DNA of 64,000 nucleotides from Podarcis erhardii (lineage: Eukaryota), in the NCBI GenBank assembly GCA_964252035.1, contig OZ176207.1; one strand, given 5' to 3'. Every line of letters starts with the position of its first letter. Positions within the stretch are counted from its first letter, which is position 1. The position numbers and the translations under genes are program-made. The notes below the pieces were generated by a model, which did no database searches, was not told the origin of the DNA, and was given only the letters and a program-made list of their open reading frames with translations. Of the stretch, positions 1-64,000 are shown one piece after another.

Positions 1-287
1 TATCTTGTACTTGTTGAGTCACTATCTTTTCCTTTAGTTGTTTTAAAAAATGACATTCCCTCCAACAATTCCAGCAGCCTTGGAAGTTTACAAGCCCCAA
101 CACTTCCTCACATGGATTCTATTTTCTTCCTCTCTTCAGCTCAGTTCCGACAGTGATACATAAACCCCTGTAATCCATACTCCCTGAAGTTCTAAACCCT
201 CATTGATTCCACCCACAGCCTCATCTACAGCCTATTCATAAATCCTCTTCAATTCCAATGCAGAACTTTTGAATGCCACCAAAGTAC

Positions 288-398
288 CTTTTTGCTCCTG
301 AAAGACAGCGTCCGCCTCTCTGCAGCTGAAACTGTTCAATTGGCGTTGACTGCAGAGTGTTGCTAGGGGAAGGGTCCTTTAAAACTCTGCCTACTTGC
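288..398 (-). CDS. ANKHD1: Candidate alternative cassette exon of ANKHD1 (111 nt, QVGRVLKDPSPSNTLQSTPIEQFQLQRGGRCLSGAK)
   Basis: ACTAAT branch-like motif, pyrimidine tract, gacag|G acceptor and AAG|gtactt donor; open and phase 2->2, matching exon 27. Confidence 0.5.
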
Positions 399-1174
399 CT
401 GTCAAGGATAGAAAATACAATTTTCATTAGTTTTCTAGGCAAAAGATGAAAAGAGTTTCGTGTCATACATTTTCAAGCTCAGGTCCAGACAAGAAAACCT
501 TCTCTCTTTTCCCCTGTTTTATTTGTTACATATATATTATCGATCTCTGTGGAAACCCAAGGGATCTCCAAGCCAGATATTAGCAGGTCCCAGATCTACT
601 CAGCTCTACACATATGGAACTATTGTAGGCACTTCCAAAACATGTTCTAATTATACCCTAGATTAGTCAAGACTAAAATATCACAATTATTTAAAACACT
701 AGGAAATCTTAAGAAACTGGTGTGATAGGCATATGGAACCTGATATTGTACATAATTTAGATGGCAGTCCATTTAAGGCCCATTGAAATCAGTTGAGCAG
801 TTAATGGCTTATTGTCCTCCCCATTTCAACAGGATTAAGTACTTCATTAGAATCACTGTGCTCCACACAGCGCAGAATCTATAGCTCTGTTAGGATAGCA
901 AAATATCTCTTTTTAAAATAGTTTGACAGAAAGGGAAGGCTTTGGAAGCATACATATTTCTACAAGATTCACTATTGTTAATATGTTTACAAATGCATCA
1001 GCAGCCAAGAAAAAAGTTACATCAGAACTGTTACATATGGAAAAGTATATGGTTTCATATTAACGGCTCAGATTTAAAATGTCAAAGTTGTTTGCATCTA
1101 TTAAGTGTACTTTTTATAATGTAAATAGGCCTGTGCTCCTCGGTTGAAGGGTAGTACAGAAATTTAATTAATAA

Positions 1175-2960
1175 TAATAATTTATTAAATTTATATACTG
1201 CCCTTCATCTCAAGGCAGTTCACAAGATAAAAGAACAAAATAAGTAGTTAAAACAAAAACCTCTCCTCTCACAAACACATTTAAAAAACTGTAGAATCAT
1301 AGCTATCAACTTTTTCCTTTTCTTGCGAGGAACCCTATTCGGAATAAGGGAATTTCCCTTTTTAAAAAAAGGGAAACGTTGACAGCTATGTGTAGAATAT
1401 CAATCAGCCAACGGCCTGGTTGAAGAGGAATGCTTTTGCCTGGTGCCTAAAGATATATAATGAAGGTGCCAGATGGACCTCTCTGGGGAGAGCCTTCTAC
1501 AAATGGGGAGCCACTGCGGAAAAGGCCCATTCTTATGTTGCCACCCTCTAGACCTCTCATGGAGGAGGCACACAAAGAAGTGCTCAGATGATGATTGCAG
1601 GCTCCGGGTTGGTTTATATGAGGTGAGTTGGTCCTTGAGGTATTGCAGTCCTGAGCTGTTTAAGGCTTTATAGGTCAAAACCAGCACTCTGAATTGGGTC
1701 TGGAAGCTAATTGGCAGCCAGTGTAGTCTGGCCAGGATCAGTATATGCTCACACTGTCTTGCACCTGTAAGCAACCTGGCTGCCAAATTCTGCACCAGCT
1801 GAAGTTTCTTAACTGTCTTCAGAAGCAGCCCTACGTATGATGCATTTCAGTATTCCAACCTAGAGGTTTCCAGAGCACAGACAACAGAAGTTAGGCTATT
1901 CCTGTCCAGACAGAGGCACAGCTGGGCCACCAGTCAAAGCGGATGGAAGGCAATCAGCACCACTGAGGCCACCTGAGGCTCAAGCGACAGCAAAGGATCC
2001 AGGAGTACCCCAAGCTGCTTACCTGCTCCTTCAGAGGCAGTATAACCCCATCAAGAGCAGGCAACCTCCCATCCATCCAGACCAGTGCCTTAGTCTTATC
2101 TGGACTGAGCTTCAGCTTGTTGGCTCTCATCTGGTCCATTACTGAGGCAAGAAAACGGTCCAGCACACCCACTGCCTCACCTGCAGATGCTAAGGTGAAG
2201 TAGAGCTGTGTCATCAGCATATTGCTGACAACGTACTCTGAAACGCCAAATGACCCCTCTCAGTGGTTTCATGTAAACAGCAGAGGGGATAAAATCGAGC
2301 CCTGAGGAACTCCACATTGACGGTTCCACGAGGCTGCAGAGCACTCCCCAAGCATCACCCTCTGAGAACCACCATCCAAGTAGGACTGGAACCACTGCAA
2401 AGTGGTGCCATCTACCCTCAACGCAGACAACTGCTCCAGAAGTCGATGGTATTGAAAGCTGCTAAGAGGTTAAGAAGAATAAACAAGGACATATTTCTCC
2501 TGTCTCTCTCCCAGCAAAGGTCAACATACAGAGTGACCAGAACAGTTTCTGTGCCAAAACCAGGCAAAAAACCCCCAAAAACCCAATTGAAATGGCTCTA
2601 GAAATTCAGTTTCCACCAAGAGCGCCTGAATCTGGTGCATGAACATCCACTCTAGAACCTTGCCCAAGAACGGGAGTAGTTTTACCACTGTCTCCTTCAA
2701 GCAGGCAGGGACCAACCCCTCTCGTAAGAAGGCATGAATCACCTGCCTGGCCCAGCCAGCTGTCTCCTCACTGCTAATTTTTTATCAGCCACAAGGGTCC
2801 AGAGCATAAGTGGTGGCCCTGACTAATCCAAGCACCTTGTCTGCATCCTTGAGCCTTACTAACTTAACAACAACAGGGCTCTTACAAGAGAATTGACAGT
2901 CTGCTTCCCAGACACCCAGCATCTCAGCTTTACATAATGGGGTGCATACACAAACCTCAG
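1175..2960 (-). mobile_element. Degraded L2-type LINE (RT and 3' end); boundaries approximate
   Basis: Broken frames encode EPFQLGF, QQYADDTALL, ANKLKLSPDKT, LHWLP...FRVLVLTYKAL; typical AT-rich tail near 1175. Confidence 0.85.
1298..1390. mobile_element. 93-bp hAT-type MITE nested in the L2
   Basis: Imperfect TIRs catagctatcaac...gttgacagctatg; perfect 8-bp TSD tgtagaat (1290-1297 and 1391-1398). Confidence 0.85.
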
Positions 2961-3286
2961 GCTCAACTCCCCACCTCCACGTGCAGAACCTTCACTGTGA
3001 ACTAGGATCCATGAGTAGGCGCTGCTTATGTGATGCTACTTAACACTTAAGTTGGTGTGATAGGAGAGAGCATGTGACCCTAATGTTTGCTCCTCAAGTC
3101 CACAGCATTTAAGACTTATAATGTATGTTAAAGTTAGCAAATGCCAAGTGCTTTAAAAAAAAATCTGACACGTGTATCCACTACCATTCGTATACTGTCA
3201 TACCTTCACCCCCAATTCAAAACTGACCAAATTACCAATCATGCTCAAACTGGTCAGATTCATGAAACTGCATGAAAACAACTTAC

Positions 3287-3433
3287 CTTCTCACTACTTC
3301 TTTCCAGCCTTCTTCTCTTTTTTGCCCTCTTTTTGGACTAGTCAGATTCAACTTTATGTTCGGAGATGTCAGAGGCAGAGACACAGATTTATAACTTGTT
3401 GTTAAGGAGTTTGGATTAGCTTCACCTTCAAGT
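3287..3433 (-). CDS. ANKHD1: ANKHD1 exon ~27 (LEGEANPNSLTTSYK...KREEGWKEVVRR), 147 nt, phase 2->2; precedes the KH-domain exon (outside window)
   Basis: tttttag|A acceptor, AG|gtaagt donor; manual translation. Confidence 0.95.
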
Positions 3434-5316
3434 CTAAAAACAAAGATAAGTTTGATTACTGATTGCCTGCCACCAAATGATCAAAACCTCAATTCCAATT
3501 ACTGAATTCCATGTAAGTGAATGATACAAACTGTTATCAACAGGGTCCTCCAAGTGCTCAGACAGCACAATCCTATTTCCAGATGAGTTCAGGTGAGCAC
3601 AGAATATGGAACATTTGTTCCTAATACAGGAAGCTCTATCAACAGATCAGCGCTAATGACTATGTAGGCGGGGCACTTATTTTGATAAAAGATTAATAAC
3701 TTTTGAAAACACTTAATGGCAGCGTAAATTGTTTTGCGGCAACAGTTGCATTAATTATGTGCAAAGGGGATGGGGGACTGTTGAACAGCCTGCTTACCTG
3801 AATCTGGTGTTCTTATGAGTGATAATTATGCAGATATGCTTAAAGGTTATGAACCTGTGCACAGCATTGTTCAGAACTTTTTGAATTTAAAACTAACTTT
3901 GGGCACAAACGATCTGCCCAAGTGTTGTGTAAATGTACCACAACTTCCTGCTTGGCACTTAAGTATCAAAGTTCTTAAGTATCATAGTTATACAGCTACC
4001 TGCAACAAGGAAGACCAACTGTGTGGATGCACAGATAGCTATGTGGGAAACATCCATTTCAGGTAAGCAACCTCAGCTTTGTGTTTTTTTGTGGGGGCAC
4101 AAACATAGGAGATTGGTAAGCTAGTTATTGAGATACTGGATGCAGGTATCGTCATATGAACAAGGATAAGGATAGCTCACATCTGGTGTCCACCCAGCTT
4201 AAGTTGACAACTGGGGCCAGGTAGAACAATACATATGGAGCACCATGCAAAGGATGTGACTAGAATGTACTCAAAAACCACCTGGTACTTCGTATTGGGC
4301 CAGTTCATGTTACATGGTATGTGAAGAGACCCAATTAGAAAATTCTGAAGATGACACTTGGATGAAAGACAAAGAAGAAATTCTCCCTAATGATAAAATG
4401 GTGGCTGAAAAGAGAACTGAACAGAAAAATATGGAATTCACCCCATAGGCATAAGCACTATAGTCAAAGAGCAGATCTTTTATAACAGAAGTATCTAGGT
4501 TTAGTTCTAGAAGGTTTGAATGATGCAGAGGCAGAACCTGTGTGTGCCTGGGCAGACCAAAACTGGTATATATTGCAACTATAACTGAAATCCATGAAAA
4601 GGACCTTCTCCATAGCTGTACCAAAGCCCTGGTGCTCGCCTCTGAGACAAGTTTGTCATGCTCCTGCCACTTGAAACGATAGTGAATGCCAAAGATTTTT
4701 TAAAAAGAAGACGACTTGACTTTGGACTATAACATCTGGTTTTAGTAGCTGGCTGATTTTGAGCTACTTAGATATGTCAGTTGCAATTGTTTCATCTTCT
4801 GTTGTTGCTTTTAAATATTTGTTTTATCTTTTTATGCTATATAACAACAACAACAACAATTTATACCCCGCCCATCTGGCTGGGTTTCCCCAGCCCCTCT
4901 GCTTAGATCTTGTAAAAACTTGATGTTTTGTTATTTTAATAGTGATGTTCTTAGGTACCTTGTACTATTTATAAAAAATGTAAGGTATGAATCTTTTAAA
5001 TAATATGAAACTAGCTAATCATGAAGCGTAGGTCTGTAGCCAAAATGTAGTCACAGGATCTCTCTAAAACAAGCATGGGAAACTTTTAAAGGGTCTTAAA
5101 TAGGCCCACAAGGCTGTTTCCCTCTAACCACACCCACTTGCCCACACATGACATCAACTGTGGGGGCAGGCAAACCCACAACTGCAAAGGAATGACCAGG
5201 AGCATTAAAGGGAGCTCCCACGGTTCCTTATCAAGCAGTAAACTCCAGTGGGCCTTGCATTCGGTACTAAATTTTAAAAGGTTCCGAATGCAAGCCTTGC
5301 TTGCACAGGGACAATA

Positions 5317-5542
5317 CAGTGGTACCTTGGGTTAAGAACTTAATTCGTTCCAGAGGTCCGTTCTTAACCTGAAACTGTTCTTAACCTGAAGCACCACTTT
5401 AGCTAATGGGGCCTCCTGCTGCTGCCACGCCACCGGAACACAATTTCTGTTCTCATCCTGAAGCAAAGTTCTTAACCTGAAGCACTATTTCTGGATTAAC
5501 AGAGTCTGTAACCTGAAGCGTATGTAACGTGAGGTACCACTG
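5317..5542. mobile_element. Tc1/mariner (Tigger-like) MITE
   Basis: TIRs cagtggtacct...aggtaccactg, TA on both sides, internal ttcttaacctga repeats. Confidence 0.85.
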
Positions 5543-6180
5543 TATAAAGTGCACCTTAATATTCCCAATAGTTCCTTTGCAGTCATGTCAGGTATGGATG
5601 GGACAGGTGGGTGCAGCGGGGGGAAATGGCCTGTGCATCATGTTAGCCACCTCTACTCTAGATTATGGGGAATTGGGAATCATTAGCCTTGGCTAAGCAA
5701 CACACTTGCATGCTAATGGTCACTGCTCCCACCAACAGGAAACCTTTGATGCAGGAAGATGACAACTGCTAAGAGGAGCACACAGATGTTCATGTGCAGA
5801 GCAAGCAGCATCTGTTACACCCACCTTCACCACGAGGTCAGAGAACCTGCTGCCCAACGCTGTCTTCAAAGTTACATTCTGGCAAAACTAGATGATATCA
5901 TTTGCTGTTATTGTTGTCCTGGAGGATTAACGTGCAGCTGTTGCTTTTAATTGCTTTGCTTTGTTTTTGATCAGGAGGGATGAATTAGAGGTTACCAAGG
6001 AGAGCTCATCTCCTTAGTAACACCTAATTTGGGGATCTATAAGGTAATTTAAAGCCTCTAATCCCCCAACCTTGAAGCAGAAGGTCCAAAACATGTGCAT
6101 TCAGAAACATTTCAGCATCAAGCCAACATGAAAAAGACTCATTAAAAGCTTCAATAATGGAGATATAACTTGTGACTCAC

Positions 6181-6637
6181 CTGGTTTGCACTTTGGAAAC
6201 TGAGGTGTTAGTCTTGTCTTCCTGAGAAGGGAGCAGTACTGAGGCATATCGTCTCTCGCCTGAAGAGTGTGTGTCCATAGTGAAGTTTAGTTCCTGGCTT
6301 TTACCACCGCTGCTGCTCTCACTATTGCAATCTGTGCTGTCTAAGTTGTCAGAATCACTATTCCCACCAGCACTACCGCCTCTTGGCTCTCCGTTGATTT
6401 TATTTTTATCTGCTTTTTGCTGTGCTAGAGTTATATGCTGGTCTGGCAAAATTATCTGCACATTTTGAGGAGTGTCTTTTGTTTTATTCTTCTTATTCTT
6501 TCTATTTGTGCTGGGAGTTGTTACCACATTGGCCCTCTTCTTTCCAAATGCATTTGTGAAAGTAGTTGATGTTGCAGATATTCCAATAGTAGTTGTAGTG
6601 GTTGCACTTGGAGGCTCTAAAGGAACTTCTTGATCAA
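6181..6637 (-). CDS. ANKHD1: ANKHD1 exon ~26 (VDQEVPLEPPSATTTTTIG...SKVQTR), 457 nt
   Basis: ttttgtttcag|TT acceptor, AG|gtgagt donor. Confidence 0.95.
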
Positions 6638-7489
6638 CTGAAACAAAACAGATTTTTTAAAAATAAAACTTAATGATGGGAACAGTGGCCTCCCCCCCCC
6701 CCAAAAAAACCCCACCTGTATCAGAATGGTAGTGACTTGTACCATGACATCAAAGGCAGAGTTTTTCTGCAAGTTAGACCAGACTTTTAGCATTCTGGTT
6801 TTAAATCTATTTTTTAAATGCTTTAAATCACAACGGATGAATTAAAAAAGAACTTCTTTTAAAACCTGCTATTCTAGGAACTGTTTGTTGATTTTCTTCT
6901 GTATGTATCATATAGAACTATATAGCATCAATGTATAAGGTACTTTACAGGGTAGCAAGAACTCAGATGGTCGGAAATTGGACAATATTAACATGCAAAG
7001 CTTCATTTCAGAGGGATGAGATTCGAAGGTGATTTCAAAAGCTTTAGGGAAGAGGTGAGTTTGGCTGAGTTACTAACAAGGGAGTAAAAAAAGTGACAGT
7101 ACAACTTGAGTCCCATTTTTGCATTACCCCAGAGTTGCTGCAGAACTCCTTCCCACATGGTTAGGATAGAGATGAGATGAGCCATTCAGAAGGGGTTGTA
7201 ACCAGGACTTACTTTACCCAGTGCCATAGGAATAAGTGGTGCTGAAGTCAGTTCCAGTCATCAGAATTATAGTGGGGGGGGGGGGACCCGGGCCAGGTGG
7301 GAAGAAGAAACAGGAAGGGATACTTGAGAGACAGCAGGTGATTGTTGGATGGCCAAGGGTAATAGACACAGTGCCTACAGTATCCATTATGTAAGACACA
7401 CAGATCCTTTCCCAAAGCAGAGTTTAAATCTAAAGTTTGACTGGGTTGTGGCAGAAGAGGAAAGATAAAGATTATCCTTTGGGGCTGTC

Positions 7490-8790
7490 TTGTTAGGTGG
7501 GGCATGGGAGGCACTGTAGTATGTTGGCTCCAGAGCATCCTAAAGGATCAGTCCAAGGTGGTGCTGGGGGCCTTCAAGTTCTCACCCTTGATCTGTGGGG
7601 TGCTTCAAGGTATTATTCTGACCACACGCTGTTTAACATGGAGAGTTGGACTTTGGTGTCACCAATATACAGTGGTGCCTCGCAAGACGAAATTAATTCG
7701 TTCCACGAGTTGCTTCGTCTTGCGATTTTTTCGTCTTGCGGAGCATGGATTCCCTGGGTATTAACGGTTTTACGAAAAAGGAAGCAAACTCGCAAGACGT
7801 TTTCGTCTTGTGAAGCAAGCCCATAGGGAAATTCGTCTTGCGAAGCACCTCGAAAAACGGAAAACCCTTTCGTCTAGCGAGTTTTTCATCTTGCGAGGCA
7901 TTCGTCTTGCGGGGCACCACTGTACAGACAACACCTAGCTCTAACCTACAACCAGGTCTTTTTTTCAGCCGGAACTCGGTGCCATTATAAGAGAACAATG
8001 GAAGCTTTCATGGCAAGTTAGGGCACCTCTTTTTCTAGAAAAATAGCACTGCCTGCATCTTCCTGATGCTGTGGAACATCTGAACAGGTGTCTGAAAATG
8101 ATTCTGGCATACATGAGGGTGAACATGCTGAGGCTTAATCCAGACAAGACAGAGGTACTCTCCATGGTTGGAATGATTTAACAGTCCTGAATGGGGAAGC
8201 ACTCTGGTTTGCATCCTGGGATTAGGCTAGGAATACCTTTTACCAGTTTAGGCTGATACAGCAGCTATGGCCCTATCTAGAGAGACCAGACCTTGCCTCA
8301 GTAATCCATGCACAAATTACATCCAAGACATTACCATAATGGATTCTTTGTGTGGCTGCCTTTGAAGATGGTCTGGAAACTCCAACTGGTGCAGGTTTCC
8401 ACTGCTAGGATAATGGTAGGGGCAAGGGAACTGGAGGACATGACACCAATTCTGTACCAAATGCACTGGTTATAGGTGTGTTTCTGGATGGAATTCAAAG
8501 TGCTTGTCTTAACCTTGAAAGCCCTATATGGTTTGAGACAGAACTATCTGAAGGATAATTGTATGAAGCAATCATACAAACTTGCCTGGGCATTGAGATA
8601 TGGTTCAGAGGCCCTGTTTGTGTACCTTCCTATGACGTCAATTTGGTTGCCAGGCATGAGAAACAGGGCCTTTTCTGTGGCAGCTCCCAGCCTCTTACAC
8701 TCCTACACACAGAAGCATGCATGGCCTTTGCACTATGCATTTTTAAATGGGTTTTAAAACCCACCGTTTTCAAAATGTATTTTCTGGACT
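7490..8790 (+). mobile_element. Degraded L2-type LINE interrupted by a MITE; boundaries approximate
   Basis: Remnants GVLQG, MRVNMLRLNPDKTEVL, MHWL, FKVLVLTLKALYGL. Confidence 0.75.
7670..7922. mobile_element. Tc1/mariner (Tigger-like) MITE
   Basis: TIRs cagtggtgcc...ggcaccactg, TA TSD, repeated ttcgtcttgcga motif. Confidence 0.85.
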
Positions 8791-9053
8791 AAGCCTTTTC
8801 TTCTCTACAGAGTCATTCTAAATACAACTCTACTAGTTTAATAAATAATAAAGAAATATAAGCAATGTGTTTGTATACGATGTACACTGCTAACAGAGTC
8901 CCTCACACGACTTGGATATCCTTACTCAAATGAAGTGACCAATTATTACCAAAACACATGTAAAAATTACTTTCACTCTGTGCTTTAGAGGAGCTTTAAA
9001 TCCCAAAAATACAAGTTTAGAAAACTAAGCTGAAGGAGTGATGAATTCCTCAC

Positions 9054-9228
9054 CATCATCATCATTCTCATCTTCATCTTCATCTTCTTGCAGCTCTAGT
9101 GTTTCCTTAGGTTTGTGCTCCTCATCTTCTTCCTGTTTTCGTTTTTGCTCTTCTTTCTTCTTCTTCCTCTTCTCCTTCCTCTTCTCTCTTTTTGCTGCAA
9201 GAGCCTGCTTTCTACTCTCTTCTCTGGA
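9054..9228 (-). CDS. ANKHD1: ANKHD1 exon ~25 (SREESRKQALAAKREKRKEKRKKKKEEQ...DEDENDDD), 175 nt; basic (NLS-like) and acidic tract
   Basis: ccacag|TCC acceptor, G|gtgagg donor. Confidence 0.94.
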
Positions 9229-10510
9229 CTGTGGAAAAATAATTTACAATATACCTGATTACACACCAATGTAGAATATAAACATATATACATTGATAAC
9301 TACAGCAAATGCATTATATATAGAATTCTAAATTCTCCAGTGTCTTCTTTTTGGCTCAAGAAACCTCCATAATGAATGATTCCCCCCCCCCACACAAATA
9401 AAATAAAATAAAATAAAATAATAATAATAATAATTGGCTGGGTTTCCCAAGCCACTCTGGGCAGCTTCCAACTGAATATTAAAAACAATACCGCATCAAA
9501 CATTAAAAACTTCCCTAAACATGAAAGTAAAATGAAAAAGTAAAAAAACGAAAGTAAACTGAAGTGCTTTTTCCAATCTGGCTTGGCTCACACAGATCCC
9601 ATCTTGTGTGGGAAAGCACACTGTTGCTTAGGTCAACTGTGCTACAAATGTGTTTTGTTATAGATATGTCTATAGATATGCCTAGATTGTCCTTAAGAGT
9701 GGAAACCCTGAAAGCCACCTTCAAATACTGAATATAATCAATCTGCAGTGGTCCTGCTCTTTTATACAGTATTGCAATTGTAGACCAATTTTTTATACCT
9801 GTTTTTAGTGGACTACATTTAGTTTAAGGTATGTTTAAGTAAGTATCTATTATGATTTTGGTTTATTTTCCAGTATAAACTATTGGCCCAGTTTAGACAA
9901 TCAGTCTAGGCTTCATAAAACATGAATATGATCCTGACTAATTAACATGAACTCAAGAGTCCCCCGGATTAGACATAATAAGAAACACATGCTTACTAAA
10001 AGCTAAAAAAAGTGGTGAACAAGCACACAAGGTGAAGCAATAGTGCTGGGCCTCTTGACACTTGTTTCAAGCTTTATAAATGTATGAGGCTGAGAAAGGG
10101 TGTCCAAACTAGACCATAGTGTAGTGGACCACTTTATGTTATTACTATCCATAACTAAAGTAAGCTTTACTTTGGAATCCCCCCGAACCGCAAGCTACTG
10201 CTTTAGTAACTACTAGCTTGCTACAGTACACAGGAGGATGCAGCAAGGCGACCCAATCTAATCCAGAATGTGGCTCATGGGGGTGGTTAGGATTTTCAAC
10301 TGTTAGATCTATACCCATTTGATTTAGAAGTCTTGCTAGCCTGAGTGAAGGCGTGATGGTGGCTTACTCCAGAAAATTAAAATCCAAAACAGACTCAGAT
10401 TAACCCTCTGCTGCATTTATCCCACACAGGTGCATGAATAAGTCTGAGAGAGGATTTTACTTGATTTATGTAACAGTATTTAAGCAAGGGGATGTACTCT
10501 ATCATCTTAC

Positions 10511-10627
10511 CTTTTCCAAATCTAGCTCTTTTAGCAGGATGCTTGCATTCTTATTTGCTTCAGCTGCTTGCTGGTCCTTTGCCTTCACAATTGTTTCAAC
10601 ACACTGGTGACATTTCTTCAGCAAATC
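10511..10627 (-). CDS. ANKHD1: ANKHD1 exon ~24 (DLLKKCHQCVETIVKAKDQQAAEANKNASILLKELDLEK), 117 nt
   Basis: tatag|GAT acceptor, AAG|gtaaga donor; manual translation. Confidence 0.95.
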
Positions 10628-12433
10628 CTATACAGTAGAAAGTTTGTGAAAAGGAAAGATAGGTTCAGCAAGTTGCTAGACACCAAGAACTACTTCACTG
10701 GCATATACAAATGCAGTACCGGAGAATATGTCTGTAGGTAATGAATTAAAACTAGTGATTTTTTTTATTACTGTTCGGCTGATCTACAGTTTTCTGAAAA
10801 TACAGATTTTAAAGCAATTATCAATTTGTTTGCCATACGTGTGCTAACTGACCTTTCAATGCAAAAAGAGCAGAATTTATACTGAAGCTGCAAGTTTAAT
10901 ACTATAAGAGTTTATTGTTTCAACTGGCAGGCCTTGTGCTGGCCAGTTGTCCACCTGCCTACTTTTAGAATACAACTGTAGCATGGCATTCCAAATCTAG
11001 AAAGCATTTCTCATGCTGCCCCTGATAACAGGTGCAAAACCATAACTACCAATGGAAGTAAAGGTGATCAATTTCCTTAGGCATATCCAGATTTGCAGAT
11101 GCTGGATATGGTACAGACCAGAAAAGCCTTTACTACTTCAGACAAGATTTATTCCCTCCTACCGAATGTTTCCCCATACATATTTCTACTAGGGGAAATC
11201 TAGCATCTTAGAGAAGCATTCACTCCTAGCCTTCTTGCTAACATTTTGGAAGGTCTTTTTTCCAGTGGCAGAAGCATTCAGCCATGCCAATTCACAAGGT
11301 CTAACATATTGTGAAGTACAGCCCTTCACAATAGCAGCTGCGTATCTATCTCTATATAATGGTAGTTAAGACATATGCGGTAAAACTGAACACAATATTT
11401 TTGTAAAAAAATCCAGTGCTTGTTGAAATTCAGCTATTGGGTATTGGTGGAAGGCAGGTGTGTTGGATAATAGATGCAATGCCTCCCTTGTACATTTCCA
11501 GTGCAGGCCTGTGAAAATACAACAGTTTTCAACAGCCTCGCCCCCTCTCTCTGAACCTCATTTTTGTCCAACCTACATACATTAATTTCCAATTTGTTGT
11601 GCACAGTCCACGCAACTTCCATCAAGGATGTGTTTTTTGGATATAATCTCTATTTGAATAAAGTTTTTTTTAAAATAAGCACTTTCAATATTTGGTACGT
11701 GAACAATGCTGTTCTACCTACATATGAAACATGCATTGCTAATATACTTGTATAGTATAATGTGGTTCCACTATACAGGATCTTGTGAGAGGGCAACTAC
11801 TGGATCTTGTGAGAGTGATGTAACAAGTGCCTAAAATCCTCCCTTTAGTCTGACCTCATTTTGTGAACTTTTTTTCTTTCAGACCTTTCCCCTAAATTAT
11901 TTGGGAGCTGTGATCTTCAACTATAAAAGTCTTGCAATCTGTTTTTTTGTCTGTTTGTTTTAAGTGGTGAACAGAGACCATCCCCTCCCCACCAACACAC
12001 CACGCCTACAATGGAGAAAATGCCCTCACTCAAGAATTCGGGGTGAGGACGCCTAGCTGTTCATTGTCAGATAGCAACTTTGCTTGCAAGTTAATAGATC
12101 CAAGTGGTCTAACACTCAGTTTCACAAACATATCACAGAACCAAGACATAATTGTTTCCATTTTTTATAGTCCACCTTTCCTCTAAAATAGCCAAAGTAG
12201 GCTATGTTCAACTTCTGTATATATTTAGTTTTCAAGAACACTATCAATATTGATTAGATTTGGCTTCATGCTCAGTAACATCAATATCCGTTGAATTTAT
12301 CTATGCATTATTAAAAATAAATATAGGAGCTACTGCTGGGGAAAAACCGCCACTGTTGATTTTTATCATTGTTAAGTTGCAGGTGGTGCACCACATCATT
12401 TAAGAACACATTAGGAGCCTTTCTGGCACTCAC

Positions 12434-12529
12434 CTTGTCAGTTATTGTTGCTATGTACCTCATGCATTCAATGTCTGAAGGAAACTGGTTAACTTCTTTT
12501 ACCAAAAACTGCACTACTCTTACGTGACC
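12434..12529 (-). CDS. ANKHD1: ANKHD1 exon ~23 (GHVRVVQFLVKEVNQFPSDIECMRYIATITDK), 96 nt
   Basis: ttttcag|GGT acceptor, AAG|gtgagt donor. Confidence 0.96.
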
Positions 12530-12579
12530 CTGAAAAAAAAAGAGAGCAGCACCAAGGTTTTATTCATTTATCATCTCCT

Positions 12580-12971
12580 ATCAGAATGGTACACACCAAT
12601 ACGTATACACTAAAACATAAAACACCATTAAAAACAGTACAAAATAATTATTAAAACTTCAAACAACTGCATAGGCCTGTCAGCATAACAAGGTCTTCAA
12701 CAGAAAATCAAAAGCAAGTGTTTCCAGCACAGAACCAGCAACACTAAATACCAGACCTCTGATTGAGGCCAGCTGGGCTTCTGAACATGAAGAACAATCA
12801 ACAGCACTCCTCTAGATGATTTCAGTGATCAGGCTCAAGGATCAGGATTCCTCAAGGTATCCTGGACCCAAGCTGTTCAAGGCTTTGTTTAATCTTGAAC
12901 TTGGCCAGGGAGCATACAGGCAGCCAGTGCGCATATATGATATGATATGATATATGATATATGATATATGA

Positions 12972-13015
<44 letters not shown>

Positions 13016-14950
13016 AGAGGTCACATGCTGCCAGTCATCTACCCCCATCTAATTTTAGCTTCCAGACCAAGGGCAGCTCCACATGGAACACATTGCAGCA
13101 ATCAAATGTCAAGATTAACAATGCATGTACTACAGTGGCCAAAATTATTCTGATCCAGATATAGTGGTAGCAGACATACCCAACAAAGCTGGTAAAAGGC
13201 ATGCCAGCCACAGAGGTCACTTGGGTCTGGAATGATAAAGATTTACCCGGGAATAATCCCCAAGCTACGTACTTCCTCCTTTGGAGGAAGTGCAACCCTG
13301 TCTAAAAAAGGCAACTGTCCTATCCTCTGGACACTGAAACCACCTACCTATAATGCCTCTGTCTTTCCAGAATTCAAATGCTGTTTATTTGTCCTCATCC
13401 AGACCACCACTGCATTAAAAGCAAAGGTCCAGGGCTTCAACAGCCTCTCCCGATTCAGATGTTATAGAGGAAAAAAGCAGTGTAGTGCTAGCACCATACT
13501 CCAAAACTCCTAATGGCATCTTCAGATGTTAAATAGTTGAGGACAAAACGGTGCCCCCATGGAGCCCCACAGCACAACTGCCAGAAGATTGAAGAGCAGT
13601 GCCCCAATGTTACTCTCAGGACTTTACCACACAACTAGAAATGGAACCTTTGTAAAGAAGGAATTTGATGTTGCACTGTTACAAATGTTCTGTCAGTGTA
13701 AGCATTTCTCCTTCCTCAACAGAACAATCTCTCTTCTCCTCCTACCTGGTTTTTGGGTGGGTTTTTTTTTTTTGGTGGGGGTTCTCCTGAGTTCCACCTA
13801 AGTCATGGGGGGGGGGGCGTGGAGAGCAGGAGACAGGACAGCCCCTTTGCCCTAGTGTAAGTCCTTGCATAGTAGCAGGACCATTAGCTGAATCCAGCCC
13901 AGTATCTCAGATAACCAGGCCACACAGCTGATCTAGGAGGATACCAGGATCAACGGTATGAAAGGCCTCTGGGAAACTAAGAGTAACGGGATCACAATCT
14001 GCCTGTCCCTCTCAATAAAGGTCATCCGCCAGGGCTGATTCAGTGCCCTAATCAGGCCTAAAACCAGACTGAAGTGGATTCAGATAATCAGCGACATCCA
14101 GGAACACTTGGAAGTTGCTCCACCACCTTCCCCGCAAAAGGGACACTGATGGCTGACCAGTAGTGGGTCCAGGATAGGTTTTTAAAGGAGTAATTGCACT
14201 ACCCCCCTCTTTAAGAGCAGCTGGGACCACCCCATCATGCAGTGATGCGTTCATAACATCCTGGACCCATGTAGTCACCCCAAATTCTAGCTAGCTTTGA
14301 CCAGCCACAGTCTAGAGTGCATGTGGTCAAAGGCATTGCTGTAAGTATCCTGGCTACATCATCAGGCAACATCAACTGAAAATGATCCAGGTGTAGCACT
14401 GGACATCATTATTGGATAGTGGCATCCAAGTCAAGACAAAGACTTTGTCTTTAAAGGGTATTGCAAACTACTTGCAGATATGATTTCATGGATCTGCTCT
14501 CGAATCCAGGGTAACAAGTCTCTGGACCTGCTAGCTGACTCCTTGAGGGAGCAATGGATGCAGTACAATAGGATTATGTCTCCTAACGAGTGTTTAGCCA
14601 GTTTGAAAGCAAGATTTCATCACTTTCCATCTCATCAACTGCAGCTCTTGGGAATATGAGCGAGCAATGTGATCTCCACAGCACTGAAGACCAGGTTTGG
14701 GAATGATCATGTCAGCAGCCCTTCTTGTCTCACTGCTCCACAGCAAAACAAGAACCTCAACAAAATCACCGACTTTTTACACTGGGAAATCCTCCAGAGC
14801 CATTAGAGTCCATCACCCTCAGAGCAGACAATCTGAACTGGTCCTCCACTCTTGCAGGCATGAATAGCAGTTACAATAACAAACTTCACCAGGAAGTGGT
14901 CTGACCATGACCATTCCCCACCTGAAGACCAAAACATGTTGAGGGTATGT
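12580..14950 (-). mobile_element. Degraded L2-type LINE; boundaries approximate
   Basis: ORF 14048..14278 gives NASLHDGVVPAALKE...LNPLQSGFRPD (RT N-terminus); 3' region resembles the L2 at 1175-2960. Confidence 0.7.
12933..13015. repeat. Compound microsatellite (GATAT-like)n + (ATCT)~11
   Basis: Direct reading. Confidence 0.95.
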
Positions 14951-15377
14951 CCCGCTCTGTGTCAGGATCATGACCATTTGAGGCAGTTCCACAATTAATA
15001 TGGAGAAAGTGAGTAAGTACAACTAGGTAGCAATTATATCCTGGGAATCAGCGGATATAAACATTGTTTTAGGCAGGCGAAATTGCTTCTTCAAATGTAA
15101 ACTACAAACTTTACAGTTCACATCAATTCCTAATGCAAGCTTTCTCAACCTGGTGCCCTCCAAATGTTTTGAACCACTGCCCTCCATCAATCATAATAGC
15201 TGGGGGCAGCTGTCAGAAACACACAGTGGGCACTAGGTTGGGGAAGGTTGTCATAAGGCAAACAGCAACAGGAAAACAGAAAGAGAGGAAATTTCATTCA
15301 TTCTAAGATAAAAGATAGGAAAAACCATCAAGTTGACTTTTTCAGATTTAAATTTTGTGAAACATCAATGAACTTAC

Positions 15378-15540
15378 TTTACGAAATGCAGACATAAGGG
15401 GAGTAATTTTTCTGTTATCTGCACCATCCACATCAGCTCCTGCCTGCACAAGCAGCTGAACTACATCAAGGTGGCCACCATTAGCTGCAAGCCAGAGCGG
15501 TGTGTTCCCTTTCTTGTTGCGAACATCAATATGTGCCCCC
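15378..15540 (-). CDS. ANKHD1: ANKHD1 exon ~22 (GAHIDVRNKKGNTPLWLAANGG...LMSAFRK), 163 nt
   Basis: ctttcag|G acceptor, AAA|gtaagt donor. Confidence 0.96.
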
Positions 15541-16536
15541 CTGAAAGGAATTAGAATTAAATTCAAGCTGGCAAAAAAACCCAGGCAGAAATTGAAACTA
15601 CATTTCAGTTCACAAACACTGGTTATATGGAAGCTGCTAAGAACTTCAGAATGTCATCCATGCTCTTGAGGTATGTGCTATAAAGACTAAACTGAAATTT
15701 AGAATTCCAAAAAGGGGGCCTGCAACAAAATTTTAAGGTCTGAGTTTCCAATCATCCCATCCTTTTCCTAACATGTTAGCACTATGTCAACTGGAACATG
15801 CAAAGTGGCTTTTTTCTCTGCAAGTTTTTGTTTTTTATTTCTGCAAACCTTGCCAAGCATGCTGATACTTCCCTCTTATGCATGGGAATGAATTGACTTT
15901 ACTATCTTACAAGTGGGGTCTCACAACTAAGTGCTGCGGTGTTATCATGGGTGCATATATTATGTGAACTTGTGGCTGAGGAAGTGGAAAACACAAAAGT
16001 GAGCATCAAAGACAGGAGTTTCTGGTCTGACTTAATGTGTAAAATACATATTTTTAGTTACAATTTTTTTAGTTACAGTCTGCATGAAAATCAATAGAGC
16101 AATGGTCTTTGTAAATGCAACTCAGTGCTTGATGTGGCCCAAAGGAAAGTCTAAAGGGGCAGTTTTAGAATAGTGATCACCCCTGATTGGCAATATCAAC
16201 AGTGAATTATACTGCAGGGTTGTTGCATGCTACTTTCTGAACCCAGCTTGCAATGTGGGGATATGTGCAATGGATAACAGTGCAGGGTTTGTACTCTGGT
16301 TCAGTCCAACCAGTAAAGCGTGTTAAATACACTGCAGGGCTGCTATATTCTCCCCATCACAAGCCCTGTCAATCTGCAATATGGAGAATGAACTTCATTT
16401 GAGATGGTTCTCTGCACCTCTTAACATCTGTCTCTCTCCTACAATCCATCCCAGTTGCTCCACTCTGTTCCCCCTCCCACCCAGTTGGCAATTCCCCCTT
16501 CACTCAAATAGCCCAGTTTGTAGATTACAGTAGACA

Positions 16537-16671
16537 CAGGAATGGGAACCTGCACACATCCAAATGTCATTGGACTAAACTCCCATCAACCACAGTCAGA
16601 ATGACCAATGGCCAGAGATGATGGGAGTTGCAGAATTTAACATCTGGAGGGTCACACCTTCCTCACCCCTT
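16537..16671. mobile_element. Old palindromic hAT-type MITE
   Basis: cagg...aacctg and ccttcctcacccct ends; internal actcccatca/tgatgggagt inverted pair. Confidence 0.6.
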
Positions 16672-17148
16672 TAGTAAGCCATAGTCAATGGTTTACTCCA
16701 AACATGATGATTGCAACATTTTCACACAGCCCCTCTAGCTAGCAGGAGCAACAAACCAGGTTTAGCATTATGTCCAACACCAGGTAGTTTGCTTCATTCA
16801 AACAAATCATGACTGGTAAGCCTGGCTTAACTTTGTGGTTTGTTAGGAGCAGAACTTTAGTGTATTACAATGCTAAGTTCCACTAGTTAGAGGGAAGGAG
16901 TGAAGCAGGAGCCTTCTGCAGTCACATGGTAAACCATTAACTATGGTTTACTGTGATGTGTGAATGCTGCCAGTCTCAACGTTCTATGCCATTGAATTTC
17001 TAAGGAACTATTTCAGTTTTTGCTCCTCCCTGTGGCTTTTTTATATAGTGCTGCAAAACCACCAGGTTCTTCTGAGTCTGCTGTTACCTACTTCTGTATG
17101 TGGGTACTCTAGTCATTACAGTTATTCATGTAAAAAAAAATGACATAC

Positions 17149-17324
17149 CGATTAATCAGGAGCTCACAAAACTTGTAGTGGCCTTTATCTGCTGCAATTG
17201 TTAAAGCAGTATCTCTTGAGGAAGGCACAGGAGGAGCATTGACATCTGCTCCTTTATCAAGAAGAACTCTTCCAACTTCAGCATAACCTCCAGAAGCAGC
17301 TTCCATCAGAGGGGTGAGCCCAGT
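17149..17324 (-). CDS. ANKHD1: ANKHD1 exon ~21 (TGLTPLMEAASGGY...FCELLINR), 176 nt
   Basis: aacag|ACT acceptor, CG|gtatgt donor. Confidence 0.96.
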
Positions 17325-18941
17325 CTGTTTAAAAGAATGTTTGAAATAGAGTCTATATAAAGCAGTTCTAAACATAGTCTAGAAATAGTTGCCAACCTCT
17401 TTCACTATGTAAGGACCCCAATGCATGCAAGACCTATCAACATGACTCAGGGTAGCTAGAGTCACACACAATGGATTCACAAGTCAAAAAAAAAGCTGTA
17501 AGGTCTTGGGACTACTATGTTCAGGTCAGTAGAAGCATCTGTACAGCATAAATGTTCACTTTAATGGATGTCACATCAAAATACAATGCTTTGCTTTAGT
17601 ACAGAACTTTGCTGCCTTGAACACTGCACACTTGAATAATTTGAACAAAAGTACCTCATCACTTATTTACTAGCATGATATTCAGAATGTTAATATTAAT
17701 CTGCTCACCACAATATTTAAGACTTTGCAGTTTGCATTTTCTTTGGCTAGTGTTTGGGCTTTTGTTTCCTGCTTCTCTCCAATACACCTGCACGGCTCCT
17801 CCTGCAGAGGTTCCCACAGGGCTACAGTTCAGGAACTAAACTGAGTCAAAGCTAATGTATTTCTTTAATCTTCAATTTACCTCAAGGTTTCTGCACTTTT
17901 AGTCAATAAGGGAAGAGAAGTGGTCTTCACCACTACTGGCATGCACCTTCTGTCAGGTTGTCCAAATGGGAATGTGGCCCTCGAATTGCAAAGAATCCCC
18001 ATCCCTTTCTTCTTTTCTCTCCCCTTATTGACAGGAAGTGAGGAACGATCAATGAGGAACTTTTTTCGATTTGAAAGCTGCATTCCTTTGTGTGAAGAAT
18101 AAAGCCACAACCACCCAATATATCCTACACACACTGCAGCAAACTGCCCATGGGAAAATAACAATCTTTTACTCTTTGGACAGCTCGTAATATCTTCCAC
18201 CACCACTCTCTTGTTGCTTGGCCGGAGAAACTGGGACATGAAGTAGGCAGACTCTGGAAGAAGAGGCTGGTGGGGCAGATGAGGAGGCCCCAGTTTGCTT
18301 CTGGTCTATAGGCCAGAGGTTCCTCACTCCTATTGTAAACTGGTAGTCTTAATCCTTTTCAGATCCAGAATTCATCTTTAACACCCACCTCCAATATAGG
18401 AGCCACTCAATTTTTTCACTGTTCATCTTTTGCCTTTTCTCTCTAGGACCACCAGCAAAAAAAGAGGCTATTGCAACAGTGAGTGCCTCTCTACTTTACA
18501 GTTACAATCTATTATGCAACAGCAAGAAAAAACCAGCTGCCAAAATTCCCTATTCCACACAAAAGTATGTAAGTTTCATATCTGCTTCAATTTTCTCTTC
18601 ACTCTAATTTAATATCAAAACAAGTGGTGTGGTGCATTTTAGGCTGCAATCCACCTTAGCTTGCATAGTTGCAACCCACTATGTGAAAACCAGTATGATA
18701 ACCAGTAAGGTATCTTACCATCAGGTGTAGCTTTTGAGGCAATGTTAGCCATGAGGTGGTATCATGAATAATGGTACGTTTACTAAAGTAAAAGCAATAA
18801 AGCCTTCCAATACTCAGTGATGGACAAGATAAGTTGGCTTGATTTCAAATTACTGAAATAGTTAAAACCGGAAACTAAGTCTATTGCCAAAACCATTTTT
18901 ACCACAAGTCTATTTGAGAAGAAAGCTATCTGCAGGCTCAC

Positions 18942-19155
18942 CTTTGCCCTATGTTCAACATTGGCTTTTCTGTCCAAGAGCAGGCTGACCACCTCTGCTC
19001 TGCCCTGGAAACAGGCCAAAGTGAGCGCTGTATTCCGATTGGTCTCAATCTGAGCATTTATATCAGAGCCCATATCAAGCAACAGCTTCACTGCAGGAAC
19101 ATGGCCATTCATAGCCGCCAACATCAGAGGAGAAATGCCTAGTTTACTCCCAGTC
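18942..19155 (-). CDS. ANKHD1: ANKHD1 exon ~20 (TGSKLGISPLMLAAMNGH...NVEHRAK), 214 nt
   Basis: ctctag|G acceptor, AAG|gtgagc donor. Confidence 0.96.
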
Positions 19156-19600
19156 CTAGAGGGAAGAGATAATTAATACAACCACCAGAACAAAAGAACC
19201 TGGACAAATGTACAGAAAACAAGCCCCCCCCCCCCCCCGGAAGAATAGACACAGGTTTACAGAGAAATGGAAGAGAAACCTAACTGACAAAAGCAGACCA
19301 GAGCAGACTAAAGCAGACTGGTCTCAGTTGATACCACCATTTTACATGCTAAAAACACTAGCAGGAATTTGAGGGGGGAAATCTACTAACAAAGTATGTG
19401 AGCTTTTAATATATATAAAAAATAGACATCAATAAATTGCACATTAGTTACGAGGAGCCCGTATTATGAGAGTTTAATACAACTGAATAGGATCAAAATA
19501 GATCAGTTGACTTAGACATCCCCTTTATTCCTCCTCCCAAGATAGAACCAGAAGTGGCAAATGCAGCATGCCACAGAGCCCAATAAACACAGCCTGTTAC

Positions 19601-19743
19601 CTTGAATTAATTTCCGCTCCAGCATTAAGCAGGATCTTAATAATATTAACATATCCCCCAGATGCGGCAAGACTAAGAGGTGTATAATCAGACACATTCC
19701 TGTGTTCTTTATTTGCTCCTCGTGCCAGCAGTAAGTCAACAAC
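19601..19743 (-). CDS. ANKHD1: ANKHD1 exon ~19 (VVDLLLARGANKEHRNVSDYTPLSLAASGG...AEINSR), 143 nt
   Basis: ctttcag|GTT acceptor, AG|gtaaca donor. Confidence 0.95.
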
Positions 19744-20030
19744 CTGAAAGGTACAATATTAGCAGGATCAGAGGATAACAACACTCTGGCACTGGGTGGA
19801 ATTCGCAAACAGCCAAACTGTTAAATCTATAAATAGCTAGAATACAAAATGGCAAGTCAGGGAACCAAGGTTCTCTTTTAATCCTTTCTTTTCCTCAATG
19901 GTTATACAAAGAACCAGTTGCCAATTGTCATTAGTGTATAGAGAGATTATGGCAGCAGAGCACTCCTCAAAATTAGTTTCACTAGTTTGTACGTTTTTAA
20001 TGGTACTGAGAATCCTACAATAGTCTATAT

Positions 20031-20161
20031 CAAGGTTTCCCAAAGTTGGGTCTCCAGATGTTTTGGGACTACAATTCCCACCATCTCTAATGACTGGTTT
20101 GCTATCTAGGGATGATGGGAGTTGTAGTCAACAGCTGGAGACCAAAGTTTGGGAAACCCTG
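20031..20161. mobile_element. Palindromic hAT-type MITE
   Basis: TIRs caaggtttccc...gggaaaccctg; 8-bp TSD gtctatat/ctctatat (7/8). Confidence 0.8.
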
Positions 20162-20799
20162 CTCTATATACAAAAAATCCACAGAACAGGTCGCTTACCA
20201 TGAAGGCTCTTTCTGGTTTGATGTAGAGGCATCCAGAATGGGCTGTCTTGTTGTACTGCCCAGGACACAGAGTACTTATGTCACCTGAAATTGTGTGGCT
20301 CCAGACTCTTCTCCACTTTCCTGCCTTGACCAGGAACAGAGCCCTCTATTCTAGCTTCCCTCTCTTTCATTCCTGCAACAGGCTTCTAGGACTTCAAGAA
20401 TTTCAAAATCGTGGCAAGTGTGTGATCAATGGAAATGTAACATTTGTAAAAGTCTCTAGATTGCATTGTGAGGCTTGAAAGCAGCAAAGTACTGATTCTT
20501 TTTCCCCTGCAGATCCCAACATGCCCTTTTTAGTCTGATTGCATGGAGGAAATTTTCCTTCTTACAGAGTGCCATAGTTTTCTTTTTCCTTTTCAAATGG
20601 ATCTTGGAGAAGGCAACAAAAAGGTACTAGTAACAAGAACTGAAAAAGGTAAAGCTGGTGAAGGTGTAGAAGCTACTGAAGTCACAAAAGGTGTTGCAGA
20701 AGTGAGAGAAAGGACATGGAAGATTCAGCTCTGTTCCTGGGCAAGCAGGCTGAAGAGTAAAATCTCTCTTGGACTCAGATCTGGTATACAGTTACAGGT

Positions 20800-21146
20800 A
20801 GGATGTGGGTGGTGTTGTGGTCTAAACCACCGAGCCTCTTGGGCTTGCCAATCATAAGGTCGACAGTTCAAATCTGTGCGACAGGGTAAGCTCACGCTCC
20901 TGCCAACCTAGCAGTTCGAAAGCATACCAGCATGAGTAGATAAAGAGGTACCACGGCGGCAGGTAAACAGCATTTCCATGCACTCTGGAACTTGTCAAGG
21001 TGTTCCGTGCACCAAAAGTGGTTTAGTCATGCTGGGCACATGACCCAGAAAAGCTGCCTGTGGACAAACACCAGCTCCCTCTGCTTTAAAATGAAGATGA
21101 GCACCACACTCCATAGATGACTTCGACCCAGGAGTCCTTTACCTTT
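20800..21146 (+). mobile_element. Full-length Sauria-type SINE
   Basis: tRNA-like head (ggtggtgttgtggtctaaaccac...), acctttac tail, 13-bp TSD tacagttacaggt (20787-20799 and 21147-21159). Confidence 0.8.
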
Positions 21147-21499
21147 TACAGTTACAGGTTGCATGATACCTGCCCATCCTGAGCAGTATGGGGAGTATGG
21201 ACAGTCCAACTTGGATGCCTTTTTCACACCAGAGTAGATTTTGAAGAATCTTGTTTGCCTGACTGACAAAATCAAATCTATCAAGAGCCATTTTAAAGGA
21301 TGTTTGTAGGAAACAAATTTCTACTACTGGCAATCCACAAATTAAAAAATTAAACATGTTCAATACAATATGTATTGTATAAACTAAAATATACCAAAAA
21401 AAAAATGTTTCAGGGAGCAAGGGGACATATCAGGCTGCTACATGCATGCTCTCTTCTCCTAACTTAAGACTAAAGAATATGATAGAGTATAACATTTAC

Positions 21500-21645
21500 C
21501 TCTTGGCGTCCACCAGAGCATGCTAATGAAAGTGGAGTGTCCTTAGTACGTTCAGATTGTGCTTCTATATCTCCACCCTTGTCTAGAAGGATCTCTACAA
21601 CACCAACATGTCCAGCAGTTGCAGCTAAAATTAGCGGTGTAAATC
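21500..21645 (-). CDS. ANKHD1: ANKHD1 exon ~18 (GFTPLILAATAGHVGVVEILLDKGG...SGGRQE), 146 nt
   Basis: attag|GA acceptor, GAG|gtaaat donor. Confidence 0.95.
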
Positions 21646-22028
21646 CTAATAGAGATTATTATATTAGAAGCCATTTTCGAACGAGAGGCAAAGAGGTAGA
21701 AAGAAAAGTTGTGTATTAAAACCAATAATTCACAATAAATATTGGCAATGGAAATCACTGAACAGTCAGTGTTTGAGTTTGTGATAAAGCACTTGTGGGG
21801 GGGGGGCAAAAAGCTGACAAGAAGCCTCTGCTAAAAAAAACATATCCTCCATTCTCAGTTAATGCTCAAAGTTCCATATAACAAACATTAAATTCCCCCC
21901 CAAACTGTTTCAAAGCAGTTTTTCTTCTATGAGCTAGAAAGTTATGAAAAGTAATGGAATGTCCAATATCCATGCATCATCAAGCCCTGGAAAAAATACC
22001 AACAAACAGCAGCACTTCAGTAGCTTAC

Positions 22029-22140
22029 CCTTCTTGTCTCTGTGTTCTATACTGGCACCACGTGCTATCAATACAGAGACGAGCTCTTCGTGACCACCAG
22101 CACATGCAAGAGTCAGCGCAGTATCGTGGTTACTCTCCGT
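22029..22140 (-). CDS. ANKHD1: ANKHD1 exon ~17 (TESNHDTALTLACAGGHEELVSVLIARGASIEHRDKKG), 112 nt; start of ankyrin cluster 2
   Basis: taag|ACG acceptor, G|gtaagc donor. Confidence 0.95.
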
Positions 22141-22258
22141 CTTAACAGTAGAAAGGATATGTTAGGTTTACTACATACACGCCTTATTACTACTCTGTTA
22201 TATAACAGAAACAACTAATATAACAAAAACAGCTTTATAACTTATCTACATTACTCAC

Positions 22259-22389
22259 GTGGGCATCAATGTCAACTGAAGGATACGTGGGGAGCACAGA
22301 TTGAGAAGTGACACTGAGTGTTTGTGAACAAGGTTCAGGTGTAGGCGATTCTGTAGAATTGGAGCCAGTAGGCACTCTGCTATTAACAG
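22259..22389 (-). CDS. ANKHD1: ANKHD1 exon ~16 (AVNSRVPTGSNSTES...YPSVDIDAH), 131 nt
   Basis: ttttttccag|CT acceptor, CAC|gtgagt donor. Confidence 0.95.
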
Positions 22390-23433
22390 CTGGAAAAAAG
22401 GATAACATTTAACATCACTTGCATAAAGAGCTCCTTTCCCAGAGAAATCATGTCTTATTAATTACTAAACCTGTTATAGAATAATGAACTAACAGGGAAA
22501 TGCAAAATTGTACCCCAATCCCAGAAACACTTAGGATAGATTTTCACTTTAAATTTTGTACTCTGGTGTGTGGGTAGGTGTGTATGTATACACACTCACA
22601 CCCTAAAGAGTGTGAAGGGCACACATATAAGATCTGAAGCATACCCCTTTAAAATATTTGGAAGCAGGCATAGGAAAAGATCTCTCCTCATCCCCCAAAA
22701 TCAAGACAGGCATCATATTTTACATGTGTAATCTCCTTCAAACTTGATGGACTACGCTGGTATGACAGACTTTAGCATCAATATGCTATGGTTCTATCTG
22801 ACTTTCCAGCTACACTCCTGAAGCCGCACAATAATAAAATACAACATGTAAAGAACTGACTCACAGATACCCAGTTTCAGTGAATTTTGATTCTAAGTAA
22901 GCAAGCTCAGCAAAAATTAATTGCAAACCTGCATTGGGTAACTCAAGGTCCTACTATTATAGAAAAAAATCTCTACACATTTTTTCTGAAACATGCACAC
23001 TTTGACACTATTACACCCCTCCCTATATTTGCATTTATTCTAAATTAAGCCTTAAGTATTGTAACCTTTACTTGCAGGAGCTGCTCTGGCTCCTTGATCA
23101 TGACCAGAACTGCACATAGTATTCAAAGTGTGATTGTACCATAGATTTATATAAAGACATTACACTATCAGAAGTTTTAGTTTAAGGCATTTCCCTAAAG
23201 GATTCCAGCTGCCACATATTAGGTTAACATTTTCATTGAGCTATCCACCAAAATCAGCTATTGAATGCTCAGACTCCATTAGGAGTTATGATTTTTCACT
23301 CCAACTTGCACAATTTTGCAGAATTTGTCACTGTAATACCTATTCACCCACTTTGGAGAGCTCCTTTTGGAGCTCTTCACAATCCCTTTTCATTTTTACT
23401 ACACTGAAAAATTTGGTGTCATTAGAAAATTTG

Positions 23434-23641
23434 AGTTACAGATAGGTAGCCGTGTTGGTCTGCCATAGTCAAAACAAAACAAATTCCTTCCAGTAGCACC
23501 TTAAAGACCAACTAAGTCAGTTCTTGGTATGAGCTTTCGTGTGCATGCACACTTCTTCAGATACATGTGTATCAGTGTGCATGCACACGAAAGCTCATAC
23601 CAAGAACTGACTTAGTTGGTCTTTAAGGTGCTACTGGAAGG
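23434..23641. mobile_element. Penelope-like element pseudo-LTR fragment in inverted configuration
   Basis: ~69-bp inverted arms (23485-23553 / 23574-23642); 13-bp TSD attagaaaatttg; hammerhead motif. Confidence 0.75.
23527..23564 (-). ncRNA. Minimal type I hammerhead ribozyme motif on the pre-mRNA strand
   Basis: GUAU-CUGAAGA-A-GUGUG(CAUG)CACAC-GAAA-G-CUC-AUAC: catalytic core, 5-bp stem II, 4-bp stem I, palindromic AGCU stem III. Confidence 0.65.
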
Positions 23642-23792
23642 ATTAGAAAATTTGGTCACCTCAACTCCAGGTGATTTATGAACAATTTAAAAAGCACCAA
23701 TCCTAATATAAATCATTTGGCAATGGCCATTCCTCACTTTCTCCTTTGTGAGAACTGTCCAGTTATTCCTAATTCTCTGCTTCCTGCCCTGT

Positions 23793-23894
23793 TATTTGTA
23801 TATATTTTATTTGTATATATTGCTTGTTTTATGTTGCTATGGCCGTTGGCTAATGTGAATAAAGTTTATCTTATCTTATCTTATCTTATCTTAT
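23793..23894 (+). mobile_element. 5'-truncated non-LTR retroelement 3' end with AATAAA and (TCTTA)n tail
   Basis: 13-bp TSD cttcctgccctgt (23780-23792 and 23895-23907). Confidence 0.75.
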
Positions 23895-24849
23895 CTTCCT
23901 GCCCTGTAACTAGTTAATCTTATCCTGTAACTTCTAAGCTTATTCAACGAATTTTGGTGAAGGACTTTTATAAAAAGCTTTTTCAATGTATACAATATTG
24001 ACTGGATCACCCCATCTACATATTCAAAGGCATTCTAAAGTAACTAAGATATGACTGCTGTTGAGATTTGTGATTGTATCCAAGTGCTGCAGAATCCCAT
24101 CATGAGACATTTTCTAGACTGTTAAACCTTTTACATATAAGCAGGTGACACTTTCACAATTTACATTTTGTGGCTTAAAGCTAACTAGGCCAGATTATTT
24201 TGTTTTACAGGAAATAAGATGTATGAAACAATACTTAACCATCAAATAGTACTAAAATTGTTATGTCAACTGCTTATAAAAAACTACTGCTATGAAAACA
24301 TTACATTTAAGATTAAAATTCCCATCTGCTGAATGGTCATTACACACTGGGTTAGATCCACACTATTCACACACAGAACACCATGCTGGAGGAAAGTGGG
24401 TAAGAAATTTTCACCGATTCCCTAATTCTCTTGTTCTGGAGTGGTGTTTGAAATTCCCTGGGTGCCAGGTGCATTTTGCTGCTGAAACAAGTCCAACTGC
24501 AACCACATGGAGATTTCTGGGTGCCATGTTGGCAACTGACATTTCCATCGAGCCAGCTGACTCATGTGCGGCAAAAGATGCATGTCATGTGCTTCTGTGC
24601 TGCCGTGCAAATCATGGACCCCTTGCTGGGCATCTTAGTCCTTTATCATCACATCAAAAAAATTAAGTGTGTAGCTCAGTACAGATATATTTGACTGTAC
24701 TGCAGCCTTTCCACAGGCCACCCAAATGGAACTCACAGACTACAGTTTTAAAACCTCTGCCTTAGTCCACAGTTAATACTATTTCCAGTTTCTTGCATAC
24801 TGGCAGTGTTAGAAAATCAATATAAGCTAGGAGTCAAATGGCTCCTTTA

Positions 24850-25215
24850 ACAAGGGTCACAGTCGCCAAAATGGAATGCCTAGTTGCCATTTTTGGACCA
24901 GATGGCTTGAAAGTCTTATTTTTCAAAACAAATTTTTGGTTCCTGAAATTCATTCTGATGGTACCTGACGTCTCCAACCATCTGGAGGTGCATGCCTGGG
25001 GATTCTTGGATCCTGACTGTTTCCATACACTAGCAACACAATCTGTATAATTCTATCTGCTATATTTTATCTGCACAGTCAGGATCCAAGAATCCCCAGG
25101 CATGCACCTCCAGATGGTTGGAGAGATCAGGTACCGTCCTGGCGCCTAGGCATCTTCACTTGGCGCAAGTGGCTGATAGCCAAGTGCAAAATGTGCCAGG
25201 CGAATTTCGAACGCT
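24850..25215. mobile_element. Interspersed repeat (family not identified) with internal inverted duplication; second copy inverted at ~61130-61370
   Basis: Shared blocks aatggaatgcctagttgccattttt, ggttcctgaaattcatt and cctaggcatcttcacttgg in both copies. Confidence 0.7.
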
Positions 25216-25879
25216 GCATACTGGGAGAAGTGAATTGTTGCAAGAGCAAGCTACTGTCAAGCAATGTAGCTGAGATAATAGAATTGTAATATTGGAACGA
25301 ACCTGTAAGAGCCATCTAGTCCAAGCCTGACCACTGGTCCTGCTAGCTAGGGACAATGGGAGTTGTGGTCCAACCACAGCTGGAAATCCCAGTTTAGGAA
25401 ACCCTGATCTAGATGAATCCTCTGTTGGATCTTGGCCCTTTCTGCAAATAAAAATAAGCCTTTCCATTTGCATGAGGTCAAGTCTGGATCCAACCCATTC
25501 CAAATGAATTGAACACATGAAAAGAACAAATGTAAGCAATAAATTTCAATATTTCCATACCAGTTATTTTTAAAAACAACTGACAATGCAGTCTTCTTTA
25601 CATTGAATGAAATGTAAATACACAAAAGGGTATTCAAATGGACTGAGGATTGCGAGTAAACCTGACTGTACACAATGTATACCATGACCATTTTTTCTTT
25701 AAGTGCCATTCAAGTAGGGAGGACACTTGTTTTGGTTTCACATTAAACCTTGAGGTCAACTGAACTTAGGCTGATCAGAGTGGTATTAAAAGCAGTAGCT
25801 TACACTATAGAACTTGAGTAAAGAATTGTGCACAAAGCTTGCTACTATTTCCCACCTAACTTGCAACAACTTTCTACAC

Positions 25880-26018
25880 CAGGGATGGACGACTTGTCTC
25901 CCTTCAGAGGCTGCTGAACTTCCAACTCTCTTCATCCCTGACCACTAGTCATATTTGCTGAGGCTGCTGGGAAGTGGATTCTGACCACCTCTGGGGGGCC
26001 ACAGGTTCCTCACCCATG
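25880..26018. mobile_element. Palindromic hAT-type MITE
   Basis: cagggatgg...ctcacccatg ends; TSD ttctacac/tactacac (7/8). Confidence 0.7.
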
Positions 26019-26671
26019 TACTACACAAATTCCAGCAGTGGAACCAAGTAGTACAAAAAAAGGAGCAGTGTGTAAAACAAGAGCTTCTGAGAGTTTTCCA
26101 ATTTACTGTATAAAACTTTCACCAGCTAATTGTTCAAAGTTGTCAATATTGGCTGACAACACTGTACAGGTGGCGATCATTTTGCATGCGTTCAACCGAT
26201 GCGCAACTGACTGCTTTTGGAATAGGCCAGAATGGAGCGCAAGAGGGTTGGCTTCTGTGCACTCCGCTGATGTGCTCAGGGCCAGGAAGGCAATCCCTGT
26301 AAAAATCAGGGGGAGGGAACTGTATAGACATATGAGTGACATCTCATCTCTGAACTTGAATATAACTTCATAATTTAAATACACCAGGGAATCTTAGAAC
26401 TTGTTTCTGAAATTTATGTAACATCCCTGAAACTGATGCTTTCAACTTCCAAGTTCCCAAATCAGTTCACACTCAGTCACAGAAGACACCATACCACATA
26501 CATTAAAAAGAGTTAATTTTTTAAGACATAAAACACTAAAAGTGACCCTGAGTTGTGCTTTCACAAATCACTGTTAGCCATTATATACCTACAGAAGTTA
26601 AGTTCACTCAAATCTGCCCAGAAAAATGCTGAAGCGTAAATGATTGGAATAAAAGATTGGACTAGATTGCA

Positions 26672-26721
26672 GTTGGACTAGATGATCCTCAGGGTACTTT
26701 CCAACTCTACAGTTCTATGAT
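26672..26721 (+). mobile_element. CR1 LINE 3' terminal fragment
   Basis: gttggactagatgatcc...ttccaactctac..ttctatgat; similar fragments at 45207-45275 and 50682-50742. Confidence 0.7.
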
Positions 26722-26856
26722 CCTTCTATGTTTTCATTTCTCGTGGACAACTTAAAATGGGTGCTTTAACTTTTGAAATGTAAGTATGTAATGCACCCAT
26801 GGTCAATGTCAACAGAGACAATATCCAAATCTTTATCGACCAACTGAAGTGACATA

Positions 26857-27036
26857 CCGTATTTACTCGAGTCTAATGTGCCATCAAATATAATGTGCAC
26901 CTCAATTTTCAGAACCTTGAAACCAAGCAAAGTATTTGCTGCCAAATGTAAACGTGCCATCAAATCTAATGTGCACCTTAATTTTCACACTGTAATTTGG
27001 CCAAAAAAGGTGAGTGTTAGATTTGAGTAAATATGG
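26857..27036. mobile_element. Tc1/mariner (pogo-like) MITE
   Basis: TA|ccgtatttactcga...tttgagtaaatatgg|TA. Confidence 0.75.
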
Positions 27037-27707
27037 TAATATCAGCTTACATTACAAGAAGGCACTAGGTAGAAAAGACAGTACTTGCATTTATAGTCCC
27101 ATCACAGCCAGTGGCAGTTTACAGGTAACAAACTAGTGGTACGGTTACTGCCTCTAAAGAATTTACAATTTACACAGATAAGGGAGCAGATGGAAAGTAT
27201 GGCAGAGAACCCCAAAGGTAACATGGAACAATTAAATAGTCTGTGTCTCAAATAGGGATGAGAACAAGGAGATGGGGCCAAAGACTTTGTAGAAAAATTG
27301 CCTGAGAAGGGATTTGTAAGGAAAGAGGTGGTATCATGTAAATGTTTGGTGAAAGAGTCACAAAGGAGAACAAGGAACAATGGGGGCATTTAAGAGACCA
27401 TGGAACTGACTGCATCACATTCCACAGATCACTGAATTAACCATTGCCTATCCAAGAATACAGTTAGACACGAAATTAAAACTTACTGTTTTGCAGTGCT
27501 TAATTTTGAGGACCCATCTGATATACAGCTACAACTTGATTAAAGAGAATTCAACTGATCACCCTTCTCCAATCTCTCAGAAGAGCATGCAGCAAGCAGG
27601 ACAGACACAAAAATACAAGAGGTAGCCGTGTTGGTCTGCCATGGTCAAAACAAAATAAAAAAATTTCCTTCCAGTAGCACCTTAAAGACCAACTGAGTTA
27701 GTTCTAG

Positions 27708-27745
27708 GTATGAGCTTTCGTGTGCATGCACACTTCTTCAGATAG
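27708..27745 (-). ncRNA. Minimal hammerhead motif on the pre-mRNA strand (stem I 3 bp)
   Basis: cUAU-CUGAAGA-A-GUGUG(CAUG)CACAC-GAAA-G-CUC-AUAC. Confidence 0.55.
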
Positions 27746-27783
27746 GTATCTGAAGAAGTGTGCATGCACACGAAAGCTCATAC
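27746..27783 (+). ncRNA. Minimal hammerhead motif, antisense to ANKHD1
   Basis: GUAU-CUGAAGA-A-GUGUG(CAUG)CACAC-GAAA-G-CUC-AUAC read directly. Confidence 0.65.
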
Positions 27784-29274
27784 CTAGAACTAACTCAGTT
27801 GGTCTTTAAGGTGCTACTGGAAGGAAATTTTTTTATTTTGTTTTAAAAATACAAGAGACACTGATATACTGATTTCCCACTCCTTCTACCTCAGAGAAGG
27901 AAATTAACACAGCAAGGCACAAGAGAAGGGGTGGTATGGCACACAATGGAGGAGTAATAAATGTATGTGTGCACCCACACTGACAATCCTCTGGCATTTC
28001 ACTTCCAAGCTTTCATTGATCACAACATCTGCACTCTCTCTCTCTCCCCCCCCCCCACACACACCGCCGCCTGCACAGTTCATTGCCAATAAAGATCTAT
28101 CAACCACCAGACACAGCAAGTACAGGACCCTCCTTCAGAGACCACCAATGGTCTTTTTAAAGTGGTAAGAAGAGGCACCAGAAGTTCTACATCTCCCTTT
28201 GGCTGGGCTAGCTGAAGCATGATGTTGGGAAGAGAGTGAGCAAGTCATGAGCCAATTTAACAAAACAAAAGGAGAGATGCTATGGTTCTCTGACACTTCT
28301 CACTGAGTAAGCAGAACCTGAGAGCCAAGAAGAGCAACAGAGAAACATGTTACAGTGACACACATACAAAAGGGTAAGGGAAATTTAACTGGGCCAAAAT
28401 TTAATCCAGACATTATGTTTAATCAAATTATGTTGCTGCTTTCACTTTCATAATTGTATAATTTATGATCTGGAAAGATTACAACATTCCTCATTCCCAG
28501 GCAAAAGCAATGTGTCTTGCTAGAAGAAGAGATGCCATCGTTAGCCAGTAGTTATGTTCTATAAATGAAAAGGACTTCTGAAAAAAGAAATAGGTGCATC
28601 TCTTAACTGCGTTTATGAATAAAAACAACTACTAGCCAGCTCAACAAACACACAAGATGCTGTGATGGCTCATATAAAAATAAAGACAATTTCTTGCCAA
28701 TGGGTACTTAATGTACAGAGAGAGAAAAAGTGCCTACATACAGGATTTTTTTAAAAAAAGTATGTGAAGTCTGGTGTATGAACACTTGTTGCAATTAAAT
28801 CGTTTACATGTGTACTAATAAAACTATTTTCTTCCTGCCCAGGGAGAAATTTTGAAATTCATTTCTTGGTATGTCATACTACTATTTAGGGTGATCAAAT
28901 TAAATAATAGGATCTTGCTATTCTTAAACATGGATACTTTGTTTACTTATGAAATTTGAAATTTACACCTCTGACTTACTATAGGTTCCTTCCCCCCCCC
29001 CCCAAAAAAAACTATGAGGGGAATGTTACGCAAGGTTTTTGTTGCAAGAAGTTCTCAGAACACAGGGAACGTACATGTTTGGCTCTTAGACTTTCACACT
29101 TTAGATTTTGAAATCCAAGTGTACACAAACTAAGATCTGTTTGCATACAAGGGAACATACATATATTTTAGGGAAGACGGTAGTAGTCCTAAAGTGATTA
29201 AATAGCTGAGCATTTTACCTCATGTAAGCTACCTACTGCCTTTATTTCTTTTACGACTATGATGGCAAAAGTTA

Positions 29275-29533
29275 CCCTATTTTTTGCTCTATAAGACTCA
29301 CTTTTTCCCTCCTAAAAAGAAAGAGGAAATGTGTGTGCGTCTTATGGAGCGAATGCAGGCTGCGCAGCTATCCCAGGAGCCAGAACAGCAAGAGGGATCG
29401 CTGCTTTTGCTGTACAGCGATCCTTCTTGCTGTTCTGGTTTCTGGGATTCAGAATATTTTTTTTCTTGTTTTCCTTCTCCAAAAACTAGGTGCGTCTTGT
29501 GGTCTCGTGCGTCTTATAGAGCGAAAAATACGG
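29275..29533. mobile_element. Tc1/mariner (pogo-like) MITE with internal palindrome
   Basis: TA|ccctatttttt...aaaaatacgg|TA; internal tcccaggagccagaacagcaagagggatcgctg / cagcgatccttcttgctgttctggtttctggga hairpin. Confidence 0.8.
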
Positions 29534-32500
29534 TAATTCTCCTTCCACTGGGGGATTCTGGTAAAGTTTTCCCATTTTTAAAAAACAAACGAAACAAACC
29601 TAGATTTATATTTAGTACTGTCCTAAATGGGGAAATTCAACAAAAAATAAACATTCAAATATGCACTCCAAACGTTGTGGCCTTTACCAACAATGGTTAA
29701 GAAATTCAACAGCTTTCCCCCAAATCATAGTAACCTGAATTGAAAGCTCAGTGTGAAATTTAGCATAAATCCAGTGAATCAATGAAATAAAGTATAAATG
29801 AGTATTTGAGAGCAAGGGTGCTTAACACAAAATTCAAAGTTATAGGGCTTTGGTATTTTCCTACTACTTCCCACAGTAGCTGTGGAAAATATTTCACCAT
29901 CTTCTCCTCCATAAAAGAGAATAGTTGCTTATATATGACAAGAAGACATCTACACTGAAGACAGTGTTGCATCTCCTTTTTGTACCAAATATTGAGTACC
30001 TGTTGTTATTATTATTAAATTAAATTTGAATACTGCTCTATACCTGCAGGTCTCAGGGCAATTCACAACATGAACATTACATTCAAATTGCATGCATGAA
30101 CACTCCAGCATTGCTTTTCTATCACCAGATACTCTTACATCTCATTTCCTCTGCAACATTCCCACCACCACTTGCCCAATTCTCACAAGGTGCTGTAGGC
30201 AATCCTCTCCCATCCTCAAGAGCATATGACAGATTTAAAAAAATAAAAGACATTTTTCAGTCCCTCCCAGTTCAAGTCATCAGCAAGCCTACTTTCTTTG
30301 TCATCTTTCGTCTATTACTGAAATGCTAGACATACTCATTATTAGTTTAGAAGCCAGTAATGTTGATACATATATTTCCTTTGAAATAGCAATTCCATTA
30401 AAAAAATAATGAAGTTTAACCATTAACCAATCTTGACTCAAGTTGACTCAAAATCTGGTCAGCCACATCAAAGACTGCATATTGACTACTATCAGGTATG
30501 ACGTTAACAATGCAATACTTATAAGCATCTGAATATTCTTCTAACATATGAATCTGCCCATTAAGCTGATTCAGACACTGCAATGAGCACTACTATAGTT
30601 CTTCTCGGGGGGGGGGGGGTAATCTGGGCACTAGAGAAAATCCCTAAAATTACAGCTGTTCCTCCTTCCATGATATATGCAACCTTCCCATTCATTTTAC
30701 TTGAGCAAATGAGGAACAGAGAACTGCAAAGTCTGCTGTAGGTTTCAGAAACCTACATACTCAATAAACCTAACAGCTTTATAATCTTTCAAAAAGACAT
30801 AAATCATAAACAGTACACAACTTTGGCAAATTAGTTTAACTGAGCTCCCTTAATAAATTTAGTAAGTTTACTACACATTTTCCAAACATCTTCACACCAA
30901 TTCAATTTCAAGTGGATTTTTGCCTACTCAAATTTCTGATTTCCCCCAATGCTGAATTCTAACTCTCCTAGTTCCTGGTTGGTGATATATACACTATTAA
31001 AACTTAAGTTTATTTAGTATTTGCTTCTCTCAATCAGATTTATCAGCCACATATTGACATCAAGAAGCCAAATCAGAATGAGATTTATTTTTCCTGTCCT
31101 GAGTTGAAGGGAAATCGCACAGAGCACATGGTTACTGCTGGTAAGTTAGATGGAAAATCACTTCACTTACATGATATCCATTTCAAGCAAACTTCCAACA
31201 GATTAGACAGCACCAGTTCTATGAGATATCATCTATGAAAATGTATCCATAAAATGCTGGCACAATAAAAAAGTAAAAGACACTTCATTTAGATCCATAA
31301 ATATTTTTCCTTTCTCCTACAAGGGATTCTGTTATGCTGCATTATATTTCTGAACCCAACCCAGCCAAGGGAAATCTTTTTTCTTGTTTTATCGCTCCTG
31401 ATAGTATTACTTTATTGAACATGAGCTAACAGGGTCATCAAGAGGGCTATTTTCCTTACAAGAAGAATAACTTAACATTTAATAAGCAAAAACTATATTT
31501 ACAAGTTAGGTGAGGCACCTTTCACATTCCCTTTTTCAAATTCAAAAGGAGTATTCCTGCTACATAACACAAAACAAATATAGCTTCAAAACAAAACCAA
31601 GACCCATCCAGACTGCAGTAGACTCAAATAAACACTGCTATCTACAGCTTCAACTTCTAAAAGGAATGGCCACAGCAGTTTTAGCTTTGGGGTTTTAGCA
31701 TTGGTTTTAGCAGTTTAGGATACAAACGCAAAGGAAAACTATATTCTGCCAAAGACAGTAAAGGAAAATGGAGCCAGCACATCACTGCAAACTCCACAAG
31801 GGCAAGCCCTTTTCTTACTTTCAGCCTCACAAATTACTCTACAATGAAGGTTAAAGCTTGCAGTCTATACATAAACCATGCATATGGTTTTTCTTACCTA
31901 GCATCTTACGCTATTACAAGATGTTAAAATGGTGTGATAGCTAAGCTGACAATAGCTAGTGTAGGCTAAGTTTGTTCCTAAGAAGGAGCTATCATCCCCT
32001 TTCTGCTGCAAGTATTTCTAGCGCTGCCATGTAGTTAGAGCATATTTCAAAGGGTTCATTTTCACAAGCATACGATATTCTGATATTACTATATATGAAT
32101 GAGTAAGCCTGTAGGTTAATTTCCAAATAAAGCTGCTGGTGTTTTAATACATCAAAGTCTCCTTGCTACAGAGGTGTGTCAGGTCATACAAATGGCACCT
32201 TCACGAGAGTGTTGAAATCATGAGCCCAGTGATACCTTCAGAGAGGCAAGTGTCAACTAGACATATTTCCATAACACCATTTGGTTTCTTGTAACTAGTT
32301 TTCCTTAAAAAGTTACTACTACTGAAGTGGAAGCCCAAAGGATTGATATAGGAAGATTTCAATAGAGCAAAATATTAATATTTAACCTTTGATAAAGCAA
32401 CCCAAATATTTGGGAATTTATAACTTGAATGCCAACATTAAGAGCACTAAGAAAGAAATATATTTAAAACAAATACTCCCCAAAGGGAAAATTGCAAGAG

Positions 32501-32563
32501 GGAATGAGGGCAGAGGGAACGGAGCACACACATTAATGCAAGAAAACATATTTCTCAACCCAC

Positions 32564-33313
32564 CTGCTAGCAGGTCATCAAGAGTGTCGGTTAGCGTCTG
32601 TGCTGGAGTGGCAACCATTAATCCGTCTGGTTCTTGAACTAACAGCCCCTGACCATGTCCTGCAATTGGCTGCTGTTGTCCTACATTTTGCTGATTACCT
32701 AATACTTTCTGAAGTTCAAAAGAATCTGTCCCATTACAGCCTAGGTTACTTGAAAAATTACACTGTGGCGTTGACAAAGGTTGGAGAGGGACAAACCCGG
32801 CTTGCTTAGCAGATGGTGGAGAGTGCTGCTGCTCATCTTTACCTGCCAGGATTCTGTCAACCTGCCATAACTCTGAAAAGCTATCCCCAGGCAGACCCTC
32901 ATTGCCTTCCACTTCTGGGAGGACACCTGTGTGTGGGCACTGCTGCTGATGGGTAAGGGGTGACTCTGTCTGACCTTTGGTCTCCAAATATTCTTTGGTA
33001 AATTGCTGTTGTGTTTTCATCTGTAATTGCCTTTCCACCTTTTGCAGCTCCTTCAGTATTTTCTTCTTCTTCTGCACTTGTTCTTCTCTGTTCTTTTTGA
33101 GCTCTTCAATCTTATCTTTATTCAAAGGTTCACCTTGAATTAACTCCAATGATTTAAGCTGTGCTTTTTCAATAGCGCTAATTCTCTGTCCAAGTTCATT
33201 CAGCTTGCCTTCAGTTTCTTCCACTATACATTCCAAAGGCTGGTATGGGTGAAAAGGTGACAGTAGCTCCTGATCTGCTACCTGAAGGGAAGTTGACTTC
33301 TGCTTGGATGTAC
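32564..33313 (-). CDS. ANKHD1: ANKHD1 exon ~15 (GTSKQKSTSLQVAD...TLTDTLDDLLA), 750 nt, symmetric phase 1; coiled-coil/linker between the ankyrin clusters
   Basis: cttag|GT acceptor, G|gtgggt donor; lies within track ORF 32418..33347. Confidence 0.96.
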
Positions 33314-34036
33314 CTAAGCACACGAAAAATGTTTGAAAAAATGCCATGCTGAGGTTAACCCATACCCCACGCTTTTCCCACCCAAAACTTTATAACTAAC
33401 CACATTAGCATAAAATAGATTAAAGTCTACACCTCATATCAGGACAGACAGCACAAGACAGAATTGTAATTTTAAAATGGACCCTAGCTTCCAGTTGTAA
33501 AAAACTATGTTAATATTAAAATAAAAATGTGTCCCCTTAAGTATTGTTTATCAAATAAATAAAATTCTACTGCAAAAAATACAGAATATTTACCGATGTC
33601 TTGACTACTAACGTTCAGACAGACAAAAGAAGCAAAATCCTATAAATACGCTGCAACACTAGAGACTTAACTTGCAGAACACACACAACATCCAACACAT
33701 ATGCCACGCTACCTATCTCTGGGAGTTGTGCTTTAAGAACATACTGTAAAAATTGCAAACAGCTATATTCCTCAGTACACGGACCAATGCAAAAGTCTTG
33801 AACATTTATTAAAAGCAAATGAGCATTTGCTGCAGAAAGCCCTGTTTCTCTGAACAGTTCAGTTCAAAGGTTTAAACGCACCACAAAAGGCATCCAGCAA
33901 GAAATAGCTATCCTGTATCAGTACCTCTACAAATTCAAGTCATCCTTTGCTCAGAGCTTTGCTGTGCAGCTGTCAAAAGTCAATGTTACATTAATGCACT
34001 AATATTTAACCCCCCCCAAAAAAATATTAGTTTGTG

Positions 34037-34125
34037 TCAAAACAAAACAAATTCCTTCCAGTAGCACCTTAAAGACCAACTAAGTCAGTTCTTGGTATGA
34101 GCTTTCGTGTGCATGCACACTTCTT
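34037..34125. mobile_element. Truncated Penelope pseudo-LTR fragment (hammerhead core incomplete)
   Basis: Matches the 23470-23556 segment and stops before the CUGA complement. Confidence 0.7.
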
Positions 34126-35439
34126 TGTGTGTGAGGGAGAGGGAGAAAAAGAAAACTACTAAAAGATACAACATTTAATGGGGTGAATATGCAATTTCAA
34201 GATGGCCTTTATGTACCCTCAAGTTTCAAAATGACATGGCAACACAAGCTGTTCTAATAATCTCAAACCAGTTTATTTGACAAGACAGAGCATTACTACT
34301 ACCGGCTTTTAATGCTGTGTTTTGACTCAGATTTTATGATACTCACAGCAACTCTTATACTATAACACCACTACAACAAATTTAGCTAAAAATGAACTAA
34401 TGTGTGGGTTTGGGGCGCTATAGTTATATATATATTCAATGTCAAGTTCTGAACGATATGCTTAAAAAGGTTAGTACTGTCTTGATGCAAGATTAATTGA
34501 GCTTTCCTATCTTTGGAGTTGTGCTGAGGCATAAAACCTTGCAAACCTATAGGCACAATTAAATTATATTGCCTTAATAGGACCAGTGTGATATACATTA
34601 AGGTAACTGACACCGCCTGCAGTATGAAAGTCACATATTAAGCCAACTTTAAAGTTGCGAGCACACCAAGTAATTAACTGGACCACTGTTATGTTTTTAT
34701 TTTCTCAACACATCAGGACTGTTAATTCTATCAGTCATCTGAAGAGAGAAGCATTTGGTCACCATTCACCTTCATTATGAATCTTTTTACATTAACATAT
34801 GCCACTTTTTTATTTGAAGAAAAAACCTAAATTCATCTGTATTACTCTAAGAATAATATTAAAGTGAACTAAGTTTGGTCACAGCTCAAAGCATAGACCT
34901 AGGACTGTGCTGATTTGACTTGAGGATGGGATTTGTATATGTCAACTCTCTCCCTTTACCTTCTCCCATCACATATTTTTGACAGTATTATTATTCTACT
35001 GGGATCCAATACAAATAAACATTTTGAATATTTCAAAACTACTCCAAAAATATTATATTGATACCATATACAAAAAATATAATCTAACAACAAGCTATAG
35101 GGCATAGGTACATTGAGTCTCACAAGGTTAGCCTAATAGGGAATTTAAGTTATCAGGAAGTCCAGGAGGAGAAAACCAGAGAGACGAGATACTGTGCTCA
35201 TAACAGAAAACAGATGGAAGTTGTAGTACAGCAACATCTGGAGGGCACCATGTTGACCACACCTGGTATAAGCCGAGGCAGAAGAGCAATGCTGGAGGAA
35301 GCTTCATGTATAATTGTTTTCTAAAGGAGCATCAAAACTTGTGTCAGAGAAAACATGCGCCTTGAAATATCTGAATGGCTAAGGTGAAATATGTTTTTGG
35401 CCACCTCAGAGGAAGGTAATATTCACAAGTTGGCAAAAA

Positions 35440-36010
35440 GTAGGTCTCTTGGGCCTTGGCAGTTGTATTATCAGGTGCCACAGGGCACTTTTTTTATCCC
35501 TAACGATATTTAACATCTACATAGAGCAGCTGGAAATGGTTGTTATGGGCTTTGGAGCAGTGTCAACTCTTCTCTGCAACATCTGAATTATAATTGGCTA
35601 TGTGGGCTTTGGACCAGTGCCTGGGCCCAGGAGTGGGATGGATAAGGGCCAATAAACTGAATTTAAGCCCTGGCAAAAAGGAGGCCCTGTGGATAAGTGG
35701 TTCCCAGGTCTGGGAGATACATCAGTGACCTGTTCTGGACAGACTTACACTCCATCTGAAGCAGCGGGTACTTTTTACCAGCTTTGTTTTGTAAGACAAT
35801 TATAACAGTTTCTGGAATAAGATAGCTTGGCCACAGTAGTCCAGGCATTGGAAACCTCAGGACTGGATGACCTACATGCCTTGACCTTAGCCAGAAAGGT
35901 GTAGAATGCAGCAGCTAGGCTGTTAACTGTAGTATCCCATCAACCCCATATACCACTTCTGGTGAGAGTGCTACACTGGCTACTAATATGCTATAGGGCA
36001 CCATTCATCA
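35440..36010 (+). mobile_element. Highly degraded L2 fragment
   Basis: QVPQG...IFNIY, WIRANKLNLSP and LHWLL remnants. Confidence 0.6.
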
Positions 36011-38836
36011 TTTTGTTTTGGAGGAGAAGTCACTCCACTCCCACAATTACTGTTATATAGAACTTTTAGATGCAGGGGTTGAATCTATTGTTTACTCTTA
36101 ATTGCACACTGCTTTGATATCTCCTGGCTGTGACACAATTTATTAATCTATGAAACCAATAACAACAAGTATAACCTTTCTAGCGCAAGTACAGTAAGCC
36201 CATAGTTTATGTGCATTCAGTTTTACACGTGTGGCCAAAAAGAAAGTGAGGGGAAGCAGGGTTCCAGGAAAAATGACTTTTGCAATCCCATCCGCCATTG
36301 AAACCAATGTGTTTTGACTACACATGGTTTTGGCTTTAGGCATAATCCTCCGAACGTAACCCCTTTGTAACTCCTGCAAGGGCAGGAGTCATGTCTGAAA
36401 CTGTTGTGATAACTGGCTTAACCCTTGCTTCTTCATGTGCTTAGTTGGTGCCTTCTGCCAACTAAGCTGTTATTGGACACCCCTTCTAATGCATGAGTAA
36501 AGAAGCCACTCATGTGGTCACACAGCTCAATTGTATACTGCAAGTATACACTGAAACTGACAGGAAGCATGAATCCTGTAGACTAGACCAAATGGATTTT
36601 TGAACATTTTGGTTTGAAATGCATTTAAGCAGTGTCCGTAGTGGGAAAGACCTAAACTAAACTAAACTAAACTAAATCCCAACACAGAACCCCAAGCTAG
36701 CTGCTCAATGTCTCTAAATTGCCAAGACCTTTGCAGAAAGGAAAATATGTTTTTGGTATTCCCCTGCCCAAAATTTAATGGCTTTTACCCATGAACTCAG
36801 ACTGAGAGTATGATAAATTGCACTATAGCTGAATATATCTATATATTAAGGTAAGTATGTGTTGTTGTTTTTAAAAAGCATATGCTAATGTACTTCAGCA
36901 GTCAGTACAACTCATAGCTATCAGGATAAACGAGGCTTAGCATCACCCATCACCTCACTCTCCAGGCAGTCTAATTCACAACAATAAAAACATGGAAATT
37001 CAGCTCAATTCCCAAGTCCCTTAAGTTGTTCATGGAACTTGAAGGCCCAGGAATCCAAAACTAGAACTTATTAATATGCTTTCAAGTATTTAAGTTCTAG
37101 AAGAAAATGGTGTTTATGATCCATAAGATAAAGGTTGTCAAAGTCATGTCTTAATTTGTAATCAGAAGGAAAATTGGCATGGCTTTTGTCAGAAAAAATT
37201 ACGGTATAGCCGCCCCAAAAATTTCATAATTTTAATTTCTATCCCATCCTATCCCTAGGGCTTGGAGCAGGTATATCATGAAATCAATAACATAAAAAAT
37301 ATGCCAGAACTTCATAAAATTAAAGTTGTAATCTTCAACTCAAAGCCCACCCCAATTAACCCTGTAGGACTTCTAAAAAAAGAGGGTTGTGTCTGGGTAA
37401 ATCACAAAGAGGAATTTCTGTAAGCGTACAGTCAATGAGAATGAGCTTGCTGGCCTAATGTGGTATCTAGACAAAATATTTTGGAGGGGTTTTTTTTGAC
37501 AGATTGAGGCAATTACAGTGAAACATCTGAGAGGAAGCCATTTGAGGCTGAAGCAGTTTTAAGACCTTATAAAAGTTGAAACCATCTCCAGTTGAAGGTA
37601 CTGTAGAAGACACTGGGAAGCTTAACTGAGATAGTGCAGCCCTGATATAGTAGGCACCCACTGACTAATTCCTCCCTCCGCAACGGTCATTTTTTACTTC
37701 AAGTCTTATGGCATATTGAAATTTCTGAGTAGCTACACAAAGGTTTAAATCAGAACTAAATGGAAGGGCCACAGCTTTTGTGCTAGTAAAGCTAACAAAA
37801 ACACTTCACATTTCCACAAAGTTTTAGGTGAATGAATCAAGCAGTACCCAAACATGCACTTCTGAGCAACATAAAAAGACAAAAACAGCCTCTTCCCTCC
37901 AATCCCCTGGCAAAATCCCTTTATTTTCTCTTGTGTAAGTAAATAGTCTAGATGGATTTCTGGAAAAGAGGCTTGGAAAAAGGGGTAAAAGCTGGGAAAC
38001 TATATTACATAACACATTTTGGCTAATGGTTATGAAAATGATGGCTTCCAAGCTGAATTGAGTTCTTGACCTTCTAATTTTTCTAAAAAATGTGGTTTTT
38101 GTAAATTCCATGCAACACTGTCCATAGTTTTAGCTCAACTGAAAAAAAAATGAAAGCAGTATATAACAAAAAAGTTGAAATTAACACAAACAGTAAAATT
38201 TGTAAATGATACAGGTACCAACTAAGAAAAGGAATTGCACTGTTAATCTTTTGACAGTCATTATGCTTACAGGCATTTCAAGTTGGACATCCATGAATGT
38301 GCTCTAGTAGTCAGTGGCCTCAAATCATATTTAACAATAAAGCATGATCAGAAACAAACGATGGCTTAGCTCAAACGAGCAGCTTGCTTGTGCGTGCTGC
38401 TCTGTCATGCCTGCTTTGTTTGTTCCTTTCTAGAGCTGGAAAACAAACTATTGGAGCAGCTGCCTTAGTGTCATCTGCAAATCAGCGCTCATGGTTTGTT
38501 TCTCCCAATTGAATCATGAGTAGTAAGCCAGGGAAAAACCTTTGCATCCACTTGCAGTTTGTCCAGAGAGAAACAAACCACAAGCACAGATTCACACAAA
38601 ATGCTAAGCCAGTGTGCACCAGCTTGTTCAATGTAAACCATAGTTTTGGACTATGGTTTGTCAATACATGTGAACTAGGCCAAAGTATCTGTTGAACTGA
38701 CATGAATGTAGATTTGCTATATTTGCATCTCAAAGGTACACACTTTGTTTGGCATAAACAACAGATTAGTTCCAAACAAACAGCTGGACATCTGACATCT
38801 GAACAACCAGAATAACTGATTAAGAGCACTTCCAAC

Positions 38837-38860
38837 CAGTATTTGCTGGCACTGGGAGCT
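38837..38860 (-). CDS. ANKHD1: Candidate 24-nt microexon of ANKHD1 (ELPVPANT) between exons 14 and 15
   Basis: ttctctttttgccattgtag|AGCTCCCAGTGCCAGCAAATACTG|gttgga; phase 1->1, no stop. Confidence 0.5.
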
Positions 38861-41800
38861 CTACAATGGCAAAAAGAGAATTTCTCCAGATGACTCAATA
38901 CTGCACACTGAGTGAAAATGAAGAATGTCACTTCTTGGTGGCAACATTTCCAATTTTGTGTTTTCAAGACATGCTGTGCTACATAAGAGTCAGTTGCCTT
39001 CACATTGTATATTCTTCACAAAAACTTCTTAGTGGATATGATGGTTTTATCTGTGAGCTTGCCTTCTCCAAATTATTAATTAGGTGATGGTTCTCTCAAC
39101 AGGCTTTCAAATGCTGAATTTGCTGTGAAGGTGAAGTGTCCCACTCAGTAAATACATAAAAGGTATGATGCCCTACCACCTTCCTATCAGGACTAGTCAG
39201 AACTGGATGAGGCCCTTGAAGGAAGCCGACAACTTTATTGCTGGCTCCAGTATATATATGGTTCAAAGGGAATCAGTATATACAGAAGAACCTTCCCAAG
39301 ACTACCACGCTCAAAGACATCTTGCATGAGGCTGCAGATTCAGAGGACCCAATATGCTCCAAAACATCTTTCCCACCAGCTCCAGATTCTTCAATATCAC
39401 CCTCAGGACTTGAGGTGAATCAGTATCTAAGAAGCCATTTAGAATGAAGGCGTAGTGCTTGCCTGTCTGATAATACAAGGCCTCAAAATCCCTCACCTGC
39501 TAGGCAGTTCCCTGACTTGGCTGGTAAAATAGATATCTGAGCCACAAATCAATCATGGTAGAATGGGACAGAGAAGGTAGATATTCTGTTGCTGAATCAT
39601 TCAGTTGCTTGTTGAATACTTCATTGATGGTTATACAATGCATTTTCTGTGATGTCACCCACATCATCTAGTACTTCTACAACATTTTGTAAAAATAACA
39701 CAACCTCTAAAAATCTCAGTCTTTTGCATATATAATTCTACAGAACTTTCTGTATAACATGTAGAAGCAACCTTATCCCTGAGCAAAAACATGGCAAGAT
39801 CAGCCTTATTCAAAGCTACAAAATTCAGCCTTTTGGAATGCCTGTTCAGAGCAAAGTTAGTGGCTTCTTTGTGGGCTAAGCACAGCATACCGTTTGCTCA
39901 TGTGGTTTGGTGCACAGTGCAACCCAGTCCAACGTCTTCTGTTCTTAATTTCTTCACCTTGAAAATTCCATAGACAAGATCCTGTGCAGCACACTTAGTA
40001 CTCAACATTTGGCTTAAGTGTCATCCTTCAAGAACAACCTAATCACCTTGTAGAAGTCTCAAGGACATAAAGCAGCTGTTCTCTGTGCACTTTATTGCAT
40101 CCTCTGTCCTTATAAATATTCCTGTATAAGCTGGCATTGTCATAATACTATAGTGCTTTAGAGCTATATAAATTAAAGGCAAATACGTGTTTATCCTACT
40201 CCAGTGCATACTGGGGAATAGTTATAGTTTTGTCAGTCTCCTGGTTTTCAAGTACTAGATGTATCACAGATGTATGCTTAAATTTGCTGAAATTCATCGT
40301 CTTGGGGGCATTTTGCAAGAAGTAGAAAGAAATGGAAAACGTTCTGAAGCTAAGATAGGGGCTTTCCCTTTGTGCTGCCCTTCTACTGCAGTTATTCAGA
40401 ATGACAGTGGAAAACTCCTTAGCCAGCATTATATAGCACTCCCAATCATCATTCAGATGGAATACTTGACTTTCTTCATCTAGACACAATTCATTATGTC
40501 ATCATGTCATAAGGTCTGCTTTCTGAGTCTTGTTATGCCTCAGTTGTGTCCTTAAGACACTAAATAATATTTAGTTCAGCTGCCATAAAGTCAACCACTA
40601 CAGGCTGACTACCATTGTAGTCTAGATGTGCAGCTTGTAGTATTTATCCACTCGTGTCTATAGCCATAACCTATGTGCTTCTTAGGATGTGCACATCAGT
40701 GAAAGCAGCCTTTATCTTTTAGCAAAACATGAGATTTTGTCTTGAATGGTAGTGCTATTACCACCATCCTTAATGGAATTTTTTCTCAGTCTTCTGTGAA
40801 TGTTGGGTTTTAGTCTTGTTCATATATTGCACTTGTTTTGTGGCATTCTATTTTCTTAATGTAAACTACTGACCAATGTTCTATAACCATTATAAATACT
40901 GCTTATTTATAATAAACAATAAAGCTCAATGCCTGGAGTCACACTGAACTTTGAACTGTGTAATTGCTTTCCAGTCAAAAATTGTTTTCCAATCATATTG
41001 TGGTAGTCAAGCAATTACTTTAACAAATTTGAAGCAATATTCAGAAAGCATTTGCACATAGGGAGAAGTACAAAATTAAAAATGGTGCTTTTCTTAGCAT
41101 TTCCCCTCTTAAGTTAGAAGGTCAAACAGTCACAATTGAGCTTGGAGAACTAATGTTTTTTGCTTCAGTATACCCAGGTCATGCTAAAAACTGTTTCCTG
41201 TCTTTTATCTCAAAATACTCATTTACAGTAACATTTTCCAGAAATGCACCTGCCTTCCAGACCCAAAAGAACGGTTTGGTTTTAAGTTGCTCCCATTGTT
41301 TTCCACAGAATAAACAAGATGAACTCCAACATAGCTGTTTCTCACCCCAGCACTGGAATCAGAAGGGGCAGGGCAAAGATTTAGCCTCCAACCACCTCCC
41401 ACAGTGTTCAAATGCAGATATTTGATTTCTGCCATTTAAGTGAATTGTTGCAATTTATTCCTATGGGGAAAAATAAACTGGTGCACTTGGGAGGCAACAG
41501 ACAATGTGTGTGTATGTGTGAAAAAGATTTACACTGTTGTAGTTGTAGTCAAGAGATATTTGCCCAATATGCCTAACACTAGGTTGCTTAGCCTCCTCCA
41601 CCAAGCACACAATATCTGCATGCATCTCTAACAACCTAATGTGGAACCAAAAGGCTCCCCCACCCCATCCCAAATCTGTTGCCCCATTTGCAGGCAGACA
41701 AGCTGGGGGGGTCTTCAAAAGTTTTTGGGGGTTTGGGATTAACTGGTAGACATACTTGTCTCTTTTTAAATAGTGTTTTTAAACTACATCCAGGAGTGGT

Positions 41801-43229
41801 GGTGCAATGCCTCAAATACTGGTAGGAAGCTGCAATTTTGTAGACAAAATAGGGCACTGGGAGGCTGCTGAGATGAGTTCTGCTGATCCTCATCAGGTTC
41901 CACCACCACTCAGTTCAAAGCCTGACCTCCTTTGATACCTTTTGGCAAACAAGCCACTTGTTTGCTCAGCTATGGTGAGGTAAGAATTGACATCAGGAGT
42001 ATGAGCAGGGAAACAGTTCAAAAGTGTGGGGTGCAGCCCCCCCCTTTTAAGGCCACAAAGAGATGTTTAGGCAGGCAAGTAGCTTCTGTGGATGTTATTT
42101 GGAGCTTCCAAAAATGTCTATAGCATCTCATGCGTTCCAGATCACTTCTTTCTAATGCTAATGTATAACAGAATATAACATTTTGGGACAATTTGTTCGT
42201 ATTATACCATAAAATTCTAAATGCATAGCACAAGACAGTTATAATCACTGCTAAAATTCCACTGCTTCATCATAACTGAAATATGCTGATTTCTAACATG
42301 CTATATACAGTTGAGGTCAGAACCTGAATCAAACTGCTTGAGTAAAACTGGCTTATTGAATGCAGTCTCTTAAAAACGCTCTGAACTTCAAATGACCCTT
42401 TAGGTTGAATCACGAATGCCAGTGCCCATGTTGCTAAAACAGCACCATCAACGCACAAGAGGAAGCTATCAACAGGCCTTGAAGACTCCTAAGGTTCACT
42501 GAAGTACAAAAATGTAAAGCAGGGAATGACCCCTCCCAAAAAAAACACAAGTCCAATTAGGGCTATGCTTAGTTGCCATGGAAAGCCAGCTGACTGCTTG
42601 GAGGAGGATGCAGAGTAAATGAAATAAAATATCCTGAACAAAAACACTACATACTACTTTTTTTTGTAGATCTCACTTGTGCTCTTCACATGGTTTTAGA
42701 AATTGTGCTTAAGGTGGCCACTCATTTTTTACAAAACAACCAGTGTGATGCTGCAACCCAGAACACAGGCACTTATGGTTTCCTGTCAAAACCTCCTAGC
42801 AGTTTATGGCCCCCAACACATGCTGTTTGCAGTAGCCAGCATCTTTAGAAGCAAGTAGCAATTGTGAGGTAGAAGTTTTCAACAGGAGACTGGAACAGGG
42901 CTCCCATCCCAATCATGAATATGTTCCAGATTGGGGCCTCAGGGCTGTTTTTATTTCAAGCTAAGTGGCCAGCTGGAACACATGTAACATGCAGTTTGGC
43001 CTTCAGAGAAACATCGCTAGTACAGAAGTGGATTCTGCTCTACTTCATGAATCATGAGAATTTTTTTACAAAATTTGTATTTAACAAAGAGTTGAAGAGG
43101 CTTAAAGGCCTGGCAGTTAGAAGTGTTTATGCATATACATGGACAAGAGATCCATTTCCATTTTATCAGAATACATCACTTTGTTGGCTGCCCTATGGTG
43201 TGCACTTCCTCACAGAGACTAGGCCCAGT

Positions 43230-43470
43230 AAAAGGTGAAAGATTTATACGATCTGAGGTGAAACCAGAGTATGAAACAAGGGAATGAAAGATAAGATTGA
43301 AAATATTGGAAGTGTTTCTAATTGTTCTTGTTTTGTTTTGTTAATTCTATGTTTTATGTAGTGTTTCTATTTTTGTTTTTGTATTGTATTATATTGATTT
43401 GTTTAACTCTTTTTCTTTCTTTTTGTAATCTTTAAACTCTTAATAAATATTATTTTTTTAAAAAGAAGAG
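43230..43470 (+). mobile_element. 5'-truncated L1/Tx1-like retrotransposon 3' end
   Basis: 16-bp TSD agagactaggcccagt (43214-43229 and 43471-43486); T-rich UTR, AATAAA, A-rich tail; family assignment tentative. Confidence 0.7.
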
Positions 43471-45206
43471 AGAGACTAGGCCCAGTGGCCACAAAGGACA
43501 AATATTTATTTTCTATACTGCCTTTCATCCGAAGACCACAGGGAGGTTTAAAATACAAAAATGTAAAAACATATAGCATAAACAAACTAAAGCAATAAAC
43601 CCCCTCATTGAGACAAAACATTTATTAAAACAAAGCTTTTCTAGTAGTGGCTTCTAAAGAATGAAGCTTCCTCTCCACATGCAACGCTGCCTCTCTTTCA
43701 GGAGACAGTGGAAATGAGTATGGTACACTATTTTGGGAGGGGATCATGGACAAGCTGCTAGGTTATTATTTTTGTGATGAATTAGATCTATTTATTTTTT
43801 CAGGATTACCATTTTTATGGATTTTTATCCACTACCTTGGGAGCCTTTTTAAGTTCAGAGTAGGAAGCCTTGTCTGGTGTTCTGTTCTCAAACTGAAATG
43901 ACACACAGGCACTTATCAAGAGAAATTTCATTCGAGTGCTAAGGGGGCAACTTGCTTCAGTGAGAACAGTTCATTTGCTTGTCATGGAACAAGATTTATA
44001 GGCAGCTGAACCTTTCTAACACATAAAACAGCTCCAGCTGCATAAATTTGATAAATTATGCAAAATATTTTAGCCAACTAAGGGCTTCAATTAGGAATTT
44101 TCTGTCACTGAAAAGCAGTTCTCTTGGATGAAAATATAAATTTTGAAAAATGTGGCTAATGTGAATTAAAATCCCAGAAGGCAGAGGTACGGTTCAAAAA
44201 TATTTCTAGTGTTTGGAGTCAAGAATTTAGTACTCTGGCAAAGCTCCTTGTCTTTCTTCAGGACAAGAAAAATCAGAATAAATCACACAATCCACCAGGT
44301 GAAATAAAGTAAATTACTGGAGTGCTCTATGTGATACAAATCTTTTCCGTGAAAATAATTTGGATGCCTGTGTGCATAATTCATATGATAGCAGCCTATC
44401 TTAAGCTTGCCTATTATATGTGAAGCACTTTGAGCATTTAGAAAAAGCACTATATATAACTTGTTCTAAGAATGCTTTGTTTAACCTATTCTGAGGATCT
44501 CAGTGTTCCCTTAAAAAACCTTACCCAAAAATCCCAACTTGTCCAATACCTTCTCGTCTTTCTGGCCTTCTGTACAACTTAGCTCCCCTACTCTTAAACC
44601 TTCAGAGAGGAGCCATCACATTATGTGCTGCACAGCACCTAGCATATTCTTTACACTAAATAAATATGTAGATGCATCCGTTTTAATTAACAATTCTGCA
44701 TTGATTTTGCACTGCAAAATTCTGTCACTTCTGAGTACAACCGTGCTCATTTCACTTTCTACCAAGTATTATGCTTTATTTAATGGACTCTACAAACATT
44801 TGATTAATCACATTCATAGGTCTCCAGAAAGGCTATACATACAAACTTGTAAGTTCTTTGAAATCTAAATTGACTCACTCACTTAATGCAACTGTTATCA
44901 TTTAACAGCTGGGCAAACTGTCCAGAATGAGAAAGAACAAACTGTACAGCATATGAACCACCAAGCTGAATACGGTCCACTAGCCATGTATTTCACAAAC
45001 ATGGTGAAAAACAAATGGAGACTGTGGTGTGTGGGTGTGGGTGTGTGGATGTGTGAGAGAGTGAGAGCGAGCACGAGAGAGCGAGCACGAGAAAGCACAT
45101 ATGAGAGCATACGTACATCAAGCATTTGCTTGACACAAAACATGTTTGACTAGGTGAATCACAGATTTTGCTAACCCAAGACAATACATTTTCTGCAACA
45201 GGTACA

Positions 45207-45275
45207 CTGCTTGGCAGGGGGGTTGGACTCGATGGCCCTTGTGGTCTCTTCCAACTCTATGATTCTATGATTCTA
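45207..45275 (+). mobile_element. CR1 3' end with (ATTCTATG)n tail
   Basis: ggggggttggactcgatggccctt...ttccaactctatgattctatgattcta. Confidence 0.75.
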
Positions 45276-46014
45276 CACAAGGAGTTTCTTTGTACTTCAA
45301 AATTCTGCAAAATACAGAATTTCCTATTTGACCTCATTTACAGCAATAATAAAATCAGCTAAGGAAATGTGTAAATGAATACTACAGTTGGTCACTGTTT
45401 GTTGAATCTGTCACACAATTTTTTACTACTGGTGAAGATGCAATTTTACTGCCCAGTTCAGAAATCTACTAAATCTATTAGAGGCAGCTTCTTACAAGTA
45501 TAACTAAACATGGTTGAATATTTTACTAAAGTATGTTACCAAATATATTATTCAACTAGTAACTAATGAGCGATATTCAGGAAAGTTTTTCTTATAAGAG
45601 ACCTATCAAAATTAACGGACTTAACTAAGTCGTGGTCATTAATTCAACTTAGTTGAATATCATCTAAAACTTGCTTTTGTTAACAGTAACCTCCATGCAA
45701 CATGGCAGAGAGCTTTGAAACTGAAGGGAGCGTTAAAAGGAGTTTGAGATATGGTACCATGTGATGACATTAAGGTTGCCACTGGCTGTTCAAATCAAAA
45801 GTTATCACTGGAATAGCACAACTCCAGGCATGGAGCCAAAGCAGTTCTTTAGATAACTGCTAGTATGTTTTCAAAATCTTATACTAAAATGACTAAAGAG
45901 AAACAGACCTGCACCATTCACTATCAAGTCCCAAATACTTCCCATGCCCCAGACACACAATGAATTCAGAATCCTAGCACAAGTTATACAATTTAAAAAT
46001 GTTTGCATACTAAC

Positions 46015-46117
46015 CTTTTGGGAGACTCAAAAGTGCAGGGGGATTCTCTTGAGGAGCTCTGTCAGGTTCCTGGGGAGGTACAACCATGGCAAGTGTATGC
46101 ATTGGTACACGTGGAAC
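46015..46117 (-). CDS. ANKHD1: ANKHD1 exon ~14 (VPRVPMHTLAMVVPPQEPDRAPQENPPALLSLPK), 103 nt, phase 0->1
   Basis: ttttgcag|GTT acceptor, G|gttagt donor; manual translation. Confidence 0.94.
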
Positions 46118-46534
46118 CTGCAAAATCAACTCAGATTAAAAACTTTTATCAGTGGATTTTAAAGTAACCTGAACATTAATCCAAATCAAGTAGGATACTC
46201 TCCTCACACCCTGCATGTGCACAGCATTAAGTGTACTGTTCAAACAAGCTTTTGTGAGCTTTTAGTATGGAACTGGATTTTCCTCCCCTCAAATTTAAGA
46301 GTTAAGCTTTTTAAGAAATCCAACAGCATGAGAAATAGAAGAGGTAGCACACCTGAATTTTGAATCACTGTTCTTGGGAGTTTCTCTCTACTTGACTTTT
46401 ACTCAAATTGTACTATTCATATTCTATATCAAATTCATATTCTATATCTATATAAAAACTTGCACCATTTATGTCAAGCTGGTAAAAGTAAACATTCATT
46501 TTCCACTGCTATAGTTAAAAGCTTTACAGCTTAC

Positions 46535-46678
46535 CTGAGACTGATCCTGAGATGGCGGTGTGAGCTGAGACATATCTGCAGTTGGAACTGATAGAACGTT
46601 GTTTGGGTAATCCAATAAATAGGAAACAACATTTGTGTGACCACCCTTCGCAGCTTCAATGAGCATGGTCGAGCCATC
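46535..46678 (-). CDS. ANKHD1: ANKHD1 exon ~13 (DGSTMLIEAAKGGHTNVVSYLLDYPNNVLS...SQDQSQ), 144 nt; end of ankyrin cluster 1
   Basis: ttccag|GAT acceptor, CAG|gtaagc donor. Confidence 0.95.
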
Positions 46679-46851
46679 CTGGAATACACATTTTAAGAAG
46701 ACAGATTATAGTAGTTTGTGATCTGAGTACTGTACTAACTAGGTATACACAACAAAACCAACCTTATAGTTAACATACTTTGGGAGCATTAGCCAATACA
46801 ACTGACAAAAGGTATATACTGTAAAATAATAAAATGAGTTACTTGGAATAC

Positions 46852-46979
46852 CTTAAGACGATGAGTAGGGTCTGCACCATGAGCTAGGAGCAGCTCAACA
46901 ACAGCAAGATGGCCCCCAGCACATGCCAGTGACACCACTGTGTGGTCATTATTAGCTGTAGCTCGGTTAACATTGGCAC
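46852..46979 (-). CDS. ANKHD1: ANKHD1 exon ~12 (GANVNRATANNDHTVVSLACAGG...DPTHRLK), 128 nt
   Basis: atag|GT acceptor, AAG|gtattc donor. Confidence 0.95.
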
Positions 46980-47799
46980 CTATCGCAAAGAGATGTAATT
47001 AAAGGGAAATTTCAAGGAACAAAGTTAATGCAAAGACACCATTTGTTGGGAATGAGATTCCAAATCATTTAATTTTAAAATGAACAATAATTTGCAAGTG
47101 AAGAGGAAATTGCTTACATTTAGGTTTTAAAAACATTTCACATAGTAAAAGCCAGTTTGTTATTAGCTGTATGTTAATTTTGGAATATAAATTAAGTAGT
47201 TGAGTTCTAAAGGACAGTACAGCTCTGTCATAAACAGAGGAGACTCATTGAAACCAGTGCTGGCCAATTTCAATCAATTGGTTTCAATAGGCCTACTCCA
47301 AGTATGACATAGTCAGGTACCAAAATATTTAAAGGTTCACGTTCATATTTCATGTTTGCTTAAAAGAAAATGCTGGTAAACTCATTTTTCATTAAGCATT
47401 GTATACCAAATGACAGTTAACCTGAACCTGCTGCAGTTAGTCTTCAGCTACAAGAACGAGACAACCCCTGTAACACTGCCTCTGCCACAAGCGCATAACC
47501 TCAAGCAAGATACACTAAATCTCATACTCCAAGTATGTGGGCATGGGGGTTGTAATACTTTATGGAGATATGAAAAGAGGATTATTTTAAGAAGAAGAAG
47601 TATATGAAGCACTGAGCTTTCAAAAACACGGTCCACATTCATTTTCCACTGCTATATGTATCCCAAACATACATTTAGTACAAAACATTATATGTATAGC
47701 AAAAGGTAATGTTTGCTATAAAGCAACACATTCTTCCTAACAGCCAACTGTCAAGCAATCCTTCCTTCAGCTACTAATGTTACTATTACTACTACCAAC

Positions 47800-47887
47800 C
47801 TTTGCTAATAAGAAATTGTACAGTGCATAGATGACCCGCTCTTGCAGCCTTCATCAGTGGTGTTCTTCCACCTTCAGATTCATGCTC
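47800..47887 (-). CDS. ANKHD1: ANKHD1 exon ~11 (EHESEGGRTPLMKAARAGHLCTVQFLISKG), 88 nt
   Basis: aacag|GAG acceptor, G|gttggt donor. Confidence 0.95.
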
Positions 47888-48781
47888 CTGTTTAGAAATA
47901 TTATGAAGAAAGTGAAATCCATACTGTGGGGGAAAGTAAAGAGAAGAACTAATTTGCTAATATTGTAGAGCAAGATCAGCAGGCAAGCTTAAGGTAGAGC
48001 TGATGCTTTTTCAGTGAGGCAAAAGAAAGCCCCCTTCAAAATAGGTGAGAGTCACAAACAGCAACGAGAAGACTGAAGTCTTACCCAAGAGCTAAACAGA
48101 ACACTAAACTGTTTGGACCAAACACAACCTGAAGATTAGGGATAAGGAAGGGGCTTTGCCTGGCAAATGGACCAAAGGTGGTATACGACAATGCTTTTGT
48201 AAACATTTTTGATACTTTAGTACAAGCTGTGCACAAAAACTTGACCTAAAAACACCAGTCATACACTTCACCCATTGTTGTACTTGAAGCATGCAGAATA
48301 CAAACAACCTTTTCCATTTTGAACACCCTTTTACATATTTAGTTCAGTTAAATAAAAGATATAAAATCTTGTCCCATTGGCACTTCCTGATAAATCAGCA
48401 AATAGAACCAATTAAAGAAAAGAAATACAAGGAACATGCACTGCTGGAAGGAAATCAAAGATTGAAAATTGTTATTTTTTCAAAGTGATGAAAAAACTGG
48501 TGTAAACAGAACAATTACAAAATTATTTATTATTATTTATTAAATTTGCATACTACCCTCCATTCGAAGATCACAGGGCAGTTCACAACGTAAGAATCCA
48601 AGTATTAGACAAATTGTTAATCTATACTTTCACTCATGAATTATTTTGCATTCATTCCTCTGGATAACAATTTGGTCTACTCTCCCATCTAGTTTGCATA
48701 GGCACTTTTCTTCTTCATTTTCAAGGAAAATAAAAAGCTCCCATTACATTCCAAAATTTTAGAGAAATATTCAAGACTTAC

Positions 48782-48891
48782 TAAATCTGCACCAGCTTGA
48801 AGCAGAACATCTGCAACATCAGTGTGTCCATTTTCACAGGCATAGGTCAAGGCAGTGTCTCCTGTTGCAGTTGTTGCATGAACGTTAGCGC
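48782..48891 (-). CDS. ANKHD1: ANKHD1 exon ~10 (GANVHATTATGDTALTYACENGHTDVADVLLQAGADL), 110 nt
   Basis: ccacag|GC acceptor, TTA|gtaagt donor. Confidence 0.96.
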
Positions 48892-49542
48892 CTGTGGAAG
48901 AGTGTGGAATTAGATTACTCACAATGTATTAAAAAATCTACCCAATTAACACTCAACCTAGAACGGCTCATAAAACATTTCCTTTCTCAAATGCTACTGA
49001 CAGGATACCTCAATTGGAAACACCATTTAAAAAAATAAATCACTGGTGAGGTGACAGAATATTTATTTTAGGCTAGCACTCTCTGAGCAGCAAGTCACCC
49101 CTCTGCATATCACAGGTTCCTTTGGTAACATTTCTCAGTTTCATAAGTCTTTTGCTATTGAGTACAGGGACTGCCACTGAGAACACAAATGCTCTTGGGA
49201 AAACCAGTCAAATGAATCTGGACGCTGAAGTCTTAGGCATGTCATCCTGATGAGAGTAGTAAACATGTCACAAAAATGTTGTGAAGATTAGCTACATAAG
49301 CATTTTGAATACTAAATACTTTTACATTACTGATAATAATTTCCAATAGTTCCAGAATTATGACTATATTCTTCATTGCTCCGGAGAAACTACATTGTGA
49401 CTCATGCAAGAAAGTGTTGAGGGATTACAATTTGCAACAATAAATTGGCCATACTAGTCAAGAGTGATTAAAGTCACGAGTTGAAAAACATCTGAAGGTC
49501 CACTATCTGGTTTATCTCTTCCAACTGTAATAGCAAACATAC

Positions 49543-49734
49543 CTGCTGCTAGTAAATACTTCACCAGCTCTAAGTGGCCCTCCTGTGCCGCTTCCATCAA
49601 AGGTGTAGAACAACCAAGTTCTATGTCAGCTCCTGCCTTAATGAGGAAGTCAGCTACTTCCGAAAACCCTCCACAGCATGCTAAAGTTAGAGCTGTCTCC
49701 TGTGTCTCTTCTGTCTGTGCGTTTATATTAGCAC
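49543..49734 (-). CDS. ANKHD1: ANKHD1 exon ~9 (GANINAQTEETQETALTLACCGG...KYLLAAG), 192 nt
   Basis: gtag|GT acceptor, G|gtatgt donor; manual translation. Confidence 0.95.
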
Positions 49735-50681
49735 CTACAAAAAAAATTATTTAGGAAAAAAAATCATTAGCATGCCCATTTGATATTGGTTCCCCCTCAC
49801 TGGATTTTAGTGCTATTTTATTGGCCTGCATTTCTTCATATGGTTTCTGCTAATTTCTGTGCTAGCGCAGCTTCTGCATGGATAGTTTTAGTTTACTGTA
49901 TTCATATTTTATTTTATTTTTATTTGTGACCTGCCCAGAAGACATGGTTGATTATTGTGTGGTATGGTATACAAATATAAAAACCAAATATCAAATAAAT
50001 AAATCCACTGGCTTACCACAATGGCAACAAAAGGCCCAACACCTTGAAAAAATGGTTTTAAAAGAGGTACAATAGAGCAATTTTCTCTCAACTTATCTGC
50101 CAGGTAACACATTAACTTAAGACATTTTCACACATTCCACACCCAGTTAAGCGAAGATGCCTCCCTGCAATACCTGCTTCTTGGTCTACACTTGGCTCTT
50201 CTTACGAAGGTAGCCAGCAGAGCAATGTTATGGTGTGCAAGATCCTCATCCAATCTGCGAAGTATTTAGCAGTAGAGGTAGGAACAAGTGGGAGAAACAC
50301 AGAAGCACCAGCCAAACATTAAGCACTGGGAGCACATTTGTACTCTTCCCAACGTAGCAGCCTAAGGAGCTTTGTGGAACTGCTGCTGGCACAGATAAAA
50401 GGGCAAGATTCCTTAATCACATCTTCAACACTGGCTGGCTGAGCAAGTCTGTTTAAACACCTTCTCTTGCCTTTTCTTTTAGCGCAAAATGAAGGTTTCC
50501 TAATCCAATAAACATTACATCCTGCAATAAAAGGTGCTTAGAAATTAATCAGGTTGGTTGGGAACACCATTTTTTACTCCAATTAATATTTTTATTGATC
50601 TAGAGAATTCTGAATAGGTTAGCAGCCCTAGTAATTATCCTCAGTGTAAGAGGCACCAGAATCAACACCACAATTGGTGTT

Positions 50682-50742
50682 GGGGACTGGACTAGATGAT
50701 CCTTGTGGTCCCTTCCAACTCTATGATACTATAAACTATGAA
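50682..50742 (+). mobile_element. CR1 3' end fragment
   Basis: ggggactggactagatgatcc...ccttccaactctatgat. Confidence 0.65.
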
Positions 50743-50837
50743 CTACTCTGCTAGCAATATTAGTATTGAAGCCACCAAGAAAGAAGCTAGTAAAAATAAT
50801 ATTAATGCTCTAATTTGCAACAAATGTGTTGTCTTAC

Positions 50838-51075
50838 CTTGAGCTAGTAATAGAGCCACCATCTCCTCGTGGCCTTCCCGAGCAGCTTCCATTAATGGAG
50901 TATAACCTTCATCATTAACTTCCTCAAGGTTTGCTCCCCTTTCTATTAACAGGGCTGCTAGCTCCACATGGCCACCACAAGCAGCAAGTGTCAGTGGAGA
51001 TTCAAAGGAATCAGCAGGCATGTTCACTTGAGCACCACTATCCAGTAACAGACGAGCTACTTCCACATGCCCATC
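50838..51075 (-). CDS. ANKHD1: ANKHD1 exon ~8 (DGHVEVARLLLDSGAQ...MVALLLAQG), 238 nt
   Basis: atag|GAT acceptor, G|gtaaga donor. Confidence 0.96.
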
Positions 51076-51082
51076 CTATTTC

Positions 51083-51083
<1 letters not shown>

Positions 51084-51127
<44 letters not shown>
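51084..51127. repeat. (GAAA)11 microsatellite next to the exon 8 acceptor
   Basis: Direct reading. Confidence 0.95.
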
Positions 51128-51128
<1 letters not shown>

Positions 51129-51857
51129 CTCAAATATTCTAGAAAGGAAATTTTCAATATCATTTGAATTATGTTAGGAATGTATGTTCACTCTTCAGCT
51201 TAAATTGCAAACAACTGAATTTACTGTGAAATCTTATTCTGATCAGCAGAGTGAAACATTCAGGCATGTCATCTTCTAGAAAACAGGGTCAAAACATTTT
51301 TATTTTATTTTTTATTTCCTGTTGCTACAGCCAGATGAGACCTTTCCACTAGTCCACAGACTGGTTGTAGTAACTAAAATGTATCTGAAGGAGAACCCCA
51401 CTGTGTCTAATAACAAGAACTATAAAACAAGAACAGAAGAAGCAATACAGAAGCCAACTGAGAAGGTAAAACAGAAGAGCTATCAGTGGAATCAGGTTCA
51501 ACTTGAATCAAGCTGTATGTGCCACTCTGCACTGACCAGAAAGCATCCAAGTTTCCATTCTTAGTTAGTGGAGGAGTGGAGCATACAAAAGAGATGTTCG
51601 GAAGCAGTATACCTTGAAACTGAGTGGGATGACAGCTTCCAGTTACAGGAACTGCTGAATACTCTCCTTCTGGAGGCCATTGGGTGTGTGGACCTTGACG
51701 GCTGCTCCATATATAACTTCCAGAGGAAGTGGTGTGTACAGTCACATTTGGTGGCTGTCGTCCATCCGCCCCCCCCCCCCGAATGTGCAGCAATGCCGGG
51801 AGAAGACCAGCTGAATTTAAGAGCAGTCTGCCTGCAGAACTCCTTAACCTACTACAT

Positions 51858-52043
51858 CAGGGGTTGTCAACCTGGTCCCTACCGCCCACTAGTGGGTGTT
51901 TCAGGATTCTAGGTGGGCGGTAGGGGGTTCAACGGCAGAAACTGAATCCTCCTTCCATTGAGCACTGATGGGCAGTAAGGAAATTTTACCATCAAGAAAG
52001 ATGCATTAGTGGGTGGTAGGTATAAAAAAATTGACTACCCCTG
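51858..52043. mobile_element. hAT-type MITE
   Basis: TIRs caggggttgtcaa...ttgactacccctg; TSD tactacat/cactacat (7/8). Confidence 0.8.
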
Positions 52044-53256
52044 CACTACATGATGGTTGATTGGGAACTTTTTTGCCCTGGACCACTGCCTTCTAGGAGT
52101 TAACCCTTTCCTGTATGCTCCACTCCTCTGCTGACCAAGAATCAACTATTCTTCCACACCTTCTATATTCAGATGCACCTCTACTAATTGCATGGGATGA
52201 AGAGTCACAGGATATTCTGCTGGACAGAGCATGCACAAATCTAGGAGCATCTACAAGAGTTTGTTTGTCATCAATTTACAGTAGATATTTAATTCCATGT
52301 TCATTGCAGCTTGCTGGGGACAGGGAAGGGAAGCTTGGCATTGTCCTCCATTTTCAACATGGTTGCAGGGATCAGCTGAAAGAATACTGCAGCACAATAT
52401 ATTTTGTTGATTATTTTCTGAATTCATGGGAGCTGTAGTTCAGCAACACGGAGGGCCAAAGGTTCCCCATACCTAGCTTAACGTTATATGTGAACAGAGT
52501 CACTTCATTCTCAGTTACGCACAACCTCCCTAGAGAGGTATGCCCATCACTGCCTACTGTTAGGCAGACAGTAACAGACCATTGTTTCACTGAGCCTTTT
52601 AGAATATTTGCCCCTTTGCTGCTGCTTAATCAGTTGCTACTTACTATACGATATGATTGTTGCTTTTATTCAAATGCTTCTATGATGTCTCACAGCAGAT
52701 CATGAAGTGTATTCTTATATACAGAATATAAAGCGTATCATTGATACAGAATATACCTAATTCTATGCAGTTTCCCAGCAGTAACTGTCCTTACACGTTT
52801 TTCAAACCAGGTAGTAGGCAATCAAAGCTTTTGACTACTCACTGCATCCTTATATAGCACAAGTGCTAATGGCATAATGCAGAAGACTACTGCAGCATTA
52901 GACCATTCTTCTTCAGAGAGGTGGTTACTATATTTATCCTCTTTTTCTGGCTATTACAAGCTACAGTTAGTTTACTGCTAACCTAAGTTGTGATTGCAAG
53001 CTGTTAACAACTCATTCCCCACTACTAGCTTTTACAATTTTACCAAGCTGAAGAAAAATAGTGTTTGACTTAAACTTATATGCCATGGCAATAAATACTG
53101 GAATGCTGTTTTTAGAACATAAATGAATAGCTGTGATCTTGCATAAACATTCTTGCAATGTGTTTTCTTTAAGTAGTGAAAGAGGTAAGGCTAGGTATGT
53201 TCAAGTTATTCAGTTTTCTTCAACCAAAACACCATTTAATCCAATGGTTATTTTAC

Positions 53257-53351
53257 CATGCAAGCCTCCATTAAAGCTGTGTGCATCTCATCTGTTTTGT
53301 GCTCTTGGTCAGCTCCAGCTTCAAGCAGGAAACGAACCATATCTAAGTGAC
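53257..53351 (-). CDS. ANKHD1: ANKHD1 exon ~7 (GHLDMVRFLLEAGADQEHKTDEMHTALMEACM), 95 nt; absent from the ORF track
   Basis: ttttctcttttatttgaag|GT acceptor, ATG|gtaaaa donor; manual translation. Confidence 0.95.
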
Positions 53352-53729
53352 CTTCAAATAAAAGAGAAAAATCAGCATGTTACAAGACCTAATAATGGTT
53401 CAAACCAACTATGCTTAACAGTTTCACACCAAGCTAGTACATTAAGCCAACTTAACGTAGTAACACATTGTATACTGGCATGTGGCAGCTTTTGTCAGAG
53501 GCCATTTCATTGCATGCATCGGATAGTACGGTTTGTTGTAAACCATATATACATATGGATGTAAAGAGGAACAAAATGTAAAGGTTGGAGTCAAATGGCA
53601 ATGGAATGCAAACAGTAGTCCATGGCAATTTGATATGAGCTTAAATATAATTTATATTATGTATGCATAATTGAAAATAACTTTTTAAAAAGATCCTTCA
53701 CAGCAGCAGTAATAGTTGGGATATGGTAT

Positions 53730-54261
53730 GTGAGGATGGCCTAGAAGTCAACTGGAAACTTCAATTGATCCAAAATGCAGAGGACAGATTACTGACTGGG
53801 GTTCCATTTAGATGACTTACAGCCCCCATTTAAAAACAGTTGCACTGGTTGCCAGATAACCACAGGCCTAATTCAGGGTGTTCGTGTTAGCGTTCAAAGC
53901 CCTAAACAAAACTGAGTCCCCAGATCTCTGAAAAACCACCTTCTTCCATACAGACCTTTTCAAATCAGCAGAGGGTTATCGCTTGGTAGTTCCACTGCCT
54001 GAGAGAAGGCACTCTGTGGCAGCCACTTAGTTGTGGAACTTGCACCTCTGTGGGGAGGATCTGGCAACTTCATTATACCGACTTTGGCAAACGCTGAAGA
54101 CGCACCTCTTTAGCCAGGGGCCTTTGACACCTGAGGTATATATTTTCAGGACACACCCTATTTTTTGAGATTGCATCTTTTGTACTGGTATAACATTAAA
54201 AGCAGTGTTTAAAATTTAAATTGTTGTAACCCATCCTGGGACATTAGGGAAGACATGTATG

Positions 54262-54298
<37 letters not shown>
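53730..54298 (+). mobile_element. L2 3' fragment ending in a (CAAT)9 tail (54262-54298)
   Basis: LHWLP remnant (ttgcactggttgcca), ttgtaacccatcctggga terminus, tandem tail. Confidence 0.7.
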
Positions 54299-54299
<1 letters not shown>

Positions 54300-54478
54300 C
54301 CCTAACCCTCCTCAGCCCTGCCCTCTTGCATGGCATTACATACAGTGAATTGTGGAGGGCATACTGTGCCTTTATGTTATAATTAAACACACAGTGTAAT
54401 GCTACAAGCAGCAGATTTCTTTAGAAGGGTATACAGGGATACTCAGGTTTTCCAATGCAATCCTTCAAAATGTCCTAC

Positions 54479-54712
54479 CTTTATAACAAGCAAGTGTAAG
54501 AGCACTTTCTTTGAATTCATTGGAATGAGTGTTTATTCCTGCACCATATTCCAGAAGTACTCTTGCAACCTCAACATGACCTGCACTGGCTGCTTCCATT
54601 AAGGGGGTATGTCCATTTTCATTATGATCTTCAATATTCGCACCTGCTTTCAACAACACTTTGACAATATCAACAAATCCCCCAGCGCAGGCATAAGTGA
54701 GTGCTGTGTTTC
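54479..54712 (-). CDS. ANKHD1: ANKHD1 exon ~6 (GNTALTYACAGG...ALTLACYKG), 234 nt
   Basis: ttag|GA acceptor, G|gtagga donor; ankyrin repeats. Confidence 0.96.
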
Positions 54713-54747
54713 CTAAGAGAACAGGGGAAAACAAACCAAGGTCACTT

Positions 54748-55043
54748 GGAGGAGGAGGAGGAGGAGGAGGAGGAGGAGGAGGAGGAGGAGGAGGAGGAGG
54801 AGGAGGAGGAGTTTGGATTTGATATCCCGCTTTATCACTACCCGAAGGAGTCTCAAAGTGGCTAACATTCTCCTTTCCCTTCCTCCCCCACAACAAATAC
54901 TCTGTGAGGTGAGTGAGGCTGAGAGACTTCAGAGAAGTGTGGCTGGCCCAAGGTCACCCAGCAGCTGCATGTGGAGGAGCGGGGAAGCGAACCCGGTTCC
55001 CCAGATTACGGGTCTACCGCTCTTAACCACTACACCACCCCTG
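54748..55043 (-). mobile_element. tRNA-derived SINE (Squam3-like) with (TCC)21 tail
   Basis: A box tggtgtagtggt, B-box-like gggttcgcttccc, body ending aaagcgggatatcaaatccaaac; (GGA)21 at 54748-54810 on +. Confidence 0.8.
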
Positions 55044-55517
55044 CTTTGCAAGTTTAACTCTTTATTCATTGAGATTAAGAAATTGGTCCCGCAAAAGGAT
55101 GACTACTGTTTGACGGGACTTTAAATCTGCATAATATCAAACAGAAAACACTGGTTACAAATTGACATTCTGAGCAGTTTTACATTAGTGTACTTTCAAT
55201 AGTCATTTCTAATGAGCAATGATTTTGGAATATATTTCTTACTACAGAAAAATGCTTTATGAAAACTTATAAATTAGTGTCAAGGTATTTAATTTCTCCT
55301 AAATGTGACAGTGTTGCTGTTTTAAAATATTATAATATTAACACTAATACTACATGAACTTCTTCATCCAGGTTCAACTGAGTGATCACTTAAAAGACAA
55401 AGTTTACAGTGCACTACTTTTCACACATAATACTACATCCCTAAGTAAATATTTGCATCTATTTAATCTATTGGCACTCAAATTATTAGTAGTTTTTCAT
55501 TTCTTATTTACACTTAC

Positions 55518-55665
55518 CTGTTGAAGACTGGGCATTGACATCAGCACAATGAACAAGCAGCAGTTTCACAATGTCCACATAGCCGCCACTGGCTGCTGCC
55601 ATGAGTGGGGTTATATCTCCTTTATTTCCTCTATCTTCAACGTTTGCATGCATTGCAAGCAGTAC
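55518..55665 (-). CDS. ANKHD1: ANKHD1 exon ~5 (VLLAMHANVEDRGNKGDITPLM...AQSSTG), 148 nt
   Basis: ttcag|GTA acceptor, G|gtaagt donor; TPLM ankyrin motif. Confidence 0.96.
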
Positions 55666-56062
55666 CTGAATAAATGAAACAGAAGTTAAACTCCTATTAG
55701 TCATTACTATTCCCCTTTCTTGGTCTTTTAAAGGCTTCAACTTAGTCATTCTCGATGTGAAGGGAAGAATCAGATGTTCAGTCACAAGAAAAGTCATTTA
55801 TCACCAGCACTGTGCCAGCCCTCTAAACAGGAGTCTCCATTCAGAGGAATGCCATTTTGAGAAAGACTAGTTGTAAAGGAAACAGAGGAAGAAAACAAAA
55901 CAAAAAGGTATGAGCAGAGAAGGGCCTAGCCTAGATAAGGGTGTAGAAAGGAAGCATGGGTAATCATTAAATCAGTCTGTATAAAAATAAATGTGATTCG
56001 TTTACAAGCCTGGGAAATGTGGAAACTGTCCTGGGTTAACAATGAAATAGTTAAGTTCAATA

Positions 56063-56311
56063 CAGTTTAACTTGGAAGTCGAACAGAATCTGTTCTGGAA
56101 GTCTGTTCAACTTCCAAAACGTTTAGAAACCAAAGTGCGGTTTCTCATTGGCTGCAGGAAGCTCCTGCAGCCAATCGGAAGCCATGGAAGCCTCATTGGA
56201 AATTCGGGTTCCAAAGAATGTTCGCAAACCGGAGCAGTCACTTCCGGGTTTGTGGCATTTGGGAACCAAAACATCCAAGTTCCAAGGCGCTCGGGATCCA
56301 AGATACAACTG
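56063..56311. mobile_element. Tc1/mariner (Tigger-like) MITE
   Basis: TA|cagtt...aactg|TA; internal palindrome attggctgcagga/tcctgcagccaat. Confidence 0.7.
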
Positions 56312-57469
56312 TATTATTGCACTCCTGCCACCACCACAATGTGGAGCTGTTTCCTGAAGTAAAGAAACAGCACAGCACTGTGGGAACTGCACTATTCTCC
56401 ATCCGCTATCTTAGCCTTCCACACGGCCTTCACACTAAGGTGGTGGTAAAGTTAAACGGCGTCATGGTTTTGTGATAAGGCAACAAGGGAAGAGCACCTT
56501 GTAGGGCAGGAAGAAGATAAAAGAATACAAAGTTAAAGATGACCACCCCCTCAGTACTTGTAAACCTGAATACTTCAATACATACTTTGAATACATCCAA
56601 GATATGTGGATATGATCCAAATTCACATGACCACCACATTCAGCTCACTTTTTCTTTTTAAATTTCTCTCAAACAACATGAGGTAAAAATTATTTCTAGC
56701 TTCTAGTTCTCTGGCTGTAATAATCTCTGGCACAAAACACACAGAACAAAAGCTGAGAGCTGCAAAGCTGTTGGGTGGAATTAAATGTTGCACAATGGCA
56801 AACGTGCCACCAAGGGAAGGATTTCACACACCCCTGTGTGCTCTCTGAGCATCCTCCAGAACCCCACAGATCCAATTTTGGGAACATGGGAGACAAGGGC
56901 AGAGGGGGGAAAGCACAAATGCATAACTGGAAGTTCTTAAACAGGGCTTCTGCTAAGGGGGCTCATAGTGTGAATCCCATCCTCAGACTTTGTCATTGTA
57001 TCTCCATGAATACAGGAAGCTGCCAAGTTAGACCATTGGTCCAGCTAGCTCAGTTGTGTCCACAATAACTCTTAGCTGCATGAGCTACAGGCCTATAGTG
57101 ACCCTCAGAATCTTGACAATAACTTCATGAAGTCCATGTCATACTAAGTAATCCTTCAGATTATGCAGGCAGAAGATAGGGTTACAGAGATGGACATGGT
57201 TAGTTTTCCTAACCTGATGCTGAAAAACCATTACCATTCCCTTTTCACAGTGGGGAGAGCTCTACTTGAATATTCTTACCATGACTGGGAAAAGGGAGTG
57301 GAGAAAGGGAAACAAACAATGATGGTTAGAGGGCAGCTTTTTACAACAGAGCAAGAGCAATCTGGTGCCACCAATGAAGATGTTTACTTTCTGCCATAGA
57401 ACTAAATGGAACCACATCACTACCACCAATAGCGATACTGCCAGTGTTAAGACATACAAAGCAAGTCCT

Positions 57470-57670
57470 AATGACATTTCCAAGGAAACTTCTTGACAAA
57501 TGACACCACACTCAAAGTTGGCTGGCATCTGTCTGTCTTGGAAGACAATGGAAGGGTGTGCCTTTGGGGGTGAAGACAAACTGTTGGAGAGTTACAGCAC
57601 CTGCTGTGGCTGTAGAGACCGATACAGGAGAGACATGTTTTATTGCAGCTGGGGCAGATGAAGGCATTCA
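57470..57670 (-). mobile_element. RTE-type LINE 3' fragment
   Basis: C-terminal FICPSCNKTCLSCIGLYSHSRCC Cys/His motif typical of RTE ORF ends. Confidence 0.65.
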
Positions 57671-58108
57671 AAAATCATAGAGTAATAGCTCAAGAATCAA
57701 GGAATAACAGAAATGCAAGGTGTTCTACTAAACTTCATCTTTACCCAGGAATATGCTAAGAAGTCAGAAAAAAACCTGTTTGGTGGTGTTTGTTCAACTT
57801 TCTTGTTAAAGTTAAACCTTGCAGGATTAAGCACTTCAAAAGCCACTGAATACGTGAGCAGAACATTTGCCTTGTCCTTTTAAATCAGTAGTCCATTTTA
57901 TAAACATATCAATTATTTCTGGGTTCATGAGAAGTTTTAGCATTAAAGAACTGATATGACTGTGTTAAGGAAAGCATGTTTCTACTGCACCCTCTAGATA
58001 CCAGGTTAAAAATACACTTTTTAATTCTTGGATAAGTTAGAAGATTATCTATAGGCCTCACACCTTTAGTATTTAAAGGAATGGTTTAGAACACTAGTCT
58101 TTACTCAC

Positions 58109-58256
58109 TTGTGCCAACTCATAATACCCAGCTGAACATGCCAAGCAAAGGAGACTCTCCCCTTCTTCTGTATGTTCATTTACACTTCTTCCTTCATCCA
58201 ACAGCTTCCGGACAGCATTTACATCCCCATCCGAGCATGCTTCTGCCAAACTGCGA
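58109..58256 (-). CDS. ANKHD1: ANKHD1 exon ~4 (RSLAEACSDGD...GYYELAQ), 148 nt; start of ankyrin cluster 1
   Basis: cag|T acceptor, CAA|gtgagt donor. Confidence 0.96.
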
Positions 58257-59092
58257 CTGGAAGATAACATTTTAAATACAATGAGCACACATGGAAGTAG
58301 CTCAAATGAATTACACAAATGGTAACTTATGATTAACTTTAGTACAATTTTCATTACTAAAGACAGCTGGCGTCCTTTACAAAATTATATTAAACAAACA
58401 TGAAGAATCATTTAGCAAGCTGCTTAGGCAACTCTTGTTGTGACTGTATCTGGGAAAATGGGAGTGAGCTTTAAGGACTCTTTCCATGCAACTCACAACA
58501 GGGAAAGAGATGCCTGAACCAGGAATCTGGGAGATTTATGAAGAATGCATTCAGGATAATTTAGAAAGGACTAAATTGCCACTCTGGGTGACAAAATTGA
58601 AGTATTTTACTGTAATCACCTTGAAAGGTTGTTTTGTTATATTTATATAAAAAATACCAAAAATTAAAAATACATAAAGCTTATATAAATATAAAAATAA
58701 GTATACCGTAAATTGACTGTACACCACTTGGTCTTTATATAGCCATGTGGCAGTTCATAGGACAGCACTGGTAAGTCACAATTTCAAAGGCAGCTATATA
58801 AATTTCTAATATAGGTAGAAGGATGACTAAGTCATAAGTGCACCAGATTATGTGTTTTTCTTTTTCAGAATCTTAAATCTTAAAATTGAATAAAGGGAAC
58901 AACAAAGCTTGCAGCATGGTTTTCTGAACATTTTGGCCAAACACTTTAAGAGATGCATATCCATACTGCTGGCTAAGCAGTAAATTTCACATAAAATATT
59001 GTCTATCAAGTTTCCAAGTCATTAAGTGAACACTGTATGAATTAAAAAACATGATGAGAGATTAATCTCTATGCTGACTTTAGCCCAGATTA

Positions 59093-59776
59093 CCGTATTT
59101 TTCGTCCAAAAATGAAGGGGAAATGCGTGTGCGTCCTATGGGGCGAATGCAGGCTTTCGCTGAAGCCTGGAGAGCGAGAGGGGTTGGTGCGCACCGACCC
59201 CTCTCGCTCTCCAGGCTTCAGGAGAGCCGCAGCGCCAGTCCCACAAGGTCGGGGGACAGCGGGGAGGCGGAACGCCGCCATCCCGCTGTCTCCCAATGTG
59301 GTTTGGAGGCTGATGGCGGGGAGACGCGTGCTTCTCCGGGCCGCCAGCCCCGCAAGCTCCAGGGACAGCTGGGAAGCGCAGCGCGTCCTCCCGCTGTCCC
59401 CAGACCTGATCTGCAGGCGGGCAGCGGGGAGAAGAGCGCTTCTCCCCGCTGCCTGCCCCCCAAGCTCCGGGGACAGTTGGGAGGCGCAGCGCATCCTCCC
59501 GCTGTCCCCGGACCTGACCTGCAGGCGGGCGGCGGGGAGAAGTGCACTTCTCCCCACTGCCTGCCCCGCAAGCTCCAGGGACAGTTGCGAGGCGCAGCGC
59601 GTCCTCCCGCTGTCCCCGGATCTGGTCTGCAGGCGGGCGGCGGGGAGAAGAGTGCCTCTCCCCGCTGCCGGCCCCACAAGCGCCTGGGGGGGAAATAATT
59701 TTTTTTTTCTTTATTTCCCCCCAAAAAACTTGGTGCATCCTATGGGCCGGTGCGTCCTATGGGGCGAAAAATACGG
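59093..59776. mobile_element. GC/CpG-rich Tc1/mariner (pogo-like) MITE with 108-bp tandem repeats
   Basis: TA|ccgtatttttcg...cgaaaaatacgg|TA; termini shared with 29275-29533; units start at 59353, 59461 and 59569. Confidence 0.85.
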
Positions 59777-60464
59777 TATTTATCTGTATTGTGAGAATTA
59801 AGGATATTTGCAGTCTACCTGCCACTTAAAAAAACAAAATCCAGCCACTGAAGGCCTAAAGTCGAATTCTTGCAAAATGCATGTTTCATCTGATGCAATG
59901 AATGTATCTAATGCAAGCAATTTCAGTATTAATGTTCGCACATTCAATTAGTCTTCCCTGTACAGTTTTACCAAGGACAACTATTTGACATTTAATATTC
60001 TATGAAGTAATTCCTGGCCTTCCTTCCTTACTTTCCTATGAGTATATAAGCCTCATCCTCTGTGCTCCATATTGCCTCATTATACAACTATCCCATTTTT
60101 AAATTTGCATGAAACTGCATGGATGCAACATATATGTGAATATACTTCATCAATTAACATGTGGAAATATGTCAATTTTGTCTCATGACATTACCTTATC
60201 TTGCTACTGAAGCTCTCCAAGCCAATTAGAGAACCTCGCCTCTGAATCACATTGAGGGATTGATATGGCTGAAATATTACTTTGGGTAAAGCCCAAAGTG
60301 GTCACTATTCAGTTTACATTTCTGAATACCAGAGACAGAAGCTGGTCTAGGCCTATTTATATTCCTTTATTAGATATACCAAGAGCCACTTTATCCACAA
60401 TCCTCAGCTTTTCAAGTCAAATGCAGATAGAATCAAACCAGATGAACAGGAATTCAATACATAC

Positions 60465-60621
60465 TTGTCCACTTGTCCTGCGTTGTGATTGTTCTCTGCT
60501 CTCATCCGTGTCAATGCAGCAGCAGCTTCATCCAATGCACAGCTGACAGAAGAAGTCAATCTTCGGAGCACCTCGGGATCTGCGAAGGCTTTACCATCGG
60601 CAGTGGACAATTTACCAATCC
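60465..60621 (-). CDS. ANKHD1: ANKHD1 exon ~3 (GIGKLSTADGKAFADPEVLRRL...GQVD), 157 nt, phase 1->2
   Basis: aag|GG acceptor, AA|gtatgt donor; frame continuous with neighbours. Confidence 0.93.
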
Positions 60622-61129
60622 CTTCAGCGAATGTGCGTTCATCAATCAGGTTAGTATGAAAACCACACAAAAAATGCAGAGACACCATTTTAAACTTCAG
60701 CCACATGCACTATTAGTTAAAGTTGTCAGCTGCAAACATGCTAGAAAATTAGAAACTACTTTGACCCTACGATATCAGGAAGATCAAACAGAACATGGAA
60801 AAGACAAAGCTAGCTTTAGGACTTGATAATTATTTTTGCGTCCTTAAATCCAACTCTTATGTTCCTGAACTACAAAAAGAATGGGAAAATGTCAACGGCA
60901 TCTGCACTTAATGCTTCAATTTTTTAAAAGTGACATAATGAAAATTTAGTGAGTTTTTTTTTAAAAAAACTAAAGTTAAAGTTAGATGCCAATTTAAATA
61001 TAAAGGACAGAACCCTTGGTATCTCGGATGTGGCTATATAAATGAATCAATCAATAACTGATAAACTTAAGAAGTGTTCTAGATACTTCATTGTACCTTT
61101 TGCCGAAACACCATGCTAAAACAAGCATT

Positions 61130-61370
61130 CAAAATTCACCAGAAGGATTTTGCACTGGGCTATCGGCCACTTGCAACCAAGTGAAGATGCCTAGGCACCA
61201 GGAGGGCATGTGACATCTCTACCATCTGGAGATGTGGAATTCTATCGGTTATATTTTATCGGCACAATCAATGAATTTCAGGAACCAAAAAGTCATATTG
61301 AAAAATACAACTTTCAAGCCGTCTGGCCCAAAAATGGCAACTAGGCATTCCATTCTGCTGACTGTATATA
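61130..61370. mobile_element. Second, inverted copy of the repeat at 24850-25215
   Basis: Reverse complement aligns by eye with the 24.85-25.2 kb blocks. Confidence 0.65.
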
Positions 61371-62634
61371 TCTGAGTTTCTAACACTGTGTTAAACTATG
61401 TTTTTAAGAATGTTAGAAATATTATGTCAGCATTATTTTTCAAGCTACGGGAACTGATTATGAAATTGGCTATCATTTCCTTCTAAAGTCTTTTACACAC
61501 AACTTAATGGTTCTGTTTGCATATAATGCTAACTATAGTTTAGAGTTACAGAGACAAGCCACTTACATGTCTCCCCCTTCCTCTAACATGGATGTGAGGA
61601 GTTTAGAAGCTTTCATTTCCAACTTAAACTAACCACAGCTTATTATGATATCTCAACCCAGACAAATTGCAGTTAGTTTTGACTATTGTTAGTGGAAGCT
61701 AACAAACTTCAAACCGTGATTTATGAAGCAAGTTTGTTTCAATAATCCACAGCTGATTAATCACCATTTAGGATTTGGAACTAATTCTCAATTATGCTTA
61801 ATCTGAAATAGAAGCAAAGGCTTCTGACAAGTCACCTCTTAATCCTGACAATGTAACAGGGTAAGAGTAAAATTCCTATTATGTGGAGCAACCTTGACTC
61901 CTTTTAGGACACAAGAGCCCCAAAACAACTGGCTATGGCTTTGTGGCTAGGACAACTACGCTGAGCAGTGACAACCTTCAATTAGAGATCCAGTTTTCCA
62001 ATTTATTTTTCCCCAGAAATCCAACATTACTGCTTCTAACTAGTCTCTCTAATCCAATAATGCACCACACTGGATCTACACGGACAACTGTATAGCCATT
62101 TTCAAAAACAAAACATTTCGTAGTGATCTAGATTTCTCCCCCATCTCCATTGATTATGTGCATGAATAAAGCATCTACTGAAGCTAGGATGTACAAAATT
62201 CAGAGCCAGCAGTTTTAGGACTGATGCTTTAGGAGCCAGGGTGCAGCATGTTTTCAATGAGGTTACACTCCCCTGAAGCAGCAGGTGTGCAGCTTCAGGG
62301 TACTTCCAGATCCAGTACTGCTCCTGAAAGCTGATGTGGCAGCTGTGTCCCAATAGCTCCTTTTATCAGTTTGATTTAAAGCTGTACCCCTGCCAGGAGG
62401 ATATGGAACCAATGTTAGGGCACAGGGGGAAAACAGAAAAATTGGGAGGTGGGAGCTATCCTCCCTTGAACATGCCACCCATTCCCCCCTCCCCCAATCA
62501 TCTTTGCCTGGTCCTAATAGTTACCTAGTCACTTCAAGTAAGATTACTGCAATATGCCCTTAAAGGCAGCCCAGAAACTTCAACTGATGCAGAATATGGC
62601 TGCCATGATTTTGTCTAGAGACATCAGCTTAGAT

Positions 62635-62975
62635 CAGGTTCTCAAACTGTGATCCATGGATGACTTGTGATCTGTGAACTTCATTTAGATGCTCTGTGGT
62701 ATGTCCAAGTCAAATGATCATGTTTCAATTTTACTTTATTTTTTATTTCTTATATTGTATTTCATTGTATTATAATTTTATTCCATGGAATGTAAAATGT
62801 AATACAATAAAATGCAATATAAAAAATAACAGGAATAGAAATAAAATTAAAAAGAATTCACTATCTAGTACAGTGCACTGAAATTGCTACAAGAGGCAGG
62901 AAAATCATTAATTGGTCCACCAAGACCACCAGCAATTTTCCAATGGTCCATAGGGGAAATGTTCAGGAATCACTA
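62635..62975. mobile_element. Old hAT-type non-autonomous element
   Basis: caggttctcaaac...gttcaggaatcacta ends; TSD gcttagat/gcctagat (7/8). Confidence 0.6.
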
Positions 62976-63619
62976 GCCTAGATTATATTTGTGTCCAATG
63001 TACCATGAAACACCTTTCATTAATATAGGTTGATGCACCAAATGAAATACATCCTAGATGCTCTGGTTAAGGTTACTGGAATGCATTTTCAAAAGGGCTA
63101 CCTTTATTCCCCACTCTTGTCTGCTTTTTGTCTGCATACTGCAAACTTAAATTATTACTGCTCAATTCACTGACTGCTACAACCAAGCATGAATTACTTA
63201 TTCAGATACAAACTTGAATGAGAGCCTGTTTATACTCCCATTTTTCATTAAACAATATTATCTCAAGATCCCTGAACTCGTCACCATTGTGATTTGAAGC
63301 ATTATTCCTGCATCACTTAGCTCAGATAATTGAGACAGTCTGTATGAGTAAAACACAGTTTTACACAGCAGCATCTGGGTAAAACCTTGTGGAGTACATT
63401 GCCTCAATGTCTTGAATTTGACATAAGCACTTCTAAACTCTTTTAGGCACCCCAAACAAAGTTTTAAAATGTTCAATTCTAGAAACTCAATTGTGTTCCG
63501 AAACTCAACTTCAAGTTGTTAATGTCTGAGCACACAGCAATCTCTGTTCCTCAAGGTCAAAACTATTGGTTCCACCACCCACAAATAAAACTACTATCAA
63601 AATGAAAAAAGAAAACTAC

Positions 63620-63773
63620 CTGCTGCTTCCAGCAAGGCTTCTAGTCTTGCTTGTGTTTCTGGATCTACTGTTCGTAGGTCTGCTCCTTCTGCAGCACTTG
63701 ACAAAAATATCTCTGATGTTGTTTTAAGCACCGGGTTATCCAGATCTTCTTGGTCCAAAATAAACGACTCAAC
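63620..63773 (-). CDS. ANKHD1: ANKHD1 exon ~2 (VESFILDQEDL...LEALLEAAG), 154 nt, phase 0->1
   Basis: cag|GTT acceptor, G|gtagtt donor. Confidence 0.95.
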
Positions 63774-64000
63774 CTGTTTGAAGACATAGAGGTTAGCTGT
63801 TACTTCTGTTTCATTTAACAATTTATTCCAAACCAGAACAAAACTGAATACATTGTGTCAAAGCCACATATTTGATACCTACATGCATGCATTTTCAAGA
63901 ACAAATGTTACTGGAGAATGAAATTTCAGAACACATACTATTAGTTGAACACATTTACAACCATGTTCAAGGTAACAGTAATTTAGACTGTACTGCAGAC

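Follow-up and report, generated by a model that had tools for sequence, protein, structure and literature searches.

The locus analysed here raises the question of whether a 111-nt open interval on the minus strand, lying in the intron before the KH-domain exon of a lizard ANKHD1 gene, is a genuine coding exon and, if so, whether it is included in every transcript or only in some. By tblastn, the minus strand of the window (the whole 64-kb stretch of DNA that was analysed, which contains no N) carries 24 colinear exons matching P0133, an ANKHD1-like protein of a caecilian, and these run from ~63.8 kb down to 3.3 kb. All best database matches to the gene are named ANKHD1, and the order of two ankyrin blocks followed by a KH domain on colinear exons is that of ANKHD1; the KH exon itself lies outside the window, below position 1, and is present in a related contig (L005, below). 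The assignment to ANKHD1, which has the paralogue ANKRD17, is based on the colinear exons and the names of the matches. The ANKHD1 protein, a large scaffold whose fly counterpart is Mask, acts in Hippo/YAP, JAK/STAT, and receptor-kinase signalling, and its single KH domain is the sole part known to bind nucleic acid. Elsewhere in the gene, an intronic run of ~25 proline codons (a CCN repeat; 54700-54800, minus strand) lies just upstream of an ankyrin-repeat exon and is read through in an ORF at 54465-54896.

The interval and its signals within the window

The constitutive exon upstream of the interval is exon 27 (3433-3287, minus strand; placed by tblastn with P0133), which ends in GWKEVVR plus the AG that opens an Arg codon, at a consensus donor (AAG|gtaagt; score 8.5 on a crude matrix). 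The candidate exon follows at 398-288 on the minus strand, from G at 398 to AAAAAG at 288. Its acceptor region (432-399, minus strand) comprises ACTAAT at 431-426, the element AATGAAAA at 428-421, a pyrimidine tract at ~420-402, and an AG at 400-399 (the sequence ccttgacag ends at 399), while a weak donor, AAG|gtactt, occupies 287-282. The first-pass annotation had described just this minus-strand layout of ACTAAT, acceptor, 111 open nucleotides, and donor, and the description is correct, as can be seen directly in the sequence. The interval is open in the phase left by exon 27, with stops in all other five frames; as it is 111 nt long and free of stops in that phase, its inclusion would retain the reading frame and add 37 residues (translation from window 286-400, minus strand). 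Decayed retroelement ORFs with reverse-transcriptase-like and LINE-tail-like translations lie on both strands (1400-2742) of the intron that separates exon 27 from the candidate.

Splice sites were scored with a crude position-weight matrix of approximate frequencies, so that the scores have relative value only. On this scale, the candidate acceptor (5.4 in both lizard and L005) beats 14 of the 22 real ANKHD1 acceptors and falls in their top third, whereas the candidate donor (1.1 in the window, 0.0 in L005) has a score as low as that of only three of the 24 real donors. A control scan of the 64 kb was made for intervals of 60-200 nt with a length divisible by three, an open frame in the same offset, and splice scores at least equal to those of the candidate; it returned six comparable intervals on the minus strand and two on the plus strand. 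Codon usage is mildly exon-like, with a log-likelihood of 2.7 for the candidate, a value that only 6% of 8100 open windows from introns attain, against a mean of 5.4 for real exons. With two to six comparable intervals per 64-kb strand and a weak donor, the candidate's signals within the window alone do not exceed chance. Two features touched by the scan are recorded here in their own right. One of the chance intervals (59626-59519) arises from a region at 59090-59830 in which long ORFs occur in several frames on both strands with a repeated peptide theme, indicating that an early intron of ANKHD1 contains a GC-rich tandem repeat. In addition, the strong acceptor at 38860 (minus strand) of a 24-nt microexon candidate was paired in the scan with two weak donors, which lie 117 and 159 nt downstream of it.

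Nearly all of the annotated fish and caecilian proteins examined pass directly from exon 27 to the KH domain. A word search with the salmonid protein P0010 yielded a set of full-length ANKHD1 proteins, from fish and one caecilian, of which the best 120 were listed; among these, 117 of the 118 that bear the motif have the direct junction EVVRR|SKKL(S/L)VP. When the exon-27 peptide was searched against 1.84 billion representatives, the matches were mostly small ORFs that continue past the exon boundary into the intron; two long fish proteins with the same EVVRR|SKKL(S/L)VP junction were also among them. The candidate peptide follows EVVRR in no protein among the matches listed, where the full-length models seen were those of fish and a caecilian. 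The junction that the first-pass annotation had given for human ANKHD1 is thus confirmed for these homologues.

An orthologous locus and probable optional use of the exon

To find a counterpart of the interval, JGI metagenome contigs were searched with a degenerate DNA pattern that encodes nine of the residues that do not vary, and six loci were returned. Four of these (L001, L002, L004, and L006) are GC-rich chance matches. The whole block is carried by the other two, L003 (Ga0181612_109157) and L005 (Ga0065711_1006296), which overlap over 846 nt at 99.9% identity and hence come from one species. Exons appear in them in the order of the lizard gene: exon 26 (L003 596-1057), exon 27 (L003 3746-3891), the block (L003 5362-5472, equal to L005 412-522), the KH exon (L005 2053-2209), and the exon after it (L005 2508-2717), with the block ~1.5 kb from either neighbour. 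Its position in the same intron, with exon 27 on one side and the KH exon on the other, makes the block orthologous to the lizard interval. The intron between exon 27 and the block measures 2.9 kb in the window against 1.5 kb in the relative, because retroelement ORFs of the kind noted above are absent from the relative's intron.

Both contigs (5.8 kb and 24 kb) come from JGI metagenomes of different projects, and their sequence is vertebrate, CpG-depleted, and of GC 0.40-0.44; they are host or contaminant DNA within metagenome assemblies. No Alu-like signature was found across 7.7 kb of L003/L005, and their exon-27 ORF is unlike every ORF cluster in the collection, two observations that disfavour a human origin; JGI filters out human reads. 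At the amino acid level, exon 26 of the lizard is 88% identical to that of L003 versus 79% to that of the caecilian, while exon 27 of L003 (79%) is no closer than that of the caecilian. The 20 intron codons just upstream of exon 27 (beginning MLSFYSVICN) are conserved among a group of Logan ORFs (P0001 and P0153-P0157) and L003 (3683-3745) and unlike the corresponding lizard sequence (3434-3500), which suggests that the ORFs and L003 come from a clade other than squamates, one that evolves slowly.

Local blastn of window 7000-1 (minus strand, with 1157-1192 masked) against the 7.7-kb relative gave only three HSPs, all colinear: exon 26 (window 6181-6648, minus strand, located by tblastn and by this comparison, and used as a divergence calibrator) at 84.6% nucleotide identity, exon 27 at 78.9%, and window 432-283 at 84.0% over 150 nt. 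The introns are otherwise unalignable between the window and L003/L005. The third segment thus comprises the candidate exon together with its splice signals, and identity falls sharply beyond about -35 and +5 around the exon in the window-L005 alignment. L005 matches the window exactly at AATGAAAA and over the final 10 bases of the intron (ccttgacag plus context), and the donor there, AAG|gtactg, is conserved through +5, beyond which the alignment is lost. The first-pass annotation had entertained a lineage-specific exon, a suggestion contradicted by the retention of the exon in a vertebrate remote enough for the introns around it to have become unalignable. The depth of conservation is gauged here only by these unalignable introns and by dS values of 0.7-1.4.

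The donor lacks the +4A/+5G consensus in both lizard and L005, so its recognition should depend on regulators, and such conserved weakness is typical of regulated exons. No motif for RBFOX, PTB, NOVA, MBNL, CELF, or QKI is conserved in position between the window and the relative. A QKI-like site had been proposed at the ACTAAT, but this reading is not supported, as the ACUAAY core is not conserved (ACCAAT in L005), there is no second half-site, and the window has a single ACTAAT, at -33; the element is best read as a putative branch site.

From the annotated homologues that skip from EVVRR to SKKL, a length that is a multiple of three, and a weak donor, we infer that the candidate is probably an optional exon. 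It could instead be constitutive, always included in the lizard and in other sauropsid-like lineages, and the annotated proteins examined leave some room for this, given that those without the exon are from fish or a caecilian, animals whose genes may lack it altogether. Such constant use is nonetheless unlikely when set against a weak donor conserved in both species, a length and phase typical of optional exons, and the amniote ANKHD1 reference proteins, human included, which probably join EVVRR to SKKL. Under the favoured reading of optional use, the main isoform would skip the exon and some tissue or stage would include it.

Substitution pattern and origin of the block

The candidate exon and L005 412-522 align without indels and share 95 of 111 nucleotides. 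The 16 differences fall within 108 nt (36 full codons) and are distributed over codon positions 1, 2, and 3 as 3/1/12, an excess at third positions that was assessed by binomial test (p = 2.9e-5 versus neutral site shares, p = 8e-4 versus equal positions). The corresponding counts (Sd = 12, Nd = 4) give dS = 0.70, dN = 0.051, and omega = 0.07 for this one species pair and 36 codons. In exon 27 compared with L003, the differences are 10/2/20 by codon position, with dS = 1.45, dN = 0.097, and omega = 0.067. A dN/dS comparison had been put forward by the first-pass annotation as a check on the exon, and its outcome, a ratio of 0.07 against L005 that equals that of exon 27, is the pattern of a translated exon. 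The peptide is identical to L005 at 33 of 36 residues, while the amino acid identities of exons 26 and 27 are 88% and 79%, respectively.

A third lineage extends this comparison. Among 5.8 billion clusters, the 76-aa ORF around the candidate has one relative, P0148, a 69-aa ORF from a 7217-nt Logan contig. The two are identical at 39 of 44 residues in a gap-free stretch that begins 8 bases ahead of the acceptor and ends 12 bases past the donor, and their flanks are unalike. P0148 keeps the frame. Across the three lineages, 31 of 38 residues do not vary (including QVGRVLKDP, T-P, QLQRGGRC with its RGGR, and SGAK), no indels occur, and three of the four replaced codons are conservative swaps. 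An apparent downstream homology of P0148 (the WVE match) was dropped, having scored no better than shuffled sequence (291 of 500 shuffles).

These data bear on whether the block might be a conserved non-coding element, that is, a regulator of splicing or transcription or a structured RNA in which the open frame is incidental. Conserved intronic islands do exist, and the dS of the block (0.70) below that of exon 27 (1.45) points to some added constraint at the nucleotide level, which is also compatible with overlapping splicing signals in an exon. Yet 12 of the 16 differences fall at the third position of the host frame, replacements are mostly conservative and three lineages indel-free, and the AG and GT stand exactly at the borders of the island, so that a non-coding element is very improbable. 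Read from the alignments, the substitution pattern is that of a translated exon, not of a conserved non-coding element or a chance ORF.

A chance pseudo-exon, an open intronic stretch between an AG and a GT that is never spliced and has no function, draws on the comparable intervals of the control scan and on the weak donor. We regard it as highly improbable now that the block has emerged as one of only three segments still aligning with a distant vertebrate, in an island whose borders match the predicted splice sites and with its differences concentrated at third codon positions. The cross-species data, as aligned here, raise the candidate above chance. Least credible of all is a mobile or duplicated fragment common to unrelated loci, which would account for the similarity of P0148 stopping at the block edges and for the absence of an exon-27 ORF from any 7217-nt contig in the word search with exon 27, but which is at odds with the position of the block in the same ANKHD1 intron in L003/L005, with the lack of a second copy in the window, of a Pfam family matching the candidate, and with a single small-ORF relative among the 5.8 billion clusters. 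A repeat or transposon origin of the block was likewise rejected, as no second window copy, no Pfam family, and no transposon common to the window and the relative were found.

The reading as a real protein-coding exon of ANKHD1 is, by contrast with these rivals, very likely. Usable acceptor and donor sites flank a block whose length is a multiple of three and which is free of host-frame stops (also in L005 and P0148), and the block lies at an orthologous position with purifying selection on its peptide. Orthologous conservation and coding-type substitutions thereby support the proposal of the first-pass annotation that an in-frame 111-nt ANKHD1 exon adding 37 residues precedes the KH exon. 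Taken as a whole, the description of a genuine coding exon under purifying selection, most likely optional and inserted before the KH domain, is one that we hold with good confidence on comparative grounds.

Predicted effect on the KH domain and comparison with known systems

If this description is right, the exon would have been kept by purifying selection since before the split between the lizard and the distant vertebrate, and, once spliced to the EVVRR exon on one side and the KH exon on the other, it would add 37 residues directly N-terminal to the first KH strand. The predicted insert would be mostly hydrophilic and basic (7 K/R versus 2 D/E). An RGG/RG box is reported to contain at least two RGG/RG repeats close to one another (di- or tri-RGG); the insert has a single RGG, present as RGGR and invariant in the three lineages, and is better described as carrying an RGG-like motif. 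Such a basic, RGG-bearing arm may alter the binding of nucleic acid or of partners by the KH domain, and it could, more speculatively, raise nucleic-acid binding or offer a proline-directed phosphosite. A stronger version, in which an ancient (amniote-wide or older) tissue-regulated module described in no paper uses its basic RGG/TP arm to switch the RNA or partner binding of the ANKHD1 KH domain between two states, is tentative and rather doubtful. Were it true, a scaffold linked to Hippo/YAP and miRNA would toggle its binding of RNA or partners.

Optional segments at KH domains have precedents. In NOVA1, exon 4 encodes an optional 24-aa spacer that separates KH1 from KH2, and in FMR1, exon 12 provides an optional 21-aa extension within KH2. 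Like these, the ANKHD1 candidate is short, frame-preserving, conserved, and located beside or within a KH domain whose fold it would leave intact, although its optional use is predicted. Unlike them, it would place its residues on the N-terminal side of the one KH domain in a giant scaffold built of ankyrin repeats, and it is predicted from sequence.

Within ANKHD1, the isoforms described in the accessible parts of two papers are the full-length protein, the VBARP-L/S truncations, and the ANKHD1-EIF4EBP3 read-through (PMC10454556; PMC6721216). They resemble the candidate in arising by alternative processing of the same gene and differ from it in being truncated before the KH domain or fused to 4E-BP3, none of those described there inserting at the KH boundary. 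The accessible parts of the ANKHD1 splicing literature deal with other exons or with ANKHD1 as a regulator and describe no insert at that boundary, and neither the candidate peptide strings nor the metagenome identifiers were found in the searchable literature. With no paper found on the exon, the earlier characterization of the isoform as little-described fits. Should automatic lizard or bird gene models already hold the exon, the present result would amount to sound annotation and not discovery.

With a selected insert of 37 residues at the KH edge, the RNA-binding end of ANKHD1 would have a second form that is regulated, and the KH domain with versus without the insert offers a concrete handle on it. 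The locus moreover illustrates that exon calls made on sequence only can be validated through stray host contigs in metagenomes.

One annotated protein also has an insert at this junction. The salmon protein P0082 (Oncorhynchus tshawytscha, UniRef) carries 28 residues there, but their sequence is unrelated to the candidate and begins WV..., like the intron read-through ORFs of other species, so the insert is probably the product of a downstream alternative donor or a gene-model artefact.
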